Source: Escherichia phage vB_EcoM_SD350. Taken from it: DNA of 52,757 bases. This document shows positions 1 through 52,757 of this stretch, piece by piece. Position numbers and translations under genes: made by a program. Numbering within the stretch: the first letter of the stretch is position 1; each line of letters opens with the position of its first letter. The notes beneath the pieces are model-generated. The model saw nothing but the letters and a program-made list of their open reading frames with translations. It was not told the origin of the DNA and ran no database searches. The DNA is taken from sequence record OR911937.1. One strand, written 5' to 3'.

Positions 1-121
1 ACTTAGAGGCGTCTATATGTATGATCCGGTTTATCTCTTTATTAATATCAGAACCGGATGAAAAAAATTTACGCTGGCGGAAAAAATAAAAAAACCGGAT
101 TGATAAATAAATCTGTAGACG

Positions 122-150
122 TTTACACTATAAAAAAGATGTGTTACAAT
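122..150 (+). promoter_or_regulatory. sigma70-like promoter candidate
   Basis: TTTACA (122-127), 17-nt spacer, TACAAT (145-150), ~55 nt upstream of the ATG at 205. Confidence 0.35.
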
Positions 151-204
151 ATTTATCAATGTTGCTGGTTACCAAATCTTTGAATTATACGCGAGGCTGA
201 ATAA

Positions 205-636
205 ATGGTTAATATAAGACAGAAAGGACAGAACTTTGAGCGCAAAATGGCTAAGAAGTTCAATAGCTCGTTCGGATTAACTGTTGAGCGCAATCTTCAA
301 CAGTCTATTAATGGCGGGGATGACTTGCTGGGTGTACCATTTTTCAGTGTTGAACTGAAGAAGCACAATACCAAGTCTATCGGAACATGGTGGAGACAGT
401 GTGCGGCGTCGGCAAAGGCTCAGAACAAGATGCCAGTGCTTATATACGAACTACCAAGAAAACAGCCTACCGTGGTGATGAATAAGGCTGATGTGATTGA
501 CTGTTTTCCAAGTGGCACGACTTTTAACGAGGCATCGAATCGCCTCTTTGTGGGTCTAGTAGAATTAACATGGGAACAATTTTGCCGGGTCTACAACTAT
601 TACGTTGCGCCCGGCACTCAATATCACGTCAATTAA
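205..636 (+). CDS. hypothetical protein, possible PD-(D/E)xK-type nuclease
   Basis: 143-aa ORF; segment GGDDLLGVPFFSVELKK resembles a D...E-x-K nuclease core; motif-level only. Confidence 0.4.
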   Translation: MVNIRQKGQNFERKMAKKFNSSFGLTVERNLQQSINGGDDLLGVPFFSVELKKHNTKSIGTWWRQCAASAKAQNKMPVLIYELPRKQPTVVMNKADVIDCFPSGTTFNEASNRLFVGLVELTWEQFCRVYNYYVAPGTQYHVN

Positions 637-818
637 TCTTGTTTCAGCTCGTCGCAAATGACACGCTGATTTTTGGCAGGGATAATACCAAGATTTAGCA
701 GGGTGTATGGACTATCAGCGACACATTGTTCAACGGTAGTCCATTCAGGTTTGGATTCAACAATTTCGTAACTACAATCATGAGTAGCCACACATGTTGC
801 CAGGATTAAGCCAATCAC
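633..818 (-). CDS. hypothetical small protein
   Basis: 61-aa ORF at the tail of the leftward early block; short, weak support. Confidence 0.25.
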   Translation of the reverse strand: MIGLILATCVATHDCSYEIVESKPEWTTVEQCVADSPYTLLNLGIIPAKNQRVICDELKQD

Positions 819-993
819 AAGTAATCACCTTCAACCAGGAACTCAAACAGCTGGTTGTAAACGTTGCAACCTTTAGCGAAAGAGCTTTCAGCAGGTTTAC
901 CATCGCGGACGATCATCATATACTCACCGCCATGGATGTCCACCCAATATTGCATGCCACCTTTGACCGGATTACGTTGTAAGAATTTAAACA

Positions 994-1239
994 TTATTTG
1001 CTCCTTATTCCAAGTTTATTCAATAACCAAATTGTCATGTCAACCCAGGTTAACGGTACAGTTTTCGGGGGTTGATAATCCCAGCAGCTTGCAGTTCTTT
1101 GTATTTCTGCTTGGCGCCGCTCCGCTTCGCGTAATACCGCATCGTCAGAAGTGCCGGCAGAAAAAAGATCGGTAATACCAGATAAATCGCGTTGATTAAC
1201 ACGTCGAGCAATGTCATATAAATCATCCTTAGAAAACAT
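994..1239 (-). CDS. hypothetical early protein
   Basis: 81-aa ORF, co-oriented with the leftward early block. Confidence 0.35.
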   Translation of the reverse strand: MFSKDDLYDIARRVNQRDLSGITDLFSAGTSDDAVLREAERRQAEIQRTASCWDYQPPKTVPLTWVDMTIWLLNKLGIRSK

Positions 1240-1446
1240 AAGCCAATACCATAAGAATTATCATAAAGACCCCAACCAGCTTCCTCATCGCCCGACCTTC
1301 AGCATATGCAGGATTCACAACAGAATACTCAACAACATGTTTACAGCGGACCATAAGGGCCTCCACTTGTGGGTTAATTCAATCATGAGGACTTTTATCA
1401 AATCCTCATTGTTGAATCAATCACCAGCGTCAGGACTTTGTTGATA

Positions 1447-1650
1447 TTACTCAATCATTACCTGAACTACTATTATACACTCTTTATTGAAGCGAGTAAA
1501 CACTTTTCCACCATTAGTGCGTTTAGCCCCAGATTTTAGAGCTGACTGGCACCAGATATGCCACTCCTCAACTGTCAAGAATTTTTGCTCAGCTTTTGGT
1601 GGCAATCCATGGGCAAGGTCTACCGTAGTAAATTTGACTAGTGGCATCAC
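1447..1650 (-). CDS. hypothetical early protein
   Basis: 67-aa ORF; its start overlaps the stop of the upstream gene by 4 nt (coupling). Confidence 0.35.
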   Translation of the reverse strand: MMPLVKFTTVDLAHGLPPKAEQKFLTVEEWHIWCQSALKSGAKRTNGGKVFTRFNKECIIVVQVMIE

Positions 1651-2069
1651 TTGACCTCAAATTTTGACTCGTCGTATTCCGGATCAGTCACGTCCCGGGT
1701 TACACAATTTTTGATTGCTTCCCAGTATTTTTGGGCGTCATCACCATCGACGTAAACCGTCCAGTGGCCGTAACTACCTTCAAATCTGTCCCAGGCTTGT
1801 TCCCAGACTTTACCATCTTCCAGCTTGTACCAAGTTGGACGACTGTCAAACTCACGAATTGGATGGTACCCCATCAAGGGATTCATCAGGTCGATAATGT
1901 CTTCCCGACTAATCTCTTGGTTCTCCCACAACACCGTCATGAATTGCTCAAACTTGAAGGCGTTTGGCAGAACTTTGAGTACTTTACCGTCACAATATAC
2001 GGTATAGATACCATCTTCGCATTTTGCACTGTACATGTTTCTCTCTCCTGTTGATATAATTTCAATCAT
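1647..2069 (-). CDS. hypothetical early protein
   Basis: 140-aa ORF, compact co-oriented packing. Confidence 0.45.
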   Translation of the reverse strand: MIEIISTGERNMYSAKCEDGIYTVYCDGKVLKVLPNAFKFEQFMTVLWENQEISREDIIDLMNPLMGYHPIREFDSRPTWYKLEDGKVWEQAWDRFEGSYGHWTVYVDGDDAQKYWEAIKNCVTRDVTDPEYDESKFEVK

Positions 2070-2104
2070 GAACTATCACAACTTTGGATAGTTCATTGTT
2101 GAAA

Positions 2105-2293
2105 CTATACTAACTTTGTTGCGATCTGAATTGTCAGCCGGAAATCTTCCATCAAGTTATCAAACTCTTTGGAACCACCAACAGCATCAGATATTTGATC
2201 TTTCACAATTTGGGCATTTGATTCCAGTAATTCAATCAGGTGCGCCAATTCGTCTTCAGTCAATTTCAGATCTTTCATAATGCATCCACCCAA
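2105..2293 (-). CDS. hypothetical small protein
   Basis: 62-aa ORF; overlaps the neighbouring ORF by 19 nt. Confidence 0.3.
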   Translation of the reverse strand: MGGCIMKDLKLTEDELAHLIELLESNAQIVKDQISDAVGGSKEFDNLMEDFRLTIQIATKLV

Positions 2294-2532
2294 GCCATAA
2301 CTTTTGCCAGTCTTACAACGTCTTCATGGTCCCGCTCGCCATCAGAAAATTCGCTGGCGATGATACCCATAATTGACGCCAGATTCATGTTGATGATGTA
2401 TGCGTGTTGGCGCACTTCATCAATTCCTGAATCTATCACCAGTTCCGCAAATTCTTGTGAACCTTCATCCCATTCAGCCCAATACTGCTCAGCATAAAAG
2501 TCCAGTTCTTTTTTCATCTCAATGTCAGTCAT
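2275..2532 (-). CDS. hypothetical early protein (acidic)
   Basis: 85-aa ORF in the leftward early array. Confidence 0.4.
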   Translation of the reverse strand: MTDIEMKKELDFYAEQYWAEWDEGSQEFAELVIDSGIDEVRQHAYIINMNLASIMGIIASEFSDGERDHEDVVRLAKVMAWVDAL

Positions 2533-2537
2533 TTTGA

Positions 2538-2738
2538 TTACTCCTCAGAACCTGAAAATTTGTCGTCAATGGCTTCAACAATATAATCAAGAGTTGAAGT
2601 GTGAGAACTATCAGAAAAAGTGCCCATCTTCTCTAACTCAATCATCATATCACGCAAGGCCATCGCCTGGTCTTTGGTCAGTTTGATTTTAAGCATGTTT
2701 CTCTCCTGTTGATTGTGAATAATTTCAATTGATGGCAC
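2538..2738 (-). CDS. hypothetical small protein
   Basis: 66-aa ORF, 6-nt spacing to the next gene. Confidence 0.35.
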   Translation of the reverse strand: MPSIEIIHNQQERNMLKIKLTKDQAMALRDMMIELEKMGTFSDSSHTSTLDYIVEAIDDKFSGSEE

Positions 2739-2760
2739 TACTTGAGTGCCATCTCAAAAA

Positions 2761-3330
2761 TTACTCTTCAGTTTCTTGTGCTTCAGTTTCAGGTTTTACT
2801 TCAGTATCAGGTTTTTTGCCAGTTACTGATTTGCCATCAGTCACTTTACCAGATTTTACATCGTTCCGGTAGTATGACATATATGACTGGATAACACGTT
2901 TTGCCTTAATATCATCCGCTTCCATTCCGCAAGCTTTCATCGCATCAGCGAGCGCCAATTTGGAATCTTCCTTATCCATCAGGTTGTAATCTTTGAACAC
3001 CAGATAGCAGGTATCTTTGGTTGATGGACCAGATGACGATTTGCGAGAGCCACCAGCGGATGCTCGTGTTGTCGCAATTTTGACTTCTTCAACTTCCAGT
3101 TGGTTCAGCTCGTCAAACAAAGCCTTCACCAGCACTTCTTTGGAGTCTTTGACGCTTACAGTACTTTCATCATTAAGCGACTTAATCATCTTAATGATCT
3201 GGTTGTTGGCAAAGTACTGAAGACTATCCATCTGCACTACAATAGTGCCAAGACTTTCAGTAGTCAGACCAGATTTCACAGACTCGACAGAAAAAGCGGA
3301 AGTCAGGTAAACGTAGTTGATAGTTGTCAT
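2761..3330 (-). CDS. hypothetical early protein
   Basis: 189-aa ORF; GAGGA Shine-Dalgarno ~8 nt upstream of the ATG on the minus strand. Confidence 0.5.
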   Translation of the reverse strand: MTTINYVYLTSAFSVESVKSGLTTESLGTIVVQMDSLQYFANNQIIKMIKSLNDESTVSVKDSKEVLVKALFDELNQLEVEEVKIATTRASAGGSRKSSSGPSTKDTCYLVFKDYNLMDKEDSKLALADAMKACGMEADDIKAKRVIQSYMSYYRNDVKSGKVTDGKSVTGKKPDTEVKPETEAQETEE

Positions 3331-3426
3331 TTGATGTATCCTCGTTGATAGAATTTTTGATATGTGTCAATCCTTGACAAGTAAGTCCAATCATGACAAC
3401 TTTTATCAAGTTGTCATTGTTGGAAA

Positions 3427-3729
3427 TTACTTCGCGCTTGCGTTTTCAACGGCTTGTACAACTTTCAGCAAATGCCTGAAGTCATCATGATAAATTTCAT
3501 TAAAGCCATCTGCCGCAAAATTTTCGCCAATTAAGATCAGTCTTTCGCGGACCAAGTCAATCAATAGTTTATTGTCAGTTATTTCCGCACCTGTAACAAG
3601 TTCAACAAATAATTGCTGTACGTTATCACAACGGATGTTACTTTCAATACACACTTGGCGCATGTCTTCAACTATTGACATGATTGTGACTTGCATTTCT
3701 ACGTCAGAAGTGATATTATTTAGTTTCAT
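3427..3729 (-). CDS. hypothetical early protein (first gene of the leftward early operon)
   Basis: 100-aa ORF adjacent to the divergent control region. Confidence 0.45.
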   Translation of the reverse strand: MKLNNITSDVEMQVTIMSIVEDMRQVCIESNIRCDNVQQLFVELVTGAEITDNKLLIDLVRERLILIGENFAADGFNEIYHDDFRHLLKVVQAVENASAK

Positions 3730-4112
3730 AATAGTTACCTTTGTATTAGTTTCCAGGCGTGACTACTGATACCAATAGTCACTGGTTGAAACTATTACTA
3801 GTGTTACTATCAACAAGAAACATGTCACCAGATTGTTAAAGAGCAAAAGGTACCATTGACATCTACCAGATGTACCTGTTGACTGGTTAAGTACTACCTA
3901 CCTAATCTAAACCATACCAATATCCTTTAGACCAGTTAGACTGGTCAATCAGTCATCACATTCAATAAATATATAATAGACCAATCGCTATTGATTGTAC
4001 ATAAAAGAATTGCAAGTTTATGCAAGTTTTTAGAAATGATAATCACTTGCGATTGAGAGTGGTTCTCGTATGCAATTGATATAGTTTCACATGTAATTAT
4101 TCAACTCAAAAT

Positions 4113-4167
4113 GGTCGGCAGGGGTTATAATAACATAGGGGTGCCACTTAAAGGAGCCGGCGAAATT
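4113..4167. repeat. copy A of an imperfect ~55-bp direct repeat
   Basis: GGTCGGCAGGGGTTATAATAACATAGGGGTGCCACTTAAAGGAGCCGGCGAAATT; shares blocks GGC.GGGG / AGGGGTGC.AC / AGGAGCC.GC.AAATT with copy B. Confidence 0.5.
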
Positions 4168-4288
4168 ATTTCTAAAAATATAATTTCAATCTGAATTATA
4201 GACGCTTTGTACTATAACGGCCGAAGTAGTTCACACGGTAATTGTACCAATCATAATAGTTACCAGAGTAATCATTTCAATTGAAATA

Positions 4289-4343
4289 GGTGCGGCGGGG
4301 GGTAATTTCGCAGGGGTGCTACCTGCCAGGAGCCAGCAAAATT
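4289..4343. repeat. copy B of an imperfect ~55-bp direct repeat
   Basis: GGTGCGGCGGGGGGTAATTTCGCAGGGGTGCTACCTGCCAGGAGCCAGCAAAATT; both copies preceded by an ATTTCAAT..GAA motif. Confidence 0.5.
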
Positions 4344-4564
4344 TTTTATTTTTTCTCTATTTTCTCCTTATCAGGACCAATCATCATCAGATTGATACGA
4401 CAGGAGCTAACCTTTTGCTTAACACAATAATAAGTGAAGCCCCTCTAAAATTTTTTTATATTTTTCGGAAATTGTGTAGACACTCACTAAAAAGTGGTGT
4501 ACTTTCTCTCCTCCACGCGCTATCATTAATGTGAATCATCAAACGGCCTCACGGTCTCCTACTT

Positions 4565-5062
4565 GTGGGTAACATTATGAAAATTGTTCAATTAGAGCCA
4601 TATCCGCCTCAATTGGCTATTGTTTGTAGTGAAAAAGAGCACGAAGAGCTCCAAAAACTGATGGATTTGCCTGATTTTGGCAACTGGAATGACCGAGAAA
4701 CGCGTACTGCATCTACCTATACGTTCACTCGCGTTAACTACCCGTATCTGTTAATCGTCGTCGAGCTGTACCACCCGGACGACCTGAAGTACAACACCAT
4801 TTCCCACGAAGGCATTCACGTAATGTCAACGCTGATGAACTATGTTGGCCTTAAATACGACCCGGAAAACGATGAATGGTACGCATATCAGCATGATTTC
4901 ATCGTAAATGCCATTTGTAAGGCCCATGACGAGTACATTGAGCGCCAAAAAACGCCAAAAACTAAGCCAAAAATCGAAACAGGTAATCATCCTGCTATAC
5001 TGCCACAAGACGTAATGAACTCGCTTTTGACTGACACTACTGGGGACTTTTTAGGTGATTAA
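4565..5062 (+). CDS. hypothetical protein with HExxH motif (possible small zinc metallopeptidase-like)
   Basis: 165-aa ORF with HEGIH; start may be GTG at 4565 or ATG at 4577. Confidence 0.45.
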   Translation: MGNIMKIVQLEPYPPQLAIVCSEKEHEELQKLMDLPDFGNWNDRETRTASTYTFTRVNYPYLLIVVELYHPDDLKYNTISHEGIHVMSTLMNYVGLKYDPENDEWYAYQHDFIVNAICKAHDEYIERQKTPKTKPKIETGNHPAILPQDVMNSLLTDTTGDFLGD

Positions 5063-5729
5063 TATAATCTTTGCAATGGGCCAAAATGGGGAATTCGGGT
5101 TATCTCCGGAGTTTATGAAGCATCAGGTTGACTCGTGCAAGACCATGGAAGAGGTTCGTGCGCTTCCTAAATCGGGTCTGCCCTGGAAATGTCCGTCAGA
5201 CATGCTCTTTTTCAGGACTATGACTAATTCAATTGCGACAGAACCAGGCTATAATGCATATCAGCAGCTACGTGGACAATTCCCAAATGGCCAGTTGCGA
5301 AATATGATAGCAGATGTAACGGTAAAAATGGTCGGGCATAGTGTATTGTTAGCCGGTCGTAACACGTATATGACTATGAGTCTGCCTATGTCAGCCCACA
5401 GAATACTGCTGCCGGTATCTCGCCAGATTATGGCTTCAGAAGGCTACAATAATCTGGGTGAGATGGCCGCAGACCTTGAGTCCAGAGGTACTGACGTCTG
5501 GATTGTAGGTGGTGCCGAGTTGATACTTTCGGCCCTTGAAGAACACGCAAAAGACTTACTCCGTATCGACAACATGTTTATCAGTACAATCAAGCAATCA
5601 GGTCCAAGTGATATTTTAATGGATCGTAGCAAATTAATGATGTACATTGATAGCGACTTCACTTATAATGATGAATATGTTGATAACAAACAAGTTCTGA
5701 TACAACGGTACAGGAGTTTACACAAATGA
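5055..5729 (+). CDS. dihydrofolate reductase-like protein
   Basis: Motifs IIFAMGQNGEFG, LPW, LLAGRNTY..SLP and VWIVGGAEL in the order seen in DHFRs; GTG start overlapping the upstream stop; longer than typical DHFR (224 aa). Confidence 0.55.
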   Translation: MINIIFAMGQNGEFGLSPEFMKHQVDSCKTMEEVRALPKSGLPWKCPSDMLFFRTMTNSIATEPGYNAYQQLRGQFPNGQLRNMIADVTVKMVGHSVLLAGRNTYMTMSLPMSAHRILLPVSRQIMASEGYNNLGEMAADLESRGTDVWIVGGAELILSALEEHAKDLLRIDNMFISTIKQSGPSDILMDRSKLMMYIDSDFTYNDEYVDNKQVLIQRYRSLHK

Positions 5730-6232
5730 ACATCATAATCGAGGGGCCCGACAATGCTGGTAAATCTACACTTATTGAGTTCCTTAAATCTCGTACTGGC
5801 CGCAATGTTATTCATAATACTGTTGATAAAGACCCCGAATCGGTCATGGCTAAACAGGCCAAAGAAAACTCGTTGGAAGGCGATTGCATTTATGATCGTA
5901 GCGCTGTTATATCTGAGTATATCTATTGCCTGGTTCTTCAACGTACGCCTGTCATCAATATTAATGTATCACATGTAGCAGATATGTGTGACAACGCTAT
6001 CGTTATCTTTTGTATGCCGCCTGTTGAAAAGGTACTGGCAACTACAAAAGACGAAATGCCTGGTGTTGTGGAAAATCTTGAGGCGTTATACAATCAGTAT
6101 GACAACCTCATTGACGAGCTGGTTATGATGAGTAAGCAGTTCTTCATTTACGACTGGACTGTTGAAGAAGACGGTCCTGAAGCAGCTCTCGAATATATCA
6201 ATGAACGTATTAATAAGGAGTGGAACAAATGA
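5726..6232 (+). CDS. thymidylate-kinase-like P-loop nucleotide kinase
   Basis: IIIEGPDNAGKST P-loop and a DRS segment resembling the Tmk DR(Y/H) motif; 168 aa. Confidence 0.5.
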   Translation: MNIIIEGPDNAGKSTLIEFLKSRTGRNVIHNTVDKDPESVMAKQAKENSLEGDCIYDRSAVISEYIYCLVLQRTPVININVSHVADMCDNAIVIFCMPPVEKVLATTKDEMPGVVENLEALYNQYDNLIDELVMMSKQFFIYDWTVEEDGPEAALEYINERINKEWNK

Positions 6233-6921
6233 GCCCAGTATACAATACCTCAATCACACTGTCAGCAACCGTAGGGGACGTCAACAAGACCGTTACTGTG
6301 GGTTCAACTAACCCGAACCTGTCAGGCGAAGACCTGCTGCGCCTGGCCAAACGTGCTCTTGAAGATAACGAAGTGACTGGTACTGAAGGCGTCAGCATCG
6401 AAATTAACGTCGAAGGATGTCCACACAGCATCAGTATTGCGACCTCTGACAATGAAACTGAAAAGTTCAACGATGAGCTGGAATATCGTACTGGTAAGAT
6501 GTTCAGCAGTGCGTTAAACTGGTACTTGTGCAAGGCCTCGGGTTATACTGGTGCTCCTATGTCAGACCGTATGTTAGCTGATATGTCAGCTCGCGAAATT
6601 GCTAAAGGCTGGGCACATGTACAGATGCTGCAGGAGCATATCTGCAAGCTGGAAAGCTGCAATAAAGACGCGTCTGAGCTTATTACTGCCTATAAGCGAC
6701 AGATTAACGACCTGCAGCAACTGATGGGCAAACGTGCTGAAGAGTATGAGGCTGAGATTCGTAGCCTTAACGGTACAGCTGTTGCTAACAACCGTGCTTT
6801 CAGCGAAGAGCGTAAAGCGCTTATTACCCAGCGTGACGCTGAAAAACGTCGTGCAGACGACCTGGCAGATCGTCTTAACTTTATCCGTAAGCATATGGAT
6901 GCTATGGAAGGGGTAATCTGA
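6229..6921 (+). CDS. hypothetical protein (coiled-coil C-terminal half)
   Basis: ATG at 6229 with AAGGAG 8 nt upstream, overlapping the upstream stop (ATGA). Confidence 0.5.
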   Translation: MSPVYNTSITLSATVGDVNKTVTVGSTNPNLSGEDLLRLAKRALEDNEVTGTEGVSIEINVEGCPHSISIATSDNETEKFNDELEYRTGKMFSSALNWYLCKASGYTGAPMSDRMLADMSAREIAKGWAHVQMLQEHICKLESCNKDASELITAYKRQINDLQQLMGKRAEEYEAEIRSLNGTAVANNRAFSEERKALITQRDAEKRRADDLADRLNFIRKHMDAMEGVI

Positions 6922-7211
6922 TGGACCTGTTCGATATGGTCGAACATCCTGAAGTAAACGGCTTGGCTGAAGCTAAGCCGTTTAGCTGGGATGAATTCGT
7001 AGCAGGCAAACCTGCTGTAACCCACAACGGGCAGATTGCATATTACGGAGGCCATAGCGAACATCCGATGTGCACTCACCTGTACAACGCTATCACAACC
7101 ATATCCGACGAAAACGTTATTAAATACGGAAAAGAAGTAATGCCTTTTCTTGTAGATGAACGCGGTTACTTCGAAGGTAAATGGTTCCCGTTTCTGGTAG
7201 AAATGGCCTAA
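6921..7211 (+). CDS. hypothetical protein
   Basis: 96-aa ORF, start overlaps the previous stop. Confidence 0.45.
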   Translation: MDLFDMVEHPEVNGLAEAKPFSWDEFVAGKPAVTHNGQIAYYGGHSEHPMCTHLYNAITTISDENVIKYGKEVMPFLVDERGYFEGKWFPFLVEMA

Positions 7212-7327
7212 AAACCGGATAAATATAAAGGCGTCTAAGCTAGTTCTTCATCTATATAAGCTACTTATTCGCCTTTCTACTGTAGACTTTCTCATCATCT
7301 CTCTAGACACTCCATTTTTATATTCTG

Positions 7328-7356
7328 TTTACTTACTTCGCGTAACTCGTTATAAT
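7328..7356 (+). promoter_or_regulatory. late-block promoter candidate (TTTACT-N17-TATAAT)
   Basis: TTTACT 7328-7333, TATAAT 7351-7356; same architecture recurs at 10701, 12617, 18075, 20941, 49575. Confidence 0.4.
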
Positions 7357-7388
7357 CCCGACTATCCGGATTAACGAGGACGATACCC

Positions 7389-7679
7389 ATGGCAAAACCG
7401 AAAAAAACCCGTGAGGCAACAGAAGAGCTGTTGGCCACGATGCGACGTATCCAACTGGACCCGTTGGAAGTTATGCAACGGGCTATCATACTTGCTGAAC
7501 GTGAAGACGACTACAAAGCGATGATGGATGGTGCACTGGGCGTTATGCCGTACATGTATCCTAAACTGAAAGAATCCGTTGTCAAAGCAGACATCGACCA
7601 GAACCTGTCTGGTAATGGTGTCAACCTGAACATTACAATAGGCGACCAGAAAGTGGTAGATACTACTGGGGAAGAGTAA
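7389..7679 (+). CDS. terminase small subunit candidate
   Basis: 96-aa ORF immediately upstream of the large terminase, GAGGA ribosome-binding site; positional call. Confidence 0.45.
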   Translation: MAKPKKTREATEELLATMRRIQLDPLEVMQRAIILAEREDDYKAMMDGALGVMPYMYPKLKESVVKADIDQNLSGNGVNLNITIGDQKVVDTTGEE

Positions 7680-7682
7680 TAA

Positions 7683-9131
7683 ATGAATCTTGACTTTCAC
7701 CTGCATGACAGACAAGGTGCCGCTCTGCAGTCTCAGGCAACTGAGATTCTGTACGGTGGCGCCGCTGGTGGTGGTAAGTCTCACCTTATGCGTGTAATGT
7801 CAATTATCATGTGCTGCATGATACCTGACTTGCAGATTTACCTTTTCCGCCGAAACTATAACGACCTTACGGCTAACCACATGGTTGGTCCCACAAGTTA
7901 TCCTGCCTTGCTGGACGGTATGTGCAAAGCTGGCAAGTGCAAGATTAACTACTCGAGCAACACGATTAAATTCTGGAACGGTGCGAACATCAAGCTCTGC
8001 CACCTCCAGTACGAAAAAGATATTTATACATACCAGGGTGCGGAGATTCACGTTCTGCTGATGGATGAGCTTACTCACTTCACAGAAACGATGTACCGCT
8101 TCTTGCGTAACCGTGTCCGACTCGGTGCTCTCAAAGTCCCTGAGAACTTTTTCCGGCCACTGCCACTCATCTTTTGTGGGTCAAACCCCGGTGGTGTTGG
8201 TCACAACTGGGTTAAGCGCACTTTCGTAACTGCTGCTCCTCCGATGAAAATCGTTAAGCAGGAAAAACGCGAAGGCGGTATGGCGCGTCAGTACATTCCG
8301 GCTAAGATGACTGATAACCCTACGCTGATGGAAAACGACCCTGACTACGGTGACCGTCTTGAAGGTCTTGGTGACCCGGCTCTTGTTGCTGCGATGAAAG
8401 AGGGTGACTGGGATATTGTTGCAGGTGGTGCGCTTGACGACGTATGGTCAACCAAGTGTATTCTGCCGCGTATGCGTATTCCGAAAGGCTGGACTATCGA
8501 ACGTTCTCTTGACTGGGGTTCTACTCACCCGTTCTCTGTTGGTATCTGGGCTATTGCAAATGGTGCCTCGCTTACAGACGACGAAGGCAATGAGTACTTT
8601 ATTCCGCGTGGTTCAATTATACGTATAGCTGAATGGTATGGGTGCTCTGAAAAAGAAGCTAACAGGGGTATTAAATTATCTGCTGCCGAAGTCGCTCAAG
8701 GTATTATTCGTCTACAGGAAAATTTGCAGGCTGGTGGCTGGATTCAAAGCAACGTTAATCCTGGTCCGGCAGATAGTCAGATTTATGCGTGCAAGGAAAA
8801 AGACGTCGAGACTATCGCGAAGAAAATGGAAGACGAAGGCGTAACCTGGGTCAAGGCCGACAAGTCGCAAGGTTCGAGAATAAATGGCTTAGAGCTATTC
8901 CGTCAGCTTCTGAAAAATGTTAAGATGGACGAAACGGAAAAGCCGGGCATTTATTTCATGGAAAACTGTCCAGCAGCCATAAACACGTTGCCGGTTCTGC
9001 CGCGTGACAAGAACAACACGGAAGATGTCGACACGAACTCTGAGGACCACGTATACGATGATTGTCGTTACATGGTGTTGCGTGGCATCAACCGTTATAC
9101 TACCAAGCTCAAAATAAATATGGGACGGTAA
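7683..9131 (+). CDS. terminase large subunit
   Basis: 482 aa; Walker A GGAAGGGKSH near the N-terminus and acidic nuclease-like C-terminal half; followed by portal. Confidence 0.7.
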   Translation: MNLDFHLHDRQGAALQSQATEILYGGAAGGGKSHLMRVMSIIMCCMIPDLQIYLFRRNYNDLTANHMVGPTSYPALLDGMCKAGKCKINYSSNTIKFWNGANIKLCHLQYEKDIYTYQGAEIHVLLMDELTHFTETMYRFLRNRVRLGALKVPENFFRPLPLIFCGSNPGGVGHNWVKRTFVTAAPPMKIVKQEKREGGMARQYIPAKMTDNPTLMENDPDYGDRLEGLGDPALVAAMKEGDWDIVAGGALDDVWSTKCILPRMRIPKGWTIERSLDWGSTHPFSVGIWAIANGASLTDDEGNEYFIPRGSIIRIAEWYGCSEKEANRGIKLSAAEVAQGIIRLQENLQAGGWIQSNVNPGPADSQIYACKEKDVETIAKKMEDEGVTWVKADKSQGSRINGLELFRQLLKNVKMDETEKPGIYFMENCPAAINTLPVLPRDKNNTEDVDTNSEDHVYDDCRYMVLRGINRYTTKLKINMGR

Positions 9132-9132
9132 A

Positions 9133-10695
9133 ATGTCGATAACCCCAAGCAGCACGCCGAACGTCGGATACCAGCGTCCTGAGCTGACTAAGAACGCTGG
9201 TAAGTACCGAATGATTAAGGACTGCATCGAGGGTCAGGAAGCTGTTAAAGCACGCGGTGATTTTTATCTGCCTCGTCCTGACCCTACGAACTGCACAGAA
9301 GAAAACCTGATGCGGTACAATTCGTACCTGCGTCGCGCTGTGTTCTATAACGTACTACAGCGAACTCTTTCGGGTATGACTGGCCTGGTATTCCAGCAGC
9401 AGCCTGAGATGTTGATGCCTGACGATATGGAAGTGCTGAAAGTAAATATCGACGGTGCAGGCATTGGTGCTATTCAGCAAATGCGTAAGTGCTTCAAGTC
9501 TGTTCTGGCTTTTGGTCGAGCGGGTCTGTTGACTGACTTCCCTAAAGCACGTATCGGTGAGTTTGGCGAGTCCATTGGCTTTACCCGTAAAGAGCTGATG
9601 GACGGAGATGTACAGCCGACTGTAACGCTGTATATGCCATGGCAGATTATAAACTGGCGGGAAGAGTATCGCAACGGTAAAGTGATGCTCACTCAGGTTG
9701 TCATTTGCGAACAGATACCGGGGGTTACTGATGGCTTTCAGCAAGACTACACACCCGTGTGGCGTCACCTTTACCTGGATGAAGAAGGCAATTGCAACCA
9801 GTCTTTGTGGGTCAATAAGGGCGACAAGAATGCGCAGAACGTCTCCGGTGGTGCGTTGTATGTCACGCAAGAAAATGTTGTCTTACGCGACTCCAACGGC
9901 TTACCGCTGAAGTTTATTCCGTTCCAGTTTATTGGTTCTGAAACAAACAGCGCTGAGATTGACCCTCCGCCGATGTACGACTTAGCTGTGCTTAACATTG
10001 CACACTACCGTAACTCTGCTGACTACGAAGAATCATGTTTCGTAACAGGTCAACCCACAGTATGGGCATCTGGACTTACTGAGGCATGGGTTGAAGATGT
10101 TCTGAAGGGTGAACTGCGACTCGGTTCGTTTGGTGGTATTCCGCTGCCGGCTAACGCCGCTGTAGGTATTATCCAGACCAACCCTAACACCCAGCCGTTT
10201 GAAGCGATGAAGCAAAAAGAAGCACAGATGATTGCAATCGGTGCTCGTCTGATTCGTGAGAATGGTAAGGTAGAACGACGCGAAGTTGAGATTAAGAATG
10301 AAGCGGCATCTGAAGCTTCGCTTATCGTAACTGTTGCGCAGAACGTTGAAGCTGCTTATCGTAAGGCAATCGAATGGTGTGGCCTGTTCTACGGACACCC
10401 TAAAGAAGAAATTACGATTAACCTCAGCTACAACTTCATCTATAGCCAGTTGACTTATCAAGAACGTCAGCAGCTGGTTAATGAATGGATTGCCGGTGCT
10501 ATCACGTTTAGTGAAATGCGTAGCAATCTTAAACAAGCTGGCATTGCTAAGCTCACCGACGAAGAAGCCAAGAAGCTAATTGATGAAGAGCTGGCTGAAC
10601 GCGATGCGCGTGAGGTAGCAAAAGAAGCAGAAAAGAACGCTCAAGCAGCTAAGAACAGCGATGGGCAGGAAAATAATCCAGAAAAAACTGAATAA
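9133..10695 (+). CDS. portal protein
   Basis: 520-aa ORF directly after the terminase, acidic C-terminus; position and size. Confidence 0.6.
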   Translation: MSITPSSTPNVGYQRPELTKNAGKYRMIKDCIEGQEAVKARGDFYLPRPDPTNCTEENLMRYNSYLRRAVFYNVLQRTLSGMTGLVFQQQPEMLMPDDMEVLKVNIDGAGIGAIQQMRKCFKSVLAFGRAGLLTDFPKARIGEFGESIGFTRKELMDGDVQPTVTLYMPWQIINWREEYRNGKVMLTQVVICEQIPGVTDGFQQDYTPVWRHLYLDEEGNCNQSLWVNKGDKNAQNVSGGALYVTQENVVLRDSNGLPLKFIPFQFIGSETNSAEIDPPPMYDLAVLNIAHYRNSADYEESCFVTGQPTVWASGLTEAWVEDVLKGELRLGSFGGIPLPANAAVGIIQTNPNTQPFEAMKQKEAQMIAIGARLIRENGKVERREVEIKNEAASEASLIVTVAQNVEAAYRKAIEWCGLFYGHPKEEITINLSYNFIYSQLTYQERQQLVNEWIAGAITFSEMRSNLKQAGIAKLTDEEAKKLIDEELAERDAREVAKEAEKNAQAAKNSDGQENNPEKTE

Positions 10696-10700
10696 AGCTA

Positions 10701-10729
10701 TTTACTTTCGGTTTACCTGGCTATATAAT
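10701..10729 (+). promoter_or_regulatory. promoter candidate upstream of scaffold/capsid
   Basis: TTTACT 10701-10706, 17-nt spacer, TATAAT 10724-10729. Confidence 0.4.
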
Positions 10730-10872
10730 CCTTCATGTCAACCGCGCAACAGCCGGCCACGAGAGTCTGCAGGGCTCAGTGGATTTCGGATGGCTGGCTG
10801 CGCGGTTTGACCCAAACCTGTTCGGAGCCCACTTGAGTGGATTGAGCCCCTCTCATATAGGATTGTAAAATT

Positions 10873-11586
10873 ATGGCACTTAAAACAGTTGTAACTGACC
10901 TTAACGAAGTTGATGAAGGCTTCCGCGGCCTGTATATCAAAGACGACGCGTCCGGTGCGTTTCGTTTGGATGTTGAACCAGACGAAAAAACGCTGAAAGA
11001 ATTAGAAGACCTGCGCAAAGAAAAACAGCGTATGGAGCAGCACACCAAAAAACTTCTCGAAGAGAAGAAAAAAGAAGCTGAACGTGCTCGCCTCGCTGAA
11101 GAAGAACGCGCACGTCGTGAGCGTGATGTTGAATCTCTTGAGCGTTCAATCAAAGAGAAGCATCAGGCTGAACTTGAACAGTATACCAGTCGTCAGGCAC
11201 AGCTGCAAGCACAGCTGGAAGCGCAGATGGTTGATAACATCGCGTTGAACCTGGCTAACCAACTCTCTGACACCCCGGCATTAATTATGCCACACATCAA
11301 GGCCCGACTGCGCGCTCAGGAAATTGATGGTAAGTGGCGTACTATCGTCGTGGATGTTATGGGTAACCCGACTGCTACAACGCCAGATGAGCTAGTGGAG
11401 CATATGCGCGCTGATAAGCAGTTTGCACCTCTTGTGCGTGGAACCAAGGCTGGCGGTGGCGGTGCCAACGGCGGCGGAGCTAATCCTGGTGGGAACGGCG
11501 GTGGCGAACAGCACACTTTCGGGGGCGGGGATGACCGCATAGCACGTGCTCGTGCTAAAATCCAAAACACACAATGGGGCAAATAA
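10873..11586 (+). CDS. head scaffolding protein candidate
   Basis: 237 aa, charged coiled-coil-like (EEKKKEAERARLAEEERARRER), Gly-rich C-terminus, between portal and capsid. Confidence 0.5.
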   Translation: MALKTVVTDLNEVDEGFRGLYIKDDASGAFRLDVEPDEKTLKELEDLRKEKQRMEQHTKKLLEEKKKEAERARLAEEERARRERDVESLERSIKEKHQAELEQYTSRQAQLQAQLEAQMVDNIALNLANQLSDTPALIMPHIKARLRAQEIDGKWRTIVVDVMGNPTATTPDELVEHMRADKQFAPLVRGTKAGGGGANGGGANPGGNGGGEQHTFGGGDDRIARARAKIQNTQWGK

Positions 11587-11589
11587 GTT

Positions 11590-12567
11590 ATGTCACTGTA
11601 TATTTTTAACGAACAAGTACGTTCTACCGCCACCGAACTGGTCGACCAGGACGTACAGAAGTTCAACGAAGCTTCTGCAGGTACCCTTATCCTGGGTAAC
11701 CAGTACGTAATTGGTGATTACGTTGAGCAGGCAATGTGGCAGCTGGTTGACGGCATCGCTACCCGCCGTAATGCTTACGCTGGCACCAACAAAGTTGATG
11801 CGCAGACTCTGGGCCAGATTCTGGACCGCTCTGTTAAAATCGACGGCCGTGTTGGTCCTCTGAACATTACCGGTACTATGATGCGTCGCATCGGTGCAGG
11901 TGACACTGAACCAGCAGCTGTTGTTGCTGCACAGGCTTCTGCTGCAATGTTCCAGGATTACCTGAATACCACTGCTGCATGTCTGGTAGCTGCTATCGGC
12001 GCAAACGCTGATGTTGTTCTGGACGTAACTTCAGGCTCCGGTGCTGCTGCAAACATCACCATGCAGAACCTGAACAAAGTCAACGCGAAGATGGGTGACC
12101 GTTCTCAGCAGATTCGTGCGTACATCATGCACTCTACTGCGTTCCACTCCCTCATCGATCAGGCTATCAACAACACGGAACACCTGTTCCAGATTGGTGA
12201 CCTGAACGTGTACAAAGACTTCCTGGGTCGTCGTTATGTCGTTTCTGACATCCCGGCTCTGGTTGATGGCGCCGGTGCTTCCGCTAAGTACCGCACTCTG
12301 GGTCTGACCCCGTCTGCTGCAATCGTTCAGGTCGGCGGCCTGTACGACATGGTTACCTCCGAGCAAACCGGTGGTGAAAACATCCTGCGTCAGATGCAGG
12401 GTGAATACGACTTCAACGTGTCGCTGAAAGGCTACAGCTGGGTCGGTCACAAAGCTGGTCAGTCTCCGACTGATGAAGACCTGGCTGCTCAGGCTTCCTG
12501 GTCTAAAGTTGCGACTTCCAACAAAGACACCGCTGGTGTTATGTTGCTGGCTAAGTCTGCAATCTAA
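11590..12567 (+). CDS. major capsid protein candidate
   Basis: 325 aa, biased codon usage, followed directly by a strong intrinsic terminator; position after scaffold. Confidence 0.6.
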   Translation: MSLYIFNEQVRSTATELVDQDVQKFNEASAGTLILGNQYVIGDYVEQAMWQLVDGIATRRNAYAGTNKVDAQTLGQILDRSVKIDGRVGPLNITGTMMRRIGAGDTEPAAVVAAQASAAMFQDYLNTTAACLVAAIGANADVVLDVTSGSGAAANITMQNLNKVNAKMGDRSQQIRAYIMHSTAFHSLIDQAINNTEHLFQIGDLNVYKDFLGRRYVVSDIPALVDGAGASAKYRTLGLTPSAAIVQVGGLYDMVTSEQTGGENILRQMQGEYDFNVSLKGYSWVGHKAGQSPTDEDLAAQASWSKVATSNKDTAGVMLLAKSAI

Positions 12568-12585
12568 CCCACAAACGGGACTAAC

Positions 12586-12618
12586 AAAAGGCGAGCTGAC
12601 GAGCTCGCCTTTTTTATT
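12586..12618 (+). terminator. rho-independent terminator after the capsid gene
   Basis: GGCGAGC-loop-GCTCGCC stem followed by TTTTTTATTT. Confidence 0.7.
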
Positions 12619-12645
12619 TACACGTATAAAGTTCTGGTATATAAT
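12617..12645 (+). promoter_or_regulatory. promoter candidate (TTTACA-N17-TATAAT)
   Basis: TTTACA 12617-12622, TATAAT 12640-12645, just after the terminator. Confidence 0.4.
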
Positions 12646-12671
12646 CGGACTAAACTTGCTGGAGGCTTTCT

Positions 12672-13172
12672 ATGGCATACACACTTGTTGTGGAAGACGG
12701 TTCAATTGTTCCGGGTGCTAACTCGTATGTTAGCGCAGCAGAAGTTGATGAATTTATCACTAACGAAGGTATTCTCATTCAACCAGGAACTGACCCGTAC
12801 TACCAGGCTGCCAAAGCAGCTATCCGACTTGATAACCAGTTTAACTGGCTAGGTCGTAAGGTCAGCAAAACACAGAGCATGGCTTGGCCCCGTACTGGTC
12901 TCGGTGCATGCAATGTTGACATCGCGGAGTCTGTAATTCCGCGAGAAGTTAAGCTGGCACAGCTTTATATGATGGCCAGTGTATTGAGCTACGACGGTGA
13001 AGAAGGTGTGCGTAGCGACCAGGCTTTGCGCCGTAAGAAAGTTGGTAACCTGGAGATTGAATACTTCGACTCCAAATCAGGCGTTACCGGTGCAACTGAC
13101 CTTTGGACGTCAGACGTCAAGGTCATGCTCAAGCACCTTGTGGGTGCATCACTGAGAACGCGGAGAGTATAA
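12672..13172 (+). CDS. head-tail connector/adaptor protein candidate
   Basis: 166-aa ORF immediately after the capsid gene; positional. Confidence 0.45.
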   Translation: MAYTLVVEDGSIVPGANSYVSAAEVDEFITNEGILIQPGTDPYYQAAKAAIRLDNQFNWLGRKVSKTQSMAWPRTGLGACNVDIAESVIPREVKLAQLYMMASVLSYDGEEGVRSDQALRRKKVGNLEIEYFDSKSGVTGATDLWTSDVKVMLKHLVGASLRTRRV

Positions 13173-13660
13173 TGATTCGTATACGCCTTGAACGTCGCGA
13201 CAAACAAAAGTTCGAGTTCACCTACCGTGCCTTTAAGTCGTTTGAAGGTCAAGGCGTATCAGTAGGTGTTCATCCAGAGCACAACAGACGTATAAATCCC
13301 AGGGACCGTATAACAAACGCCGAGCTAGCAATGGTGCATGAGTACGGTCTTAACGGTCTGCCAGAACGAAGCTTTCTTCGTAGTGCTGTTGGTGGCAAGG
13401 GTAAAGGCCGACAGGCAATAAACAAAGCTTTCCGCGATAATGTACCTGCTGTTCTCAGAGGAAGCATGACTGCGCATGAGCTTAACGACAAAATAGGTCG
13501 TATGCTTGTTGACGCTGTTCACGACAGAATGGACAGTGACGTGCCACCTCCTAACACCGAGCTGACAGAAGAACGCAAACGCGGGCCAGGTACACTTAGA
13601 GAATCTATGCAGTTGTATGATTCGATAAGTTACAAAGTTGGCAGAAACTGGAGGCTATAA
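13172..13660 (+). CDS. head completion protein candidate
   Basis: ATG at 13172 overlaps the upstream stop, GGAGAG ribosome-binding site; track ORF 13103 trimmed to this start. Confidence 0.45.
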   Translation: MIRIRLERRDKQKFEFTYRAFKSFEGQGVSVGVHPEHNRRINPRDRITNAELAMVHEYGLNGLPERSFLRSAVGGKGKGRQAINKAFRDNVPAVLRGSMTAHELNDKIGRMLVDAVHDRMDSDVPPPNTELTEERKRGPGTLRESMQLYDSISYKVGRNWRL

Positions 13661-14037
13661 TGCTCAAGATAACTTCGCTAATGAAGGATAAAACCTTTGT
13701 AGCATTAACAGATGTTCTTCTCCGAAATGATTCACGCTTACCAAACGGCGACTTCGAAGACGAATATACAGCTGCAAAGTATCTGTGTAACATTCAACCT
13801 GGTGCAGCTACTAACCAGCCTAACCTGTTGACTAAAGACGATGGCGAGCATGAGTTCCCACGTATTGCGATATACTGTGGACAAGAGCTGAAGCTCGGAG
13901 ACTTCGTTATCTACGAAGACCAGCCATACCGTGTATTCCGTATCGACCCATGGAGTCGTCATGGCCACTACTACGTTACAGCAATTCTCCATAAAGGACC
14001 TCAGGGAGCTCGTTCAGAAGCTTTTAACATTACCTGA
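13660..14037 (+). CDS. hypothetical virion protein
   Basis: 125-aa ORF, start overlaps the previous stop, GGAGG ribosome-binding site. Confidence 0.45.
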   Translation: MLKITSLMKDKTFVALTDVLLRNDSRLPNGDFEDEYTAAKYLCNIQPGAATNQPNLLTKDDGEHEFPRIAIYCGQELKLGDFVIYEDQPYRVFRIDPWSRHGHYYVTAILHKGPQGARSEAFNIT

Positions 14038-14488
14038 TGGTTCATGCATTATTGGTGAAGAGTCTGGTACAGTTGATGGTACACCGTATGTTTATCTGCG
14101 TCCTGGTGATGCTTATGACTTCGGACCACCTAGAACCAGACAAGGCTCTGACGGCTTTGAGTACGTCAGCAAGCCAATGATGACGGCTGTACGTATTACA
14201 GCTGTCGGTAAGAATGCTGCTGAGCTAATGCGTAAGCTACACATAGCGCTGGGTAGCTCACCAGCTAAGCAGTTTAACCGTTTACGACATTATGCAATAA
14301 CCAAAATATCGAAGATTGATAATGTCGGTGGTGCTATTGGTGCAGGCTATGCGCAGAAGTCAATGATGACTGTTGACATTAGCTATGTGCATAAAGTTAA
14401 AATTGAGCAACCGTACATCTACAAGGTTGACATCACTTGTATGGATGACAACGGTAACAAAGCGACTGGTACAGTAGAGGAACCGTAA
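13961..14488 (+). CDS. hypothetical virion protein (start uncertain)
   Basis: ORF 13931-14488 overlaps the upstream gene by ~80-100 nt; internal ATG at 13961 is an alternative start. Confidence 0.35.
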   Translation: MATTTLQQFSIKDLRELVQKLLTLPDGSCIIGEESGTVDGTPYVYLRPGDAYDFGPPRTRQGSDGFEYVSKPMMTAVRITAVGKNAAELMRKLHIALGSSPAKQFNRLRHYAITKISKIDNVGGAIGAGYAQKSMMTVDISYVHKVKIEQPYIYKVDITCMDDNGNKATGTVEEP

Positions 14489-15111
14489 TGGCAACTGGAG
14501 TAGACCCGGAACTGCAAGCGCAGCTGGATAAGCTAACAACTGCTGTCCAGCTCATTCATGACTTCGGTATGTCAGACAACCCAAACATCCCTAACCCGGA
14601 AGGCGGTGTCATACGCACACTCGAAGGCATTAACGCTGCAATCAACGAAGCTATACCAAACTTTGAAAACGCTAACGAAGCTGCTATCCAGGCGCGTGCT
14701 GCTCGTGACGCGGCTATTGCAGCCAAAGAAGCTGCAGAAACGGCAGCTGAACAGGCCACAGTAGCTTCGACGTCAGCAATCTATGAGTACGGCAACGTTG
14801 CAAGTGCAGCTACAGTGACTATACCAGCTGCATCTAAAACAATTGTCAGCCTTACACTTAACCAGCCAAACACCGTAATTAATATCGGTGGTGTATCTGA
14901 CCCGTCTACTGTTGCGCGTCAGATTACTATTGCTATTAAGCAAGGCACTGGTTCTAACAAAGTGACTGCTTGGGATCCAAGAATAAAATGGGCCAACAAC
15001 AGGAAGCCCGTTCTGTCATTCCTTGTGGGTTACACAGATGTTGTTACGTTGCTGACCTTTGACTCAGGCGCAACTTGGATGGGTTTCTTTAACGGTGGAT
15101 GGATTAAATAA
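14488..15111 (+). CDS. hypothetical virion protein
   Basis: 207 aa, Ala-rich, start overlaps the previous stop. Confidence 0.45.
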   Translation: MATGVDPELQAQLDKLTTAVQLIHDFGMSDNPNIPNPEGGVIRTLEGINAAINEAIPNFENANEAAIQARAARDAAIAAKEAAETAAEQATVASTSAIYEYGNVASAATVTIPAASKTIVSLTLNQPNTVINIGGVSDPSTVARQITIAIKQGTGSNKVTAWDPRIKWANNRKPVLSFLVGYTDVVTLLTFDSGATWMGFFNGGWIK

Positions 15112-18068
15112 TGCACACGATGTTGCTTAAAGACGGATCAGACCATCGAGCTAATGTCGAAAGCCTTATCGAAGGTCACCACCATTTTCTAGAGCGTAAT
15201 ACTGGCAGAACTGACGATGCTACGCGTCAGCACTATATCTTCAACCCAGAAGGAGTAGTGTCGAACAACCGCCATTTTATTGCACACACCATGATGGAGT
15301 ATCAGCCTAACGGTGATGCTCCGTCTGAAAGTCAGTCGCTGCTAATACTCGGCGAAATTCACGCGTACCTTGCTACTAAGGAACAGCGGTACCTTGACAA
15401 AGCAATTGAGTACTTCAATGCTTACGTCAAGTACTATTACGAGGGGGACCCAATCCCTGATACTCCTCGTCGCTGGATCGCTAACTGGCTTTGTAATGGC
15501 AAAGAGCCTGTGTTAGCCAGCTTCCCAATCAACCCTGATTCACCAACACAAGGCGGCTATAAAAATGTGCCAGTTAAGTTTGTTAACGGCAAAGCACAAA
15601 TCCCTCATGGTTCTCCTTTCTGGGGCGAGTACCTGGATGTTGCTACTTGGGCCCACAGGGGACACATGGCTTGGCCTGCTATTAATGGCGGTGTCCGTGT
15701 TATTAAAAATAAAGTTGACTGGGACGATATTTACAACAATTATCGCATCACTACCATGCCAGCTGACCCGTGGAATCAGTTAGCCTGGATTGACTGGCCG
15801 AGGTATCTGGGCGAACCAAGCTACACTGTGGACTGGTCAGCTGCTGAACCTCCTGTACATCTCATCGAGTATATTGTTGCATGGACCAATAACAAGATTG
15901 GTGTTCTGCCTGGCAAAAACGATGAGCTATGGGGAGGCGAGATTCTTGAGACTGGACTGCCTAACTCTCGCAGAGGTGAGATTCAACTCCGTGACCACAC
16001 TGTTAACGGTGTGTATCTGCTTAACTATGCCGTTAAGCTTCCTGTTGAACACGGTGGTTATTTGCTTAAGCGAAATGAGGTATGGCACAACAGACCGGTA
16101 AACGTTCCACTGTACGGCGAGCTTCAACGCGGTAATGCTGCTGATGCTGAGTTGTGGTTCTGTGACTGCTGCTATATGCTGTGGCGAATTACTAAAGAGC
16201 AAAAGTATTACAACGCTTGGCAAGCTGTCCTGTTTACGCTGGAGGAGTATATTGATATTGATAAACAAGACCAGTTCTTCCGTCAAGACTCTCACGCGTC
16301 ATCTCCGTTTACTGATGGCATCTCTTATGATTGGTCTTATCCTGAACTGGCACAAGCTATATATTCACGTGATGAAAATGGTTATATAGTTCTACGCCAG
16401 AACCAAAAAGCTCAATCATCTCTGGAGCAACAGGCTGTATGGTTTAAGTGTAAGCCAACAGCTAAGATACGTACAGAGGTTGGTGGCAAAGATGATGCTG
16501 GTCAGAATATCAGTGTCAAGGTGGAAATGTACATGAACCGTGAAAAGGTTGACGTTGAGCAAAACATCTATCGTTTTGTCACACAGCTACCTGCTCTTGG
16601 TGCTTCACCTGCTAACTACGACATTCCGTTAAGCGATTTTGTCGCAGGTACTAAGCCAGATGGTTCTGAGTATATCTTAGCTGATATTCGTTCGTCCACT
16701 GATTACGGCAATGCCACTATTGCAGTGTCTTACCGTACTGACATACTTGACAACAGACGTGGCAACACTGTTCGTATGACAATACCGGATAGTTCGTCAG
16801 GTGCCATTATAGGCTTTTGGCTACTGGAATCTTCCCAGGCGCCTTTAAACTCGCTGACGTATACTTCTACAGGTCCGTTGTGCATCAAAGTAACTGACGC
16901 GCAAGGCTGGAGTTGGGTACGTGATTTACCTGCCGCACCAGGATGGGTAACTCAGCAGATTCGCACCTGGGAGTTCAGGCTGGCGTCATACCAGGAAAAC
17001 ACAGGTACACCACCAGCTAGCCCACAATTCGGCGAGATTAAGCAGTTCTCGTTTGTACTGCCTGATGGTGTTAATACGTCGACAAGTATTAGCTGGTACT
17101 GTGTGAATGATGTTCCGCCTCGCTATAACTGGCCAATCGGCTATACGATTAAGTATCGTCTTACTTTCTCGGCTGATAACCCGTACACAGCTAGACTTGG
17201 CGACTGTACTGTGCTGGACTATGAGAATGATAACCTTGCTTACACGCCAGGTGTTATTCCGTTCTCCAACATTTATAACCCTGATTCTAAGCAGTTCGAT
17301 GGTTGGCACGGTATACCTTACCCTGGCTATCAGTATCCGTTTGTCTTTACGCATGACGATACTGCAGCAGGTACAATCAGGCTGAACAACATGGTTAACT
17401 TTTTGTACGATTCTCAGCAATGGTACTATAAGAAGTTTGGTCAGCTAGGTCCTGGTGCATCTGCTTTTATCTGGAACCGTTGGGATAACTTTAAATACGG
17501 TGTACCTGATACGTTTACCATGTATCACTGGGGTAATGGTAGTGCATGGTCAGGTTACCAGCCTCGTGCTTATTTCTCCGCAGCACGTGGATGGTATGAG
17601 CTAGTAAACCGTGGTAAGCCAGTTCCGAGTAAGCTTATTGCTTATGTGGATAACTGGTCAAAATGGTTGCTTGACTTCATGGAAAGGTCAGGAGGTGTGT
17701 CGCCTTCTAACTTCCCACAAGAAGGTGTTGCTCTGCCAGTCCCTACAGACTTCACAGGTCACATGTGCGGACTATGGCTTGCTGGTGCAGCTATGTCAGC
17801 CCTTTGTGGGTCAACGGTATCAGGACTTGATAAGCTGATGGACATGCTTGTCAATGAGCTGGAAGACCACTATGACATAACTGGTATTCCAGGGCATGTA
17901 ATGGATGGTGGTTGGTCGCCAGCGTTACGTCTTGAAACTGGTACAGGACCTGAAAGCAACGCCATGTACTATGGTTTTTACTCTGGCGAAATATTACGAG
18001 GGTTGGGCTTATACCTGCTGTACAAAAACAAAGGGGCTAAAGCAGATATTTATGATTTAGGCCCGTAA
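15111..18068 (+). CDS. large virion-module protein of unknown function (985 aa)
   Basis: Single uninterrupted ORF, Trp/Tyr-rich, no motif I can assign; lies between connector genes and Ig-like proteins. Confidence 0.6.
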   Translation: MHTMLLKDGSDHRANVESLIEGHHHFLERNTGRTDDATRQHYIFNPEGVVSNNRHFIAHTMMEYQPNGDAPSESQSLLILGEIHAYLATKEQRYLDKAIEYFNAYVKYYYEGDPIPDTPRRWIANWLCNGKEPVLASFPINPDSPTQGGYKNVPVKFVNGKAQIPHGSPFWGEYLDVATWAHRGHMAWPAINGGVRVIKNKVDWDDIYNNYRITTMPADPWNQLAWIDWPRYLGEPSYTVDWSAAEPPVHLIEYIVAWTNNKIGVLPGKNDELWGGEILETGLPNSRRGEIQLRDHTVNGVYLLNYAVKLPVEHGGYLLKRNEVWHNRPVNVPLYGELQRGNAADAELWFCDCCYMLWRITKEQKYYNAWQAVLFTLEEYIDIDKQDQFFRQDSHASSPFTDGISYDWSYPELAQAIYSRDENGYIVLRQNQKAQSSLEQQAVWFKCKPTAKIRTEVGGKDDAGQNISVKVEMYMNREKVDVEQNIYRFVTQLPALGASPANYDIPLSDFVAGTKPDGSEYILADIRSSTDYGNATIAVSYRTDILDNRRGNTVRMTIPDSSSGAIIGFWLLESSQAPLNSLTYTSTGPLCIKVTDAQGWSWVRDLPAAPGWVTQQIRTWEFRLASYQENTGTPPASPQFGEIKQFSFVLPDGVNTSTSISWYCVNDVPPRYNWPIGYTIKYRLTFSADNPYTARLGDCTVLDYENDNLAYTPGVIPFSNIYNPDSKQFDGWHGIPYPGYQYPFVFTHDDTAAGTIRLNNMVNFLYDSQQWYYKKFGQLGPGASAFIWNRWDNFKYGVPDTFTMYHWGNGSAWSGYQPRAYFSAARGWYELVNRGKPVPSKLIAYVDNWSKWLLDFMERSGGVSPSNFPQEGVALPVPTDFTGHMCGLWLAGAAMSALCGSTVSGLDKLMDMLVNELEDHYDITGIPGHVMDGGWSPALRLETGTGPESNAMYYGFYSGEILRGLGLYLLYKNKGAKADIYDLGP

Positions 18069-18074
18069 CCACTA

Positions 18075-18113
18075 TTTACTTAACCGAGGCGCCAGCCTAT
18101 AATAAGCTGGCGC
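18075..18113 (+). promoter_or_regulatory. promoter candidate with the -10 hexamer inside a hairpin loop
   Basis: TTTACT 18075-18080, TATAAT 18098-18103; GCGCCAGC (18089-18096) pairs with GCTGGCGC (18106-18113). Confidence 0.4.
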
Positions 18114-18135
18114 ACCCAATAAGAGGATTCTCCAG

Positions 18136-18774
18136 ATGGCAAATCGTACTACAGCCAACCGTCCTGTTAAAGACGCAGACCTGCGTCAAGAGTCGGTTAC
18201 TCAGTTCCCGTTATCCAAGCCAACCAAGCTTGACGAGAACGGAAAATTCATTCCAACCCCAGTTACCGGTGTAACTGCTACGCCTAAGACTAAGTCGATT
18301 GCTGTTGGTGAGTTTACAACTCTGTCAGCAGCAGTAGCACCGGCAGACGCAGATGACGTCACCGTGTTGTGGGAAAGCAATGCGCCTGACAAAGCCACTG
18401 TTGATGGTTCAGGTCGTGTTCAGGGTATCAAAGTTGGTTCAGCAACTATTACTGCTAAATCCAAGCTTGACCCTTCCAAAACAGATACTGTAGCAATTAC
18501 GGTAACTGCTCCGCCGGTAGCCGTTACTGGTGTTACGTTAGCGCCTAAGTCGCCAAGCGTTGTAGTAGGCTCCACTGTACAGCTGACTGCAACTATACTG
18601 CCCGCTGGTGCTACTAACAAAGCTGTTACCTACGAATCAAACGATCAGGCTAAAGCTACCGTTAGTGCAACTGGTCTGGTGACCGGTAAAGCAGCTGGTG
18701 TCGTCACCATCACTGTCAAAACAGCTGATGGCAGCTTCACTGACACCGCGTCAGTAACTGTTACTGCTGAGTAA
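18136..18774 (+). CDS. Ig-like (BIG2-type) repeat protein
   Basis: 212 aa with repeated ~80-aa units (e.g. VTGVT...TxTVxA and A..D..V.W.S...A.V..GL..G); GGATTC ribosome-binding site. Confidence 0.5.
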   Translation: MANRTTANRPVKDADLRQESVTQFPLSKPTKLDENGKFIPTPVTGVTATPKTKSIAVGEFTTLSAAVAPADADDVTVLWESNAPDKATVDGSGRVQGIKVGSATITAKSKLDPSKTDTVAITVTAPPVAVTGVTLAPKSPSVVVGSTVQLTATILPAGATNKAVTYESNDQAKATVSATGLVTGKAAGVVTITVKTADGSFTDTASVTVTAE

Positions 18775-18782
18775 GGAGCTGA

Positions 18783-20915
18783 TTGATGTCGCTTCCGCTT
18801 AATGAGGTTGTCGACGTCCAGTTCAGTAAGAGCAACGGGGGTAAAGGTTTTACCCCCAATGTTCCGCTGGAAGGTATAATGCTTTCCAACTACGAGTACT
18901 CAATCGTCGCGGGTGATGACCCTGTTCAGCTAGTTGTGCGTTACATTCCAACCAACGCTACTGAGCGTGGTATGGCGTGGAAATCTAGCGACTCGGACAT
19001 TATCACTGTTGATGAGCTCGGATTTGTGAAGCCACTGGCGGAAGGTGTTGCATACGTGACTGGTACGTCTGTTGACGGCGGTTATACAGTACGAGCAAAG
19101 TTTAACATTGCTCGGGCACCTATACTTGTTGAATCTGTTACAGTGTCTCCCACAAGTGTGACGCTTGAAGAGGGCAAGACTCAACGCCTGACATACACCT
19201 ATTTACCTGCTAATGCAGACAAACCTGATTTCTACTGGATTTCAGACGATGAGTCTGTTGCTGTTGTTAACGACAGCGGGCTTGTCACTGCTATTGGAGA
19301 TGGTGAAACAACTGTAAACGTACAGTACGGTGTTGACAGCTCTATATTCGATAGCTGTACCGTAACTGTTATTCCGCCTGTTGTACACGTTACAGGAGTT
19401 GAGTTTCTTACTCAGTCACCTCTTAACGTTAATATCGGAAGCACAGCTGGTACCAGTATTCGTATATCGCCAGAAGATGCCACTGACAAAACAGTGACAT
19501 ACGAAAGCAGTGCGCCTGATGTAGCAACTGTGGATACTGACGGAAATGTTACTGGTATTATAGCTGGTAATGCAACTGTTACTGTTAAGACGAATGATGG
19601 TGATAAAACTGACACTCTTGACATTATAGTCAGGGTGCCTGCTGTAAATGTTACCGGTGTAAGTATTGACGAAGGCGATACAGCTTCCATGGAAGTTGGA
19701 GACACTCTCCAGCTGCATGCTACTGTGACTCCTGAAAATGCTACTGACCCGTCTGTTGTATGGAGTGCTCCTGTATCAGAAGTTGCGTCTGTGACTGAAG
19801 CTGGTTTGGTAACCGCTAACGCTGCAGGCTTAATCGATGTTACTGTTATCACTAACGACGGGAACTTTACTGACAGAATCGAGGTTAAAGTTACAGACCC
19901 CAGCATCGCAGTTACGGATGTTGCATGGGCTCCTGACTCTCCGACTAAAGTAAGCGCTGGCCATCAGGTGCAGACTAAAATTGTTATAACACCTGACAAC
20001 GCAACTAACAAAAAAGTTAGCTACAATAGTTCAAACCCAGACGCTGTTACTGTTGACACTAACGGAGTTATATACGGTCAATCTCCTGGAACTTCGACTA
20101 TTACAGTTACAACAGAAGACGGTGGACTTGAGGCTTCATTTGTAGCGACTTGCACGGAGGTTGCTGTTATTACACCAGATGGTCTTGGTGGTATTCCAAT
20201 TGGCGGCACTCAGCAGTTCACTTACACTGTTAACCAGCCTGATGCTGATCTGACTAACATTCGTTATGAATCTGCTAACCCAGATATTGCAACTGTTGAT
20301 TCGTCTGGTGTTGTAACTGGTGTTGCTAGTGGCGGATGTAACATCTGGATTTATGCAACTAGTAATGGCGCTGACATTAGCGCAGCTACTTGGGCACAAA
20401 TTTCTGAGAAGGTACAGGTATACCCTCAGTATGCCGAATGGCTTGTGGGTAACACCAAACAGCTTGATGTTGAGATTTATCCGTCGGACTCTAAGAGCGT
20501 TACCGTTACTTATGAATCGTCAAATGACGCTATCATTAGTATAGATGCAAATGGCTTGATGACTGCTAAGTCTGAAGGTTCAGCAACTATTACTGCTAAC
20601 GTTGTGATGAACGGTGTTGCTGCTTCTGGTACAACATCTCCTTACGTGTCTGAGCTTTCTGTTACTACTGACTCGTTGCCTGCACTTACTGTTGGTAACA
20701 CGCAACAGCTTGTTGTAACTGTTAGACCTGAATACGCTAAGACCGACCCAGGCTATAACGTTCAGTATACAACTACAGACGATACTGTCGCTACTGTAAG
20801 TAATACTGGTGTTATTACCGGCGTTGGTAGCGGTGGATGTCGTATTGGTGCCACAGTAACTGTGAGAAATGCTACAGCGTCGGACAGCTCTTATCAGTCC
20901 GTCGATGCAGCATAA
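18783..20915 (+). CDS. Ig-like multi-repeat protein (710 aa)
   Basis: Many tandem repeats of the same ~80-aa type (..VTGV.., A.D..V.W.S.., G..TVTV..DG); candidate decoration or fibre protein. Confidence 0.5.
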   Translation: MMSLPLNEVVDVQFSKSNGGKGFTPNVPLEGIMLSNYEYSIVAGDDPVQLVVRYIPTNATERGMAWKSSDSDIITVDELGFVKPLAEGVAYVTGTSVDGGYTVRAKFNIARAPILVESVTVSPTSVTLEEGKTQRLTYTYLPANADKPDFYWISDDESVAVVNDSGLVTAIGDGETTVNVQYGVDSSIFDSCTVTVIPPVVHVTGVEFLTQSPLNVNIGSTAGTSIRISPEDATDKTVTYESSAPDVATVDTDGNVTGIIAGNATVTVKTNDGDKTDTLDIIVRVPAVNVTGVSIDEGDTASMEVGDTLQLHATVTPENATDPSVVWSAPVSEVASVTEAGLVTANAAGLIDVTVITNDGNFTDRIEVKVTDPSIAVTDVAWAPDSPTKVSAGHQVQTKIVITPDNATNKKVSYNSSNPDAVTVDTNGVIYGQSPGTSTITVTTEDGGLEASFVATCTEVAVITPDGLGGIPIGGTQQFTYTVNQPDADLTNIRYESANPDIATVDSSGVVTGVASGGCNIWIYATSNGADISAATWAQISEKVQVYPQYAEWLVGNTKQLDVEIYPSDSKSVTVTYESSNDAIISIDANGLMTAKSEGSATITANVVMNGVAASGTTSPYVSELSVTTDSLPALTVGNTQQLVVTVRPEYAKTDPGYNVQYTTTDDTVATVSNTGVITGVGSGGCRIGATVTVRNATASDSSYQSVDAA

Positions 20916-20940
20916 AAATTAATTAACTTTGCACTGGCCA

Positions 20941-20969
20941 TTTACTTGGTTAAACTTACTGAGTATAAT
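20941..20969 (+). promoter_or_regulatory. promoter candidate upstream of the tail module
   Basis: TTTACT 20941-20946, 17-nt spacer, TATAAT 20964-20969. Confidence 0.4.
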
Positions 20970-21001
20970 GGCCGGAAAGTCCACCCAAGAGGTAAACAAA
21001 A

Positions 21002-22141
21002 ATGCCGTTGAATGTAAACCAGATTGTAAACGTTCAACTGAACAACACTCCAACTGGTATCAGCAAAGGTGACTTCGGTAAGCTGGCTCTTTTAACTCAG
21101 GACCCTGGCACTGCTTTTCCTGACAGCGACAACGGACACTATGTTGAAATCGGCAGCTACTCTGAAGCCGAGTCTTATTGGGGTACTGGTTCAGTTGTAC
21201 TTGGCGCGCTGAAGATTTTCTTTGCACAATCTCCGCGTCCTCGTTCAGTAGTTATCGCCTCATGGAGCAACACCTCTACTCTGGATGCGGCTATTAAAGC
21301 ATTCAACGATGTGTATCCTGACTGGTATGTTCTGCGTCCGCTTCCGCCTACTGGCGAGCTGTCTGACGATGACATCAGTTTGCTGGCGTCAACTGTTGCT
21401 GCTTACGATAAAAAACGTTGCAGCTACACTACCACTAAAGCAACTCATATTGAAAACAGCGACTCCAACCCGATTAAAGTTCTGGCTGGTAAAGGCTACA
21501 ACAATATGTGGCTTCAGTACGATAAGAACAACCAACACTATGCAGACATTTCTGCTATGGCGCGTGCTCTGTCTGTTAACTTCTCTGGTAACCGCACTAC
21601 GATTACCATGAAGTTCAAACAAGAGCCTGGTATTACACCGAACAACACTTTAACGCTCACTGAAGCTAACAAGTGTAAAGCGCTGGGTATTAACTGGTAC
21701 ACCTACTACAGCACCTTTGCTATGCTTGCAGAAGGTACTGTCCTCGGTACGTCCAAGCCGCCGCGCTTCTGGGATGAAGTACATGGTCTCGACTGGTTCT
21801 GTAATGCTGTCCAGACTTACGTCTTCAACTCAATCGCTACGTCACCCACGAAGGTGCCGCAGACGAACAAAGGTCACGAGCGCCTTACCGGTGCTGCAGC
21901 TGTTGCTTGTCAGCAGGCTGTCGACAACGGCTTGGTTGCGCCTGGTATCTGGTACGGTGATGAGTTTGGTACACTGTCTTATGGTGACCGACTCGAAACA
22001 GGTTTCTACATCTACATCCCTGACGTAGATGACCAGCCTCTGGATGAGCGTGAAGCTCGTCAGGCCGTTGTAATGCAAATCGCGATTAAGCTGGCTGGTG
22101 CAATCCACTCCAGCGACATCCTGATTAACTTCACTCGCTAA
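21002..22141 (+). CDS. tail sheath candidate (major tail protein)
   Basis: 379 aa, biased codon usage, first gene of the tail module; sheath versus other major tail protein not resolved. Confidence 0.4.
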   Translation: MPLNVNQIVNVQLNNTPTGISKGDFGKLALLTQDPGTAFPDSDNGHYVEIGSYSEAESYWGTGSVVLGALKIFFAQSPRPRSVVIASWSNTSTLDAAIKAFNDVYPDWYVLRPLPPTGELSDDDISLLASTVAAYDKKRCSYTTTKATHIENSDSNPIKVLAGKGYNNMWLQYDKNNQHYADISAMARALSVNFSGNRTTITMKFKQEPGITPNNTLTLTEANKCKALGINWYTYYSTFAMLAEGTVLGTSKPPRFWDEVHGLDWFCNAVQTYVFNSIATSPTKVPQTNKGHERLTGAAAVACQQAVDNGLVAPGIWYGDEFGTLSYGDRLETGFYIYIPDVDDQPLDEREARQAVVMQIAIKLAGAIHSSDILINFTR

Positions 22142-22152
22142 GGAGCAGATCA

Positions 22153-22584
22153 ATGATCATCGATTCTTCTGAATGCGTGTTGAGCCTGAATGGTGTTCAG
22201 CTGTCCGACTGGGCAGACGGTGCCGATGTCATTGACGTGCAATGGGTGGACCCAGCTTCCACCTATCTTGCAGGTGCAGATGGCAATGGCATTCAGATTA
22301 TGAACCCGTCCAAAGCCATTAAGCTAACTATCAAGGTTAAGCAAAATGGTCCGGATGCCAAATGGCTTAACGACCAGTACAACCTGCAGCGTAACAACAT
22401 TCGTGGATTTGTCCCGTTTGTGCTGCAAGCCAAAGACCTGCTAAACCAGGATTTGGCATGGGGTAAAAAAGGTTACTTTACCGATGGTTCCCCGTGGACT
22501 CGCGGTAACGGCCATAACCCGACTACCTTCGCTATTGTGTTCCACCAAGGTGGTATGCAGTTGACTGAAGGCTTTGACCAGTAA
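22153..22584 (+). CDS. tail tube candidate
   Basis: 143-aa ORF directly after the sheath candidate; positional. Confidence 0.4.
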   Translation: MIIDSSECVLSLNGVQLSDWADGADVIDVQWVDPASTYLAGADGNGIQIMNPSKAIKLTIKVKQNGPDAKWLNDQYNLQRNNIRGFVPFVLQAKDLLNQDLAWGKKGYFTDGSPWTRGNGHNPTTFAIVFHQGGMQLTEGFDQ

Positions 22585-22602
22585 CAATAGAGGAAAGCAC
22601 AA

Positions 22603-23031
22603 ATGACTGAGCCCAAATCATTTGACATCGACGACGTAACGTACAACATGACACTCGCAAACGCGCTGCAAGCCTGGACGGTCCTGAAAAAAGCAGGTAA
22701 GCTGTTCAAAGGCATTGGTAACGCTGACATTGTGGGTAAAGACGGCAAAGTGGACGGTAAGAAAGCAATGCTGGTCCTGTTGGACGCTGTTCTGGAGAAC
22801 GCAGGTTCTGACGAGATGACAGCTATTGAGGAGCTAATCTTCCGCAATACTGTTGTTGTAGTTGATGGCAAACCGCGTAAGCTGTCTGACTGTAAAGACC
22901 AACACTTCAACGCACATCGTAGCCATATCTTCGGTGTGCTCAAGGAGGGATTGGTATATCAGTTCGCGGATTTTTTCAAAGGGAATGGCCTGTCAGGTCT
23001 AGCGGGTCTAGCCACGCCCTTGACGAAATAA
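22603..23031 (+). CDS. tail assembly chaperone
   Basis: 142-aa ORF immediately upstream of tape measure; contains slippery heptamer T_TTT_TTC at 22971-22977. Confidence 0.55.
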   Translation: MTEPKSFDIDDVTYNMTLANALQAWTVLKKAGKLFKGIGNADIVGKDGKVDGKKAMLVLLDAVLENAGSDEMTAIEELIFRNTVVVVDGKPRKLSDCKDQHFNAHRSHIFGVLKEGLVYQFADFFKGNGLSGLAGLATPLTK

Positions 23032-23213
23032 AACGCAAGCAACAGTCAGGGACGCAAGAAACTGACTGGTTCGTTTGGCTTCCTATTCTCAAGGGTCATG
23101 TGACCCTTGCAGAATTAAAGACGTCCTACAGCTTGTGTGATTTGTGCGACCTGCATATTGCTATTCTGGACTATGCCGAGTTAGAGGAAATCCATGGCGA
23201 CCATAATCGATAG
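22603..23213 (+). CDS. tail assembly chaperone, extended isoform by programmed -1 frameshift
   Basis: -1 frame downstream of the slippery site is open for 79 codons (22977-23213) and stops just inside the tape-measure start; it has no ATG of its own. Confidence 0.5.
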
Positions 23214-24876
23214 CTTTCTGGTAACGCTTGAGAGTAAAGCCGATAGTTCTGGCTTTGACCTCTTCGACCAGCTGTCCCGCCGTTTTGTGATTACCCTCGG
23301 CGATGTGATCAATCTTGCTGAGCGTGCCGCTGGTGCGCTTGGTAAGATGTTTGCGCCTGCGTTAGAGGCTGACGTACTCGCCGCCAAGATTAAAGGCTTC
23401 GGCTACGACGTTGAGTCGACGTGGAAAACGCTGATGGATATGTCTCTGCAAATGGGTACACCATTCCAGGAGGCACTAGACGGCTTTACTAAACTTAAAT
23501 CGTATGGCGTTGACCCGTTAAACGGTTCGCTACAAATGCTCAAAACAATCACTGCTGCAACAGGCGGTGATTTGGCACGTACCATTGTTGCGTATGGCCA
23601 GGCGTCTGCGATGGGTTCATTGCAGGGCCAGGAAAAGAACCAGTTCATTAACGCCGGTGTTGACATCTGGGGCGCATTGTCCCGCTACACTGGTAAGAAG
23701 CTTGGCGAGCTTCAGGATATGATGCGGCAGAAGCAAATCACTGCCGACATACTGACTAGCGCGCTCAAACAAGAAGCCGAACGTTTAAAACCAATTGCCC
23801 ACGAAGTGTCTCAGACACTCAAAGCGCAGTTAACTAACCTGAGCACAATTTGGTATGCTGCTCGTTCTAAGATTGCCCAGACCAGAGTATGGGATGAGGT
23901 AACTAAAGGCGCGATAAGTATGGTTAAGTCACTCACAGCAGTGCTTAACGATACCACACTTACTGCGGCGTTTAAAAAGTTCGACGAAGTTGTATTCAAT
24001 ACAATTGAAAACGTAAAACGACTTATCTACGTTATCGGGGATAACTTCCCGTTAATGGTTGCGATAACCTCATACGCACTGCTGTCACTTATTCCCGTGC
24101 TGGCGGCACTTATTCCCTGGCTAGCTAAGGTCGGCAACGCCTTTGTGGGTTTAGCTACCAAAATGCTTATGAACCCGCTCACGTGGTATGCACTGGCTAT
24201 CGGCACAGTTGTTGCTGTACTCACTGACCTCGATGACGCTCTGGCAGGACGTGAGACAGTTGTTAAGTGGTCAAAAGATGTTGTAGCCGCATGGGGAATT
24301 GTCAAGCAGTATATCGTAGTTATTGCAGACTTTATTCTGTCAATATTTGACGGTCGTTTATGGAACAAACTCGGTAACTGGTGGCAAGGTTTCCTTGTTG
24401 AAGTTAAGCAAGGCATAGAGCAGATAAAGCTTTGGTTGTCTGAAGCTCTTTACCAGCTACCTGGCGGTAAGTTCCTGATGGCGTTGTTTGGTAAGCTCGA
24501 TTCTACGCTTGGCTTTGCGGGCAATAAACTAGTGGCTGGTGCTGAAGCTACTGCTAACGCTGTGTCGCCTACCACTGAGCAGGGTGGAAGCTTCTGGAGT
24601 AGGGCACTCAACTGGTCTATGCGTAACTTCAACCCTATCACAGGGGAGATGACAGCTGGCGGTCAGGCTATGCAGTCAGCCATAAATACTGCTAAGCAAA
24701 ACCAACAGCAGAACGCAACTGTTATTCACCAGGATAATAGCGTTAAAGTTGATGCTACTATTACCGGTGTACAGAACCCACAAGAAGTAGGCCGTGAAGT
24801 CAACGACCAGGTCAAACAGGCGCAGAAAGAGAATGCTACTGTAAGGGCTAACAACAAAACGGCGGTAACACAATGA
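23194..24876 (+). CDS. tail tape measure protein
   Basis: 560 aa, helix-rich with hydrophobic segments (LLSLIPVLAALIPWLAKV...), directly after the chaperone pair. Confidence 0.6.
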   Translation: MATIIDSFLVTLESKADSSGFDLFDQLSRRFVITLGDVINLAERAAGALGKMFAPALEADVLAAKIKGFGYDVESTWKTLMDMSLQMGTPFQEALDGFTKLKSYGVDPLNGSLQMLKTITAATGGDLARTIVAYGQASAMGSLQGQEKNQFINAGVDIWGALSRYTGKKLGELQDMMRQKQITADILTSALKQEAERLKPIAHEVSQTLKAQLTNLSTIWYAARSKIAQTRVWDEVTKGAISMVKSLTAVLNDTTLTAAFKKFDEVVFNTIENVKRLIYVIGDNFPLMVAITSYALLSLIPVLAALIPWLAKVGNAFVGLATKMLMNPLTWYALAIGTVVAVLTDLDDALAGRETVVKWSKDVVAAWGIVKQYIVVIADFILSIFDGRLWNKLGNWWQGFLVEVKQGIEQIKLWLSEALYQLPGGKFLMALFGKLDSTLGFAGNKLVAGAEATANAVSPTTEQGGSFWSRALNWSMRNFNPITGEMTAGGQAMQSAINTAKQNQQQNATVIHQDNSVKVDATITGVQNPQEVGREVNDQVKQAQKENATVRANNKTAVTQ

Positions 24877-25769
24877 GTGACATCTTTGCTGGAATTACTG
24901 ATGCTGCCAATAACTTGTACCAGGACGCCCGTGACAGGCTCATGGGCGACGGTACAACCACCTTACGCTTCCGCAACTGCGGAGGTATTAAGATGGATGC
25001 TGTCACAAATGAAGAGCATCAGTCTGACCTTGACATCGCTGACAACGAACTTGAGTCCGGGGCTAAGGCTTCGGACCATGCTGCAGTACAACCAAAAGTT
25101 ATTACTGTAACTGGTGTGGTAGTTGGCTATATTGACGAGTCGATTCAAGAGTCAACAGTTAACGACGTAACCGGCTTACGGTCTATGGATTTCTTGGATG
25201 ATATTCAGCTTCCACAGGTAGTGTCTACTGTCCTCGAAGGAACAAGGGACTTTGCTGTTAACAAGCTAGTCTCATTCATAGACTGGGGCGGTTTAGACGC
25301 TACCATTTCACGCTCTTTAGTTCCATGGCTTCCTGACTTTAGTATAGCTGAACAACTTAAGTCTTCGGACAACATGAGGATTGAACAGGTATACCGTACA
25401 CTGCTGGATTTACAGAAAAACGTTATTTACTGTGACGTTGATACTGGTATCTTCAAGTATACGAATATGCTTTTGAAGTCCGTTCGTGTTGTACAGGAGA
25501 AAGATGGTTCAGCTACGTTTACCCTTACGTTCCGTGAAGTCATTGAAGTACCGATTGTAGTTACAAACGCTGTAGCCGCTAAGTCGACAGGTCGCCCTGC
25601 TAATAACGGCACCAAGAAAAGCGGACGAGCTCAAGGCCAGGGTGACGCCACCAGTAAGAAGGATATAAACACAACTACACCGATTAGCGAGAAGCGTGTA
25701 AACGATAACCGCGGTTTTGGTGTAACACTCGGTGACATGTTTGGCTTTAACTTACGAGGCATATTCTGA
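24873..25769 (+). CDS. tail/baseplate protein
   Basis: 298-aa ORF, start overlaps the tape-measure stop; positional. Confidence 0.4.
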   Translation: MSDIFAGITDAANNLYQDARDRLMGDGTTTLRFRNCGGIKMDAVTNEEHQSDLDIADNELESGAKASDHAAVQPKVITVTGVVVGYIDESIQESTVNDVTGLRSMDFLDDIQLPQVVSTVLEGTRDFAVNKLVSFIDWGGLDATISRSLVPWLPDFSIAEQLKSSDNMRIEQVYRTLLDLQKNVIYCDVDTGIFKYTNMLLKSVRVVQEKDGSATFTLTFREVIEVPIVVTNAVAAKSTGRPANNGTKKSGRAQGQGDATSKKDINTTTPISEKRVNDNRGFGVTLGDMFGFNLRGIF

Positions 25770-26161
25770 TGATATTTACCACAACTGCTTTCCTTGACAT
25801 TATAGGTAATGATGGTTCTGGTATTTACGACTTAGAACCTACCTCCGAAGGTAAGCAATCAATATCAATTTCTATCGCTGGATATACGTATAACATTGAG
25901 TTGTACTATAACACGGTAGGTCAGCTCTGGCAGGCTACAGTGACTGACATATCAAGTAATGCTGTACTTTGTTCCAGTTATGCTTTACAATATGGGCGTA
26001 TTGCTTTTGGTAACTGGGACACGCGTATAGCGTTGCTGGTAAGTGACAAATCCTCCAGCCGCATCGGTCCTATGACTACAGATGACATGGGAGGACGTTG
26101 CAGTGTCTACATCGTCGACAAAACAGCCTACCCGTCAGTTTGGCCGCGCGTTAAAGCTTGA
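25769..26161 (+). CDS. tail/baseplate protein (small)
   Basis: 130-aa ORF, overlapping start/stop with neighbours. Confidence 0.4.
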   Translation: MIFTTTAFLDIIGNDGSGIYDLEPTSEGKQSISISIAGYTYNIELYYNTVGQLWQATVTDISSNAVLCSSYALQYGRIAFGNWDTRIALLVSDKSSSRIGPMTTDDMGGRCSVYIVDKTAYPSVWPRVKA

Positions 26162-27062
26162 GGTCAGCAACGGTAAAGATGAAGGCATAATCATCTCAAA
26201 TCTTCGTGTTACCTTTGACATTCAAAAGGGTAACACGAAGCATCCGAATAAAGCGACAATCACAGTGTTTAACTTGACTGAATCCAACCGTTATAAGTTG
26301 GCGTCAGGTACCTGGGATTACGTCCGTCTCTCTGTGGGCTACGGTCTTGATAACATAGTTTATCGTTTGATATTCGAAGGCGATATTACTCGAGCTAACG
26401 ACCAACGAAACGGTCTTGACATACAGACTGTCCTCGAATGTGGCGATGCCCGTAAGTCTTACAACGATGGCTTTGTTAATACGACACTAGCTGCTGGTTC
26501 TACCTACGACAGTGTTGTTGATGTTTGCCTGGCCAGTATGCCAAAAGTTGAAGAAGGGTACGTCTGCCTTGACAGCAATAAACCAGCTTTCCTGCGAGCA
26601 CGTACTCTGTTCGGACAAACACACAACATACTCGACCAGGTTGCTGCTGCCAACAAGGCTACCTGGTCTATACAAGACAATAAACTCAATATCATTCCTA
26701 ACGACTCTGTTACTGACTACGACGTTGTTGTGCTGTCAGAATCGTCTGGTATGATTGGTGCTCCTCGCGGCACAGACAAAGGTCTTGAGGTTACTTGCAA
26801 CCTGAATCCTTCTCTGGCCATCGGTGGTCTTGTACAAGTAAATTCTATGTTTACACAGTACAACGGACAGTATAAAATCGACACTATAAGATTTCGGGGT
26901 GACAATAAACCGAAAGGACCGTGGCGTGCTGATTTGACGGTTCTCGGTGGACAGTTTGCGAAGAAAGTTCGTCGACTCAAGAAGCCACGCAAACTGTCGA
27001 AGATTGAGTACGACTATGTTACTGAACCCGGTGTTGACCATACAGTAGGCGGAGGTAGCTGA
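26082..27062 (+). CDS. baseplate hub-like protein (start uncertain)
   Basis: 326-aa ORF; ATG at 26082 overlaps the upstream gene by 80 nt; alternative GTG at 26103 has GGAGG 9 nt upstream. Confidence 0.4.
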   Translation: MTWEDVAVSTSSTKQPTRQFGRALKLEVSNGKDEGIIISNLRVTFDIQKGNTKHPNKATITVFNLTESNRYKLASGTWDYVRLSVGYGLDNIVYRLIFEGDITRANDQRNGLDIQTVLECGDARKSYNDGFVNTTLAAGSTYDSVVDVCLASMPKVEEGYVCLDSNKPAFLRARTLFGQTHNILDQVAAANKATWSIQDNKLNIIPNDSVTDYDVVVLSESSGMIGAPRGTDKGLEVTCNLNPSLAIGGLVQVNSMFTQYNGQYKIDTIRFRGDNKPKGPWRADLTVLGGQFAKKVRRLKKPRKLSKIEYDYVTEPGVDHTVGGGS

Positions 27063-27709
27063 TGTCAGCTATTGACTATAATACAGCAACACTTGATGAG
27101 GCCATTGAGGCTGCACTGTTTGCTGCAATGATTGGTAAGCGCCACTGTTTACCTGGCCGCATAGTATCGTTTAACAGCAACCTACAGACTGTTGTTGTTG
27201 AACCTATGGTTAGTGCCGAAAACGAAGATGGTTCAATGAGACCGCTACCACCAGCAGCTGATGTTCCTTTGTTCCAGCTAGGCGGTGGTGATTTTGTTAT
27301 AACGCTTGAACCAAAGAAAGGCGACCCGTGCTTACTTCTTGTTGCCGACAGGTGTATTGATGTATGGTACGAGCTGGCTGAAAACGCTATACCAGGTGAC
27401 TTCCGACAGAATGACCTGTCAGACTGCTTCTGTCTTGTGGGCTTCAGACCTAAGCCTCTGAAGATAACAAACTGGATGGAAGGCGTAACTATACGTAAGG
27501 TTGACGGAAGTCACTATATCAATATTAATAATGCTGGCAAGGTATCGATAAAGGCCACAGCAGTAGACTTGCTTGATACGCCAACACTTAATGCACCAAA
27601 CACAGAAGCCAAGTTTAAAGAAGTTGACATTGGCGGCGTTAAGATGTCCAAACACAGACACCAAGAAAATGGTGACGGTGGCGGTATTACTAATGGCCCG
27701 CAAAACTAG
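27062..27709 (+). CDS. baseplate spike-like protein (V-like)
   Basis: 215 aa, Gly-rich C-terminal tip (GDGGGITNG); position before the W/J-like genes. Confidence 0.4.
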   Translation: MSAIDYNTATLDEAIEAALFAAMIGKRHCLPGRIVSFNSNLQTVVVEPMVSAENEDGSMRPLPPAADVPLFQLGGGDFVITLEPKKGDPCLLLVADRCIDVWYELAENAIPGDFRQNDLSDCFCLVGFRPKPLKITNWMEGVTIRKVDGSHYININNAGKVSIKATAVDLLDTPTLNAPNTEAKFKEVDIGGVKMSKHRHQENGDGGGITNGPQN

Positions 27710-27719
27710 GTAACCCACA

Positions 27720-28091
27720 ATGCGAACAAGACGACTCGATTCAAACTGGGACTGGAATTTTGGGCGTGGCCGACTTGACTACGCCGATACGTCTGAGTCC
27801 ATTGAACAACGCATCGTGCAGATACTCCGCTGCTATACTATGGACTGGGTACATGACCTGGACTATGGCATTGACTGGTTCGGACTAATGGAGAAGCCTG
27901 TTCGATGGGCTGACCTTGAGGCTGCAATCAAGACAGCAATACTTGCGGAGTATGGAGTTAGTTCTATCGAGAGCTTTACCCTAAGCTTCGACCCTGACTC
28001 ACGTCACGCTGTTTATTCGGTTGAGGTTAATGATATTTACCACAACACAACCTCTATTAACAGAAGTATTAATTTAACCGGAGAAAACTGA
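27720..28091 (+). CDS. baseplate wedge protein (W/gp25-like)
   Basis: 123-aa ORF preceding the J-like gene; size and position. Confidence 0.4.
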   Translation: MRTRRLDSNWDWNFGRGRLDYADTSESIEQRIVQILRCYTMDWVHDLDYGIDWFGLMEKPVRWADLEAAIKTAILAEYGVSSIESFTLSFDPDSRHAVYSVEVNDIYHNTTSINRSINLTGEN

Positions 28092-29263
28092 TGGGCTCTG
28101 TAACTAGCACAGGCTATGTTCCCGTCAAGCTCGACGACTGGATCAGCAGATTCGAAACGCTCTTCCGTCGTGTGTACGGCGCGGATATTGATTTGTCAGC
28201 TAAGTCTGCTGACGGACAAATGGTTGGTATTCTGGCGCAGATGTTTGCAGACCAGGACGAGCAAGTTGCAATTCTGTTTTCTATGCTTGACCCTAACCAG
28301 GCATCTGGTGTATACGTAGACCAGTTCCTTGCCTACGTAGCGCTTCAGCGTAAAGGCGAGATGTCAACGCTGTTGACCAGGGTTAAGATCGAAGGTGACC
28401 GTAACACTATTATACGTACTCCTTACTATGTAACTGACAGCTCGAATAACGTGTACCAGCTTAACTCCACTGTTGCGCTGGACGATAACGGTGTAGTCGA
28501 AACAAGCTTCAGCTCTGTTAAGACTGGCCGCTTTGTCGTACTTGCAAACGATGAGCTTAAACCACAGACCATCGTTTCTGGTGTGCGTAAAGTTACCAAC
28601 ATGCAAGTGTCGTCTGGCGGTGCGTCCACTGAGCTCGACTCTGAGGCGATAGACCGTGCGTATAACTCTTACGGCAAACCTGGCACGAACAGCTTAGACG
28701 GTATTGTTGCTGAGATTCGTCAGATGACTGATGTTATCGCGTGTAACGGTTACGAGAACGAAGAAGATACTCGGGACCCATTAACTGGCTTACCTCCTCA
28801 CAGTATGCAGATTGTTGTGGATGGTGGTTCGCCTGCTGCTATTGCTGACTGTATCTTCCGCCGTAAGACTAATGGCTGTAAGCAGATTGGCACTGTGTCT
28901 TATCAGATTACGGATAAGTCAGGTACACAGCGCACAATGAAATGGAGTCAGCCTACTTATGTTGAGGCTTATGCTTCACTTGTTGTAGCCCGTAAGGAAC
29001 TGTTTACCGACGTTTCCGAGGAACTTATTAAGAATGCTATTCTGTCCAAGGTATACAATATCGGTGAAGAGGTATCAACCTACGAACTGGGTCAGCTGAT
29101 TCAAGAAGCGAATGGCGTAAGCCCTAACTTCTACATCAAGACTTTCTTTGTGGGTAAATCAGCTAATCCGTCGACAGATACGATTCTGCGTATCACTGCT
29201 CTTGAGCGTGCAATATTCGCTGCAGACCGTATCACTATTGCAGTGGTGAATGCTGATGGCTGA
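28091..29263 (+). CDS. baseplate J-like protein
   Basis: 390-aa ORF in the conserved V-W-J-I order. Confidence 0.45.
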   Translation: MGSVTSTGYVPVKLDDWISRFETLFRRVYGADIDLSAKSADGQMVGILAQMFADQDEQVAILFSMLDPNQASGVYVDQFLAYVALQRKGEMSTLLTRVKIEGDRNTIIRTPYYVTDSSNNVYQLNSTVALDDNGVVETSFSSVKTGRFVVLANDELKPQTIVSGVRKVTNMQVSSGGASTELDSEAIDRAYNSYGKPGTNSLDGIVAEIRQMTDVIACNGYENEEDTRDPLTGLPPHSMQIVVDGGSPAAIADCIFRRKTNGCKQIGTVSYQITDKSGTQRTMKWSQPTYVEAYASLVVARKELFTDVSEELIKNAILSKVYNIGEEVSTYELGQLIQEANGVSPNFYIKTFFVGKSANPSTDTILRITALERAIFAADRITIAVVNADG

Positions 29264-29909
29264 ATATCATAAACTACTTATTCAACAGTACGCTGATAAA
29301 CCAAAAGCTGTTGCAACTATTAAGGGCTTCGATGATGCAATTCAAGGTATCTGGGACGGCGCCCAACAAGTTGTTGATAGCCTTAATATCGATAAAGCTT
29401 TTGGTAAAGGTCTTGATAATGTTGCAGCCCGCGTCGGCGCATCTCGTGTTCTCAAGAAAGGCGTAGACCGTAAGTTCTTCGGCTTTACTAACAAAGTACC
29501 AGACGTGCTTGGCTTCGGTGGTTCGTCTGGTAATAAAGGTGGCCCGTTCTATCGCTACGGCGCATCAGTATGGGACCCGGTAATTCTTGACGACATTGAC
29601 CTGCGTACTTACATCAAGATGAAAATCTGGAAGAACATGCAAGATGGTACTATGCCGTATCTAATTGACTTCCTGATTGAATTCTTCGGAATGAATAACT
29701 TCGTTATAACTGACAACGAAGATATGACAATGACTCTGGAGATATACAGTACTCTGACACCACTTAAGCAAGTGCTGATTCAGAACTACGATATACTTCC
29801 GCGCCCCACAGGGGTGAAGATTGAACTTAACACGAGCGTTGACGTCACGGATAGTCTGTACCGTTACGCTACTGTAAACTTACCAGCACAGGTGAATGTA
29901 TATGGCTGA
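29256..29909 (+). CDS. baseplate/tail protein (I-like)
   Basis: ATG at 29256 overlaps the upstream stop within ATGGCTGA; track start 29250 also possible. Confidence 0.4.
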   Translation: MAEYHKLLIQQYADKPKAVATIKGFDDAIQGIWDGAQQVVDSLNIDKAFGKGLDNVAARVGASRVLKKGVDRKFFGFTNKVPDVLGFGGSSGNKGGPFYRYGASVWDPVILDDIDLRTYIKMKIWKNMQDGTMPYLIDFLIEFFGMNNFVITDNEDMTMTLEIYSTLTPLKQVLIQNYDILPRPTGVKIELNTSVDVTDSLYRYATVNLPAQVNVYG

Positions 29910-31236
29910 TGTACAAACAAGACCCGATAACGACATCTTCGCCAGCTCTGCGGGTACTGGTGAACTGCTGCCGTTCGGTGACCTTGCTCGAGGCTGGGGT
30001 GCAACCCTTGGCTACTCGGAAGGTATTCCTCCGATGGAGTGGTTTAACTTTATCGGTAACCGTACTGACAAAGGTATCCACTACATCCTTCAGCAGGGTG
30101 TTGATACATGGGTAGAAACTGAGACCTACCCGGTTGGTGCACTGGTTAAAGTTAACGCCGACAATATGCTGTACCGTTGTCTGGTGCAGAACATTAATAT
30201 GCCACCGTCTGCTAACCCTACACAGTGGCGCCCTGTACTTGACCTGACTGCTGCAACTGCTGCAGCACGACAGGTTGGTAAGGCCTCTGGTAACGTAATC
30301 CAGGTCGGTGCATTTGGCTTAGGTGGCAACGCTGAGGTAGTTACTAATGCTAACAGCATTGTAAACGACGGTATCTACCAGCTTCCAGCGTCAGGTACGG
30401 GCGGACCTACTAACGGTGTTGAGACTGAGATTCTGCATATCAACTGGGATGAGAAAAACGCTTCACAGTGGGGACGCACCAAGGGTAAGCGCGTAATAGC
30501 CATGCGCGAGAAGGTTAATAATACCTGGGGCGAATGGTCGTACTCTTACGGGCCTGATAATAAACCTACAGCAGCTGAGCTGGGTATTAACCAGGACTTC
30601 ATCCCTATGGATGGTTCTGACTCAATCCGCGGTAACTTAGGTACTGTTGGCTGGCTGCATATTGCACGTACTACTTCCGACTTGCTACGTGCTGCTAACT
30701 CCGCCGGCGTAGGTACTGTTGAGTACTCTGGCAACATCGCAGGTGGTACTGCTGTTCAGGAGTTGCTTACTTCAGTTTCTGTCGCGGCCAACAGTAACGT
30801 TGTCACTGCGGCTCGCTGGGGGTCTGTACCTATGTCGCACATCCAGCACATCCTTGTGGCTGGCGGTGCTACGCAGATTAACATGGCGGTATGTCGTCCT
30901 GGTGGTATTGCCGACCGCCGTACAGTAGCTTTACAGGTGGATGGTCTTAACAGCCGAGTAACTACCACAAATAGCTTTATTTTATGTGAGAATGGTGTTA
31001 GAGTATATTCACCTAACAACCCGCAGCCTATCGATACTTCAGCCGGTAACGTTCGGGGTATTCGACTCGGCGCTCGTATTGCAGCTGGTGTATCTGAGTC
31101 AACGTTCTACCCAGGCCATGTAATGACTGGCTGGCGCTTCGGCAATAAGAAAGAGCTGCGCGGTGGTACATACTGGTCAGCGCCGTTACAGTATTATATC
31201 AACGGCACTTGGATTAACGTAAGCAACGTATCGTAA
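29902..31236 (+). CDS. tail fibre protein
   Basis: ~445 aa, Gly/Ala/Thr-rich; ATG at 29902 overlaps the upstream stop in the same ATGGCTGA context; followed by two fibre-assembly-like genes. Confidence 0.5.
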   Translation: MADVQTRPDNDIFASSAGTGELLPFGDLARGWGATLGYSEGIPPMEWFNFIGNRTDKGIHYILQQGVDTWVETETYPVGALVKVNADNMLYRCLVQNINMPPSANPTQWRPVLDLTAATAAARQVGKASGNVIQVGAFGLGGNAEVVTNANSIVNDGIYQLPASGTGGPTNGVETEILHINWDEKNASQWGRTKGKRVIAMREKVNNTWGEWSYSYGPDNKPTAAELGINQDFIPMDGSDSIRGNLGTVGWLHIARTTSDLLRAANSAGVGTVEYSGNIAGGTAVQELLTSVSVAANSNVVTAARWGSVPMSHIQHILVAGGATQINMAVCRPGGIADRRTVALQVDGLNSRVTTTNSFILCENGVRVYSPNNPQPIDTSAGNVRGIRLGARIAAGVSESTFYPGHVMTGWRFGNKKELRGGTYWSAPLQYYINGTWINVSNVS

Positions 31237-31244
31237 AGGTTACT

Positions 31245-31787
31245 ATGACTAAGCATAAAGTGTTCCGTAATTTTACCATGTACCATCCTGAGGTAACAGA
31301 AGAGAACGAGAACATTGTAAATGCTGGTGCAATCTTCCTCAAGGATGAGGAAGGTCGCGACTGGTATAATCTCGCAAAAGAATTCGCTATCAAATACGAA
31401 GGCGCAACGTTCTTGCAGGTAGATAAGAACGGAGTTGTAATTGCGGCACATACCGACCCGACTATGTTCCATCCTGTGGGTTGCGATATGGTTGTGACAT
31501 ACGACCCGCCTTTCAACATCTTCGAGACTGTTGGCGAATGGCTGTTCGATGGTAAAGAGTTTACGCTTAACGCACCAATGATGAAGGAGATCGCTCGTGA
31601 GCGTAAAGAACAAGCTCTGTCCATCGCTTCGACCAAGGTCAGTGTTTTACGTGACACAGTTGATAGTGGCAATGCTACCGATGAAGAAAAAGAGCTATTT
31701 GCTAAATGGCGTGATTACAGGATTGCTGTCAATCGTCTTGACATTAACCTTGGTTCCGCTATGGTTGTTCCACCTATGCCGGAGTAA
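31245..31787 (+). CDS. tail fibre assembly chaperone-like protein (paralogue 1)
   Basis: 180 aa; shares N-terminal pattern F.NFT.Y.P....E.....G..F.KD..G.DW..LAKE with the next ORF. Confidence 0.5.
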   Translation: MTKHKVFRNFTMYHPEVTEENENIVNAGAIFLKDEEGRDWYNLAKEFAIKYEGATFLQVDKNGVVIAAHTDPTMFHPVGCDMVVTYDPPFNIFETVGEWLFDGKEFTLNAPMMKEIARERKEQALSIASTKVSVLRDTVDSGNATDEEKELFAKWRDYRIAVNRLDINLGSAMVVPPMPE

Positions 31788-31790
31788 ACC

Positions 31791-32294
31791 ATGCAACTGT
31801 CATTTTTCAACTTTACAGAATACAACCCACAAAGGACGGCGGAGACGCTTCCGCTGATTAAGCAAGGCGTTGTATTCATCAAGGATAACAATGGTAATGA
31901 CTGGCGCAAGCTGGCTAAAGAGCTGGCTAAGAATAAAGAGCTGGTTCATTACATTGTTGTGGACAAGTACAATGCTGTTGCCGCGTATGCTAACGATCCT
32001 ACGCTACTGTTTCCTGTTAATTGCGATTTGCATATTGTTGAGTCTGTCCCTGTTGCTAAGTTTGCGGATTGCTATTACGAATGGTCGTACGTTAATGGCA
32101 AGTTTGTTAAGCACTCTGAACTGCAGAAGGTGATTGCAGAAGAACGCCTGCAGGAAGAACAGGCTTGGGTTGAAGGACAACTCGACACTGAAGAAGATGA
32201 GGAACGTATTATCGCTCTCCATAAATTCCGTGCCGATTTGTTGCTGCTTGTTATGTCAGATGCGCCGCATATCGACTGGCCTGTACGACCGTAA
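31791..32294 (+). CDS. tail fibre assembly chaperone-like protein (paralogue 2)
   Basis: 167 aa, paralogous to 31245-31787. Confidence 0.5.
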   Translation: MQLSFFNFTEYNPQRTAETLPLIKQGVVFIKDNNGNDWRKLAKELAKNKELVHYIVVDKYNAVAAYANDPTLLFPVNCDLHIVESVPVAKFADCYYEWSYVNGKFVKHSELQKVIAEERLQEEQAWVEGQLDTEEDEERIIALHKFRADLLLLVMSDAPHIDWPVRP

Positions 32295-32301
32295 CTAATT
32301 G

Positions 32302-32341
32302 CTACCAGCAAGCTTGTGCAGTTGCTGGTAGTGTTTCTTTT
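32302..32341 (+). terminator. rho-independent terminator after the tail module
   Basis: CTACCAGCAA (32302-32311) pairs with TTGCTGGTAG (32322-32331), then TGTTTCTTTT. Confidence 0.6.
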
Positions 32342-32396
32342 ACGCTTGAGTCGTGCTATAATCCACTCTGGGTATACAATAAACCGGAGATATGGG

Positions 32397-32657
32397 ATGT
32401 TTGACTACAACGACAAGTCTTCCCTTATTGGCCAGTTTGTGGCTTGGGTAACAATAACAGTAAGTACTTTATCACTAAGTGATTGGGGTACTCTTATCGG
32501 TATACTCAGTTCCTTGGTGATGCTGATTGTTGTTACGTATAACCAAACACGGCGAACCAAAATTATGTCGGATTATTACAATCGTAAGAAGCCGATAGAG
32601 GATGAAGTCGCATCGAAAGAAGAGGTGTTGCGTGAGTCTGAAATCAGCAGCGACTAA
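32397..32657 (+). CDS. holin candidate
   Basis: Start moved to ATG 32397 (GGAGA upstream); two hydrophobic helices (LIGQFVAWVTITVSTLSL, WGTLIGILSSLVMLIVV), charged C-terminus. Confidence 0.5.
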   Translation: MFDYNDKSSLIGQFVAWVTITVSTLSLSDWGTLIGILSSLVMLIVVTYNQTRRTKIMSDYYNRKKPIEDEVASKEEVLRESEISSD

Positions 32658-33177
32658 AGGAGGTTGTAGCGTGCTCGCTATCATCGGGCTTGTATTGTCG
32701 ATGACAAGTACGCATGTACGTACTAATAAAGAAGGTCTTGAAATAATCGGTAATGCAGAAGGTTGTATGCGCAACCCGTATGTATGCCCTACTGGTTATT
32801 TAACAGTTGGCATTGGTAGCCGCATCTACAGCGATGAGCCCGCTGTACGGCGCGAAGGCCTGACAGACCAGGAGATTGCTGACCGCTGGGTCAAGAATAT
32901 TCAAGAGGCCGAAAAATGTGTTAATGACTGGTTCCACGGTAAAGATATGAACACGAACCAGTTCAGCGCCATGACCTCTATGGTATTTAACCATGGTTGC
33001 ACTAGACTCCGTAAGAACAAGGATGGTTCACCTACCAAAATATATACTGCTGCTCGTAAACAAAACTGGACTGAAATGTGTAACAGCATAACTGACTGGG
33101 ATATGGGTGGTAAGTACAGGGGCTTGACAATACGTAAGCAAAAGGAAAAAGCGCTATGTCTAAAACCGGTGCAATAA
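32602..33177 (+). CDS. endolysin, T4-lysozyme-like with N-terminal SAR-like hydrophobic segment
   Basis: GLEIIGNAEGC...TGYLTVGIG lysozyme core; N-terminal KGGCSVLAIIGLVLSM hydrophobic stretch; overlaps the holin 3' end. Confidence 0.6.
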   Translation: MKSHRKKRCCVSLKSAATKGGCSVLAIIGLVLSMTSTHVRTNKEGLEIIGNAEGCMRNPYVCPTGYLTVGIGSRIYSDEPAVRREGLTDQEIADRWVKNIQEAEKCVNDWFHGKDMNTNQFSAMTSMVFNHGCTRLRKNKDGSPTKIYTAARKQNWTEMCNSITDWDMGGKYRGLTIRKQKEKALCLKPVQ

Positions 33178-33485
33178 TTGCAGTTATTCTCGGCCTCGCC
33201 ATTGTGTTCCTGTCTTTGTGGGTACGTGAGCTGAAAGGTGATATTACCGACCGCGACGGTATAATCAAACAGCTTAACAAGACTAATGGCGAGTTGTCTG
33301 CTGCTAATCAAACGCTGATTAATTCTGTAAAGGATGAACGTGAGGCTTCAGCCAAACGCGCCAGTAAGATAGCTGAACTTGAACAACAACTGCGTGATAA
33401 GAAGGGTAAATATGACGAAGCAACAAAAGATGATTCGTGCGCTAATACCGTTGCTCCTTCTGCCGTTCTTGAACTCATGCGCTGA
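33156..33485 (+). CDS. inner-membrane spanin (Rz-like)
   Basis: 109 aa: N-terminal transmembrane helix (AIIAVILGLAIVFLSLW) then coiled-coil region. Confidence 0.55.
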   Translation: MSKTGAIIAVILGLAIVFLSLWVRELKGDITDRDGIIKQLNKTNGELSAANQTLINSVKDEREASAKRASKIAELEQQLRDKKGKYDEATKDDSCANTVAPSAVLELMR

Positions 33486-33687
33486 TAAGCCTGAAGTTGT
33501 TTATGTTGACAGGGTAGTCAAGGTTTATCCGCCTGGTGCATACCTGGTTAAATGCCATAAGCCTGAATTAACAGGTAACACCTGGAAGGCAATAGGTCAG
33601 TTAGCTATTGAACGTGGAACAGCTCTTGATGATTGTGCAGACAAGATGGACAGCATAATTAACTGGAGTAACAAAGGGGCCGAGTGA
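33412..33687 (+). CDS. outer-membrane lipoprotein spanin (Rz1-like)
   Basis: Starts inside the Rz-like gene in another frame; signal peptide with lipobox LLLLPFLNSC. Confidence 0.5.
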   Translation: MTKQQKMIRALIPLLLLPFLNSCADKPEVVYVDRVVKVYPPGAYLVKCHKPELTGNTWKAIGQLAIERGTALDDCADKMDSIINWSNKGAE

Positions 33688-33701
33688 TGGCCCCTTTATT
33701 T
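33676..33701. terminator. bidirectional intrinsic terminator between convergent blocks
   Basis: GGGGCC-gagtgat-GGCCCC followed by TTTATTT; separates the rightward lysis genes from the leftward replication block. Confidence 0.65.
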
Positions 33702-33703
33702 GA

Positions 33704-33982
33704 TTAAGCCTGCAGGAAGCCTGGGAACATATCAGCGCGTAAAGCAGCGCCCTTCAGTAACCAGATTTGGTCTTTAGCCTGTGCAAGCGCATTGTCCTGA
33801 GCTACTTGTTTGCCGATGTCTGCATTGAACTCTGCAGGGTCAACACAACCAGAAGTACCTACACCTAACTGGAAGCCATCCAGCGTTGCCACACATACAG
33901 TTACAGTTGTATTCGGTACCTGCCAGAAATGATACTCCAGTTTATCAACAAGAGCATTAACTTCTTTAAAATCTACTTTCAT
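33704..33982 (-). CDS. small phage protein, Gp49-like family (function unknown)
   Basis: 92 aa; TVTVCVATLDGFQLGVGTSGCVDPAEFNADIGKQVAQDNALAQAKDQIW resembles a conserved small phage protein family I recall as N4 gp49/Sf6 gp66-like. Confidence 0.45.
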   Translation of the reverse strand: MKVDFKEVNALVDKLEYHFWQVPNTTVTVCVATLDGFQLGVGTSGCVDPAEFNADIGKQVAQDNALAQAKDQIWLLKGAALRADMFPGFLQA

Positions 33983-34206
33983 TATCGCTTTCCTTTCAGC
34001 TCATTATACTGCGCACATGCAGCACACAGCACTGTACCGGGTAAAAGCTGACGTCGTTTTTCTTCAATGTCTTCCCCACACTGGTAGCACGTCAGCGGGC
34101 TTACTCCGGTGTATCTTACTCGGTTCGATAGTGCTGCGTCCCGGGCAACTTGTTCAGCTTCAGAAGCCATATCAGTAATGTCCGATGTGCGCATAGTCTC
34201 AATCAT
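33982..34206 (-). CDS. DksA/TraR-type C4 zinc-finger protein
   Basis: 74 aa with CYQCGEDI...CAAC four-Cys arrangement. Confidence 0.5.
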   Translation of the reverse strand: MIETMRTSDITDMASEAEQVARDAALSNRVRYTGVSPLTCYQCGEDIEEKRRQLLPGTVLCAACAQYNELKGKR

Positions 34207-34481
34207 TATTTTCCCTCTTCTTCACAATACAGGGTTTCTAATTCGTCGCATAGCTGTTGCGTCCAGCAATCATCCTCACCACGTATCTGGAAGCACAGCA
34301 CAGGAATATCCTGTCGTAAAATATCGCTCTTGTAAATCTTTTTGGCAACAGCTTCTGGTTCTTCCTGGAATATCTTCATAAACCAGTCCAGGCCTGACGT
34401 GCAGCCTGAGGCGTCTAGTATCTCCTTCGCCCTTAACTTAAGCGTTTCATCTGCCTCATACTCTAAACCTATCTTAGACAT
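34206..34481 (-). CDS. hypothetical protein
   Basis: 91-aa ORF with AAAGG ribosome-binding site, upstream of the Zn-finger gene. Confidence 0.45.
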   Translation of the reverse strand: MSKIGLEYEADETLKLRAKEILDASGCTSGLDWFMKIFQEEPEAVAKKIYKSDILRQDIPVLCFQIRGEDDCWTQQLCDELETLYCEEEGK

Positions 34482-34496
34482 ATTATAGACCTTTAA

Positions 34497-36464
34497 TTAG
34501 TGTGCCTCTGCCCAGTTACTTTCTATCTTAGCATCAGTAAGAACAGGCACACGAAGCGGTAGTACAGTTTCCATGACCCGTACGAAATCATAGAATCCAT
34601 CTTCTGCTTGCTTACCGGTTGGTAGAGAGAAGTTAAGCTCATCGTGTACCGTCAGGCGAGGTACGCCAATCACGTCAAAGTAACCGTCTTCATACCCTTT
34701 CAGCATTGCAGACTTCATCTGGTCTGCTGACGACCCTTGCAGCACTCGGTTGATTGCTTTGTGGGTGTCTGCCAGTTTAATGTTTGGACCATACTCCTGA
34801 CGTGCTTCTTCAAATGGCAAAGGCATCTTCCCGAATCCACCACGTTTTGGGACCCATTTGTTGAACCACGTCTTCCGGCCCATAAAGGTTTCTACATACC
34901 CCTGGCTATAGCATAAATCTTCATAATGCTTCATGGTAGCACCAATGAATGGTGCACCCTGATGGTACGCCTTCAGAACAGGTTCTGCTTCTTCAGGCGT
35001 CATTGCTAACTTACGGGCAAGAGCATTAAGCATCATGCCGTACAACAAACCAAAGTTAATGGTCTTAGCCGGTTTACGCTCTATAACGTGACCTGAGGCT
35101 TCCTTGATAATATCGACCATAACATTGTGGTAATCTGCTTCCGGGTTAGCCGCGAAAATTGCTCGTAACTCATCAGCGCCCGGGCCGACTGCAAAATGCG
35201 CCATGAATCGATATTCAATTTGGGCGTAGTCTGCTGATCCCCATCTGTGTCCGACATCCGGTACGAAACAAGCACGAAGGAGTGGTCCCAGTATTTTGTG
35301 TCGAGACGGTATATTCTGCAGATTAGGGTCAGATGAGCTAAACCGACCACTAACGGTTCCGCCGTCATCACCGCGCATTTGATGGAATTGACCGTGAAGG
35401 AAGCCATTTGTATTCATCCCCAAGATATAGCCACGAATAAACGTGGACTGTATTTTCTCATAAGACTTAATCTCAGACACCAGTTCCGCAAACGGATGGT
35501 GTAAGCCTGCTAAGAAGTCTGCCGTAAACGACGGATTGCCCGCCGCTGTTCTGAAGTACTCCAGACCTAAATGGTCAAATGCAAGAGCTAAGTCCGGACC
35601 TGAGTTAACGTTAATGTTAAAGCCAATCTGGTCTTTAATCTGCTGGTGCATTTTCCTTATTTCAGCGCTAAGCGTATCATCCGCCTCTTTGGCCTTGTCA
35701 AGGTCAACACGCACACCTGCAAAACGCATCTTAAGCATTAATGGAATGAGCTTGCACTCCATATAGAATACGTCTGTTAAACACCAGCGACTTAACAATG
35801 GCCACTGGGCTTTGATAATGTGTATTGGTAAGTCGGCATCAGATTCAGCATAGTAACCCACAAGACGAGGAGGCGTTTTGTAGATGTACTTTCTGGCTTC
35901 ACCTGTTGGCTTACAGCCATAAGCATCTGAAATCCATTGGTACATCTCGGCTGAGTCTTTACCTTCGCCTACATATTTTCGTCCAAGTCCTTCAAGTGCA
36001 ACACGCGCGCCTGGGTCAAGTAATGCTTCCGCGAATTGTACATCCATGCACAATCCTTTAACTTCCACGCCTTCTGCTGCAAGCCAGCCCAAGTCATATG
36101 TGATGTTAGCACCGACTTTAACTTGGTTAGGTCGCGAGAGTTCGAGCCGAAGCCAACCAAGTACTTCCTCAGCTGGAAGGTTATCCTCTTCGCCGAGCTC
36201 GTGTCTGATTGGGTAGTAAGCTTTGAAGCCGTTGTCCGTAGCGATACTAACTCCAACGATATGACCCTCCCTCCTGGCCCAACCACTACCATTTGTATCC
36301 ATCCCTGGGTCGTATGTTTCACAGTCAAGACCGATAATCTTTGCAGAAGACAGGTCTGGGTAATGCGCGCGCGGCCGCCATCCAGTATCCCTGACGTATG
36401 GGATAGGACGGTTGATAGGTTTAACATTCTTTGCACCTTCGAAGCTATCGAATAAAAAGCTCAT
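34497..36464 (-). CDS. DNA polymerase, family A, with 3'-5' exonuclease domain
   Basis: 655 aa; exo motif LDCETY; polymerase motifs DYAQIEYR (A), KPAKTINFGLLYGM (B), VHDEL (C); no 5'-3' exonuclease domain. Confidence 0.8.
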   Translation of the reverse strand: MSFLFDSFEGAKNVKPINRPIPYVRDTGWRPRAHYPDLSSAKIIGLDCETYDPGMDTNGSGWARREGHIVGVSIATDNGFKAYYPIRHELGEEDNLPAEEVLGWLRLELSRPNQVKVGANITYDLGWLAAEGVEVKGLCMDVQFAEALLDPGARVALEGLGRKYVGEGKDSAEMYQWISDAYGCKPTGEARKYIYKTPPRLVGYYAESDADLPIHIIKAQWPLLSRWCLTDVFYMECKLIPLMLKMRFAGVRVDLDKAKEADDTLSAEIRKMHQQIKDQIGFNINVNSGPDLALAFDHLGLEYFRTAAGNPSFTADFLAGLHHPFAELVSEIKSYEKIQSTFIRGYILGMNTNGFLHGQFHQMRGDDGGTVSGRFSSSDPNLQNIPSRHKILGPLLRACFVPDVGHRWGSADYAQIEYRFMAHFAVGPGADELRAIFAANPEADYHNVMVDIIKEASGHVIERKPAKTINFGLLYGMMLNALARKLAMTPEEAEPVLKAYHQGAPFIGATMKHYEDLCYSQGYVETFMGRKTWFNKWVPKRGGFGKMPLPFEEARQEYGPNIKLADTHKAINRVLQGSSADQMKSAMLKGYEDGYFDVIGVPRLTVHDELNFSLPTGKQAEDGFYDFVRVMETVLPLRVPVLTDAKIESNWAEAH

Positions 36465-37459
36465 CAGTCCCCTCTCACATACGCAATTACAACTGTACGA
36501 GTTGAGTTTTCCATTTTGAGCGCCTGACTACCAAGTCCTATTCTTTCCATGCCTTTAGCCAGTTTACTCATCTGACTAATAACACAGTTGAACGGTTTAC
36601 TAAACTTAGTCGACTGGAACTTAATGTCGACGGACATCTTTGGAATAATCTTATCTGGTAAGTCTGCCTTTGCAGTTGACTCGCCTGTTATCTCCAGAAT
36701 AGCCTGACCTTCGTCGTACCCAGTAAGCTGGTCCATGACTTCCAGGAACTCAGGAGTGATGGCCTGCATATCCATTTCCATATTGAAGAACTTAGATACG
36801 TCTGGCCATTTGGCCGCAAGTACCGGAGCATCCATCTGTACACCATCCGCAAAGCCGAAGAACATCTGGCCGCGGGCGTATCCTACACTTGTGGGTTCCA
36901 TCTTCAGCTTAACCAGAGCCTCAAGCATTGGTTTGGCTATGGCACATTCAAATTCAAAATCTACGTTCAACTTCTCACGTATCATATACTTACCGTTAGT
37001 TGCGTAAGCATAACCATCGCGCAGAAGTAAAGATGTCGCCCATACCTGCGGTGCTTCGTTAGGTACCCACTTGGCTAAGGCAGTTAATACCGGGAGTAAT
37101 TCGCCATGCGCTGAATACCAGTTGTTAACTGTAGCAAGTGGCGGTATTGGTTCATTAAGCGCTTGCATTCTTGTTTTAAGTACACCTGCTGTGACTGTGA
37201 GGTTTCCAGCGGCTGTAATGTTAAAAGTAATCTGTTCAGTTCTTGCCGCATTAACGGCCTTACGAAATGATTCAGCATCCACTTGCAGGTCTGGAAATCC
37301 TTTACATGGCGCTCGTAGTAATACGTTCTTGTAGTATGAATGGATTGTTCCGTCTGCAATCCATATTTTGCCCATAAGACCACTATCAGTATACTTGATG
37401 GGACGAGCTTGTTGAACGGCAGTCTGTATTTGTTTGGTGTCATAGTTAAACTTGCTCAT
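36464..37459 (-). CDS. hypothetical protein between the TS-family gene and polymerase
   Basis: 331 aa, no motif assigned; stop overlaps the polymerase start (ATGA). Confidence 0.5.
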   Translation of the reverse strand: MSKFNYDTKQIQTAVQQARPIKYTDSGLMGKIWIADGTIHSYYKNVLLRAPCKGFPDLQVDAESFRKAVNAARTEQITFNITAAGNLTVTAGVLKTRMQALNEPIPPLATVNNWYSAHGELLPVLTALAKWVPNEAPQVWATSLLLRDGYAYATNGKYMIREKLNVDFEFECAIAKPMLEALVKLKMEPTSVGYARGQMFFGFADGVQMDAPVLAAKWPDVSKFFNMEMDMQAITPEFLEVMDQLTGYDEGQAILEITGESTAKADLPDKIIPKMSVDIKFQSTKFSKPFNCVISQMSKLAKGMERIGLGSQALKMENSTRTVVIAYVRGD

Positions 37460-37467
37460 AGTATAAC

Positions 37468-37481
37468 GGGGCCGAAGCCCC
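37468..37481 (-). other. intercistronic GC hairpin with UUCG tetraloop on the transcript
   Basis: GGGGC-cgaa-GCCCC on the plus strand (UUCG loop on the minus-strand RNA); identical core at 43912-43925. Confidence 0.45.
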
Positions 37482-37489
37482 GCTCCATC

Positions 37490-38374
37490 TTATACGGCCA
37501 TTTGGAGTTTGATGTTTGGCATTGGTTTGTACTTCTCAACCATTGGCGTAACATCGGCAGGAGTGAAGTCAAACACTGACACGTCATAAATTGCATTAAT
37601 GTCAGGACGACCTTCAAAGTTAGTGTCCAGTGTAGTATCAGAATTGCTTACGATACGTTGCAGGAAAATCTTTGCCGCATCGATATGATTCTGATAGATG
37701 TGATAATCACCCAGCGTAACAGTCATATCACCTACCCCAGTACCCAGCTCAGCAGCAATGGTAATCTGCAACATCTGATGCAGCAGAATATCGTGAGGCA
37801 GGCCAAGAATAACATCCGCGCTACGCATGTGGAACATCAGCTCTAACTCATTACGGTTATTAATGAACAGCTGAAAGCCATGGTAACAAGGCGGAAGGGC
37901 CATGGCGTCCATCTCTTGTGGGTTCCATGCCGTAATGTATGCCCGGCGGTCAGTAGGCTTAACCTTCAGCGTTTCAATAACATCTTTAAGCTGGTTAGTA
38001 AGAACACCATTCTTATAGAATGGCTTAATCCATTGCACGCCGTACACAGGACCTAAGTCACGGTTGTCTGGCGTACCCCAACGTTTGTTTGCGTCCTGCA
38101 GGTTACCTTCCCACCAGTTGCAGCCAAAGCCTTTTAGCGTGTCGACGTTTGAAATACCGTTGATAAAGCAGTAAAGCTCAGCAGCAACAGCTTTGATGTT
38201 AACAGGCTTAAACACCGGCACCATCAGTTTGTTGTCGTTGAAAGCCAGCTTAAATGCTGTACCAAAACAACGGCGGGTACCAACACCTGTACGGTCTACA
38301 ACATCCTCACCTTTACGCAGGATAAAAGAAATGATGTCGCTGTAAAGAGAATCGACAGTGCTGTATGTTTTCAT
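37490..38374 (-). CDS. thymidylate-synthase-family pyrimidine C5-modifying enzyme, predicted dCMP-specific
   Basis: DRTGVGT, LGPVYGVQW, DRRAYITAWN, ALPPC (catalytic Cys), GDYHIY align to ThyA motifs; LGLPHD has Asp where ThyA has Asn177 (LGLPFN); Tyr follows the catalytic Cys instead of His. Confidence 0.75.
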   Translation of the reverse strand: MKTYSTVDSLYSDIISFILRKGEDVVDRTGVGTRRCFGTAFKLAFNDNKLMVPVFKPVNIKAVAAELYCFINGISNVDTLKGFGCNWWEGNLQDANKRWGTPDNRDLGPVYGVQWIKPFYKNGVLTNQLKDVIETLKVKPTDRRAYITAWNPQEMDAMALPPCYHGFQLFINNRNELELMFHMRSADVILGLPHDILLHQMLQITIAAELGTGVGDMTVTLGDYHIYQNHIDAAKIFLQRIVSNSDTTLDTNFEGRPDINAIYDVSVFDFTPADVTPMVEKYKPMPNIKLQMAV

Positions 38375-38967
38375 TAAAACAGTTCCTTTTGAGCCGGGTT
38401 AACGTGTGCGTCGATGATGGACTGGATGTCAGGTGCTTTCCACCCTTCAGGCTTAACAATATCCTGACCAGACTTATGCTTGCTGTTGCTTGCATCAGGC
38501 TTAGCGCGTTCTTTCGCCATGTTAGCAGCCTGTACCGCATCCCATGCTGCGTCAAGTGGCCAGTTATTGTTTGCACACCAGGTAATCAGGTGGATAATTA
38601 ACTGGGCCAGACGGTCGCAATGAGTGTCTTCAGTATCCTTAACATATACAATAAGGCCATCAGCATCGAAACGGTCCATAAATCCGCATGGCGTAGTTAA
38701 CAGAATCGGATACTCAAATTCGTTGGTGAACCATGCAGTCTGGTCATACAAGTATAACGTACCTGCGGCAATGTAAATTAAATCTACAATACCATCTAAG
38801 AAGCCAGCTTTGTCGCCGTCCTTCTTAGCTTGTTTAATTTCTTCCATCTCCTCAATAAGACGGTCGTAACGAAGCTTGAACTCAGGTTTACCGCCTTGAC
38901 TAACAGGCTTGAGGTCAAACTTCTCATGAAAAGCGGTAACGCCTGCAGCAATTTTACTGAATCGCAT
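38374..38967 (-). CDS. MazG-like all-alpha NTP pyrophosphohydrolase
   Basis: 197 aa; acidic helix RLIEEMEEIKQA...DGIVDLIYIA typical of MazG-like pyrophosphatases; adjoins the TS-family gene. Confidence 0.5.
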   Translation of the reverse strand: MRFSKIAAGVTAFHEKFDLKPVSQGGKPEFKLRYDRLIEEMEEIKQAKKDGDKAGFLDGIVDLIYIAAGTLYLYDQTAWFTNEFEYPILLTTPCGFMDRFDADGLIVYVKDTEDTHCDRLAQLIIHLITWCANNNWPLDAAWDAVQAANMAKERAKPDASNSKHKSGQDIVKPEGWKAPDIQSIIDAHVNPAQKELF

Positions 38968-39352
38968 TTCGTAACTCCTTACAAACAGTTTCGATAAACT
39001 TACGCTTAATTTCTGTAGACCAGATAATATGACGAGCCTGTTCTAAAGTGTCCCAACGTTCTTTACCCACAGGAAAGGGAACAATGAAAAGGCCGGTACG
39101 GGATATGCGCTTGATAAACGGGAATTTACAGCGCATGGTTGTTTCAAACTTGATAAAGTTTGTTTGCACATCGCGTGTAAACTTGACCTTATCAAATTCA
39201 TGTTCAAGAGTTTGAGCAATGTTGCATACTTCCTGGAAAGAAGATGCAGGCAAGTAATCTTCGCGGCCGACGGTGTTCACGTAGTCGATTTGGCCTTCTA
39301 GTCGAAGTATCCAAATCCTGTAATAAGCTTCAGCAACACGTTGTAGATTCAT
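38954..39352 (-). CDS. hypothetical protein, coupled to the MazG-like gene
   Basis: 132-aa ORF whose stop overlaps the MazG-like start by 14 nt; first gene after the 39377-39407 promoter. Confidence 0.5.
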   Translation of the reverse strand: MNLQRVAEAYYRIWILRLEGQIDYVNTVGREDYLPASSFQEVCNIAQTLEHEFDKVKFTRDVQTNFIKFETTMRCKFPFIKRISRTGLFIVPFPVGKERWDTLEQARHIIWSTEIKRKFIETVCKELRNAIQ

Positions 39353-39376
39353 TGTATCTCTCCTCTAAAAGATAAC

Positions 39377-39407
39377 TTATTATACCACATCACTCTCTAG
39401 TGGTAAA
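39377..39407 (-). promoter_or_regulatory. leftward promoter with CCAC/GTGG inverted repeat and extended -10
   Basis: Minus strand reads TTTACCAC-N-GTGGTATAAT (TTTACC-N17-TATAAT); related copies at 42505-42533, 45745-45770, 48865-48897. Confidence 0.45.
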
Positions 39408-39432
39408 GCACTTTTTACGCTTCTGGTAAAAA

Positions 39433-39462
39433 TAAAAAGGACCAGCGTTAACTGGTCCTTTT
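39433..39462. terminator. bidirectional intrinsic terminator
   Basis: AAAAGGACCAG-cgttaa-CTGGTCCTTTT: perfect 7-bp GC-rich stem flanked by A and T runs. Confidence 0.65.
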
Positions 39463-40029
39463 GGCAGGGTGGCGTAAGGAGATACAAGGCATCGTAACTA
39501 TGCAACCAGGCAGCGCATATGAGATTGGCCAAAAGACTTACCATTTTAATCCCCGCGACGAGACGAAAGGAGGTGTTATCGAGTAGCCAATCACATATGC
39601 GTTACTTGCTGTGTGCTCTCACCGCGGAAAGTATAGAGCGTTGCACTTATCACACCGATGGAGTGGCAAAAGCACACAGCAAGTACAACCTTAGTTGTGG
39701 TGTCTTAGCACCTGAGTTATTGTGGATAACCTGCACCCGACGGGTGTCAAAAAAGATACGCCAAAACACCACAACTAAAATTGTGACCGCCGTCTACACC
39801 AGGCGCCTGGGGTCAAGGTAGCGAGCCAATACCCTTTTCAGCGTCGGAGGAATCGAACCTCACACATCACGGCTTTTACCAAATCTCGGTCAGCGAGCAG
39901 AATTGAACTGCATTCACTGGACACCCTCACTGTTTCAACACACCAGGCTTAATTGATTGTTGATAAGAAGAGAGATGTAAGGATGTCCATTGAATGCACC
40001 TCCGTAGAGGTGCGTTCAGATCAGCGCTA
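39463..40029. other. noncoding island inside the replication operon; candidate structured RNA or origin
   Basis: ~570 bp without a credible ORF; perfect 15-bp inverted repeat (39602-39616 / 39670-39684, 53-nt spacer); 12-bp palindrome CCAGGCGCCTGG (39800-39811); two T-arm-like stem-loops (~39846-39862, ~39896-39912). Confidence 0.4.
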
Positions 40030-40497
40030 TTATTCAGCAACTTCTTCGTTGTCGCCTTCGATCGCGCCAGCCAGTTTAGCAGCTTCAGCTTTAGCAGCTT
40101 CTGCTTTCTGGCGAGCTTTTTCAGCTTTCTCTTCAGCTTTGCGAATCTGCTCAGCAGCTTTCGCTTCGGCTTTTTCAGCTTTGATGCGAGCACGCTCTTC
40201 AGCTTTACGCTGTTTTTCAGCGGCTTTAGCAGCATCGCGTTCTGCTTTAGCGGTATCAACACGCTTAGCCAGAACTTTACCAGTGGCTTTACGCCAGTAG
40301 GTCAGCTGGGAAGAAACAGTACCACGGGACATTTCGGTAGTGGCAACAACTTCGTCCATAACGTCAGAGCTGGACTTGCCTTCTTCATGGGCTTTATCAG
40401 CCAGGTCCCATACATAACGTGCACCAGTACCAGCTGCCGGATACAGTACGCCGTTAACTTCTTCTTTACCAGTTACAAAAGTCAGTTTCTCGCTCAT
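40030..40497 (-). CDS. protein with Lys/Ala/Glu-rich low-complexity C-terminal tail
   Basis: Start set at MSEKL (GAGGA upstream); C-terminal ~70 aa is AKAERDAAKAAEKQRKAEERARIKAEKAEAKAAEQIRKAEEKAEKARQKAEAAKAEAAK. Confidence 0.5.
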   Translation of the reverse strand: MSEKLTFVTGKEEVNGVLYPAAGTGARYVWDLADKAHEEGKSSSDVMDEVVATTEMSRGTVSSQLTYWRKATGKVLAKRVDTAKAERDAAKAAEKQRKAEERARIKAEKAEAKAAEQIRKAEEKAEKARQKAEAAKAEAAKLAGAIEGDNEEVAE

Positions 40498-40603
40498 AAT
40501 TTTTTCCTCGTCTACAGGGCTTAATGTTTGTTCGTTACGTGAGTTAATATACGTCATTTAAAAGAGTGTGTAAACACCTTTTTTAAACTTTTTTCATTAG
40601 TGT

Positions 40604-40825
40604 CTAGAAAGGCACATCATAGTCAAAAAGTTTACATCCGGAAGACAGGACTGCCGGCGGTGGTGTTTTGCCTCCGGATAACAGGCAACCTCCTGCCTGA
40701 AAACTACGGCAGTTCGCACAGCTCATATCCTGCAAGTATATAATAAGCTGTCGGCGAACATGCCGGGGTAAAGCTTTAGCCTGGGTTGCTACCCGTTCAA
40801 ATAGTTCTCTGTCATCGAGCGCCAT
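40604..40825 (-). CDS. small Cys-containing hypothetical protein
   Basis: 73-aa ORF with CANC...C...C; overlaps the helicase 3' end by 14 nt. Confidence 0.4.
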   Translation of the reverse strand: MALDDRELFERVATQAKALPRHVRRQLIIYLQDMSCANCRSFQAGGCLLSGGKTPPPAVLSSGCKLFDYDVPF

Positions 40826-42482
40826 AACCGTTTCCCCAGTCGTAGTTCATGATTTGTGGGTAGGGTCGTTTAATCCATACCTTGATGCGCTTAGGAATAG
40901 CCAGCTCACCCTTACGGCGAATAAACTCATCGCATGTTTCAGGCGGTTCTGTTCCTGCAGCATTGCGCCACCAGGCATCTGCCATTTGCTTAGCATTGCC
41001 ATGGGCCTCTATATTTACCCATGTTGTATACACTTCCAGGTTTGAGTAGTACACAACCTTTATACTGTCTGGCCGTCCCTGCTTCTGGAATAAAGAATAG
41101 TTTACCAGCGTAACATCTTTATCCACAACACGAAGCTGACCGTTAGTCATTACCTCTTCTTCTGATGAAGTGAAGGCAATGGCAGGTCCGTTAACTGTAA
41201 ACTCAAATTCATGTCCGCACATCGGATATACACCATTCTCGTCTGGCGTACTTCCTTTAGCCGGATGCTTACACGTACGTGCGGCATAGCCACTTACCTG
41301 GTGACAGATAGGGCACTCTTTACCGCCAGGTGTTTTCTCTGACCGTTTCTTTTTCTTCTTACCAAGACGTGGCGGAACAGCCGGGTCGTCAATAGGCCCA
41401 AGGTCAATGGTGTTAGATGTGAAGTCCATAACAAGACAGTCATGCTTACCAGGCGCTGTACGTAATCCTCGACCGAGTATCTGCACCCACAAAGCAACAG
41501 ACGTGGACGGGCGCAAGATGCCGAGCATATCAATCTCAGGATAGTCAAATCCTGTCGTCAATACGTTTACGTTTACACAGACTCGTGCTCGTCCGCTTGT
41601 AAACTCTTCCAGTGTGGCTTCACGTTCTTTCTTCGTAAGACCGCCATGCACAACTACAGTCTGCCACCCTCGCAGATTAAATTCGTCTGCTATGTTGTGG
41701 GCGTGCTCAACACTTGTGGCAAATACAAGAACGTGGTTCCTGTCTTTACCGTAGTGCATCATCTCACGAATAGCCGCGACTGTTATACTATGCTGGTTGG
41801 CTACCTTCTCAAGCTCTGACGGGATGTAGTCACCCATCCTTTCGCCAACATTACTAGTGTCAATCTTGGTTAACACTTTCTTGTTGACCAGGCGTGACAG
41901 GAAGCCTTCATTTACCAGTCGGGTAAATGCGTCAGGTGTTGTAAGGTCATAACAGATGTCGGTAAATATACCACAGTCCAGCAAGTGACCACCTGCCAGG
42001 CGATACGGAGTTGCCGTAAGTCCTGTTACCTTTACCTTAGGATTAAGCTCTTTGAAGTGAGCAATAACCTTACGGTATGTTGTTTCAGACTTCTCAGGAA
42101 CAAGATGGGCTTCGTCAATGAATATAAGATTGAACTTGCCAGCTTCTTCCAGGTTCTTAATAATTGACTGTACCGACGCTACAACGATACGACCTGAAAA
42201 GTCTTTGTGTCCTGCTCCTGAAGAGTAGATAGATACTGGGGCTTGTGGCCAGTGGCGTACAATCGCTTTGGCGTCTTGTTCTACCAGCTCCTTGACGTGT
42301 GTCAATATAAGAATGCGCTGACGGGGATAGCTGGTAAGAATATCCTTCATCAGCATACCAAGCACAGGTGATTTACCTGAACCTGTCGGCATGACAATAA
42401 GTGGATTACCACTATAAGAATTGAAGTACGACCACCAGGCTGTGACCGCTTCAGTTTGGTACCAGCGAGCTTCAAAAGCCAT
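40812..42482 (-). CDS. SF2 (DEAH-type) DNA helicase with C-terminal zinc ribbon
   Basis: 556 aa; Walker A MPTGSGKS, Walker B FIDEAH, C-terminal CPICH...CKHP...MCGHE. Confidence 0.7.
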   Translation of the reverse strand: MAFEARWYQTEAVTAWWSYFNSYSGNPLIVMPTGSGKSPVLGMLMKDILTSYPRQRILILTHVKELVEQDAKAIVRHWPQAPVSIYSSGAGHKDFSGRIVVASVQSIIKNLEEAGKFNLIFIDEAHLVPEKSETTYRKVIAHFKELNPKVKVTGLTATPYRLAGGHLLDCGIFTDICYDLTTPDAFTRLVNEGFLSRLVNKKVLTKIDTSNVGERMGDYIPSELEKVANQHSITVAAIREMMHYGKDRNHVLVFATSVEHAHNIADEFNLRGWQTVVVHGGLTKKEREATLEEFTSGRARVCVNVNVLTTGFDYPEIDMLGILRPSTSVALWVQILGRGLRTAPGKHDCLVMDFTSNTIDLGPIDDPAVPPRLGKKKKKRSEKTPGGKECPICHQVSGYAARTCKHPAKGSTPDENGVYPMCGHEFEFTVNGPAIAFTSSEEEVMTNGQLRVVDKDVTLVNYSLFQKQGRPDSIKVVYYSNLEVYTTWVNIEAHGNAKQMADAWWRNAAGTEPPETCDEFIRRKGELAIPKRIKVWIKRPYPQIMNYDWGNGYGAR

Positions 42483-42504
42483 TTATCATCTCCTCATTAA
42501 CTTT

Positions 42505-42533
42505 ATATATTATACCACTTCCTTGTGGTAAAG
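42505..42533 (-). promoter_or_regulatory. leftward promoter candidate (CCAC-N6-GTGGTATAAT on the minus strand)
   Basis: Plus strand ATTATACCACTTCCTTGTGGTAAAG; minus strand reads TTTACCACaaggaaGTGGTATAAT. Confidence 0.45.
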
Positions 42534-42540
42534 TATACTT

Positions 42541-43419
42541 TTATTTTAAGGAAAGTTTAACGGGCTTCTCATCCTGCGGGAAGACATCAGCAGGGCGATA
42601 ATCATCACAAGCTGCTAATTGCTCTTCGAGTGTTTCGAGTTCTTTCTGGTGCTTGTTGCAATACCACACTTTGCCCTGAAGCGGTTTACTGTAATGGCAG
42701 GTTCTGCAGTTCCTGTCTGGCATTGCTCCTTTGTGGCACAGGTGATGGTATTCGCACATCCCTGGTTTGCACTCCCACCAAATAGGCGATTCAGAAATCT
42801 TCGGCATATCCAAACCAGATTCCGCATATACAACAGCCTCCGCTTTACTCAGTTGTATGTCGCTTTCCAGTAAGTCAATCTCGACCACCTCAAAATACAT
42901 CTCGTCGGTGTTCTTATTGATTGCGATGTACACAGCTTGATTCAGCTTAAGCTTCCGCATGTATACCTGCATCTGGGCATAGTGTACCGGCTTACTTGCT
43001 TTAACAGACTTGAGCTTGACTAACTCTTTAAACGACTTATCGCCATGCGTCTTGAATTCAGCAAGTGCCCATACGCCTTTGTATTTAATTACACAGTCAC
43101 AAGACCCAGAGAAGATGCCATTGAATTCGTGTATGCGCCACTGCTTACCAGTCTTGGGATTGACGTCCAGCACTTCGTCACATACGGAACGAAGCCACTT
43201 TACAATTCTGCTTTCTTCAAGGTTACCACGTTCAAACAGACGAAGTTGCTTAGCTGTAAACTTCTCCTTGAACGACCAGTGCAGAACGTGCCAAAGATAG
43301 CGATAGCAGTTGTGTCCTATCTGTGATGCTCCAAGATGCCCGCGTCGTTCTTCTCTTTCGTGGGCTTCAACTATCTTGATGTCAATACGTTTCTGCAGGT
43401 CGTCAAACGGACTTGGCAT
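42541..43419 (-). CDS. PD-(D/E)xK exonuclease, RecB/Cas4-like with Cys cluster
   Basis: EFK and QMQVY nuclease motifs plus C-terminal Cys cluster (CKPGMC, C, C..C); start set at MPSPFDD (GAGGAG upstream), not the track start 43536. Confidence 0.55.
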   Translation of the reverse strand: MPSPFDDLQKRIDIKIVEAHEREERRGHLGASQIGHNCYRYLWHVLHWSFKEKFTAKQLRLFERGNLEESRIVKWLRSVCDEVLDVNPKTGKQWRIHEFNGIFSGSCDCVIKYKGVWALAEFKTHGDKSFKELVKLKSVKASKPVHYAQMQVYMRKLKLNQAVYIAINKNTDEMYFEVVEIDLLESDIQLSKAEAVVYAESGLDMPKISESPIWWECKPGMCEYHHLCHKGAMPDRNCRTCHYSKPLQGKVWYCNKHQKELETLEEQLAACDDYRPADVFPQDEKPVKLSLK

Positions 43420-43888
43420 TGTTAAACTCCTCAACGCTGAATTCATCGTACACAATATTATGAGCCCACAAGTGAGCGACGGCATTTGCCATGCTGTCCT
43501 TCCATTTGGATTGAGAAGCGGTATGTGCCAATGCAACTACACGTACCAGGTTAAGGTTGGCTATCAGCATGTCAGCACAATGTTCGCACGGCGGGTAGGT
43601 TATGTAGATGGTAACCGGGCCTAAAGAAGGAGTGTCTAACTCACTCCTTATGTTAGCTAAGGTGTTTATCTCGCTATGAATAGTTAGAGCGTTCTTAAGG
43701 CTATTAGGCACTATTCTTATAGAGTCTAGCTGCGTAGGTAGACCGTTATATCCAGTGGAAATGATACGCTTGTTCTGGTCCACAAGAACGCTACCGACTT
43801 GACGTTTAGGGTCCTTCGACCAGCTCGCAACTTCACAAGCTATGCGCATAAACCGCCTATCCCACTTGTCCATCTTCTTCTTTTGCAT
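43403..43888 (-). CDS. dCMP deaminase-family zinc deaminase
   Basis: 161 aa; HSE and PCEHC zinc-binding motifs of the cytidine/dCMP deaminase fold. Confidence 0.65.
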   Translation of the reverse strand: MQKKKMDKWDRRFMRIACEVASWSKDPKRQVGSVLVDQNKRIISTGYNGLPTQLDSIRIVPNSLKNALTIHSEINTLANIRSELDTPSLGPVTIYITYPPCEHCADMLIANLNLVRVVALAHTASQSKWKDSMANAVAHLWAHNIVYDEFSVEEFNNAKSV

Positions 43889-43910
43889 GGTAGTCTCCGT
43901 ATACGAAAAT

Positions 43911-43926
43911 AGGGGCCGAAGCCCCT
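43911..43926 (-). other. intercistronic GC hairpin with UUCG tetraloop, second copy
   Basis: AGGGGC-cgaa-GCCCCT; on the transcript followed by AUUUUCG and a GGAGAC ribosome-binding site before the deaminase ATG. Confidence 0.45.
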
Positions 43927-43949
43927 ATTGAATATCTACTCGGCAGGGA

Positions 43950-44495
43950 TTATTCTTCCCAAGGAGCTGCTGCACCGTCGTCAGCACCAGGTGCCGTTGC
44001 AGTAGCACTCGCCTTCGTTGAAGTACCCGCACCTGCACCTACTTTCTTCGTCGTCGATGCAGTTGCTTGAGAATGACCACCTACTGCAGTAGTTGCTTCA
44101 GTTGACGCTTTGTATTCGCGAATATCGTTCTGCGGATCGTATTCACCGGTCTTGTCGATACGAACACCAACTTTACCAGCTACAATACGGTTTTCCAGTA
44201 AGTCGGTAGAAGTCAGCTCAACAATACCCAGCGCACGACACAACGCAGACAGTTTGCGATGACCGATTTCAACAGCTTGCGCATTAGGGTTGGAGTAGGT
44301 AATCATGTCAAATACAACACGGTTAGCGAACTCACCTTCCTGCACTTTCAGACGCAGGGACAGGTAAGAACCAGTGCCTGCTTTAGTCGGCTTCAGCTCA
44401 ACCTCTTCAATCATGAAGTTGTACCAGCCTTTCGGGATCGGGTCAAAAGACTGTTGCGGTTCGACGGTAGAGCTGTTGAAGTTTAATTCAGCCAT
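43950..44495 (-). CDS. hypothetical protein, possible ssDNA-binding partner of the ATPase
   Basis: 181 aa, beta-rich N-terminal domain plus Ala/Thr/Gly-rich acidic tail ending PWEE; family guess (DUF669-like) from memory. Confidence 0.4.
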   Translation of the reverse strand: MAELNFNSSTVEPQQSFDPIPKGWYNFMIEEVELKPTKAGTGSYLSLRLKVQEGEFANRVVFDMITYSNPNAQAVEIGHRKLSALCRALGIVELTSTDLLENRIVAGKVGVRIDKTGEYDPQNDIREYKASTEATTAVGGHSQATASTTKKVGAGAGTSTKASATATAPGADDGAAAPWEE

Positions 44496-44602
44496 TGTTT
44501 GGTATCCTGTTTAAGTTTAGTTTAATTTCGTTTAACGCTTTACCGGCAGCGTTCGGCCGTGATGCTTATTATACGCCACTTTTTATCATGGCGTAAACAC
44601 TT

Positions 44603-45487
44603 TTATTCGCTGGTTCCTTTCTCAGCTTGAGCGGCTTTCTTCGCCATCCAGGCTTGGTGCTTATCTTTCGATTCGTCCGAACCGATTTTAGTGAGTTGCA
44701 CGTTCGGGTCGTCGTTCTGCATCTGTTCTGCAGCTCGACCTGTCAGAAGCAGGTAGCTGTCTGACTCCGGATGGTAGTACCACAGCTGGTAAGGATGATA
44801 ACCTTGCAGCTTGTCATAAATCCAGCCCAGGTCTGCAGGTTCACGTGCATCCAGTTCACGGCCTGGTGCGTTACGGCACTTAGCTTCCCATTGGTAGTCT
44901 GGTTGTGTCTGGATGTAGCGCTCGCTATTACCATTGGCGTCAGGCGCAGTCATACGTAAAGCAAGTACAGCATCCATAAGATACGGCAGTTGTTTAGGTA
45001 GCTGCTGGCCAGGCATGAGAGGTGAATACAACATTGCACCAGTAACCTCGTCCTTGTTCTTCTCAAGCTTGCAAAGGTATGCAACGCTGAAAGGCAAGTC
45101 ACGGAACTGACGCATGATATACATCATCTTGTCGTTGGTATTACCATAAGCCTGTCGTTTGTCGTTGACCTGCGACTTCTCATAGTCCAGACAAACTTCA
45201 GCAACGTCCGATAGTGAGTCGAAAATAAGATGCTCGTACTTCTGCGCATCCTTACTTTCGGTAAGCCATTTGTATAGCGCCAGAATGTCGTTGAACGTAT
45301 TGATTGGCGTAGAGTCGATGTCAGCATCTGCAATCGACATCAAACCGCCTTCAGCGTTAATGACAAGAACCTTATCGTGAGGCAAGGTCTTAGCCAGGCT
45401 GGTTTTACCAACACCTGATGCGCCGTAAATAGCGACCTTAGGTCGCTTATTTTCTACGGCTTGTTTAGTAGATACAATCTGAACCAT
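44603..45487 (-). CDS. Sak4-like RecA-fold ATPase (recombination)
   Basis: 294 aa; Walker A VAIYGASGVGKTS near the N-terminus, Walker B-like LIFDSLSD. Confidence 0.55.
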   Translation of the reverse strand: MVQIVSTKQAVENKRPKVAIYGASGVGKTSLAKTLPHDKVLVINAEGGLMSIADADIDSTPINTFNDILALYKWLTESKDAQKYEHLIFDSLSDVAEVCLDYEKSQVNDKRQAYGNTNDKMMYIMRQFRDLPFSVAYLCKLEKNKDEVTGAMLYSPLMPGQQLPKQLPYLMDAVLALRMTAPDANGNSERYIQTQPDYQWEAKCRNAPGRELDAREPADLGWIYDKLQGYHPYQLWYYHPESDSYLLLTGRAAEQMQNDDPNVQLTKIGSDESKDKHQAWMAKKAAQAEKGTSE

Positions 45488-45717
45488 TAATGATAGTCCT
45501 CGTAAAGTGATTCTTCATCGCAGTACATACGATAAAGAGCTTCTTCGGCTTCTGCCAGGGTGTCAAACTCCTCGCCACAGACGGAGTATTTTGTGGGTTC
45601 ATCGAATGACTCGACGATGTGCCAGTCATGATGAATACCATATGTCCACAAGTCGCAGTCATCTTTTGCAACAAGCTTACGTGTGGAACGAAATTGTGCT
45701 AGAGTATTGATGCTCAT
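45487..45717 (-). CDS. hypothetical small protein
   Basis: Start set at MSINT (AGGAGAGAG upstream) rather than track start 45756; promoter-like motif at 45745-45770. Confidence 0.4.
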   Translation of the reverse strand: MSINTLAQFRSTRKLVAKDDCDLWTYGIHHDWHIVESFDEPTKYSVCGEEFDTLAEAEEALYRMYCDEESLYEDYH

Positions 45718-45777
45718 ATTCTCTCTCCTCATGTGTATAGAGGTATTATACACCACTTACATGGGGTAAGTACACTA

Positions 45778-46224
45778 CTATTTTACACTAACAGCTTGAC
45801 ACGATAGCCGTGACAAACCGAGGTTGGCTATGACACCATCGAGCAATACTCCTGCATGTTCTTCGTTGTATGCTTCTACCCACAAAGGGATGGTGACGCC
45901 CTTCAGATGGTCGCTGTACACGTTGAACCTATATACCTGTTTGTGTGCTTTGTCAACACGTACAACAGTAAGGTTACCATCTTCGTAAGGAGGAAGCTCA
46001 ACGCCTTTCTTGCTCCAGAAGTTACGGAACTCAGCACTATTAACAATGCCGTGCACAACACGTTCTGTAAGTTCTGTTTTGAGGTCTGCACGTGCCTTTG
46101 TACTGATAAAGAAACGACAAGAGAAGAAAGCATTGACGTTTATCACATCAACCGCATACACAACGTTATGCTCTTCAGTAGTTGGTGCTTTATAAACAAT
46201 GTATTTAGTTTTGAACAGGTCCAT
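45778..46224 (-). CDS. hypothetical protein
   Basis: Start set at MDLFK (GGAGAG upstream); 148 aa. Confidence 0.45.
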   Translation of the reverse strand: MDLFKTKYIVYKAPTTEEHNVVYAVDVINVNAFFSCRFFISTKARADLKTELTERVVHGIVNSAEFRNFWSKKGVELPPYEDGNLTVVRVDKAHKQVYRFNVYSDHLKGVTIPLWVEAYNEEHAGVLLDGVIANLGLSRLSCQAVSVK

Positions 46225-46272
46225 AGTACTCTCCAGGGAGGAAGACTGGCGGGCTTGCACCCGCCTAAGTTA

Positions 46273-47178
46273 TTACAGCAGTTCTGCTTTCAGCGCAGCG
46301 ATACCATCGAGCAATGCTTTGATGTCCGGGTTAGATGCCGCCAGGTCAGCAACAACTGTCTGACGACGACGTTCCAGTTCTTTCTCAACTTCCAGGTCGA
46401 GGCGTGCTGACGCTTCACGCAGTAAGTCTTCAACCTGCTGACGACGCTGATACTTGTTAAAGTCAGGCACATCAACCAGCCATTTGAGAGTTGCAGTGTT
46501 GTAGCCAGAAGTGTTTGCTGCACTTACAGACACAACATCAACGAGCTTGGTACCGTTCAGCTCCGGATAGTTAACATTGCGAACGTCAACAACCGCTTTG
46601 TCACCTACACTTACTTTGCCGATGTACTTGTAAGTGTACACACGACCATTCGGTTCAAACTTAACACCAACAAACTTCAGTTTGTCGTCTGCAATAACCT
46701 CTTCCTCAACTTTGAAGTTGATTGCAGTGTTCTTGACAGGTGCAGCCGCTTTGAGCTTAGCGACCATGTACTGTTCTGAATGAGACGGACGGCACAGACG
46801 GAAGACGTCCTCATTGTAGGTCAGCCAGTTACCGGTCTCATCCACGCATGCAATCTGATTAGTGCCATCCAGTGAACGAACACCCGGGCGATTCTTCTCA
46901 ACACGATACAGCTTACCTTCTTTCAGGTTAGCGTAAGAACGGCGGGCGATACCCCAGTTGTGTTTTTCAGATTCGTACTTAGCGAAACGATCAACGCTGA
47001 AGTTCTGCTTCAGACCACGGTCGTCGATTACCCATAAGTTATCGTAAGCCCCGCCGAAAGAACCTAGGTTGGCATACACTTTGCCCTGCGTCAACAGGGA
47101 AGTGTTTCCCTCGTCAACACAGATAACAAAACCCAGAGCTTCGTGTGCTTTACCGCTGCGGTCAAATACTGTAGTCAT
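46273..47178 (-). CDS. hypothetical protein (301 aa)
   Basis: Long ORF, beta-rich internal repeats, coiled-coil C-terminus; no motif assigned. Confidence 0.55.
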   Translation of the reverse strand: MTTVFDRSGKAHEALGFVICVDEGNTSLLTQGKVYANLGSFGGAYDNLWVIDDRGLKQNFSVDRFAKYESEKHNWGIARRSYANLKEGKLYRVEKNRPGVRSLDGTNQIACVDETGNWLTYNEDVFRLCRPSHSEQYMVAKLKAAAPVKNTAINFKVEEEVIADDKLKFVGVKFEPNGRVYTYKYIGKVSVGDKAVVDVRNVNYPELNGTKLVDVVSVSAANTSGYNTATLKWLVDVPDFNKYQRRQQVEDLLREASARLDLEVEKELERRRQTVVADLAASNPDIKALLDGIAALKAELL

Positions 47179-47292
47179 TTCTTGTTTCCTTGTATACCAG
47201 TTTAATTGTATGCCAGAGTTATTCCCTGCGCATGTGCTTTATTGCTTAACCGTTAAAGACATTATATCATTAGTGAGTGATGACGTACACAT

Positions 47293-47583
47293 TTATTTTA
47301 AGGCAGAAGTGCAAATAGCATCACACAAACAATAATGAGCACGGTCGTAGTCTTCAAACAAGAACACTTCGCCATTGGCGACAACTTCATTACTGTTGAC
47401 CTGCAGGCTAATACCTGAATGCAGAAGCACATCCATAGCCTGGTCCTTGTTCTTGTACGGGTCCCAAATAAGCTGGAAGCCTGACCCGCAAAGGAGACAT
47501 CCCTTGAGCTCCGGAAGAGTTGACTCCTTCACAGTCACATTACAAATCTTAGCCAGTTTAGCACGAGAATCGAGAGTACTCAT
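47293..47583 (-). CDS. hypothetical Cys-rich small protein
   Basis: 96 aa with CLLC...C.C..C; stop overlaps the next gene's start. Confidence 0.4.
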   Translation of the reverse strand: MSTLDSRAKLAKICNVTVKESTLPELKGCLLCGSGFQLIWDPYKNKDQAMDVLLHSGISLQVNSNEVVANGEVFLFEDYDRAHYCLCDAICTSALK

Positions 47584-47870
47584 TTACGTTTACCTTTACG
47601 TTTGTGTAGCGGAGTATATGTTTTCTTTGGTACGCCAAACATGGCCGCATATGTACCGACTTCTTTCTTTGTTGGCTTATCCACAATCTCGTCAATCACG
47701 ATTAAGTCATGGTTGATATTGCGAAAGACTTCAGCCGCTCTTTTCTCAACAGGAGTAAAGTCAATAACCAGCTCTTTGCCTATCAGGCTTTCTTTGAACT
47801 TGTCAAACAGCCATTTGTCACGCGGACCAGGATTGCCCATAAACATAACACGCATCTGCTTATTGTCCAT
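47580..47870 (-). CDS. hypothetical small basic protein
   Basis: 96 aa, basic C-terminus (KRKGKRK). Confidence 0.4.
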   Translation of the reverse strand: MDNKQMRVMFMGNPGPRDKWLFDKFKESLIGKELVIDFTPVEKRAAEVFRNINHDLIVIDEIVDKPTKKEVGTYAAMFGVPKKTYTPLHKRKGKRK

Positions 47871-47938
47871 GGATGATATACCCCGTTATTTGTGTTGCCA
47901 GGTACAAACCGTATACCACACACCCAACAAGTATGGCA

Positions 47939-48280
47939 TCAAGAATCAGATGAGCTATCTTCACGTTTGACCTCCGGAAGTAATGAGTTATCAACCTTGA
48001 TCAGTACGTTACGGCTGTTAACCACTTCCAGGCTGGTGCCATCCTTTTTGTGGGTTACACGAATAAATGCAACACCCTCAGCCTGTGCCTGCTCAATAGC
48101 TTTATTCAGCACAACATTATCCTGTACCATATGACGTACGCGAGGAAGGATATTGCAAAGAGGTTCCATCTCGTCCATTCCTGCAGTACGCATGACGGAC
48201 TTGAGAATGCCAAGATGATGCTTGTAACGGTCTTCAAGATTATACTTCTTGCTGTTATCTGATGCCATGTAAGTCTCCAA
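47939..48280 (-). CDS. hypothetical protein
   Basis: 113 aa; preceded on the transcript by a GC hairpin (48287-48305) and GGAGAC ribosome-binding site. Confidence 0.45.
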   Translation of the reverse strand: METYMASDNSKKYNLEDRYKHHLGILKSVMRTAGMDEMEPLCNILPRVRHMVQDNVVLNKAIEQAQAEGVAFIRVTHKKDGTSLEVVNSRNVLIKVDNSLLPEVKREDSSSDS

Positions 48281-48312
48281 AAGTTAAGGGGCTTGTGCTA
48301 AGCCCCGTTTAA

Positions 48313-48762
48313 TTACTCGGCTTCTTCCGTAGCTGCCGGGGTGAATGTTACAGTCGGAATACCAGGCGAGGTCTTCACAACAGGGTCGACGATAGCCAGT
48401 TGTTCTGGTGTCAGGTTACGGTATGCAGTAACTGACATTTCATACTTGGTTTTAAACAGCTTGGCAACAACAGTCTTCGGTAACTTCTTCATTACGTCAG
48501 GCACAAGCTTCTGGTCTAGTGAGCGGTTAACCTTCTGCTCAACCTTGAGTTTACCAGGTACGCCATGCATGCTGAACTCAACCGTTTGTGTACCTTCTTT
48601 ACCACGATTGATAATCATGTCACGTTCAAGACGTGCTTTAATGGTCCGGCGCAACGTCTCCTGGTCAGCTTTCGCTTGTGCCATCCAGCGGTTCAGATTC
48701 GCCAGCTTGTCGTACAGCTGTTCCGTATCCATCGATTCCAGTTCTTGTGGGTTCAATGCCAT
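48313..48762 (-). CDS. hypothetical protein
   Basis: Start set at MALNP (GAGGAA upstream); promoter-like motif 48865-48897 lies upstream. Confidence 0.45.
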   Translation of the reverse strand: MALNPQELESMDTEQLYDKLANLNRWMAQAKADQETLRRTIKARLERDMIINRGKEGTQTVEFSMHGVPGKLKVEQKVNRSLDQKLVPDVMKKLPKTVVAKLFKTKYEMSVTAYRNLTPEQLAIVDPVVKTSPGIPTVTFTPAATEEAE

Positions 48763-49033
48763 CAGTTGTTTCCTCAGGTTGCATGTGCATAGTTGCACCT
48801 ATTAGTAGACAATAGTTATTGAACATTGTACGTAGTGCCTGGCCCGCAACAATATCCGTTATGTCTATTATACCACTTTTAGTGGTGACGCGTAAAGCTT
48901 TTTCTTTCTTTGTTTTCTCCACAAATGCAATGCTGATGATTTCTTCCGCATGAATTACGTGGATGGTACCTGCAAACTCACCAGTCTTAGCTGGTGCCTG
49001 GTACACTAACGACATAGACGGTTGGTTACTCAC
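48665..49033 (-). CDS. alternative overlapping ORF (uncertain)
   Basis: 122-aa ORF with GTG start and GGAG 7 nt upstream, but overlaps 48313-48762 by ~100 nt and contains the promoter-like motif. Confidence 0.3.
   Translation of the reverse strand: MSNQPSMSLVYQAPAKTGEFAGTIHVIHAEEIISIAFVEKTKKEKALRVTTKSGIIDITDIVAGQALRTMFNNYCLLIGATMHMQPEETTDGIEPTRTGIDGYGTAVRQAGESEPLDGTSES
48865..48897 (-). promoter_or_regulatory. leftward promoter candidate (TTTACG-N18-TATAAT with CCAC/GTGG inverted repeat)
   Basis: Minus strand reads GCTTTACGCGTCACCACTAAAAGTGGTATAAT. Confidence 0.4.
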
Positions 49034-49043
49034 TTAATTACTC

Positions 49044-49481
49044 CTATTTATATAAGTCCATCCAGTTACGATACTCGTCATAAAACCGGTCAAACTCGTT
49101 TTTGGTGAGTGCAATAGCAACACCATTTACCAGATGCATGGTTCGTGTTTTGATGTTGACATACATGACGTTGCTGTACGGGAACAAGCTACCGTCATTG
49201 TCAGTGAAGTAAGTCGGTGTGATATGAAGCGCATCACGCAATGCAACCAGTGATTCAACAGCTTCAGCGTGCCATTCACGTCTGAAGGTCATGCAAGGCG
49301 GTACACCGTCTTCGTCCTGGGTACCGCGCAAAGTAAGATATACAATTTCGGCAGTATCATTGTGTACAATTACGCTAATGTCAACGATGTCGCTGGTACG
49401 AAAGGTAACAAAGTGCTCTTCAATTACTTGTTCGTCGGTATTAGGACTGACGCCCTGAAAGGTCTTGAGTGTGTGAAACAT
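49044..49481 (-). CDS. hypothetical protein
   Basis: Start set at MFHTLK (AAGGAG 9 nt upstream); the track's N-terminal 28 aa read like translated AT-rich promoter DNA. Confidence 0.45.
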   Translation of the reverse strand: MFHTLKTFQGVSPNTDEQVIEEHFVTFRTSDIVDISVIVHNDTAEIVYLTLRGTQDEDGVPPCMTFRREWHAEAVESLVALRDALHITPTYFTDNDGSLFPYSNVMYVNIKTRTMHLVNGVAIALTKNEFDRFYDEYRNWMDLYK

Positions 49482-49574
49482 TGGTTGTATCTCCTTAACA
49501 GAATGTAAGTCTATTATGTATATAAAGGAGGGGAAAGTAAATAGATATAAATGTATAAAATACATAAAAGTCTA

Positions 49575-49604
49575 TTTACTCTGGTTTAATAACGTGTATA
49601 TAAT
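49575..49604 (+). promoter_or_regulatory. promoter candidate for the right-end rightward genes
   Basis: TTTACT 49575-49580, ~18-nt spacer, TATAAT 49599-49604; AGGAGAG ribosome-binding site before ATG 49635. Confidence 0.4.
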
Positions 49605-49634
49605 GAGAGCCTCACAAACAAGAGGAGAGACTCA

Positions 49635-49967
49635 ATGATAAAGCCAAAACTGTTGCGGCATATTCGCAACGGTATTAAGCTACTCGCCGAAGGCAATGAA
49701 TATGCCTGCAAGCAACGCGGTATTACAAAAGTCGGCCTGTTCAATAAAGAGTTACCGACTCGCTACTTTACCAAATCACCATTAACACTCGTACCTGCAG
49801 CGGAGTATTATAAAGACCCCGAAGCAGCCCGGGCTAAAATCAAGGAAGGTCTTGACCGACTTGTAGAGGAAGGCTATTTGACAGTACGTCAACACACTGA
49901 ATCATCTTATTACTACAAGCCAACTTCTAAGGTAACCAGCAATGACAATGACGAGTCAGCCGAGTGA
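49635..49967 (+). CDS. hypothetical protein
   Basis: 110-aa ORF coupled to the downstream primase-like gene. Confidence 0.45.
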   Translation: MIKPKLLRHIRNGIKLLAEGNEYACKQRGITKVGLFNKELPTRYFTKSPLTLVPAAEYYKDPEAARAKIKEGLDRLVEEGYLTVRQHTESSYYYKPTSKVTSNDNDESAE

Positions 49968-52476
49968 TATTCTCGGTCTGAAATACTTTAAGCCAGAAGG
50001 GATTCCCCAAGTCTTCAAAGATATGAAGCGCTGGGCTATCTTTGAGCTAACGTACGAAGACGAGACTCTTGAAGTTCAATCCAAACCGAAAAAACCTGCA
50101 AGAGCGCCATCAGGCCGTTCCTTCAGCACAACTGTGCCTGAAGAGTGGATGACTTTCGACGACGCCCTGACACGTTGTATTCGCAATCGTGAAATGAAGA
50201 TTAAAGCTGTACAGGGTAACATCACCTTTGTGCCGGCTTTGATTGTTCCTCGCCAGTGGTACTTTGTTGACCTGGACAACCATGATGATAATCCAGACAT
50301 TGAAGCAACCCACAAAGCGATAATTGAGGGGACCCGTGGTGCTTATGCCGAGACGTCAATCTCTGGCAAAGGGCAACACATTGCAATCCCTTTACCCTGG
50401 ACTGCAGCAACGTCTAAAGAGAAAGACGAACAGCTGGACATCAAAATCCAGAAGGCTGAGATGTTCCTGGTAATGACAGGCAATGTATTGAGTGAGTTCA
50501 ATGCTAATCCTGTTTCAGCCCGTGAGTGGCATGCGGCAATTGAGAAGTTCTTTCTTGAAGCAAGCGCGCCTGATATTGATGTTGAGTTTGAACAAGACGA
50601 AGACCGTGGCGAAGAGTATGACAAAGAGCTGTACGAACAGTTAGCCGACAATACTCGCTGGGCTTTAGAGCACTATCTGAATGAGCATGCACCAGACGGT
50701 GTTGGTGTGAGTAATGACGGTTCAGAACGGTTAAGCCGCATACTCAAAGACTTGCTTCGTGTAACCCGTAACTATGAAGTTACACAACGCATCTTCATGG
50801 CCAGCAAAGCTGCAGCATACGAAGGTCGCAGACCAAGTCGACACAACTTGTCTGTTGATAAGTATCACCAGTGGTTCAGTCGTGTCGGTAAGACTGTGCT
50901 GAAAGAAATGCAACGTGACGGCTTATTCGTTAAAACCAAGTTTGCTCTTGACATCAACAAAGAGTTAGCCAAGAATTCAGGTGTCTCCCTGGCTGAGAAT
51001 GTTGAGTTCAAAGTCAACGACGATATTCTGCCTTCTGATGTATTCGTCAGAACGGCCCCGTCCGGGTTTAAACGGCTTATTGCTGAGATACAGGATAACA
51101 TATCTCCTGCTAACAGGGTTAACGACTATGCCATCGGCACAGCTCTTAACATCCTGAGCAACTGCGCTGGTCGCAAGTATGTTTGTCCAGTAGGCGGTCA
51201 TGCTAACTTCCTGGTAACCAACATCATTCTTGTGGGTGGTTCATCAATCGGTAAATCGTTGTATACTGAGATGTTCCCACAAATCCAGGCAAGCTTACCT
51301 GATACATCGCCTATCAGCCTTAACCGTATCCCAAGGGAACAGACTTTTGCAACCAGGACGTTTGCTGAACTGATGTCCAACCCGTCATACCATTCAGTCC
51401 AGTTGTTCTACCCTGAATTTGGTCTGGCTTTAGGTTCTGGCTTACGCATGAATCCTAATAACCCGGACAACTTTCAGAAAGCTCTGATGGACGCTTCAAC
51501 CAAGCGTAAGGTTGGCGGTATTCTGACAGGTATCAAACGTGCTAATGCTGACAATGATGTTAAGACAGTAAGCGAACCGTGTTACTCTATCCTGGGTGAC
51601 TCCACTCAAGAACTTATCCTTGACAACACCCGGAAGCAAGACTTCTCAAGTGGCTTTTTGCCCCGCTTCCTGTTCATCCCTAACTATGAACGAGCGGAGT
51701 TTGCCAAACCTGAGAAGGTAGGACGCCGACAGCAGATTCGCCGTACTCAATTCTCCAAAGAGCTGATTGAGAAGCTGGAAGCAATCGCTTATGTGAATGC
51801 TATCCCGCCTAACGGTAAACTAAGGCACGACCCGATTCCTATTTACGACGAATCGGACGACGATGACTTCCTGTATGAGTACCAGTGCAATATTAATGAC
51901 ATGCGCAAGTATTACAGGGACAACGAAGTAGCATCCGCCTTTGTGGGCCGAATGGGTGAGTATGTATTCAATATAGCAGCACTGATTGGATTACTCGACA
52001 ACTGGGATGCTCCTGTAATGACCAGGGACAACATTGAATGGGCTTACAAATATGTTCTTCGTTGTATAACCGCCTGGGTCAATAACACAAGCAGGATAGT
52101 CGCACCACCAACTACCAACGCCGAAGTAGTGGACGGCTTCCTCAAAGTCTACAGGGACATTTTGGCCCTTTACACCAAACGAGGATGGTCTGGCATTGTC
52201 AAGCATTATCCCGAAGGTGTTGTAAGAAGTATCCGGGAGGAGCACCTCCAGATGAATGGTTTAAGCATATATGCTATTCGTCAGTCTTTGAGCTGGTTTA
52301 AATCGAATTACGGTTTTAATATTACAGCTAATAACAAAGTCATTGACGGTATGTTACAGGATATGATTGACCAGGACTATTTAGCAGTACAAGTATATAA
52401 GCCCACAAGAGGCCGATCTGCTAACATTTACTGCCTGACAGAGCGAGGATATGACACTGCTAAGAAGTTAAAATAA
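49942..52476 (+). CDS. DNA primase (primase-polymerase-like N-terminal domain) fused to a P-loop NTPase domain
   Basis: 844 aa; N-terminal acidic YFVDLDNHDD (DxD-like) and GKGQHIAIP segments; central P-loop GGSSIGKS. Confidence 0.5.
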   Translation: MTMTSQPSDILGLKYFKPEGIPQVFKDMKRWAIFELTYEDETLEVQSKPKKPARAPSGRSFSTTVPEEWMTFDDALTRCIRNREMKIKAVQGNITFVPALIVPRQWYFVDLDNHDDNPDIEATHKAIIEGTRGAYAETSISGKGQHIAIPLPWTAATSKEKDEQLDIKIQKAEMFLVMTGNVLSEFNANPVSAREWHAAIEKFFLEASAPDIDVEFEQDEDRGEEYDKELYEQLADNTRWALEHYLNEHAPDGVGVSNDGSERLSRILKDLLRVTRNYEVTQRIFMASKAAAYEGRRPSRHNLSVDKYHQWFSRVGKTVLKEMQRDGLFVKTKFALDINKELAKNSGVSLAENVEFKVNDDILPSDVFVRTAPSGFKRLIAEIQDNISPANRVNDYAIGTALNILSNCAGRKYVCPVGGHANFLVTNIILVGGSSIGKSLYTEMFPQIQASLPDTSPISLNRIPREQTFATRTFAELMSNPSYHSVQLFYPEFGLALGSGLRMNPNNPDNFQKALMDASTKRKVGGILTGIKRANADNDVKTVSEPCYSILGDSTQELILDNTRKQDFSSGFLPRFLFIPNYERAEFAKPEKVGRRQQIRRTQFSKELIEKLEAIAYVNAIPPNGKLRHDPIPIYDESDDDDFLYEYQCNINDMRKYYRDNEVASAFVGRMGEYVFNIAALIGLLDNWDAPVMTRDNIEWAYKYVLRCITAWVNNTSRIVAPPTTNAEVVDGFLKVYRDILALYTKRGWSGIVKHYPEGVVRSIREEHLQMNGLSIYAIRQSLSWFKSNYGFNITANNKVIDGMLQDMIDQDYLAVQVYKPTRGRSANIYCLTERGYDTAKKLK

Positions 52477-52487
52477 GTAGGTAAATC

Positions 52488-52530
52488 AAGGGCTTGGGTA
52501 ATTGTAAAAATCCTAAGCCCTTATTTTTTA
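52488..52530 (+). terminator. rho-independent terminator after the primase gene
   Basis: AAGGGCTT (52488-52495) pairs with AAGCCCTT (52515-52522), then ATTTTTTAAG. Confidence 0.55.
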
Positions 52531-52629
52531 AGCTTATTTTACAAACTGATTAATATTTAAACTATAATTAAATATATGGACCCTAAGAGTATGATTTTAT
52601 TACTTTTTTACTAATCATAATATATGGCC

Positions 52630-52745
52630 TCGATAAATAAAAATAAAGGGGGTAATAAAGGGGATACAAGTACCGGATAAAGGGGGGTATATATTTATTT
52701 TATTATTATTATTATTATTATATATTATTAATTATATTAGAAGTA
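52630..52745. repeat. AT-rich right-end region with ATAAAGGGG iterons and (ATT)n microsatellite
   Basis: ATAAAGGGG(G) at 52643, 52655, 52677 (12- and 22-nt spacing); TTATTATTATTATTATTATT at ~52701-52720; CCGGAT at 52673 echoes CCGGAT at 54-59 and 99-104. Confidence 0.5.
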
Positions 52746-52757
52746 ATAAAAACAGCT

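What the first reader, a model, noticed from the sequence alone, without database searches (positions are those of the whole stretch)
39353..40029. ~680-bp noncoding island inside the leftward replication operon with a perfect 15-bp inverted repeat: candidate structured RNA or origin
Phage genes here are tightly packed, yet this stretch has no credible ORF (the only track ORF, 39519-39821, lacks a ribosome-binding site and looks non-coding). It contains a strong bidirectional terminator (39433-39462), a perfect 15-bp inverted repeat TACTTGCTGTGTGCT/AGCACACAGCAAGTA (39602-39616 and 39670-39684, 53-nt spacer), a 12-bp palindrome CCAGGCGCCTGG (39800-39811) and two stem-loops resembling tRNA T-arms. 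This fits a stable structured RNA of unknown type or a replication origin with protein-binding palindromes.
Basis: seen in the sequence. Interest (0 to 1): 0.62.

Follow-up and report, generated by a model that had tools for sequence, protein, structure and literature searches.

The report
Phage tRNA-like structured RNA island
The gene-free gap is a leftward-transcribed cluster of folded non-coding RNAs, and its core is a ~134-nt tRNA-like RNA (a T-arm joined to a D-arm-like loop) that also occurs, unannotated and absent from Rfam, in many unrelated phages, often directly behind tRNA genes.

Summary
Window 39353-40029 has no conserved ORF and is packed with inverted repeats. It folds far better than shuffles, and better as minus-strand RNA (z = -10) than as plus-strand RNA (z = -5.5).

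The important part is the pair of "T-arm" hairpins.

Together with a closing helix they form a discrete 134-nt unit (39914-39781, minus strand). Its order is: T-loop hairpin, invariant CUCGC linker, helix P1 enclosing a D-loop-like AGAUUUGGUAAA, a second T-arm, then a variable insert.

I found 78 distinct copies of this unit. They come from IMG/VR contigs and from GenBank phages of Salmonella/E. coli, Cellulophaga and Rhizobium, with a partial match in a Pseudomonas phage. Covariation is strong: 91-94% of cells paired, and 0 of 500 shuffles reached the observed score. Twenty copies start 1-9 nt after a tRNA. Rfam 15 and ARAGORN do not recognise the unit.

It resembles the tRNA-like domain of the bacterial Y RNA YrlA in its T-then-D order, but it fails YrlA's defining tests.

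Best reading: a processed, stable tRNA-elbow mimic within an RNA operon. The replication-origin reading is not supported. Function is inferred, not shown.

The parts
39996..40013 (-). H0: 7-bp hairpin GCACCUC-UACG-GAGGUGC directly after the stop codon of the 175-aa gene. No U-run follows, so it is not a terminator.
   Evidence: (I8). Present in all 8 lineages, with changed stem sequences in SOI901 and L027.
39909..39998 (-). M1: long stem-loop of about 20 bp with one internal mismatch and a roughly 46-nt apical part carrying the conserved GCCUGGUGYGUUG.
   Evidence: I3. 7 of 20 pairs show compensatory changes over 10 sequences from 8 lineages. Minus-strand fold -36.7 against plus-strand -27.0 kcal/mol.
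39781..39914 (-). The tRNA-like unit (new family, model R1): T1, CUCGC linker, P1, D-loop-like segment, T2, expanded insert, P1 3' strand.
   Evidence: cmsearch 69.8 bits, E = 6.5e-12, full model length. Family covariation.
39897..39911 (-). T1: T-arm-like hairpin GCAG-UUCAAUU-CUGC. The loop follows UUCRANU and the closing G-C never varies.
   Evidence: helix 1: 100% paired, 3 of 4 pairs with changes on both sides.
39887..39896 (-). Linker UCGC (39896-39893), which with the last C of T1 at 39897 makes the invariant CUCGC, followed by the P1 5' strand UGACCG (39892-39887).
39874..39886 (-). D-loop-like segment AGAUUUGGUAAAA. It matches the tRNA D-loop consensus A14 R15 Y Y G18 G19 N A21; the consensus is from my own knowledge.
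39847..39861 (-). T2: second T-arm-like hairpin GAGG-UUCGAUU-CCUC.
   Evidence: The stem covaries: GAGG/CCUC, CUGGG/CCCAG, GCCUG/CAGGC, ACCGG/CCGGU (helix 3).
39790..39846 (-). Expanded insert between T2 and the P1 3' strand. It corresponds to the short variable hairpin P3 of other phages.
   Evidence: The structure here is not resolved.
39784..39789 (-). P1 3' strand CGGUCA, which pairs with UGACCG at 39892-39887.
   Evidence: helix 2: G-C replaced by C-G, A-U, U-A; A-U replaced by G-C. Independent set.
39685..39784 (-). M2: 25-bp stem with two apical hairpins. The second, GGUUAUCCACAAUAAC, is invariant in sequence apart from one A-to-G change that keeps pairing, and it contains a perfect DnaA box (39721-39729).
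   Evidence: I1. 7 compensatory pairs. It lies between M1 and T1 in fHy-Eco03, KE25 and SE1_KM. DnaA box.
39603..39685 (-).
   Evidence: I4. 3 compensatory pairs plus several changes to wobble pairs. Found only in Rosemountvirus and Loughboroughvirus.
39507..39608 (-). M4: 23-nt-arm hairpin. Its apical part carries CACCUCCUU.
   Evidence: I2. Rosemountvirus only, with too little variation to test pairing.
39479..39493 (-). Segment complementary to the start-codon region of the downstream 132-aa gene (39346-39360). Candidate translation-occluding sequence in read-through transcripts.
   Evidence: I6: 15 nt, 87% complementary. Analogous complementarity in other lineages, individually weak.
39435..39462 (-). 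Intrinsic terminator that ends the RNA island.
   Evidence: Conserved in all lineages.
39379..39407 (-). Sigma-70-type promoter (TTTACC-17-TATAAT with TG) for the 132-aa gene, downstream of the terminator. It does not drive the island.
   Evidence: Annotated as a promoter in BP63. Invariant block.

Best explanation
The gap is a non-coding RNA operon read leftward (minus strand).

**Transcription (inferred).** No promoter-like site lies inside the gap. It is therefore most likely transcribed as the tail of the 175-aa gene's transcript, from the promoter-like site at 40574-40546, and it ends at the intrinsic terminator at 39462-39435.

**Core (structure shown).** The core is a 134-nt tRNA-like RNA (39914-39781) with this order:
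- a T-arm hairpin (T1);
- an invariant CUCGC linker;
- a 5-6-bp helix (P1) that encloses a D-loop-like AGAUUUGGUAAA;
- a second T-arm (T2) and a variable insert.

In the shortest family members (54-69 nt) only T1, the linker and P1 with its loop remain. The core is therefore a T-arm plus a D-arm-like stem-loop. These are the two elements that dock to form the tRNA 'elbow', placed in permuted T-then-D order, as in the tRNA-like domain of the bacterial Y RNA YrlA.

**Mechanism (inferred).**
- The unit is cut out of the precursor like a tRNA. It sits where tRNA-Pro and tRNA-Gln sit in related phages, and elsewhere it starts 1-9 nt after a tRNA.
- The long flanking hairpins M1-M4 and hairpin H0 serve as double-strand processing and stabilising modules.
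- The mature RNA folds into a tRNA-elbow mimic that occupies a conserved host factor that reads tRNA elbows.

**Shown versus inferred.** Shown: the absence of coding, the strand, the helices, the family and its distribution. Inferred: transcription, processing, stability and the binding partner.
For: **Non-coding.** The only sizeable ORF is broken in close relatives.

**Strand and structure.**
- Whole-region fold: z = -10 on the minus strand against -5.45 on the plus strand.
- Every long hairpin is 5-13 kcal/mol more stable as minus-strand RNA, with 3-7 G.U pairs.
- Compensatory pairs: M1 has 7, M2 has 7, M3 has 3.

**Selection on the core.** The T1-linker-P1-D segment is 92-100% identical between lineages whose adjacent 132-aa protein is only 42-77% identical.

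**Family.**
- Three different sequence patterns each retrieved the parts they did not specify.
- Model R1 finds the window copy at 69.8 bits.
- First set of 39 distinct sequences: 93.9% of cells paired against 74.1% in shuffles; 13 of 18 pairs change on both sides; score 0.379 against 0.113 (0/500); slid controls at most 0.089.
- Second set of 39 distinct sequences, none used to build the model: 90.8% against 71.0%; score 0.450 against 0.164 (0/500).
- Minimal 54-69-nt members are listed.

**tRNA context.**
- 20 of 78 units start 1-9 nt after a tRNA, covering 11 isotypes. Five are followed by a tRNA within 30 nt.
- The syntenic locus in Erwinia phage SOI901 and in metagenome contig L027 carries tRNA-Pro and tRNA-Gln instead.

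**Breadth.** GenBank phages of Salmonella/E. coli/Klebsiella, Cellulophaga and Rhizobium. A partial match (43 of 64 nt, 88% identity) in a Pseudomonas phage was not checked with the model. At least 120 IMG/VR stretches matched a relaxed pattern.

**Not already catalogued.** No match in Rfam 15. No tRNA or tmRNA by ARAGORN.

**YrlA topology.** T, then closed acceptor stem, then D, with the elbow as the conserved part (PMC4201824; bioRxiv 10.1101/312249).
Against: - No expression, processing or stability data exist for any member. Everything about the mature RNA is inferred.
- Alignments A7 and A11 were fitted to the model, and their members were recruited by sequence patterns. Conservation of T1, the linker, GAG and GG is therefore partly built in.
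- P1 overlaps an invariant alternative hairpin, CUCG-N5-CGAG. That hairpin would be the YrlA-like closed acceptor stem. Both cannot form together, so the true fold or folds remain open.
- The D-like loop is much larger than a tRNA D-loop, and the proposed T-loop/GG docking is untested. The only hint is one lineage in which the T2 loop C changes to G while GG changes to GC.
- Phage rivia lacks T2, the insert, the P1 3' strand and half of M2, yet it was isolated as a viable phage. The complete unit is therefore dispensable on its isolation host.
- M4 shows no covariation.
- The role of M1-M4 as RNase III substrates is inferred from their shape only.
Confidence: 0.6

Rival explanations
1. Purely cis-acting transcript architecture. 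The hairpins and the tRNA-like piece are processing and stability signals for the flanking mRNAs: RNase III/RNase P-type cuts, a 3' protective hairpin H0 for the 175-aa gene's mRNA, and occlusion of the 132-aa gene's ribosome-binding site in read-through transcripts. No trans-acting RNA product is made.
For: - The island lies between two genes of one operon and has no promoter-like site of its own.
- H0 directly follows the stop codon.
- The pre-terminator segment is complementary to the next gene's start region: 15 nt at 87% in the window (I6), a 14-bp match in L027, and 0/300 shuffles reaching the full L027 duplex energy.
- The module set varies between genera, as expected for dispensable RNA 'furniture'.
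- Phage rivia tolerates a 144-nt deletion.
Against: - The unit occurs in unrelated phages in quite different contexts. It sits inside tRNA arrays, or is followed by a U-run, so it behaves there like a free-standing RNA gene.
- Its 40-nt core is nearly invariant across phages of different bacterial phyla. Simple cleavage sites do not need that.
- The start-region complementarity is individually weak in most lineages (p = 0.02-0.25).
Confidence: 0.18
2. Decaying tRNA gene cluster. The T-arms are relics of the tRNA-Pro and tRNA-Gln genes that related phages still carry at this locus, and the rest is neutral debris.
For: - The syntenic locus in SOI901 and L027 has tRNA-Pro(UGG) and tRNA-Gln(UUG).
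- T1 resembles the tRNA-Pro T-arm of those phages, by my own reading.
- No intact tRNA is detected in the window.
Against: - The supposed relic is 92-100% identical across lineages whose neighbouring protein has diverged to 42% identity.
- Its helices covary.
- The same unit sits next to intact tRNAs in unrelated phages, and those tRNAs have their own T-arms.
- T1 is only 4-5 nt from P1, too close for a junction between two tRNA genes.
Confidence: 0.05
3. DNA-level element: a replication origin or DnaA-binding site whose palindromes bind proteins or extrude as cruciforms.
For: - The location is inside the replication gene block.
- A perfect DnaA box TTATCCACA at 39721-39729 is invariant in every lineage that has M2, and it is retained at the edge of the rivia deletion.
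- DnaA boxes are enriched in the whole genome: 4 perfect against 0.52 expected, 0/100 shuffles.
Against: - There is a single perfect box, not a cluster, and no iterons. The direct repeats found are short two-copy matches.
- There is no GC-skew inflection here; the switches are near 33.5 kb and 4.5 kb.
- Pairing is strand-asymmetric. The G.U pairs would be A.C mismatches in the other strand.
- Relatives L026, SOI901 and L027 lack M2 and its box altogether.
Confidence: 0.07
4. A self-cleaving or RNase P-guiding RNA that matures the 3' end of the upstream tRNA or transcript. In this reading the near-invariant junction nucleotides form a catalytic or recognition core rather than a mimic.
For: - The unit starts 1-9 nt after the CCA end of tRNAs in 20 of 78 cases.
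- The strongest conservation lies in the junctions (CUCGC, GAG, UGGUA) rather than in the helices, a pattern typical of ribozymes and aptamers.
- UGGU could pair with the tRNA 3' ACCA end, as in RNase P RNA and T-box RNAs. This is from my own knowledge.
Against: - No match to any Rfam ribozyme family.
- Most copies (58 of 78) have no detectable tRNA upstream, and the window copy has none.
- There is no biochemical evidence.
Confidence: 0.08
5. An unannotated small protein gene with a non-canonical start.
For: Some depositors annotated 30-66-aa ORFs in this gap.
Against: - The annotated ORFs differ from record to record.
- The longest ORF is broken in near-identical relatives by 1-2-nt indels and stops.
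- The conserved blocks show RNA-type covariation rather than codon-type variation.
Confidence: 0.02

Closest known systems
YrlA, the tRNA-like domain of bacterial Y RNA (Chen et al. 2014, PMC4201824; Wang et al. 2018, bioRxiv 10.1101/312249)
   Same: - Permuted order, with the T-arm 5' of the D element.
- T-loop UUCRANU closed by an invariant G-C pair.
- D-loop-type AG..GGUA sequence.
- No anticodon loop and no CCA end.
- The elbow-forming parts are the most conserved, while peripheral arms vary in size.
- Often encoded next to tRNAs.
- Some family members (L051, L058) have a long closing stem formed by the two flanks.
   Different: - No GNCGAAN0-1G Ro60/Rsr-binding motif.
- No Ro60 gene in the phage.
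- No Rfam match of any kind at E up to 10.
- The acceptor stem-loop is replaced by an invariant 5-nt CUCGC linker.
- The D element is a 5-6-bp helix enclosing at least 18 nt and often a second T-arm, not a 4-bp/8-nt D-arm.
- The window copy has no closing stem.
- By the one strict 20-mer scan of bacterial genomes, the unit is confined to phages.
Canonical phage tRNA genes and tRNA clusters
   Same: - The same genomic niche and the same spacing to neighbouring tRNAs.
- The syntenic locus in SOI901 and L027 holds tRNA-Pro and tRNA-Gln.
- T-arm sequence rules are obeyed.
   Different: - No cloverleaf, no anticodon arm, and no acceptor stem with a CCA end.
- Not detected by ARAGORN or by the Rfam tRNA model.
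Phage T4 stable RNAs, species 1 and 2 (rnaC, rnaD), in the T4 tRNA cluster
   Same: - Small non-tRNA RNAs of unknown function encoded inside a phage tRNA cluster.
- rnaC ends with a T-arm-like hairpin.
   Different: Model R1 gives no significant match to rnaC or rnaD. The best match in that region is 9.5 bits, covering a T-arm only.
tmRNA tRNA-like domain
   Same: A T-arm together with a D-loop analogue that lacks a D-stem.
   Different: - No aminoacylatable acceptor end and no tag reading frame.
- ARAGORN finds none.
- The only Rfam tmRNA hits are to the 15-nt T-arm.
Intergenic RNase III processing hairpins of phage T7 early mRNA (from my own knowledge)
   Same: M1-M4 are stems of 20-25 bp with internal mismatches, located between genes of a polycistronic transcript.
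   Different: - Four of them lie in a row with no genes between them.
- Their apical domains are large and conserved.
- Cleavage has not been tested.

Membership tests
   Window 39781-39914 (minus strand): 69.8 bits, E = 6.5e-12, model positions 1-105. It is the only hit in the 52.7-kb window.
   93.9% of cells paired, 13 of 18 pairs with changes on both sides, 0/500 shuffles. One search, on sequences not used to build the model: 90.8% paired, 14 of 18 pairs, score 0.450 against 0.164.
Canonical tRNA | Cloverleaf with an anticodon arm and an acceptor stem, detected by tRNA finders. | tested here: not met
   ARAGORN finds 0 genes in the window and in all Rosemountvirus and Loughboroughvirus loci. 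The Rfam tRNA model gives no hit at E up to 10.
Canonical tRNA | T-arm: 7-nt UUCRANY loop closed by G53-C61. | tested here: met
   The closing G-C of T1 and T2 never varies (GC:39 and GC:33; GC:39 and GC:34). Loop sequences are listed.
YrlA / bacterial Y RNA | T stem-loop located 5' of the D element (permuted order). | tested here: met
   T1 precedes the AGAUUUGGUAAA loop in all 78 units.
YrlA / bacterial Y RNA | Closed acceptor stem-loop between T and D. | tested here: inconclusive
   An invariant CUCG-N5-CGAG hairpin could form. However, its loop and 3' strand covary with the distant P1 3' strand, which excludes it when P1 is formed.
YrlA / bacterial Y RNA | GNCGAAN0-1G Ro60/Rsr-binding motif in a stem formed by the 5' and 3' ends. 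| tested here: not met
   The motif is absent from all 8 lineages of the island. No flank-to-flank stem exists in the window.
YrlA / bacterial Y RNA | Encoded next to a Ro60 (TROVE) gene. | tested here: not met
   The RefSeq annotation of BP63 lists no Ro60, RtcB or RNA ligase. The flanking proteins have no Pfam family.
YrlA / bacterial Y RNA | Match to an Rfam Y-RNA-like (YrlA) model. That Rfam holds such a model is from my own knowledge. | tested here: not met
   No Rfam family of this kind is listed at E up to 10 on 126-151-nt and 1-kb slices.
tmRNA | tRNA-like domain plus a tag reading frame. | tested here: not met
   ARAGORN finds none. Rfam hits cover only the 15-nt T-arm, at 6.5 bits.
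Replication origin with DnaA boxes or iterons | Cluster of initiator-binding repeats next to an AT-rich unwinding element. | tested here: not met
   One perfect DnaA box plus one with a single mismatch. Only short two-copy direct repeats. G+C is 0.44-0.46 in the 2-kb windows that cover the region, which is not AT-rich relative to the genome.
Replication origin with DnaA boxes or iterons | Origin activity. | not testable with these tools
   This needs marker-frequency analysis or mapping of replication intermediates.
Intrinsic terminator | G+C-rich hairpin followed by a U-run on the transcribed strand. | tested here: met
   39462-39435 on the minus strand: 12 bp followed by UAUUUUU.
RNase III processing sites | About 20 bp of double-stranded RNA cleaved by RNase III. 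| not testable with these tools
   The stem lengths fit. Cleavage requires an experiment.

The most novel reading that the evidence does not exclude
The 134-nt unit is a member of a previously undescribed, phage-specific class of minimal tRNA-elbow mimics: a T-arm docked on a D-arm-like loop, with no acceptor stem and no anticodon arm. Lytic phages of several bacterial phyla carry it in or beside their tRNA arrays. Its proposed role is to occupy a universal reader of the tRNA elbow. Candidates include RNase P, TruB/TrmA-type modification enzymes, the ribosomal L1 stalk, and tRNA-targeting immune nucleases. Binding would reprogramme or protect tRNA metabolism during infection.
Probability: 0.3. 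Interest if true: 0.85.

Novelty: new variant of a known kind. Interest (0 to 1): 0.72.

Why it matters
**A widespread element that annotation misses.** Phage genome papers on this group state that it has no tRNA or other RNA genes (for example PMC9343928, listed). The roughly 680-bp gap is either left blank or filled with spurious small ORFs.

This work shows that the gap holds a conserved RNA whose relatives occur in at least 78 distinct sequences. They come from phages of Enterobacteria, Bacteroidota and Alphaproteobacteria, with a partial match in a Pseudomonas phage. The RNA is missing from Rfam 15, and full-text searches did not find it described.

**Why a specialist would care.**
- It adds a second, phage-borne lineage of permuted 'T-then-D' tRNA mimics alongside YrlA. 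As of the papers read here, the effector that binds YrlA's tRNA-like domain had not been identified.
- The minimal 54-69-nt members define the smallest natural elbow mimic so far. That makes partner identification and structure determination tractable.
- Its tight association with phage tRNA arrays links it to the current question of why phages carry tRNAs, including escape from tRNA-cleaving defences.

**Practical outcome.** The covariance model built here could be used to annotate the family in phage genomes.

Tried and rejected
- **CRISPR-repeat mimic in M4.** The type I-E repeat does not match within 3 mismatches. Rejected.
- **Acceptor/T minihelix.** I tested whether the M1 3' arm (CAGUGA) pairs with UCGCUG after T1. 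In L026 the M1 arm changed to keep M1 pairing, not this pairing. Rejected.
- **YrlA membership.** There is no Rsr motif, no Rfam hit and no Ro60 gene. I kept it only as a 'works like' comparison.
- **T4 rnaC/rnaD homology.** No significant R1 match.
- **tmRNA or permuted tmRNA.** ARAGORN finds nothing.
- **M2 as an independent widespread element.** Its invariant 19-mer occurs only in Rosemountvirus and Loughboroughvirus contigs.
- **Other copies of the M1 apical motif or the GCUCGCU motif in the window.** None of significance.
- **Origin via GC skew.** No local inflection.
- **Function from neighbouring genes.** The 175-aa, 132-aa and 73-aa proteins have no Pfam family and fall only in PHROGs of unknown function.
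- **Literature.** No description of this RNA turned up in papers on Rosemountvirus or Loughboroughvirus, by the core sequence as a text string, or under tRNA-like, elbow or phage terms. A catalogue of 10,006 candidate viral structured RNAs (PMC10690425) may contain it, but the text does not say.
- **Bacterial genomes.** A strict 20-mer scan gave one mis-binned Rosemountvirus contig and two chance hits inside ORFs.
- **Helix between the 5' D-like segment and the 3' junction.** Suggested by the L041 fold, but not conserved in L068, L029 or the window when I read the sequences. Dropped.
Full report
**What the window is**

The window is a Rosemountvirus: a BP63-like myophage of about 52 kb that infects Salmonella and E. 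coli. The finding region is 99% identical to many GenBank isolates.

The region lies between two minus-strand genes of unknown function. They encode a 175-aa protein (40030-40557) and a 132-aa protein (38954-39352). Both sit inside the leftward block that also holds the helicase, thymidylate synthase and DNA polymerase genes.

Depositors either left the gap empty or filled it with small ORFs that differ from record to record.

**Checking the observation**

The terminator is called only on the minus strand.

The 100-aa plus-strand ORF is destroyed by stops and 1-2-nt indels in relatives that are more than 94% identical in DNA.

The gap contains nine inverted repeats. As minus-strand RNA it folds at -237.5 kcal/mol (z = -10.0). 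As plus-strand RNA it folds at -204.5 kcal/mol (z = -5.45). ARAGORN and Rfam find nothing at their thresholds.

**Anatomy of the minus strand, 5' to 3'**

- H0 hairpin: 40013-39996.
- Long hairpin M1: 39998-39909.
- The tRNA-like unit: 39914-39781.
- Long hairpin M2: 39784-39685.
- Long hairpin M3: 39685-39603.
- Long hairpin M4: 39608-39507.
- A short pyrimidine-rich segment.
- The terminator: 39462-39435.
- The promoter (39407-39379) and ribosome-binding site of the 132-aa gene.

No promoter-like site lies inside the gap. The nearest one upstream is at 40574-40546. Co-transcription with the 175-aa gene is therefore inferred, not shown.

Each long hairpin is 5-13 kcal/mol more stable as minus-strand RNA and contains 3-7 G.U pairs. 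Those pairs would be A.C mismatches on the other strand. This argues for RNA structure and against DNA cruciforms.

**Relatives of the locus**

BLAST and tblastn with the flanking gene gave the same 60 GenBank phages, which fall into four groups:
- Rosemountvirus;
- Loughboroughvirus (S144, ZCSE2, SE4);
- the fHy-Eco03/KE25/SE1_KM group;
- Erwinia phage SOI901.

A protein-alignment scan added IMG/VR contig L026 and metagenome contig L027.

All eight lineages share H0, M1, the terminator and the promoter. The interior is modular:
- M4 is confined to Rosemountvirus.
- M3 occurs in Rosemountvirus and Loughboroughvirus.
- M2 lies between M1 and the unit in the fHy-Eco03 group.
- SOI901 and L027 carry tRNA-Pro(UGG) and tRNA-Gln(UUG) in place of the unit.

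Compensatory changes support M1 (7 pairs), M2 (7 pairs) and M3 (3 pairs, plus changes to wobble pairs). M4 has too little variation to judge.

The stretch from T1 to GGUAAA is 92-100% identical between lineages whose adjacent protein is 42-77% identical. It is therefore under stronger constraint than the coding sequence beside it.

**The key result: a widespread family**

I used that conserved stretch as a DNA pattern. It occurs in IMG/VR contigs that are otherwise unrelated to the window.

Two further patterns each fixed a different half of the motif, and each retrieved the half it did not specify. A T1-only pattern brought in the P1/D-like part, and a P1/D-like pattern brought in T-loop hairpins with different stems.

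The unit has these parts:
- **T1:** a 4-5-bp stem, a UUCRANU loop, and an invariant closing G-C.
- **Linker:** invariant CUCGC.
- **P1:** a 5-6-bp helix. Its 3' strand lies 40-110 nt downstream, and in many contigs a U-run follows it directly.
- **Inside P1:** a D-loop-like AG(A/G)UU(N)GGUA(A), usually a second T-loop hairpin (T2), and a variable hairpin (P3).

I built covariance model R1 from 12 short members. It scores the window copy at 69.8 bits, and that is the only hit in the window.

| Alignment | Distinct sequences | Cells paired | Shuffled mean | Pairs changed on both sides | Covariation score | Shuffles reaching it |
|---|---|---|---|---|---|---|
| A7 | 39 | 93.9% | 74.1% | 13 of 18 | 0.379 vs 0.113 | 0/500 |
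| A11, not used to build R1 | 39 | 90.8% | 71.0% | 14 of 18 | 0.450 vs 0.164 | 0/500 |

With the 3' partners slid by 1-3 columns, the score never exceeds 0.089.

*Caveats.* These alignments are fitted to the model. The members were recruited by sequence patterns. The shuffle control ignores relatedness between sequences. The pair types in P1, T2 and P3 are nevertheless diverse: G-C, C-G, A-U and U-A all occur at the same positions.

**What the unit resembles**

The shortest members (54-69 nt: L130, L090, L127, L083) keep only T1, the linker, and P1 closing an 18-nt loop AGGUUAGGUAAG.... The core is therefore a T-arm plus a D-arm-like stem-loop.

By general tRNA knowledge, the D-loop consensus is A14 R15 Y Y G18 G19 N A21, and the T-loop docks on G18 and G19 to form the elbow. 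The unit's loop fits that consensus.

In one lineage (fHy-Eco03/KM) the T2 loop C becomes G while the downstream GG becomes GC. This is a single event and only a hint of the expected tertiary pair.

The T-then-D order is the permuted order described for YrlA. There, a T stem-loop, a closed acceptor stem-loop and a D stem-loop form a crystallographically confirmed tRNA-like L-shape, and the elbow region is the most conserved part.

*Membership in YrlA fails on tested features:*
- no GNCGAAN0-1G motif;
- no Ro60 gene;
- no Rfam hit;
- no canonical D-arm;
- the acceptor stem-loop is replaced by CUCGC.

An invariant alternative hairpin, CUCG-N5-CGAG, could mimic a short acceptor stem. It is mutually exclusive with P1, which covaries. 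Two members (L051, L058) do have a 14-15-bp closing stem formed by their flanks, as in Y RNAs. The window copy does not.

T4's stable RNAs rnaC and rnaD are not members.

**Genomic context of the family**

- 20 of 78 distinct units begin 1-9 nt after an ARAGORN-called tRNA on the same strand, covering 11 isotypes.
- Five are followed by a tRNA within 30 nt.
- Several others end in a U-run just ahead of a protein gene.
- In GenBank, the unit follows tRNA-Cys in Cellulophaga phage phi13:2 and tRNA-Gln in Rhizobium phage RHph_N38. It is unannotated in both.
- Pseudomonas phage Touem01 has a partial match covering 43 of 64 query nt at 88% identity. I did not check it with the model.
- A strict 20-mer scan of one genome per bacterial species found only a mis-binned Rosemountvirus contig and two chance matches. 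As far as tested, the family is phage-borne.

The unit's spacing to tRNAs is the same as the tRNA-to-tRNA spacing in phage clusters such as T4's. That is why I infer tRNA-like excision from the precursor.

**Mechanism I commit to**

*Shown:*
- a non-coding, minus-strand, multi-hairpin locus;
- containing one member of a conserved, covarying, tRNA-elbow-like RNA family;
- closed by a terminator.

*Inferred:*
- The locus is transcribed with the upstream gene.
- The long stems M1-M4 and hairpin H0 act as double-strand processing and stabilising modules.
- The unit is released as a stable small RNA.
- That RNA presents a tRNA elbow to a conserved host factor.

Phage rivia carries a natural 144-nt deletion that removes T2, the insert, the P1 3' strand and the M2 5' arm. 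The complete unit is therefore accessory on that phage's isolation host. This fits a host-range or fitness function better than an essential one.

I put 0.6 on this overall reading. Within it, I put about 0.3 on the specific elbow-mimic/decoy function.

**Rivals**

- **Purely cis-acting architecture.** This is the strongest rival, and it can coexist in part with the main reading. In particular, the pre-terminator segment is complementary to the start region of the 132-aa gene in most lineages. That recalls the occlusion of T4 late-gene start sites in early read-through transcripts (my own knowledge).
- **Decayed tRNA genes.** Contradicted by conservation, by covariation, and by the unit's coexistence with intact tRNAs elsewhere.
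- **Replication origin.** Its only support is one conserved DnaA box. There are no iterons, no skew switch and no strand-symmetric pairing.
- **Ribozyme or RNase P guide.** Cannot be excluded by computation.
- **Small protein.** Effectively excluded.

**Novelty and verdict**

The significant element, however, is the T-arm region and not the 15-bp repeat.

The unit is a new family. It is not in Rfam 15, and I did not find it described in the searchable literature. Its closest known analogue in function and topology is YrlA.

I rate it a new variant of a known kind (tRNA mimics of the permuted T-then-D type), with interest 0.72.

Noticed in passing
window 17645-17653(-), 39721-39729(-), 41119-41127(+), 47677-47685(+): Perfect DnaA boxes (TTATCCACA) are enriched in the phage genome. 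There are 4 against 0.52 expected (0/100 shuffles), and 24 against 13 expected when one mismatch is allowed (0/100). One box sits in the invariant apical hairpin of M2 and survives at the edge of the rivia deletion. This may indicate use of host DnaA or a transcriptional roadblock.
   Followed up: partly
window 39479-39493 vs 39346-39360; also loci L004, L005, L007, L027: The segment just upstream of the terminator is complementary to the Shine-Dalgarno/start-codon region of the downstream 132-aa gene. The match is 15 nt at 87% in the window and 14 bp in L027. Read-through transcripts might therefore be translationally silent for that gene, while transcripts from its own promoter are not. The match is individually weak in most lineages.
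   Followed up: partly
L016 (Salmonella phage rivia, MT074438), corresponding to window ~39870-39727: A natural 144-nt deletion between two GGU microhomologies removes T2, the insert, the P1 3' strand and the 5' arm of M2. This gives a ready-made mutant for testing the RNA's function.
   Followed up: partly
L006, L007, L019 (fHy-Eco03, SE1_KM, KE25): Hairpin M2 lies between M1 and T1 in these phages, rather than after the unit. They also carry a different long hairpin downstream. The hairpin modules seem to move or be exchanged as cassettes.
   Followed up: no
window 39575-39567 (M4 apical part), 39983-39966 (M1 apical part), ~39480 (pre-terminator): Pyrimidine-rich motifs resembling the anti-Shine-Dalgarno sequence recur in apical or single-stranded parts. 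M4 carries CACCUCCUU, identical to the last nine bases but one of E. coli 16S rRNA (my own knowledge). The M1 segment UCCUUACAUCUCUCUUCU is 78% complementary to the ribosome-binding region of the 132-aa gene (I5).
   Followed up: no
L045, L046, L073 (Cellulophaga phage phi13:2 type): In this subfamily T2 is followed by a second CUCG-N5-CGAGAUUA copy. The unit therefore looks like a tandem duplication of the T-arm/linker/D-like module. A diverged echo of the same pattern (CGACGCUGA...GGGUAUUGG, then GCUCGCUACC) follows T2 in the window.
   Followed up: no
L051 and L058 (IMG/VR contigs): These variants lack T2 but have a 14-15-bp closing stem formed by the sequences flanking the unit. This gives a Y-RNA-like architecture of a long stem plus a tRNA-like head.
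   Followed up: partly
GenBank PP583539 'Listeria phage 220426122051'; MAG contig JAEWER010000021 'Bacillota bacterium' (L042): Both carry sequence about 99% identical to this Salmonella/E. coli Rosemountvirus region. They are probably a mislabelled host and a mis-binned phage contig.
   Followed up: no
window 40075-40100, inside the 175-aa gene: There is a short tandem direct repeat (TTTAGCAGCTT, two copies) in the lysine/alanine/glutamate-rich C-terminal half of the upstream protein. It is annotated as repeat_region in phages brunost, birk, emhyr and others. The start codon of this gene is also called differently between records (468 nt against 528 nt).
   Followed up: no
L008 (Erwinia phage SOI901) 2496-3041 and L027 1952-2500: These relatives keep H0 and M1, replace the unit with intact tRNA-Pro and tRNA-Gln, and follow them with a different long hairpin. 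In SOI901 that hairpin's apical loop carries the GCCUGGUGCGUUGGUG motif that sits in the M1 apical loop elsewhere; L027 has a related apical sequence.
   Followed up: partly

What the first reader, a model, noticed from the sequence alone, without database searches (positions are those of the whole stretch)
40030..40497. Protein with a histone-H1-like Lys/Ala/Glu low-complexity tail
The C-terminal ~70 residues are an almost pure K/A/E/R repeat (KAEEKAEKARQKAEAAKAEAAK), encoded by visibly repetitive DNA, attached to a ~90-aa N-terminal domain. Such tails occur in DNA-compacting or nucleoid-associated proteins. Its position beside the noncoding island raises the possibility of a DNA-binding or host-nucleoid-targeting role.
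Basis: inference. Interest (0 to 1): 0.4.

Follow-up and report, generated by a model that had tools for sequence, protein, structure and literature searches.

The report
Abundant phage protein with charged helical tail
This is a real, probably very highly expressed phage protein of unknown function that joins a small helix-turn-helix-like domain, common in phages but unnamed, to one long charged alpha-helix; the tail is not histone-H1-like, and DNA binding is plausible but unproven.

Summary
A 155-aa CDS on the minus strand (40497..40030) ends in a 68-residue stretch that is 84% K/A/E/R, the most extreme such stretch in the genome.

The window is a whole Rosemountvirus (BP63-like) genome. The gene is the BP63_59 / fHy-Eco03 gp60 orthologue, filed as PHROG 28664 with unknown function.

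The "H1-like" label does not fit:
- The tail has no proline and 21% acidic residues.
- Its net charge is only +7, and the whole protein has pI 6.7.
- AlphaFold2 models it as one 66-residue amphipathic helix, followed by an acidic tip.

The N-terminal 75 residues fold as a beta-hairpin plus three helices, which looks helix-turn-helix-like.
- The domain belongs to a large unnamed family: 1941 clusters at 50% identity, seven PHROGs of unknown function, and no Pfam, NCBIfam or PDB relative.
- It is basic in most members (median +4) and occurs in 1-3 copies, usually beside K/A/E-rich segments.
- It also occurs inside MuF/ADP-ribosyltransferase polyvalent head proteins.

The gene has its own sigma70-like promoter and the highest host-optimal codon use in the genome. 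In six distant phages sampled it sits downstream of the SF2 helicase in the replication module.

My best reading is an abundant nucleic-acid-binding accessory protein of the replication module. That is inferred, not shown. The neighbouring "island" is a co-transcribed, variable RNA slot that holds two tRNA genes in a relative.

The parts
40546..40574 (-). Sigma70-like promoter of the gene (TTTACA, 17 nt, TATATT), preceded by an A-rich tract
   Evidence: Consensus scan, 10 of 12 matches. BP63 annotates a promoter at the equivalent place. The sequence was read.
40505..40509 (-). Shine-Dalgarno GAGGA, 7 nt before the ATG
   Evidence: Read directly from the sequence.
40030..40497 (-). CDS of 155 aa plus stop codon; orthologue of BP63_59, fHy-Eco03 gp60 and S144 ORF48; PHROG 28664
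   Evidence: Peptides were detected for gp60. Fraction of host-optimal codons (Fop) is 0.847, the highest in the genome.
40273..40497 (-). N-terminal domain, residues 1-75: beta-hairpin 11-20 and helices 25-39, 43-53 and 58-72, HTH-like. Invariant or near-invariant residues are N15, P20, W30, D34, Q64, W68, R69 and G73.
   Evidence: AF2 models with pLDDT 84 and 87.5, pTM 0.74 for the domain alone. Alignments. Family search found 1941 representatives.
40057..40254 (-). Single long predicted alpha-helix, residues 82-147. It contains the K/A/E/R-rich stretch (residues 76-143 = 40069-40272) and has separate Ala, basic and acidic faces.
   Evidence: AF2 gives H82-147 with block pLDDT 89-93. Composition. 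Helical moments: basic p=0.0035, Ala p=0.007, acidic p=0.02. The basic stripe recurs in nearly all of 20 orthologues.
40033..40068 (-). Acidic C-terminal tip, residues 144-155 (AGAIEGDNEEVAE), net -5
   Evidence: The last 12 residues are acidic in all 20 orthologues, -1 to -8. The last 10 residues have a median net charge of -2 across the wider family.
39996..40013 (-). Conserved hairpin just after the stop codon (GCACCUC-UACG-GAGGUGC) with no U-tract
   Evidence: It is conserved in ZCSE2 and fHy-Eco03 with a UUCG loop. SOI901 keeps it with a compensatory A-U to C-G change.
39353..40029 (-). Noncoding stretch downstream of the gene on the same strand. It is strongly structured as RNA, mosaic among relatives, and holds two tRNA genes in SOI901.
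   Evidence: Fold z = -9.0 on the minus strand and -5.2 on the plus strand. Four long inverted repeats. No tRNA and no Rfam family. SOI901 has tRNA-Pro and tRNA-Gln in this slot. Alignment.
39435..39462 (-). Intrinsic terminator (12-bp stem plus U-run) that ends the transcription unit
   Evidence: It is conserved, with compensatory changes, in SOI901 and fHy-Eco03.
40604..40825 (-). Upstream neighbour: a 73-aa protein with four conserved Cys and a conserved C-terminal [IV]PF. It lies just after the helicase in four distant contigs sampled (directly before the family gene only in L006).
40812..42482 (-). SF2 helicase (ResIII / DEAD / Helicase_C), the conserved upstream anchor of the synteny
   Evidence: Synteny.

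Best explanation
The gene encodes a real and probably very abundant early or middle protein of the phage replication-gene cluster. It has three parts.

1. A 75-residue beta-hairpin plus three-helix, HTH-like domain. It belongs to a large phage-specific family that has no name and no solved relative.
2. One rod-like amphipathic alpha-helix of about 66 residues (about 10 nm), built from K/A/E/R. It has an alanine face, a basic face and an acidic face.
3. A short acidic tip.

The most likely mechanism, which is inferred, is this. The domain contacts nucleic acid, most likely phage DNA, through its third helix (TVSSQLTYWRK). The long helix acts as a rigid spacer and/or a weak self-association and electrostatic element. 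Its sequence drifts quickly, but its composition, helical character and basic stripe are kept. The acidic tip could dock onto a basic partner or fold back on the basic surface, as acidic tails do in SSB, T7 gp2.5 and HMGB proteins. On this view the protein is a stoichiometric DNA-associated accessory factor, architectural or replisome-linked, rather than a low-copy site-specific switch.

Shown here: the gene, its composition, the fold prediction, the size of the family, the synteny, the codon bias and the existence of the protein. Inferred: nucleic-acid binding, the role of the helix and tip, and the biological role.
For: The gene is real and expressed.
- It is conserved in 62 phage records.
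- Six peptides covering 45% were found for the fHy-Eco03 orthologue gp60 (PMC8145870 Table S6).

High expression is likely.
- It has its own sigma70-like promoter with an A-rich upstream tract and a strong Shine-Dalgarno sequence.
- Fop is 0.847, the highest of all genes. The major capsid protein scores 0.836, the DUF669 protein 0.733, and the median is 0.526. The N-domain alone scores 0.829, so the tail is not driving the value.

Fold.
- AF2 pLDDT is 84 for the full protein and 87.5 for the domain alone (pTM 0.74), giving a hairpin, three helices and one helix spanning residues 82-147.
- All Foldseek PDB matches are non-significant (best E 0.18-0.66). Most of them are HTH or winged-HTH DNA-binding domains: MecI/BlaI, Fur, OmpR-type, DeoR, LysR, Rok, homeodomains and Mu transposase I-beta.

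Family.
- The profile finds 1941 representatives at E<=1e-3 and 628 at E<=1e-10, with 1-3 tandem copies per protein.
- The domain's net charge has a median of +4 over 311 domains.
- 122 of 186 proteins carry a flank of at least 30 aa that is at least 50% K/A/E.
- Sporadic Pfam hits fall on HTH families: HNH_repeat in 2 of 145 members (one overlaps a domain copy at 27.1 bits against a gathering cut-off of 26), and KfrA_N, E2F_TDP and Sigma70_r3 in 1 of 145 each.

Helix.
- The basic, acidic and Ala faces are segregated.
- The basic stripe is significant in nearly all of 20 orthologues (p<=0.01 in 18), although tail identity averages 39% against 69% for the domain.

Context.
- In every locus sampled the gene lies downstream of the SF2 helicase, within a module that includes AAA_24, DUF669 and a nuclease. 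In the distant phages it sits just upstream of nucleotide or DNA-modification genes and DNA polymerase A.
- In the metagenomic contigs it stands alone, with gaps of about 60-120 nt on both sides.
- The family is essentially phage-only: 153 phage records against 1 of 72,556 plasmids.
Against: - No structural match is significant, and the top-ranked hits are RiPP leader-peptide-binding RRE domains (TbiB1), not DNA binders.
- There is no Pfam, NCBIfam or PDB sequence relative.
- In this phage the domain itself is acidic (net -2, pI 5.3). That is the extreme low end of the family. Two basic positions conserved elsewhere, the R of 'RP' and the R after 'P..', are Y and D here.
- The whole protein is neutral.
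- I found no repeated operator-like motif nearby.
- Codon bias is only a proxy for abundance.
- No binding assay exists for any family member that I could find.
Confidence: 0.42

Rival explanations
1. It is a site-specific transcription regulator, an activator or repressor of middle or late genes. The HTH domain reads an operator and the long helix dimerises, as in KfrA-, MerR- or KorA-type regulators. These phages use host RNA polymerase and need timing factors.
For: - The fold is HTH-like.
- Some relatives are annotated 'transcriptional activator' (HD01, R7M, BA3, CAjan).
- One family member hits KfrA_N and one hits Sigma70_r3.
- The Ala-rich face could pack as a coiled coil, and S144 ORF48 is annotated 'coils'.
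Against: - The 'activator' labels trace to weak 'FtrA domain' annotation, not to experiments. The PHROGs are all 'unknown function'.
- Capsid-level codon bias is unusual for a specific regulator.
- The tail has almost no large hydrophobic residues to form a heptad seam: 6 of 66, with a heptad moment p=0.21.
- Tandem 1-3-copy architectures and fusions to injected polyvalent proteins fit general binding better than operator reading.
- No repeated motif was found.
Confidence: 0.2
2. It is a protein-protein adaptor rather than a nucleic-acid binder. The hairpin plus three-helix domain binds a peptide or protein, as PqqD/RRE domains do. The partner could be a replisome component such as the neighbouring helicase, the 73-aa Cys4 protein or the DUF669 protein, or it could be a host factor. 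The charged helix would be a rigid spacer.
For: - The best-ranked fold hits are RRE domains: TbiB1 at E 0.18-0.66 and lasso peptide B1.
- The domain is acidic in this phage.
- The gene is tightly syntenic with the helicase and the small Cys4 protein.
- The domain occurs in polyvalent MuF/ADP-ribosyltransferase effectors, which target host proteins.
Against: - The fold hits are not significant.
- Most family members have a clearly basic domain, median +4.
- The conserved third helix, T-Q-Y-x-x-W-R-K, looks like a recognition helix.
- Weak Pfam links are all to DNA-binding HTH families.
Confidence: 0.2
3. One reading: a histone-H1-like or nucleoid-associated protein whose basic low-complexity tail itself compacts DNA or targets the host nucleoid.
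For: - The tail has net +7 with a continuous basic stripe.
- High expression is predicted.
- One distant family member hits Pfam HC2 through composition.
Against: - The tail has 21% acidic residues, no Pro and pI 9.9, and it ends in an acidic tip. Over residues 76-155 the net charge is +2.
- The whole protein has pI 6.7.
- The tail is predicted as an ordered helix.
- In orthologues the tail core's net charge ranges from -3 to +5, so positive charge is not conserved.
- From established knowledge, H1, Hc1 and AlgP tails are K/A/P-rich, nearly free of acidic residues and disordered.
Confidence: 0.07
4. It is a virion-internal protein, packaged with the DNA and injected to protect or prime the genome.
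For: - fHy-Eco03 gp60 is annotated 'virion associated' from LC-MS/MS.
- The domain occurs in MuF-type head proteins that are packaged.
Against: - The same preparation also contained DNA polymerase, thymidylate synthase, helicase, exonuclease and DHFR, so it was contaminated with cytoplasmic proteins.
- The S144 virion proteome of 32 proteins does not list the orthologue ORF48.
- The gene sits in the replication cluster, not in the head module.
Confidence: 0.06

Closest known systems
KfrA of IncP plasmids (Pfam KfrA_N plus a long Ala-rich alpha-helical tail)
   Same: The architecture matches: a small N-terminal helix-turn-helix-type domain followed by a long, alanine- and charge-rich alpha-helical rod. 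One of 145 family members gives a weak KfrA_N hit.
   Different: - This protein does not match KfrA_N even at E<=1.
- The family is phage-borne and almost absent from plasmids, 1 of 72,556 records.
- The tail is much shorter, and no autoregulatory operator is evident.
Pfam PF18780 HNH_repeat (homing-endonuclease-associated repeat, a presumed DNA-binding helical module)
   Same: Both are small helical modules that occur in tandem copies. In P0059 a copy of the present domain (residues 301-358) overlaps an HNH_repeat hit (318-358) at 27.1 bits against a cut-off of 26.
   Different: Only 2 of 145 members reach this, and the window protein does not. The present domain has an extra N-terminal beta-hairpin with the conserved (Q)NG..P motif.
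Histone H1 C-terminal domain and bacterial H1-like proteins (Chlamydia Hc1/Hc2, Pseudomonas AlgP, mycobacterial HupB tail)
   Same: A Lys/Ala-rich low-complexity segment attached to a small folded domain.
   Different: Those tails are K/A/P-rich, have almost no acidic residues, have pI above 10 and are disordered (established knowledge). Here there is 0 Pro and 21% D/E, a helix is predicted, an acidic tip follows, and the protein is neutral overall.
Single alpha-helix (ER/K) domains and Baldwin-type (AEAAKA)n peptides / EAAAK rigid linkers
   Same: A long isolated helix is predicted with very few large hydrophobic residues. AEAAK-like units are present (KAEAAKAEAAK). Opposite-charge pairs at i,i+3 are enriched, p=0.017.
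   Different: It is 35% Ala and only about 52% charged. Pairs at i,i+4 are not enriched, p=0.33. Whether it is monomeric or dimeric is untested.
TolA domain II / ATP synthase b subunit (compositional look-alikes)
   Same: K/A/E-rich helical rods. Relatives are auto-named 'membrane protein involved in colicin uptake'. There is a sub-threshold ATP-synt_B hit, E=0.014 and 15.9 bits against a cut-off of 28.
   Different: There is no membrane anchor and no homology beyond composition. The context is a phage replication module.
Acidic-tailed DNA-binding proteins (bacterial SSB, T7 gp2.5, T4 gp32, HMGB1)
   Same: An abundant replication-module protein that ends in a conserved acidic tip.
   Different: There is no OB fold and no HMG box. 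The tip lacks the SSB 'IPF' motif, which instead appears on the neighbouring 73-aa protein.

Membership tests
PHROG 28664 (phage protein family, unknown function) | Full-length match to the family profile | tested here: met
   E = 6.4e-99, residues 1-155 against profile positions 1-155 of 155.
Histone H1-like / bacterial H1-like basic tails | Lys/Ala/Pro-rich tail with almost no acidic residues and very high pI | tested here: not met
   The tail (residues 76-143) has 0 Pro, 21% D+E and pI 9.9. Residues 76-155 have net +2. The whole protein has pI 6.7.
Histone H1-like / bacterial H1-like basic tails | Intrinsically disordered tail | tested here: not met
   AF2 predicts a single helix at residues 82-147 with block pLDDT 89-93. 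This is a prediction only.
Histone H1-like / bacterial H1-like basic tails | Match to a linker-histone or HC1/HC2 profile | tested here: not met
   No such Pfam hit at E<=1. HC2 is hit by 1 of 145 distant family members only.
KfrA (PF11740 KfrA_N plus helical tail) | KfrA_N DNA-binding domain | tested here: not met
   No hit at E<=1 for this protein. One of 145 family members hits at E 8.6e-5.
KfrA (PF11740 KfrA_N plus helical tail) | Long Ala-rich alpha-helical tail | tested here: met
   35% Ala and a predicted 66-residue helix.
KfrA (PF11740 KfrA_N plus helical tail) | Plasmid partition or replication-region context | tested here: not met
   The context is a phage replication module. The family consensus hits 1 of 72,556 plasmids against 153 phage records.
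Helix-turn-helix / winged-helix DNA-binding domains (superfamily level) | Three-helix core with a tight turn before the third (recognition) helix | tested here: met
   The AF2 domain model has H22-36, H40-50 and H55-69 after a hairpin, pLDDT 87.5. There is a Gly-containing turn, 'MSRG', before TVSSQLTYWRK.
Helix-turn-helix / winged-helix DNA-binding domains (superfamily level) | Significant structural or profile similarity to a known HTH family | tested here: inconclusive
Helix-turn-helix / winged-helix DNA-binding domains (superfamily level) | Binds DNA | not testable with these tools
   This needs EMSA, anisotropy or ChIP.
Pfam PF18780 HNH_repeat | Score at or above the gathering cut-off (26 bits) | tested here: not met
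   The window protein has no hit. In the wider family, 2 of 145 members hit. P0059 scores 27.1 bits on a stretch that overlaps a copy of the domain.
Single alpha-helix (ER/K) domain | Long isolated helix without a hydrophobic seam | tested here: met
   Helix at residues 82-147. Only 6 large apolar residues, with a heptad moment p=0.21.
Single alpha-helix (ER/K) domain | Dense i,i+4 E/K salt-bridge pattern and mostly charged composition | tested here: inconclusive
   Pairs at i,i+4 are not enriched (p=0.33); pairs at i,i+3 are (p=0.017). Charged residues are about 52% and Ala 35%.
Virion structural protein | Reproducible, specific presence in purified particles | tested here: inconclusive
   It was detected in fHy-Eco03 particles together with many replication enzymes. 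It is not listed among the 32 S144 virion proteins.

The most novel reading that the evidence does not exclude
The protein is the founding, testable example of an unnamed phage-wide DNA-binding domain, with about 1,900 clusters at 50% identity and no Pfam entry or solved structure. It would act as an abundant phage-encoded 'chromatin' or replisome-accessory protein that coats or organises the phage's own chemically modified DNA. Two observations point this way. Rosemount- and Loughborough-virus DNA resists G/C-site restriction enzymes. In every distant phage sampled the family gene lies just upstream of the 7-deazaguanine DNA-modification genes. The same domain would then have been reused in injected MuF/ADP-ribosyltransferase polyvalent proteins to tether effectors to DNA.
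Probability: 0.15. Interest if true: 0.65.

Novelty: new member of a known kind. Interest (0 to 1): 0.33.

Why it matters
If the inference holds, this small gene would give a name and a function to a domain present in thousands of phage proteins. Those phages include Queuovirinae, YuA-like Pseudomonas phages, and Vibrio and Rhizobium phages, where the gene is currently "hypothetical" or mislabelled "transcriptional activator" or "TolA-like".

Its capsid-level codon bias and fixed place in the replication module mark it as a major but unstudied component of phage DNA metabolism. The lineages that carry it often modify their DNA.

On its own, though, it is a conserved hypothetical protein with a charged helical tail. 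That is a common architecture, and nothing here contradicts existing knowledge.

Tried and rejected
- Pfam, NCBIfam and PDB sequence searches with the protein and with two domain profiles gave only compositional or chance hits: ATP-synt_B, adenylate kinase, P2X receptor and archaeal RNAP A''.
- Foldseek of the domain and of the full model against PDB gave nothing significant.
- Foldseek against BFVD returned only uncharacterised family members.
- I searched for an operator-like repeated motif around the gene and genome-wide, using the conserved downstream promoter region. The full 29-mer is unique, and the 12-mer core occurs at chance frequency.
- I looked for a second copy of the domain in the window and found none.
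- I tested whether the noncoding island holds tRNAs or a known RNA family. ARAGORN and Rfam were both negative, with only generic long-hairpin look-alikes.
- I rejected the 175-aa start at 40557, because the promoter -10, the Shine-Dalgarno sequence and the orthologue N-termini all favour 40497.
- I rejected the plus-strand antisense ORF 39994-40524 as a by-product of GCT/AAA/GAA-rich codons.
- I rejected "structural protein" as an annotation. The fHy-Eco03 particle proteome also contains polymerase, thymidylate synthase and helicase, and the S144 particle proteome lacks the orthologue.
- The polyvalent-protein paper (PMC5512222) does not describe this domain.
Full report
**What the window is.** The region 39400-41000 is 97-99.6% identical to Rosemountvirus genomes such as Escherichia phage vB_EcoM_swi3 and Salmonella phage BP63. 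At 52.8 kb the window is essentially a whole genome of that genus. In those records the finding's ORF is annotated "hypothetical protein": BP63_59, brunost_37, swi3 QNR52406.

**Checking the observation.**
- The CDS runs on the minus strand from the ATG at 40497 to the stop codon at 40030-40032 and encodes 155 aa.
- Residues 76-143 are 84% K/A/E/R (A 35%, K 21%, E 18%, R 10%) with no Pro or Gly. The last 12 residues are acidic, net -5.
- This is the most extreme 68-aa window among 124 six-frame ORFs of at least 100 aa. The runner-up scores 0.65 and the median is 0.26.
- The DNA is only mildly repetitive: a 15-nt unit repeated 2.2 times at 40075-40107, plus imperfect copies.
- Some records use a longer 175-aa ORF start. 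That is unlikely, because the promoter-like -10 hexamer (40551-40546) lies downstream of that ATG, a GAGGA Shine-Dalgarno sequence precedes the 40497 ATG, and the orthologues start at MSEK/MT.
- The protein exists. The fHy-Eco03 orthologue gp60, 91% identical, gave 6 peptides and 45% coverage in LC-MS/MS (PMC8145870).

**Anatomy.**
- AlphaFold2 with a 27-sequence alignment (mean pLDDT 84) predicts a beta-hairpin (residues 11-20), three helices (25-39, 43-53, 58-72) and then a single uninterrupted helix at 82-147.
- The domain modelled alone gives pLDDT 87.5 and pTM 0.74.
- The long helix is amphipathic in an unusual way. Ala, basic and acidic residues each cluster on their own face at alpha-helical periodicity (p = 0.007, 0.0035 and 0.02 against shuffles). 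Large hydrophobic residues are too few, 6 of 66, to form a classical heptad seam.
- The whole protein has pI 6.7, the N-domain 5.3 and the tail core 9.9.
- These numbers, the lack of proline and the confident helix are why I reject the "histone-H1-like" description. Known H1-type tails are K/A/P-rich, nearly free of acidic residues and disordered (established knowledge).
- The tail resembles KfrA- or TolA-type Ala/charge-rich rods, or (AEAAK)n single helices.

**Evolution of the two parts.**
- Across 19 orthologues the N-domain averages 69% identity to the window protein and the tail 39%. The tail also has length changes of 10-24 residues.
- What the tail keeps is its character: K/A/E/R at 61-86%, 0-1 Pro, an acidic last 12 residues in all 20 proteins (-1 to -8), and a statistically significant basic stripe in nearly all of the 20 (p<=0.01 in 18).
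- Net charge of the tail core is not conserved; it ranges from -3 to +5. That argues against simple polycation-type DNA condensation.

**The N-domain is a large, unnamed phage family.**
- A 74-position profile of the domain, searched against 1.84 billion representatives, found 1941 proteins at E<=1e-3 and 628 at E<=1e-10. They range from 94 to 1363 aa and carry one to three tandem copies.
- No member has a Pfam domain on record, and the names are "hypothetical", or "membrane protein involved in colicin uptake" because of composition.
- The domain spans at least seven PHROGs, all of unknown function.
- There is no NCBIfam model and no PDB relative by sequence profile.
- The consensus is QNGVxRPxxGTxTGxVWDxADxLSxxxGxPxxRxxVxxxxxxxGxNxxTxxTQYxxWRKFxG.
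- The domain is basic in most members, with a median net charge of +4 over 311 domains.
- 122 of 186 proteins have a flank of at least 30 aa that is at least 50% K/A/E, on either side or between copies. The charged low-complexity partner is therefore a family trait, not a quirk of this phage.
- The domain also sits inside large polyvalent proteins: MuF plus ADP-ribosyltransferase in P0049 and P0080, and a Cys-rich N-terminal region plus a C-terminal HExxH motif in P0059 and P0061. Such proteins are packaged in heads and delivered to the host (PMC5512222).
- Weak Pfam links all point to HTH-type DNA-binding modules: HNH_repeat in 2 of 145 members (one overlapping a domain copy at 27.1 bits against a cut-off of 26), and KfrA_N, E2F_TDP and Sigma70_r3 in one member each.
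- Foldseek against the PDB found nothing significant (best E 0.18-0.66, TM about 0.45-0.5). The lists are dominated by HTH and winged-HTH DNA-binding domains, but they are headed by RiPP leader-binding RRE domains.
- I therefore call the fold "HTH-like" and treat DNA binding as an inference.
- One caveat applies to this phage. Its copy of the domain is at the acidic extreme of the family (net -2) and lacks two basic positions that are conserved elsewhere.

**Expression and context.**
- A sigma70-like promoter (TTTACA, 17 nt, TATATT) at 40574-40546, preceded by an A-rich tract, lies upstream of the gene. BP63 annotates a promoter at the same place.
- The gene has the highest fraction of E. coli-optimal codons in the genome: 0.847, or 0.829 for the N-domain alone. 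The major capsid protein scores 0.836, the DUF669 protein 0.733, and the median is 0.526. A very abundant protein is the simplest reading.
- The gene lies in the replication cluster. Reading along the minus strand, the order is the DUF669 protein, a 331-aa ORF at 42541-43536 whose fHy-Eco03 counterpart gp63 is annotated "putative exonuclease", the SF2 helicase, a 73-aa Cys4 protein, this gene, and then MazG-like and thymidylate synthase genes and the DNA polymerase.
- The family gene sits in the same replication module in phages whose domain is only 25-35% identical: Acinetobacter phage HD01, Escherichia phage CAjan (Seuratvirus) and five metagenomic contigs. There the order is AAA_24, DUF669, nuclease, helicase, between one and seven short ORFs, the family gene, then QueE/QueC/QueD/FolE and PolA.
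- In the five metagenomic contigs the family gene stands alone, with gaps of about 60-120 nt on each side.
- A family consensus hits 153 phage records and a single plasmid.

**Virion association.** The fHy-Eco03 record calls gp60 a "putative structural protein". The same particle preparation also contained DNA polymerase, primase/helicase, thymidylate synthase, DHFR and exonuclease. The S144 particle proteome does not list the orthologue ORF48. I read the mass spectrometry as proof of expression only.

**The neighbouring island.**
- The 677-nt gap at 39353-40029 lies downstream of the gene on the same strand.
- A conserved hairpin (39996-40013) follows the stop codon. It has a UNCG-type loop, and SOI901 keeps it with a compensatory pair.
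- A strong terminator (39462-39435) closes the unit, just before the next promoter at 39407-39379.
- As RNA the stretch folds far better than shuffles on the minus strand (z = -9.0) and less well on the plus strand (z = -5.2).
- It is mosaic among relatives. In Erwinia phage SOI901 the same slot carries tRNA-Pro and tRNA-Gln.
- In the window neither ARAGORN nor Rfam finds anything. A T-arm-like GGTTCGATTCC remains, read directly from the sequence.
- The island is therefore better explained as a co-transcribed RNA or tRNA slot than as a DNA target of the protein. Distant family members keep the synteny without any island.

**Conclusion.**
- The "H1-like" reading is wrong in detail.
- The general idea of a nucleic-acid-associated protein remains the best available hypothesis, at about 0.4 confidence.
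- The rivals are a specific transcription regulator, a protein-protein adaptor, tail-driven compaction and virion packaging.
- The protein is a conserved hypothetical with a common overall architecture.
- Three things make it mildly interesting: the size and anonymity of the domain family, the extreme codon bias, and the fixed position beside the DNA-modification and replication genes.

Noticed in passing
window 39353-40029 (minus strand): The 677-nt noncoding stretch appears to be co-transcribed downstream of the gene. As RNA it folds with z = -9.0 on the minus strand, and it contains four long hairpins. It has no tRNA or Rfam match but keeps a T-arm-like GGTTCGATTCC near 39850-39865. It is mosaic among relatives, and in Erwinia phage SOI901 (L009 2083-2243) the same slot carries tRNA-Pro(TGG) and tRNA-Gln(TTG). 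It may be a decayed or repurposed tRNA/sRNA slot.
   Followed up: partly
window 40604-40825 (minus strand): A 73-aa ORF lies between the helicase and the gene. A homologue follows the helicase in four distant phage contigs. It has four invariant Cys (CxxC...C...GC) and an invariant C-terminal PF ('D-x-[IV]-P-F'), which resembles the bacterial SSB C-terminal tip. It has no Pfam hit. It could be a zinc-ribbon replisome adaptor.
   Followed up: partly
window 39996-40013 and 39435-39462 (minus strand): Two conserved RNA hairpins bracket the island. One is a UNCG-type tetraloop hairpin right after the stop codon, with no U-tract, so it may serve mRNA stability or processing. The other is a 12-bp intrinsic terminator. 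Both keep pairing through compensatory changes in SOI901 and fHy-Eco03.
   Followed up: partly
window 46273-47178 (minus strand) and 43950-44495 (minus strand): After the finding's gene and the major capsid protein, the genes with the highest host-optimal codon use are a DUF669 protein (Fop 0.733) and a 301-aa protein with no Pfam hit (Fop 0.719). A 355-aa protein at a similar position in fHy-Eco03, Gp70, was among the most abundant proteins in the particle proteome (35 PSMs); I did not confirm it is the orthologue.
   Followed up: no
whole window; related phages fHy-Eco03 and S144: Published restriction digests show that Rosemountvirus and Loughboroughvirus DNA resists enzymes with G/C-containing sites, and the modification is unidentified (PMC8145870, PMC7432712). 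Distant phages that carry the same protein family encode 7-deazaguanine pathway genes immediately downstream of it (L006, L007, L012-L014, L016).
   Followed up: no
window 39994-40524 (plus strand): A 176-aa antisense ORF overlaps the gene. It is Phe/Ser/Ala-rich and is a by-product of the GCT/AAA/GAA-rich sense codons. It is longer than the real CDS and can mislead ORF callers that choose the longest ORF.
   Followed up: yes
P0049, P0080, P0059, P0061 (metagenomic proteins, not in the window): Two copies of the domain, flanked by poly-Pro linkers in P0059 and P0061, are embedded in 665-1363-aa polyvalent proteins. P0049 and P0080 carry MuF and ADP-ribosyltransferase domains; P0059 and P0061 have a C-terminal HExxH motif. 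These architectures are not described for this domain in the polyvalent-protein survey (PMC5512222).
   Followed up: partly

Follow-up and report, generated by a model that had tools for sequence, protein, structure and literature searches.

Why does an inverted repeat with CCAC and GTGG arms abut the -10 element of a leftward promoter, and what does it do there? The question arises at positions 42505-42533 of the window, by which we mean the whole 52,757-bp stretch of DNA that was analysed. The window is a nearly complete Rosemountvirus genome (a BP63-like Salmonella/E. coli myovirus). Over 12 kb it is 96-98.5% identical to Rosemountvirus phages of Salmonella and E. coli, for example vB_SalM-LPSEYT and BP63, and its gene order is collinear with that of BP63. 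A preliminary description had placed the repeat at four leftward sites. All four lie within a leftward DNA-replication module, at about 33.9-49.6 kb, which encodes DNA polymerase, thymidylate synthase, helicase, a Cas4-domain exonuclease, dCMP deaminase, SSB, Sak4, and many small ORFs. The intergenic gaps measure just 60-70 nt.

Positions 42505-42533 read as the spacer and extended -10 of a predicted internal promoter of the sigma-70 type that drives the helicase gene. The following features were identified at this locus:

40812-42482, minus strand: helicase gene, with its ATG at 42482-42480
42543-42541, minus strand: stop codon of the upstream Cas4-domain exonuclease gene
42509..42514, minus strand: -10 element TATAAT of the helicase promoter, invariant in 11 of 11 distinct orthologous sequences; the BP63 orthologue is an annotated promoter
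42517-42516, minus strand: TG of the extended -10
42532..42537, minus strand: -35-like TATACT, 17 bp upstream of the -10; TGTACN in relatives
42549-42539, minus strand: A-rich tract upstream of the -35
42530-42525 / 42524-42519 / 42518-42513, minus strand: dyad TACCAC/AAGGAA/GTGGTA, whose 3' arm takes in the TA of the -10

We assign 42537-42532 as the -35 provisionally, because it matches TTGACA at only three of six positions. Within this region GT(A/G)TAC is invariant in relatives. Transcription probably starts about 7 nt after 42509. The same module holds sister promoters that bear on the role of the dyad:

44568..44597, minus strand: promoter of the SSB gene, TTTACG-N18-TATAAT, with TACGCCA (44595-44589), a 10-nt loop, and TGGCGTA (44578-44572)
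45745..45775, minus strand: promoter before the gene at 45487-45717, with GTGTAC, a spacer stem, and TATAAT (45750-45745)
39379..39407, minus strand: promoter TTTACC-N17-TATAAT before the gene at 38954-39352, annotated in BP63
48867..48896, minus strand: promoter-like TTTACG-N18-TATAAT with ACCACT-AAA-AGTGGT/ATAAT (48886-48867), inside the coding ORF 48665-49033

The SSB promoter is a fifth and stronger example of a spacer dyad, and was absent from the preliminary list.

Several lines of computation support the assignment of these sites as promoters of the host sigma-70 type. Each site combines a -10 that matches the consensus perfectly or nearly so with a T(T/G/A)TACN hexamer 17-18 bp further upstream, and an A-rich tract is also present. 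The hexamers are invariant across the lineages examined, and flanking bases vary. The BP63 record already marks the orthologues of 39379, 42509, and 44568 as promoters, and that of AEV23 does so for several of the sites; both are the work of independent groups. No RNA polymerase appears in the BP63 annotation. For phage S144, host-type promoters were predicted and no phage RNA polymerase is present (PMC7432712). In the literature on Rosemountvirus and Loughboroughvirus we found generic promoter predictions only, and no transcriptomics or structure probing.

The promoter identity proposed in the preliminary description is supported computationally by the consensus -10, the -35-like hexamer at 17-18 bp, the invariant hexamers, and the independent BP63 and AEV23 annotation. 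The finer points of that proposal survive in part. The CCAC...GTGG-TATAAT string said to be shared by four leftward sites is present at 42509, 39379, and 48867, as is the extended -10 (TGn), but 45745 has neither CCAC nor TGn; TGn is also missing at 44568. TTTACC/G had been given as the upstream part of the motif. TTTACC at -35 distance is found only at 39379 (17 bp), whereas 42509 has TATACT at 17 bp, matching at three of six positions; 48867 and 44568 have TTTACG at 18 bp. Three sites stand directly upstream of a gene with a good ribosome-binding site and are intergenic, as described, but the site at 48865-48897 is neither. It falls inside the coding ORF 48665-49033, the product of which is 34% identical to fHy-Eco03 gp75 across a span that includes the codons of the motif, and the next start codon after 48867 is at 48762, about 105 nt downstream.

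Statistically, the surplus of stems is clear. The sequence GTGGTATAAT occurs three times, always on the minus strand, versus 0.11 expected, and 0 of 100 shuffles reach three. Every copy has ACCAC 5' of it, and the dyad ACCAC-N(3-11)-GTGGT is confined to the same three places (0.49 expected). Perfect spacer stems of 6-7 bp are present in five of eight leftward promoters (spacer-shuffle test, P 0.002-0.03 each), and none of the nine other TTTAC-N17/18-TATAAT promoters of the genome has a stem of more than 4 bp. A scan of 44 TATAAT hexamers, from which the two closest to the ends of the sequence were omitted, finds only four with a stem of at least 6 bp whose 3' arm stops at the hexamer start, and all four belong to leftward promoters. 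The 3' arm stops at positions -12/-11 in nearly every lineage and promoter, its last bases being the T, TA, or TAT of the -10. A terminator reading of the spacer stems was rejected, as no U-tract follows them and the terminator scan lists none there. An Rfam search returned no matching family. ZCSE2 also has one rightward promoter of the same build, TACACAG-N9-CTGTGTA/TAAT.

The relatives compared were Rosemountvirus, Loughboroughvirus, the fHy-Eco03/KE25/KM group, Erwinia phage SOI901, and two metagenomic relatives. Helicase-based searches of IMG/VR and metagenomes yielded two lineages only (L010 and L081), and four extra isolate genomes contributed almost no new sequence variants. Phages with approximately 40%-identical helicases have a different gene layout and were uninformative. 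When the motif is followed into related phages, as the preliminary description had suggested, the hexamers prove invariant but the arms are swapped for other complementary sequences. At the helicase promoter the arms are ACCAC/GTGGT, ATCAC/GTGAT, ACGC/GCGT, or CGCGC/GCGCG, between nearly identical flanks, and the loop A(A/T)GGAA is invariant across lineages. In a loop-anchored alignment both sides have changed in three of six pairs, and the covariation score of the dyad is 0.467 versus 0.131 in shuffles (0 of 500).

The sister promoters show the same behavior to differing degrees. The SSB-promoter stem (spacer-shuffle P = 0.002; z = -4.3) is 100% paired in seven sequences, including one compensatory change from G-C to A-U and two variants with wobble pairs on the sense strand; one metagenomic relative has a clean intermediate, TACACCA/TGGTGTA. 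In SOI901, AAUUUUUU follows the SSB hairpin. At 45745 the stem can be drawn as ACTTAC-CCCAT-GTAAGT (45771-45755) or, with one mismatch, as TACCCCA/TGGTGTA (45768-45749). Its counterparts are TACCCCA/TGGGGTA in ZCSE2 and SE13 and TACCCCT/AGGGGTA in KE25 (7 bp), and ATAACC/GGTTAT in SOI901 (6 bp). These hairpins sit in differing registers between lineages, and there is no RNAalifold consensus for all lineages. In a five-sequence subgroup the 45745 region forms a 26-pair nested hairpin that is 92% paired, with no double changes, and in ZCSE2, SE13, and SE4 this hairpin extends to the Shine-Dalgarno sequence (SD). The stem at 48867 is replaced by a different one in ZCSE2 (ATACCA-CTAA-TGGTAT), and fHy-Eco03 is without a clear stem. 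The dyad at 39379 (TACCAC-N11-GTGGTA/TATAAT, 39405-39379, minus strand) belongs to a promoter directly downstream of an intrinsic terminator (39462-39435). It is limited to part of the Rosemountvirus clade, and five other lineages and one Rosemountvirus, SE13, have GTAG for GTGG. The dyad is either a recent single-base accident (A-to-G) or a recent gain.

Potentially addressing the second part of the question, the helicase dyad may be the tip of a conserved hairpin, formed in read-through RNA, that masks the helicase ribosome-binding site. This is the explanation we prefer, although tentatively and at somewhat less than an even chance. Two strands define the base of the predicted hairpin:

42548..42554, minus strand: anti-Shine-Dalgarno strand UUUCCUU, in the last codons of the exonuclease gene, recovered in the RNAalifold, minimum-free-energy, and centroid structures
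42489..42495, minus strand: helicase Shine-Dalgarno GAGGAGA, the 3' strand of the basal helix

Folding 12 distinct orthologous sequences gave the nested fold as the minimum-free-energy structure every time, and the RNAalifold consensus of 11 sequences has three nested helices. The basal helix (42554-42548 / 42495-42489) has seven pairs, with 77 of 77 cells paired in the 11 sequences. A short middle helix pairs part of the -35 region with bases just past the -10. Over the whole hairpin, 94.4% of cells are paired, versus 39-65% with slid partners. The basal helix contains one C-G to U-A double change, a single evolutionary event, which tracks a shift of the SD from GAGGAG to AGAGAGG; in another three pairs variation is limited to G.U. 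Both strands of this helix are constrained otherwise, because the 5' strand is coding and the 3' strand is the SD. For the sense RNA the folding energy is -17.7 kcal/mol (z = -3.0), and its basal helix spans about 8 bp. An antisense-strand reading was rejected, as the basal helix drops from about eight to four pairs. In eight of nine lineages the sense strand gives the more stable fold. The G.U pairs make the hairpin sense-strand-specific.

Predicted accessibility of the helicase SD depends on where the RNA begins. In this genome the probability that the SD is unpaired is 0.02 on read-through RNA, 0.70 on RNA initiated at the promoter (modeled as starting 7 nt after the -10), and 0.46 when the upstream sequence is shuffled. 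Across lineages, the SD core is unpaired at 0.00-0.04 on read-through RNA in five of six, at 0.48-0.70 on RNA from the promoter, and at 0.37-0.58 with the upstream part shuffled. In the five masked lineages the fraction of shuffles at or below the observed value is 0-0.025. Masking is only weak in SOI901 (0.26; shuffle fraction 0.18). The geometry is that of a promoter within a hairpin, with the -10 (42514-42509) placed between the two strands of the basal helix. On the minus strand no terminator-like site is predicted from 44568 to 42541.

The mechanism that we propose runs as follows. A stem-loop of about 75 nt (roughly 42555-42489) would form only on read-through transcripts from upstream promoters, such as that at 44568. 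At its base, UUUCCUU from the last exonuclease codons would pair with the helicase SD; in the middle, part of the -35 would pair with the bases after the -10; and the dyad would form the top. On such read-through mRNA the helicase ribosome-binding site would be sequestered. Because the masking strand comes from the end of the preceding ORF, the masking helix could be opened by translation itself: a ribosome terminating at the exonuclease stop would melt the basal helix and expose the site, an instance of translational coupling. Transcripts from the embedded promoter would begin in the 3' half of the hairpin and leave the ribosome-binding site free. We infer that read-through RNA spans the hairpin, that translation is affected in some way, and that the apical stem acts within RNA and not on DNA.

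This model covers one promoter and leaves part of its own structure unaccounted for. Of 13 promoters tested, SD masking is significant at 42509 only, and it was therefore rejected as a general explanation of the dyads. There is no masking at the SSB promoter and no significant masking at 45745, so the hairpins at these two promoters need another explanation. At the helicase promoter itself, in silico disruption of the apical dyad leaves predicted masking almost unchanged. On this result we rejected, at equilibrium, the idea that the apical stem clamps the basal helix, and the model therefore leaves the maintenance of the dyad unexplained.

Other explanations of the dyad must be weighed against the masking hairpin. 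The preliminary description likened it to an operator; on this reading, a dimeric DNA-binding regulator of phage or host origin would control the timing of the promoter. A dyad over the -10 is the classic operator layout, its 3' half overlaps the -10 as in lambda-type operators (OR1/PR), and identical ACCAC/GTGGT arms occur at three sites of the genome. The arms TATCAC/GTGATA and TACCAC/GTGGTA also presumably resemble lambda operator half-sites, if superficially. Unlike lambda half-sites, however, those described here are inconstant in sequence and spacing both within and between genomes. The gaps at the three same-arm sites are 3, 6, and 11 nt, and over the genome the arms differ (TACCAC, ACCACT, TACGCCA, TACCCCA), with gaps of 3, 5/6, 6, 10, and 11 nt. 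Unrelated arms (CGCGC, ACGC) are present in close relatives whose promoters are otherwise identical, the helicase arms vary in genomes whose other promoters retain theirs, and the GTGG at 39379 comes from a single A-to-G change within the genus. No repressor-like protein was identified: among about 28 small ORFs scanned with Pfam (10 also with PHROGs; phage proteins only, many of them ORFans), none yielded an HTH or any other DNA-binding domain, and the only matches were to DUF7173, a PDDEXK nuclease, and a DHFR-like protein. With its arms and spacing variable, its arms swapped in compensatory fashion, and no DNA-binding protein recognised among the small ORFs scanned, the dyad is most likely not an operator, and we consider this the least probable of the readings. 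Alternatively, the dyads could be functionless quasi-palindromes, produced by template-switch mutation or promoter-cassette recombination, with compensation that is mutational and unselected. Quasi-palindrome correction alters both arms together without selection. In SPHG1, perfect inverted duplications lie exactly at two of these promoters, which marks the promoters as rearrangement junctions in this phage group. The 39379 dyad was completed by a single transition, and some complementarity is built in, between the TAC of the -35 and the G-TA at the -10. Yet at three promoters, the same ones in five lineages, stems of 5-7 bp have been retained through four or more arm sequences, and nine other promoters with the same hexamers have none. 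Stem turnover inside unchanged flanks and loop looks like maintenance of pairing, and an origin without function seems very unlikely.

Two kinds of active role can also be envisaged for the stems themselves. They may be intercistronic RNA elements that do one job at all of the promoters, with SD masking at the helicase a separate matter. Such elements could shield the upstream message from 3' exonucleases, or could flag the AU-rich UAUAAU for cleavage; read-through polymerase might also be paused or attenuated there. In line with this, the conserved hairpins at 44568 and 45745 show compensatory and G.U changes and yet mask no SD. Hairpins start 8-25 nt past the upstream stop codon in very compact intergenic regions, and SOI901 has AAUUUUUU after its SSB hairpin. 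Promoters that cannot receive read-through, namely 49513 (the first of the module) and 39379 and 12617 (both behind terminators), are without a conserved dyad, a small sample that favors an RNA-level or read-through-related role. Stems are short, however, with RNA stabilities of -5 to -12 kcal/mol, the U-tract after the stem is missing in most lineages, and the ending of the 3' arm in the T/TA/TAT of the -10 is left unexplained, and overall we rate an intercistronic element as unlikely. A DNA-level role would account equally well for the close alignment of the 3' arm with the TA of the -10; compaction is an alternative reason for this alignment, the spacer being the only unconstrained stretch of these 60-70 nt intergenic regions. 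As a DNA structure, a spacer hairpin or cruciform could tune the open complex or the response to supercoiling, perhaps with a structure-specific phage factor. Consistent with this are the position of the 3' arm, the pairing kept despite varying sequence and loop length, the rightward ZCSE2 promoter of the same build, and the lack of a clear wobble strand bias in the apical stems (about four sense G.U versus three C.A, counted by eye). As single-stranded DNA, however, the stems reach only -3.4 to -6.3 kcal/mol, which is far under the cost of cruciform extrusion from duplex DNA and argues against spontaneous cruciforms. Full sigma-70 hexamers are present at these promoters, and the neighboring helices of the same palindrome rely on G.U, which fits RNA. 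The group is reported to be without an RNA polymerase of its own (PMC7432712), and the small-ORF scans revealed no structure-specific factor. We regard a DNA-level role as improbable. The same small weight goes to the idea that spacer stem-loops form a regulatory class of their own at sigma-70 promoters, acting on DNA or on nascent read-through RNA independently of ribosome-binding-site masking. Its short hairpins, ending at -12/-11 and kept by compensatory change at several promoters of a phage family, would, for example, respond to supercoiling or to transcription arriving from upstream, or recruit a structure-specific phage factor, and so set when internal promoters fire or how well they are insulated.

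The preferred reading, a read-through hairpin over the helicase ribosome-binding site, resembles a known mode of control. The ribosome-binding sites of T4 genes e, soc, 49, and I-TevI are hidden on long transcripts but left exposed on those made from the embedded promoter (PMC3014915). In both cases the SD is paired with sequence upstream of an internal promoter (here by prediction), and RNA from the internal promoter is without the 5' strand (here given the probable start site). In contrast to T4, where the embedded promoter is of the late type, the promoter here has sigma-70 -35 and -10 elements. The masking strand also lies in the last codons of the preceding gene, which would make for coupling and not for pure silencing, and there is an extra covarying apical stem in the promoter spacer.

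Extended -10 promoters of lytic coliphages, of the T4 early type, have GTTTAC ... TGnTATAAT and an upstream A-tract. The promoters described here share the TTTAC-type -35, the TGn-TATAAT, the 17-18 bp spacer, and the A-rich tract, but differ in the weak -35 (TATACT) at 42509 and in the conserved inverted repeat in several spacers. PeSL cassettes of T4-type phages combine a strong sigma-70-like promoter with a stem-loop and are linked to rearrangement junctions (PMC2839356). The present sites are likewise intergenic promoter/stem-loop composites tied to rearrangement (in SPHG1). The PeSL stem, however, is a G/C-rich terminator upstream of an AT-rich tract and the -35, whereas the stem here is short, lies in the spacer, and has no U-tract. 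The PeSL layout is found in this genome only at 39462-39407 and 12586-12645, and is absent at 42509. Early hairpin promoters of phage N4 are similar in having a short stem of 5-7 bp just upstream of the start that is kept as a structure. A virion RNA polymerase reads the N4 hairpins, which lack -35/-10 hexamers; the sites described here have full sigma-70 hexamers, and no polymerase is reported for this phage group (PMC7432712).

The promoters themselves are ordinary and already annotated in relatives. What is new is a spacer stem kept by compensatory change at several internal promoters of Rosemountvirus, Loughboroughvirus, and their relatives, and a helicase promoter inside a predicted RNA hairpin. 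Helicase translation would then depend on which promoter a transcript came from or on translation of the upstream gene. The hairpins of the SSB and 45745 promoters pose a small and cleanly testable question. If confirmed, the findings would caution against calling each promoter-overlapping dyad an operator, and would extend the control known from T4 genes to unrelated phages that are therapeutic candidates and to internal promoters of the sigma-70 type.

Strong intrinsic terminators abut promoters at two places in the window, an arrangement that resembles PeSL, the promoter/stem-loop cassette of T4-type phages in which a terminator stem-loop lies upstream of the -35:

39435-39462, strong intrinsic terminator directly upstream of the -35 of promoter 39407-39379
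12586-12613, strong intrinsic terminator directly upstream of the -35 of promoter 12617-12645

Because the annotated 54-aa ORF at 39380-39544 runs across both the first terminator and its promoter, it is probably not a gene. Terminator-like hairpins were also identified at two further sites:

in 40546-40600, minus strand, promoter TTTACA-N17-TATATT
48288-48306, bidirectional terminator-like hairpin (GGGGCTTGTGCTAAGCCCC) between genes 48313-48762 and 47939-48280

The second of these lies within the leftward module. At 40546-40600, the hairpin (AAAAGGTGT...ACACTCTTTT) is centered on the -35; in the relatives ZCSE2 and SE4 the corresponding stem is longer and six consecutive Ts come after it. Predictions at this site also pair the Shine-Dalgarno (SD) sequence of the following gene with the region around the stop codon of the preceding one (CCTTTCTAG), although this masking is not significant.

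Stems also surround elements of rightward promoters:

18075-18103, plus strand, promoter TTTACT-N17-TATAAT
18089-18113, plus strand, 8-bp stem (GCGCCAGC/GCTGGCGC) whose loop holds the -10 hexamer of that promoter
20934-20975, plus strand, stem CTGGCCA/TGGCCGG (one G.U) enclosing the entire promoter 20941-20969

The first stem is conserved in ZCSE2 and takes the form AGCCAG/CTGGCT in Erwinia phage SOI901; the second is conserved in both. The ZCSE2 counterpart of promoter 20941-20969 also carries a 7-bp spacer dyad (TACACAG-N9-CTGTGTA/TAAT), which resembles the spacer dyads of the leftward promoters.

At the leftward helicase promoter, the hairpin loop A(A/T)GGAA (42519-42524 and orthologues) is purine-rich and SD-like. 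It is invariant across all lineages, despite its location in the promoter spacer and several replacements of the adjoining stem. The related Salmonella phage SPHG1 shows two such features, at about 7690-7790 and 8925-9000: its promoter of the type found at 45745 is duplicated in perfect inverted form, and its helicase promoter is flanked by a perfect 18-bp inverted repeat (TTAACGTCTCCTCATTAA / TTAATGAGGAGACGTTAA). The rearrangement junctions of the SPHG1 genome fall at these two promoters. Two public records probably carry taxonomy or host-label errors: phage CF2 (KY608966.1), placed under Tequatrovirus and flagged UNVERIFIED, and "Listeria phage 220426122051" (PP583539.1), which is 97% identical to the Rosemountvirus of the window.

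Two hairpins lie in the leader regions of genes:

7346-7391, plus strand, hairpin whose 5' arm contains the -10 hexamer 7351-7356
44534-44553, minus strand, hairpin AACGCT-GCCGGTAA-AGCGTT within the SSB 5' UTR

The 3' arm of the first (7368-7378) overlaps the SD GAGGA of gene 7389-7679, a geometry similar to that of T4 gene e, and SOI901 has stronger predicted masking than the window (0.20 versus 0.52). The SSB hairpin is kept in every lineage compared, with arms AACGCA...TGCGTT in KE25, SOI901, and metagenomic (UViG) relatives, a compensatory change. By analogy with other phage SSBs, this hairpin may be a translational operator.

Follow-up and report, generated by a model that had tools for sequence, protein, structure and literature searches.

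In the DNA of phage Xp12, 5-methylcytosine (5mC) stands in place of all cytosine, and the XP-12 deoxycytidylate deaminase (DCTD) is reported to deaminate 5-methyl-dCTP to dTTP (PMC12088426). DCTDs in general act on 5-methyl-dCMP and 5-hydroxymethyl-dCMP, both of which are reported substrates of the human enzyme, and their G(Y/W)N(A/G) motif contacts the deoxyribose and forms the allosteric site (PMC12088426). The phosphate level of the substrate is unpredictable, because annotated phage dCMP deaminases have proved to prefer dCTP or dCDP (PMC12697855). The DCTD-family dCTP deaminases of the dU-DNA phages PBS1, PhiR1-37 and DSS3_VP1 were formerly annotated as dCMP deaminases, so that phosphate-level specificity is not inferable from family membership (PMC12697855). 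The dCMP deaminase of phage T4, Cd, holds a second structural metal site composed of C19, C49, H94 and E102 (PMC12697855).

We analysed the deaminase gene of phage vB_EcoM_SD350 (OR911937.1) within a window of 52,757 nucleotides, the genome of a Rosemountvirus, a myophage of Salmonella/E. coli. Phages of the genera Rosemountvirus and Loughboroughvirus have found wide use in the biocontrol of Salmonella and E. coli.

The deaminase gene and its surroundings

The preliminary description had placed the gene within a recombination/replication operon, and the gene indeed lies between those of a single-strand DNA-binding protein (SSB) and a Cas4-type exonuclease, all on the same strand (Table 1). It is a real, well conserved gene under purifying selection, with a dN/dS of 0.04 against three Rosemountvirus relatives (dS 0.2–0.5), and is already labelled dCMP deaminase in the GenBank records of relatives. 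The ATG of the exonuclease gene and the 3' end of the deaminase gene overlap by 17 nt, suggesting that the two are translationally coupled. On the other side, the intergenic region can fold into a hairpin that is terminator-like or attenuator-like. A consensus terminator scan missed this hairpin, whose support comes from folding and from the Loughboroughvirus-like phage vB_SE1_KM (L084), in which the structure is kept with a differing stem sequence.

Table 1. Features of the deaminase locus and of the partner genes in the window
Feature	Position	Strand	Basis or remark
DCTD-family deoxycytidine-nucleotide deaminase CDS, 161 aa	43403..43888	-	ATG-to-TGA ORF, Pfam, PHROG, alignment, AlphaFold model, fold search, dN/dS
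GGAG ribosome-binding site (Shine-Dalgarno) of the deaminase, 6 nt 5' of the ATG	43895..43898	-	Read from sequence
Hairpin AAUAGGGGC-UUCG-GCCCCUAUU then UU, between SSB stop and deaminase start	43906..43929	-	Folding
Cas4-domain (PD-(D/E)xK) exonuclease gene	42541..43419	-	Adjoins deaminase 3' end
SSB gene, directly upstream of the deaminase	43950..44495	-	
Thymidylate-synthase (TS) homologue, Asp195 (codon 37790-37792) at the ThyA Asn177 position	37490..38374	-	
MazG/PRA-PH-type nucleotide pyrophosphohydrolase	38374..38967	-	
Dihydrofolate reductase (DHFR) homologue	5055..5729	+	
Thymidylate-kinase-like (Tmk-like) dNMP kinase	5726..6232	+	

Family, motifs and fold of the deaminase

The deaminase matches Pfam PF00383 (dCMP_cyt_deam_1) with an E-value of 3.3e-21 and 75.5 bits against a cut-off of 25, and PHROG_174 'dCMP deaminase' with an E-value of 6.1e-37. 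The HSE motif comprises residues 71–73 (codons 43670–43678) and the PCEHC motif residues 100–104 (codons 43577–43591), with H71, C101 and C104 as the predicted zinc ligands and E73 as the predicted catalytic residue. Residues G46-Y47-N48-G49 form the DCTD-specific sugar-binding and allosteric motif. Closer alignment bore out the zinc ligands: H71, C101 and C104, together with E73, G46 and N48, are invariant among 31 sequences reaching down to 29% identity, while Y47 and G49 are conserved at 90% or more. The AlphaFold (AF2) model (pLDDT 91.5) adopts the cytidine-deaminase α/β/α fold and is closest to solved dCMP deaminases, and Foldseek ranks 1–14 in the PDB are all dCMP deaminases, from human, PBCV-1, S. 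mutans and S-TIM5 (E 1e-13 to 1e-7). Homohexameric assembly, dCTP activation with dTTP inhibition, and dCMP deamination are also listed as DCTD family traits; the model here is that of a monomer.

Other deaminase families were rejected. The NCBIfam equivalog model of the tRNA adenosine deaminase TadA scored 27.2 bits against a cut-off of 150, and that of ComEB (TIGR02571) 32.9 bits against a cut-off of 219. The two-domain anti-phage dCTP deaminase model NF041025, of 437 positions, scored 40 bits against a cut-off of 400, the deaminase core alone being matched. An AID/APOBEC-like identity was discarded likewise, as the APOBEC3H fold match reached only E 8e-5 and TM 0.44. We regard it as extremely improbable that the protein edits polynucleotides (DNA or tRNA) in the manner of APOBEC or TadA, serving mutagenesis or counter-defence. 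The SNAD4, APOBEC3 and APOBEC2 Pfam matches that would speak for such a role are marginal (32, 30 and 29 bits against a cut-off of about 27) and are far exceeded by the PF00383 score, TadA and APOBEC3H trail the dCMP deaminases by 6 to 9 orders of magnitude in the fold search, and the DCTD-specific GYNG is present while the SWS-PC motif is absent. Three lines of evidence place the protein in the DCTD (deoxycytidylate deaminase) branch (IPR016473/PF00383): GYNG, the order of the fold-search matches, and the sub-threshold scores of the models for TadA, ComEB and the anti-phage dCTP deaminase. The dCMP/cytidine deaminase family, originally proposed from HSE and PCEHC, was correct, and this evidence narrows it to the DCTD branch.

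Within the branch, the characterized enzymes resemble the query to different degrees. Human DCTD (2W4L; 1.5e-10 in the PDB sequence search) is the top fold match, with an E-value of 1e-13, and shares the single catalytic zinc site and GYNG; however, it is a cellular housekeeping enzyme with 25% identity. The PBCV-1 bifunctional dCMP/dCTP deaminase (bi-DCD; 7FH4) is the best PDB sequence match (6e-11), with a fold TM of 0.72–0.82, and both it and the query are short single-metal DCTDs with a conserved C-terminal Trp. It differs in showing only 23% identity in the structural alignment and in coming from a chlorovirus, which is not known for pre-replicative cytosine replacement. T4 Cd (1VQ2) gives a weak and partial sequence match (E 3e-7; query residues 69–138 against T4 102–169). 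The T4-Cd subfamily was rejected, as the deaminase cannot form the second structural metal site: its only three Cys are C18, C101 and C104, and Thr69 occupies the E102 position.

The Xp12 deaminase (QNN97213.1) belongs to the same fold family and has the same motifs, with 158 as compared to 161 residues, 33% identity and an E-value of 7e-23. Trp129 is the aromatic residue beside the substrate C5, and its equivalents, W128 of Xp12, W121 of PBCV-1 and Y153 of T4, are all cited as C5-methyl contacts. As a marker of 5-methyl preference this residue was rejected, since it is conserved in almost all of the 84 viral homologues, whatever their TS type. The clade of the deaminase carries a 5-residue insertion (SELDTPSLGP) before strand β3.

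Co-encoded enzymes of nucleotide metabolism

In the TS homologue, GLPHD takes the place of the ThyA sequence GVPFN, and the Asp at the ThyA Asn177 position is, as judged from the sequence, the dCMP-specificity switch. This Asp is common to the TS homologues of Rosemountvirus and the Loughboroughvirus-like vB_SE1_KM. The equivalents of the ThyA catalytic Cys, Glu58, Arg166, Asp169 and His207/Tyr209 are retained as C163, E66, R184, D187 and H225/Y227, while F176H and H147Y changes are also present. The full TS C-terminus (...IKLQMAV) is kept, and the Pfam match spans positions 3–266 of 266. Its closest relatives, with 33–37% identity, are the td proteins of T4-like phages, which are true thymidylate synthases. 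The T4 dCMP hydroxymethylase is without the TS C-terminal segment, and hydroxymethylases need no DHFR (PMC5175136). The presence of both the TS C-terminus and a DHFR favours methyl transfer over hydroxymethylation, and the TS homologue is a predicted dCMP C5-methyltransferase. A dCMP-specific C5 transferase had been attributed to this genome before, and the attribution holds at the level of prediction for the single TS homologue, with its Asp at the Asn177 position. No second TS, ThyX, dUTPase or RNR was found in the window by single-sequence phmmer, a search of limited sensitivity.

The MazG/PRA-PH pyrophosphohydrolase would act as a dCTPase, by analogy with T4 gp56. Together with the deaminase, the Asp177-type TS, the DHFR and the NTP pyrophosphohydrolase make up an Xp12-type gene set in which the genes are non-contiguous: the pathway genes are scattered at 5 kb, 38 kb and 43 kb of the window and form no cassette. 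PF00303, PF01503 and PF00383/PF14437 co-occur specifically on modified-cytosine contigs (PMC8670742). The enzymes of the dU-DNA phages, in contrast, serve dU-DNA synthesis alongside dTMP/dTTP hydrolases, and neither such a hydrolase signature nor a TS-less logic is seen in vB_EcoM_SD350.

Substrates of the deaminase and cytosine replacement

We judge the case for and against to be evenly balanced that the deaminase forms the pyrimidine branch point in a pre-replicative cytosine replacement encoded by the phage, with dCMP and 5-methyl-dC nucleotides as its substrates. In this scheme, the MazG-like pyrophosphohydrolase would return dCTP to dCMP, which the Asn177-to-Asp TS homologue would methylate with methylene-THF as the donor, the dihydrofolate being recycled by the phage DHFR. 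The Tmk-like kinase would begin re-phosphorylation, and the deaminase would channel some of the dC nucleotides into dU/dT nucleotides. From dCMP it would form dUMP, for completion by the host ThyA. Since a C5-methyl group is no bar to DCTDs, it would likewise deaminate 5-methyl-dC nucleotides straight to dT nucleotides, as in Xp12. The G-Y-N-G motif suggests that the ratio of T to modified C is set by allosteric feedback control. The analysis shows the fold, the motifs for catalysis and allostery, the action of purifying selection and the presence of the partner genes with the Asp switch; all substrates, the flux direction and the regulation, as well as 5mC in the virion DNA, are inferred. The scattered position of the pathway genes, the F176H and H147Y changes of the TS homologue and the unpredictable phosphate level weigh against the scheme.

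It is rather unlikely that the role of the deaminase is confined to that of T4 Cd, with dCMP converted to dUMP, all dTMP made by the host ThyA, and 5-methyl-dC nucleotides insignificant in vivo. Deamination of dCMP is the default activity of the family to which the Pfam, PHROG and fold searches assign the protein. T4 is established to combine a dCTPase, a dCMP C5-transferase and a dCMP deaminase in this way, and the likeness extends to a zinc enzyme placed at an allosteric branch point beside a dCMP-specific TS homologue. E. coli and Salmonella are without a DCTD and depend on a dCTP deaminase (PMC12088426), so that a phage dCTPase would stop the dUMP supply of the host and make the deaminase needed. 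However, T4 encodes its own true TS (td), and none was found in the vB_EcoM_SD350 window. Moreover, DCTDs usually accept 5-methyl-dCMP (PMC12088426), and excluding it would require a special adaptation. The nearest homologues of the deaminase also point away from a purely T4-like role, as they are found in Xp12-type cassettes: the nearest outgroup members, P0015 and P0021 (43–46% identity), lie in PRA-PH / TS(LPYD) / deaminase / DHFR cassettes. Among the best outgroup matches (41–46% identity), these two are verified cassette members, while the similarly close L034 and L027 accompany an Asn-type TS.

The direct conversion of 5-methyl-dC to dT nucleotides, which would bypass thymidylate synthase, was called speculative in the preliminary description. 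By analogy with Xp12 it may be less so than first thought, because Xp12 has the same set of TS(Asp), DCTD and DHFR and a reported 5-methyl-dCTP deaminase. In Xp12 the genes for TS(LPYD), DCTD and DHFR are contiguous, whereas those of vB_EcoM_SD350 are dispersed, and the TS lineages differ, that of vB_EcoM_SD350 belonging to the canonical TS (LPHD, TS-like C-terminus) and that of Xp12 an LPYD protein with a different C-terminus. A strict Xp12-type enzyme, that is, a triphosphate-specific 5-methyl-dCTP deaminase yielding dTTP directly, seems improbable. The identity with the Xp12 deaminase and the Xp12-type cassettes of the closest outgroup agree with it, and 5-methyl-dCTP specificity has been ascribed to the Xp12 enzyme (PMC12088426). 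However, the Xp12 assignment is based on extract work of 1982 and sequence inference, and the TS partner here is of the other lineage, nearest to T4-like td. By a manual count of this one pair, the deaminase has fewer Lys/Arg residues than the Xp12 enzyme in the loops that follow GYNG and precede the conserved Trp; the comparison was aimed at mono- versus triphosphate preference and did not separate the two.

The DNA of S144, a related phage, withstood each of the seven tested restriction enzymes whose sites contain G/C, and only SspI and PacI cut it; the authors noted this cytosine-type resistance but could name no gene responsible for it (PMC7432712). Beyond these restriction data, the searched literature contained no report on DNA modification, biochemistry or DNA composition in Rosemountvirus. 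In the window, all-G/C palindromes are not avoided and GATC is avoided, restriction-site statistics that are suggestive only. It is very improbable that the DNA is unmodified, or that the TS homologue is a hydroxymethylase for another modification, with the deaminase raising dTTP or forming 5-hydroxymethyl-dUMP from 5-hydroxymethyl-dCMP. Against this stand the S144 resistance, the palindrome statistics, the Asp at N177 conserved across both genera, and the TS-type C-terminus accompanied by a DHFR. In its favour, many phages with an ordinary TS or ThyX carry deaminase homologues. The GC content of the window is 46%; Salmonella and E. coli have a higher GC content, and the phage genome is thus more A+T-rich than its host. 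The Rosemountvirus record CF2 names E. coli K-12 MG1655 as host, which likewise speaks for unmodified DNA. MG1655 is McrBC+ and would be expected to restrict a phage whose cytosine is all 5mC if that phage has no countermeasure; this host therefore counts against a fully 5mC genome.

An extension of the cytosine-replacement scheme, which we consider possible but somewhat doubtful, is that all phage thymidylate derives from 5-methyl-dC deamination, the C of Rosemountvirus and Loughboroughvirus being replaced by 5mC via a recently recruited, canonical TS with the Asn177-to-Asp change. If so, both 5mC and T would come from a single folate-dependent enzyme, the phage would have no need of the host ThyA, and the route would represent an enterobacterial re-invention of the 'new thymidylate biosynthesis' of Xp12.

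By itself, the deaminase is an ordinary phage homologue of dCMP deaminases, and annotated as such before. In combination with the Asp-type TS homologue, the DHFR, the Tmk-like kinase and the MazG-like hydrolase, it would complete a nucleotide-level cytosine-replacement module, while the published genome papers on Rosemountvirus-type phages name a plain 'thymidylate synthase'. Such a module would account for the restriction resistance of S144. If confirmed, it would provide a tractable E. coli/Salmonella model of the poorly characterised Xp12 thymidylate route via 5-methyl-dC deamination, and would bear on how these biocontrol phages are sequenced, cloned and typed by restriction, as well as on their sensitivity to defence systems such as McrBC and others of type IV.

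The deaminase and its family

The deaminase gene is real, and its dN/dS of 0.04 against three Rosemountvirus relatives (dS 0.2–0.5) shows strong purifying selection. Its translation contains the HSE (residues 71–73) and PCEHC (residues 100–104) motifs claimed in the preliminary description, together with TGYNGLP at residues 45–51. In an alignment of 31 sequences, reaching down to 29% identity, S24, G32, G46, N48, H71, E73, N75, C101 and C104 are invariant, and the zinc site, with its ligands H71, C101 and C104, is intact.

The placement in the dCMP/cytidine deaminase family, previously read from these motifs, was upheld by Pfam (PF00383, dCMP_cyt_deam_1; E 3.3e-21, 75.5 bits, cut-off 25), by PHROG_174 ("dCMP deaminase", 6.1e-37) and by structural ranking. 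The best solved relatives by sequence are the PBCV-1 dCMP/dCTP deaminase (7FH4, 6e-11) and then human deoxycytidylate deaminase (DCTD; 2W4L, 1.5e-10), followed by the S. mutans enzyme (5e-8) and, as a partial match, T4 Cd (3e-7). When the confident AlphaFold2 model (mean pLDDT 91.5, pTM 0.87) was compared with the PDB by Foldseek, the predicted fold matched only dCMP deaminases at ranks 1–14, among them human DCTD (1e-13), PBCV-1 bi-DCD and the enzymes of S. mutans and cyanophage S-TIM5. Behind these came yeast cytosine deaminase and TadA (1e-7 to 1e-6), and APOBEC3H gave 8e-5 with a TM of 0.44.

All three features that define DCTDs, namely HxE, PCxxC and the allosteric G(Y/W)N(A/G) motif (PMC12088426), are present. 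The NCBIfam equivalog models for TadA (27 bits versus 150 required), ComEB (33 versus 219) and the anti-phage dCTP deaminase (40 versus 400) all failed. The T4-type second metal site, formed by C19, C49, H94 and E102 (PMC12697855), is impossible here, since the protein has three cysteines in all and Thr69 at the E102 position. Given the DCTD features, the failure of the other models and the lack of the T4 site, the deaminase belongs to the human, PBCV-1 and Xp12 type of DCTD, which has a single metal. Matches (29–32 bits) to the AID/APOBEC-clade Pfam models SNAD4, APOBEC3 and APOBEC2 barely exceed the gathering thresholds, span residues 59–157, the C-terminal two-thirds, and reflect the common fold; editing of polynucleotides by the deaminase is extremely improbable. 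Such matches to a nucleotide deaminase could misdirect automated annotation. Since GenBank relatives already label the ORF "deoxycytidylate deaminase" or "dCMP deaminase", the gene call adds nothing new. The protein is a typical representative of its well-known family, and the contribution of the analysis lies in the context.

Genomic setting

Megablast identified the window as a Rosemountvirus genome of the Salmonella/E. coli myophage group (~52–53 kb). LPSEYT is 98.6% identical in the deaminase region, and query coverage reaches at least 80% in 45 records. One of the matching records, PP583539.1, is labelled as a 'Listeria phage' at 96.5% identity; a wrong host entry or a contaminated sample is the probable cause. 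The record of Rosemountvirus CF2 (KY608966.1) carries an UNVERIFIED flag and places the phage in Tequatrovirus.

Coordinates of the deaminase gene and associated features
Feature	Position	Strand	Remarks
Deaminase ORF	43403..43888	-	ATG start, 161 aa; from ORF list
GGAG	6 nt before deaminase ATG	-	sequence reading
Hairpin	43906..43929	-	SSB stop to deaminase start; 9 bp, G+C-rich, UUCG loop, short U tract; folding
Cas4-type exonuclease ORF	42541..43536	-	open upstream to TTG 43536 (331 aa)
TS homologue	37490..38374	-	
Asp195 codon of TS homologue	37790..37792		
PRA-PH/MazG pyrophosphohydrolase	38374..38967		
DHFR	5055..5729		PHROG_316, 2e-26
Tmk-like kinase	5726..6232		PHROG_761, 6e-26

The gene does lie, as first described, inside a long minus-strand replication/recombination block. 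In transcription order, this block comprises Sak4, SSB, the deaminase, a Cas4-type exonuclease, a helicase, further genes, the MazG-like hydrolase, the thymidylate synthase (TS) homologue, a clamp-like factor and DNA polymerase. The reading frames of the deaminase and the exonuclease share 17 nt, at the stop of the former and the ATG of the latter. The upstream extension of the exonuclease ORF lies entirely inside the deaminase gene; the relatives' annotation starts at ATG 43419 (292 aa), and the record of the Loughboroughvirus-like phage vB_SE1_KM has a longer form overlapping the deaminase by 143 nt. In the Salmonella phage UPF_BP2, the 4-kb query region corresponds to 5.8 kb in four pieces with the Cas4/YqaJ-type exonuclease annotated twice, which suggests that ~1.8 kb, perhaps an intron or a mobile element, has been inserted close to the exonuclease or the deaminase.

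A consensus terminator scan made no call at the hairpin between SSB and the deaminase. In vB_SE1_KM, whose deaminase is ~65% identical, a hairpin stands at the equivalent place (8957..8985 of the L084 locus) with another stem sequence, an identical UUCG loop and a 5-U tail; thus, the structure is conserved, not the sequence. The hairpin is probably an attenuating terminator, which would keep expression of the downstream enzymes below that of the stoichiometric SSB.

A TS homologue with an aspartate switch

The window encodes exactly one TS homologue, annotated as 'thymidylate synthase' everywhere. In ungapped alignments it has RSADVILGLPHD where solved thymidylate synthases have RSADLFLGVPFN, which puts Asp195 at the position of E. 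coli ThyA Asn177. The N177D change (N229D in L. casei) is an experimentally established switch of specificity from dUMP to dCMP, and Asp179 of T4 dCMP hydroxymethylase plays an equal role (both cited in PMC8670742). Rosemountvirus relatives keep the Asp, and so does the Loughboroughvirus-like phage, with a TS homologue of 62% identity. The catalytic residues R28, E66, W88, Y111, R143/R144, C163, R184, D187, H225 and Y227 are retained and the C-terminus (...IKLQMAV) is complete, while F176H and H147Y are further changes. In agreement with the preliminary description, a dCMP-specific C5 transferase is thus predicted. Its nearest relatives outside the clade are the true td proteins of T4-like phages (33–37% identity), and judging from these it seems to be a canonical TS with changed specificity, outside the Xp12 and T4-gp42 lineages.

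The group transferred could alternatively be hydroxymethyl. In TS, the active site is closed by the C-terminal segment, which T4 dCMP hydroxymethylase lacks, and hydroxymethylases release THF, so that DHFR is unneeded (PMC5175136). Since this segment is present and the phage encodes DHFR, a Tmk-like kinase and a PRA-PH/MazG pyrophosphohydrolase, the TS homologue probably methylates dCMP to 5-methyl-dCMP. The DHFR and kinase genes abut; the relative KE24 has an HNH endonuclease gene between them (PP856723.1 51289..51804; 2290..2805 of the L085 locus), which the window lacks.

DNA of the related Loughboroughvirus S144 resisted all seven restriction enzymes tested that have G/C-containing sites; only SspI and PacI cut it (PMC7432712). 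PF00303 (TS), PF01503 (PRA-PH) and dCMP-deaminase/MafB19 domains are found together specifically on metagenomic contigs whose cytosine is modified (PMC8670742), and this set is exactly that of the window. All-G/C palindromes occur at expectation in the window (O/E 0.96–1.02), whereas GATC is strongly avoided (33 observed versus 163.5 expected, O/E 0.20), and GATATC is absent (0 versus 14). As circumstantial evidence, these counts fit DNA protected at C and unprotected at A/T-read sites. CTAG is found 39 times versus 76. A caveat for modified cytosine is that the CF2 record gives E. coli K-12 MG1655 as host. MG1655 is McrBC-proficient. It is very unlikely that the phage DNA is unmodified or modified otherwise.

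The deaminase in a proposed cytosine-replacement pathway

Xp12 DNA contains 5-methylcytosine instead of all cytosine, and its genome carries adjacent genes for an Asp-type TS homologue (LPYD), a "dCMP deaminase" and DHFR. The Xp12 deaminase is 33% identical to that of the window over its full length (E 7e-23). The XP-12 DCTD is reported to make dTTP by deaminating 5-methyl-dCTP, "independently from the host" (PMC12088426, citing Wang & Ehrlich 1982; Kuo et al. 1982, "A new thymidylate biosynthesis..."), and 5-methyl-dCMP and 5-hydroxymethyl-dCMP are also DCTD substrates (PMC12088426). W129 of the window's deaminase aligns with the aromatic residue contacting the methyl group (W128 in XP-12, W121 in PBCV-1, Y153 in T4; PMC12088426), but it does not mark 5-methyl specificity, since nearly all of the 84 viral homologues have it, those next to Asn-type TS among them. 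A strict 5-methyl-dCTP deaminase, as the Xp12 precedent would have it, is unlikely. Other phage DCTD-family "dCMP deaminases" are dCTP-specific (PBS1, PhiR1-37) or promiscuous (DSS3_VP1), and their phosphate-binding residues are not conserved (PMC12697855).

Outside Rosemountvirus and Loughboroughvirus, the closest homologues, P0015 and P0021 (43–46% identity), lie in cassettes ordered PRA-PH, TS(LPYD), deaminase and DHFR. Lower-scoring homologues (34–37%) lie in ThyX/RNR, DNA-pol-A or T4-like contexts. Where a TS homologue lies within 10 kb of a deaminase homologue, it is of the Asp type at 16 loci and of the Asn type at 3, in a biased sample.

We give about even chances to the deaminase being the pyrimidine branch point in a pathway of cytosine replacement like those of T4 and Xp12; a T4-like role on dCMP only is possible, though doubtful. 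DCTD is lacking in E. coli and Salmonella, which make dUMP mainly via dCTP deaminase (PMC12088426). A phage dCTPase would starve this host route, so that the phage deaminase would be needed to sustain thymidylate flow, and 5-methyl-dCMP would be a major pool in a phage without a true TS. A DCTD that does not exclude the C5-methyl group could convert dCMP to dUMP, to be finished by host ThyA, as well as 5-methyl-dC nucleotides to dT nucleotides, and (5-methyl-)dCTP and dTTP, acting at the GYNG site, would control the balance of the two conversions. The earlier interpretation is supported in its family placement and in its context of a dCMP-specific C5 transferase. Of the two roles that it offered, supply of dUMP to the host thymidylate synthase and, more speculatively, direct deamination of 5-methyl-dCMP to dTMP, the second has a precedent in Xp12.

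The analysis therefore adds a pathway context around an already annotated gene. The natural N177D TS, deaminase, DHFR, MazG-like hydrolase and kinase make an Xp12-like 5mC/thymidylate pathway probable in Rosemountvirus and Loughboroughvirus, for whose phages we found no description of it in the searched literature, and the predicted dCMP methyltransferase would account for the unexplained cytosine-type restriction resistance of S144.
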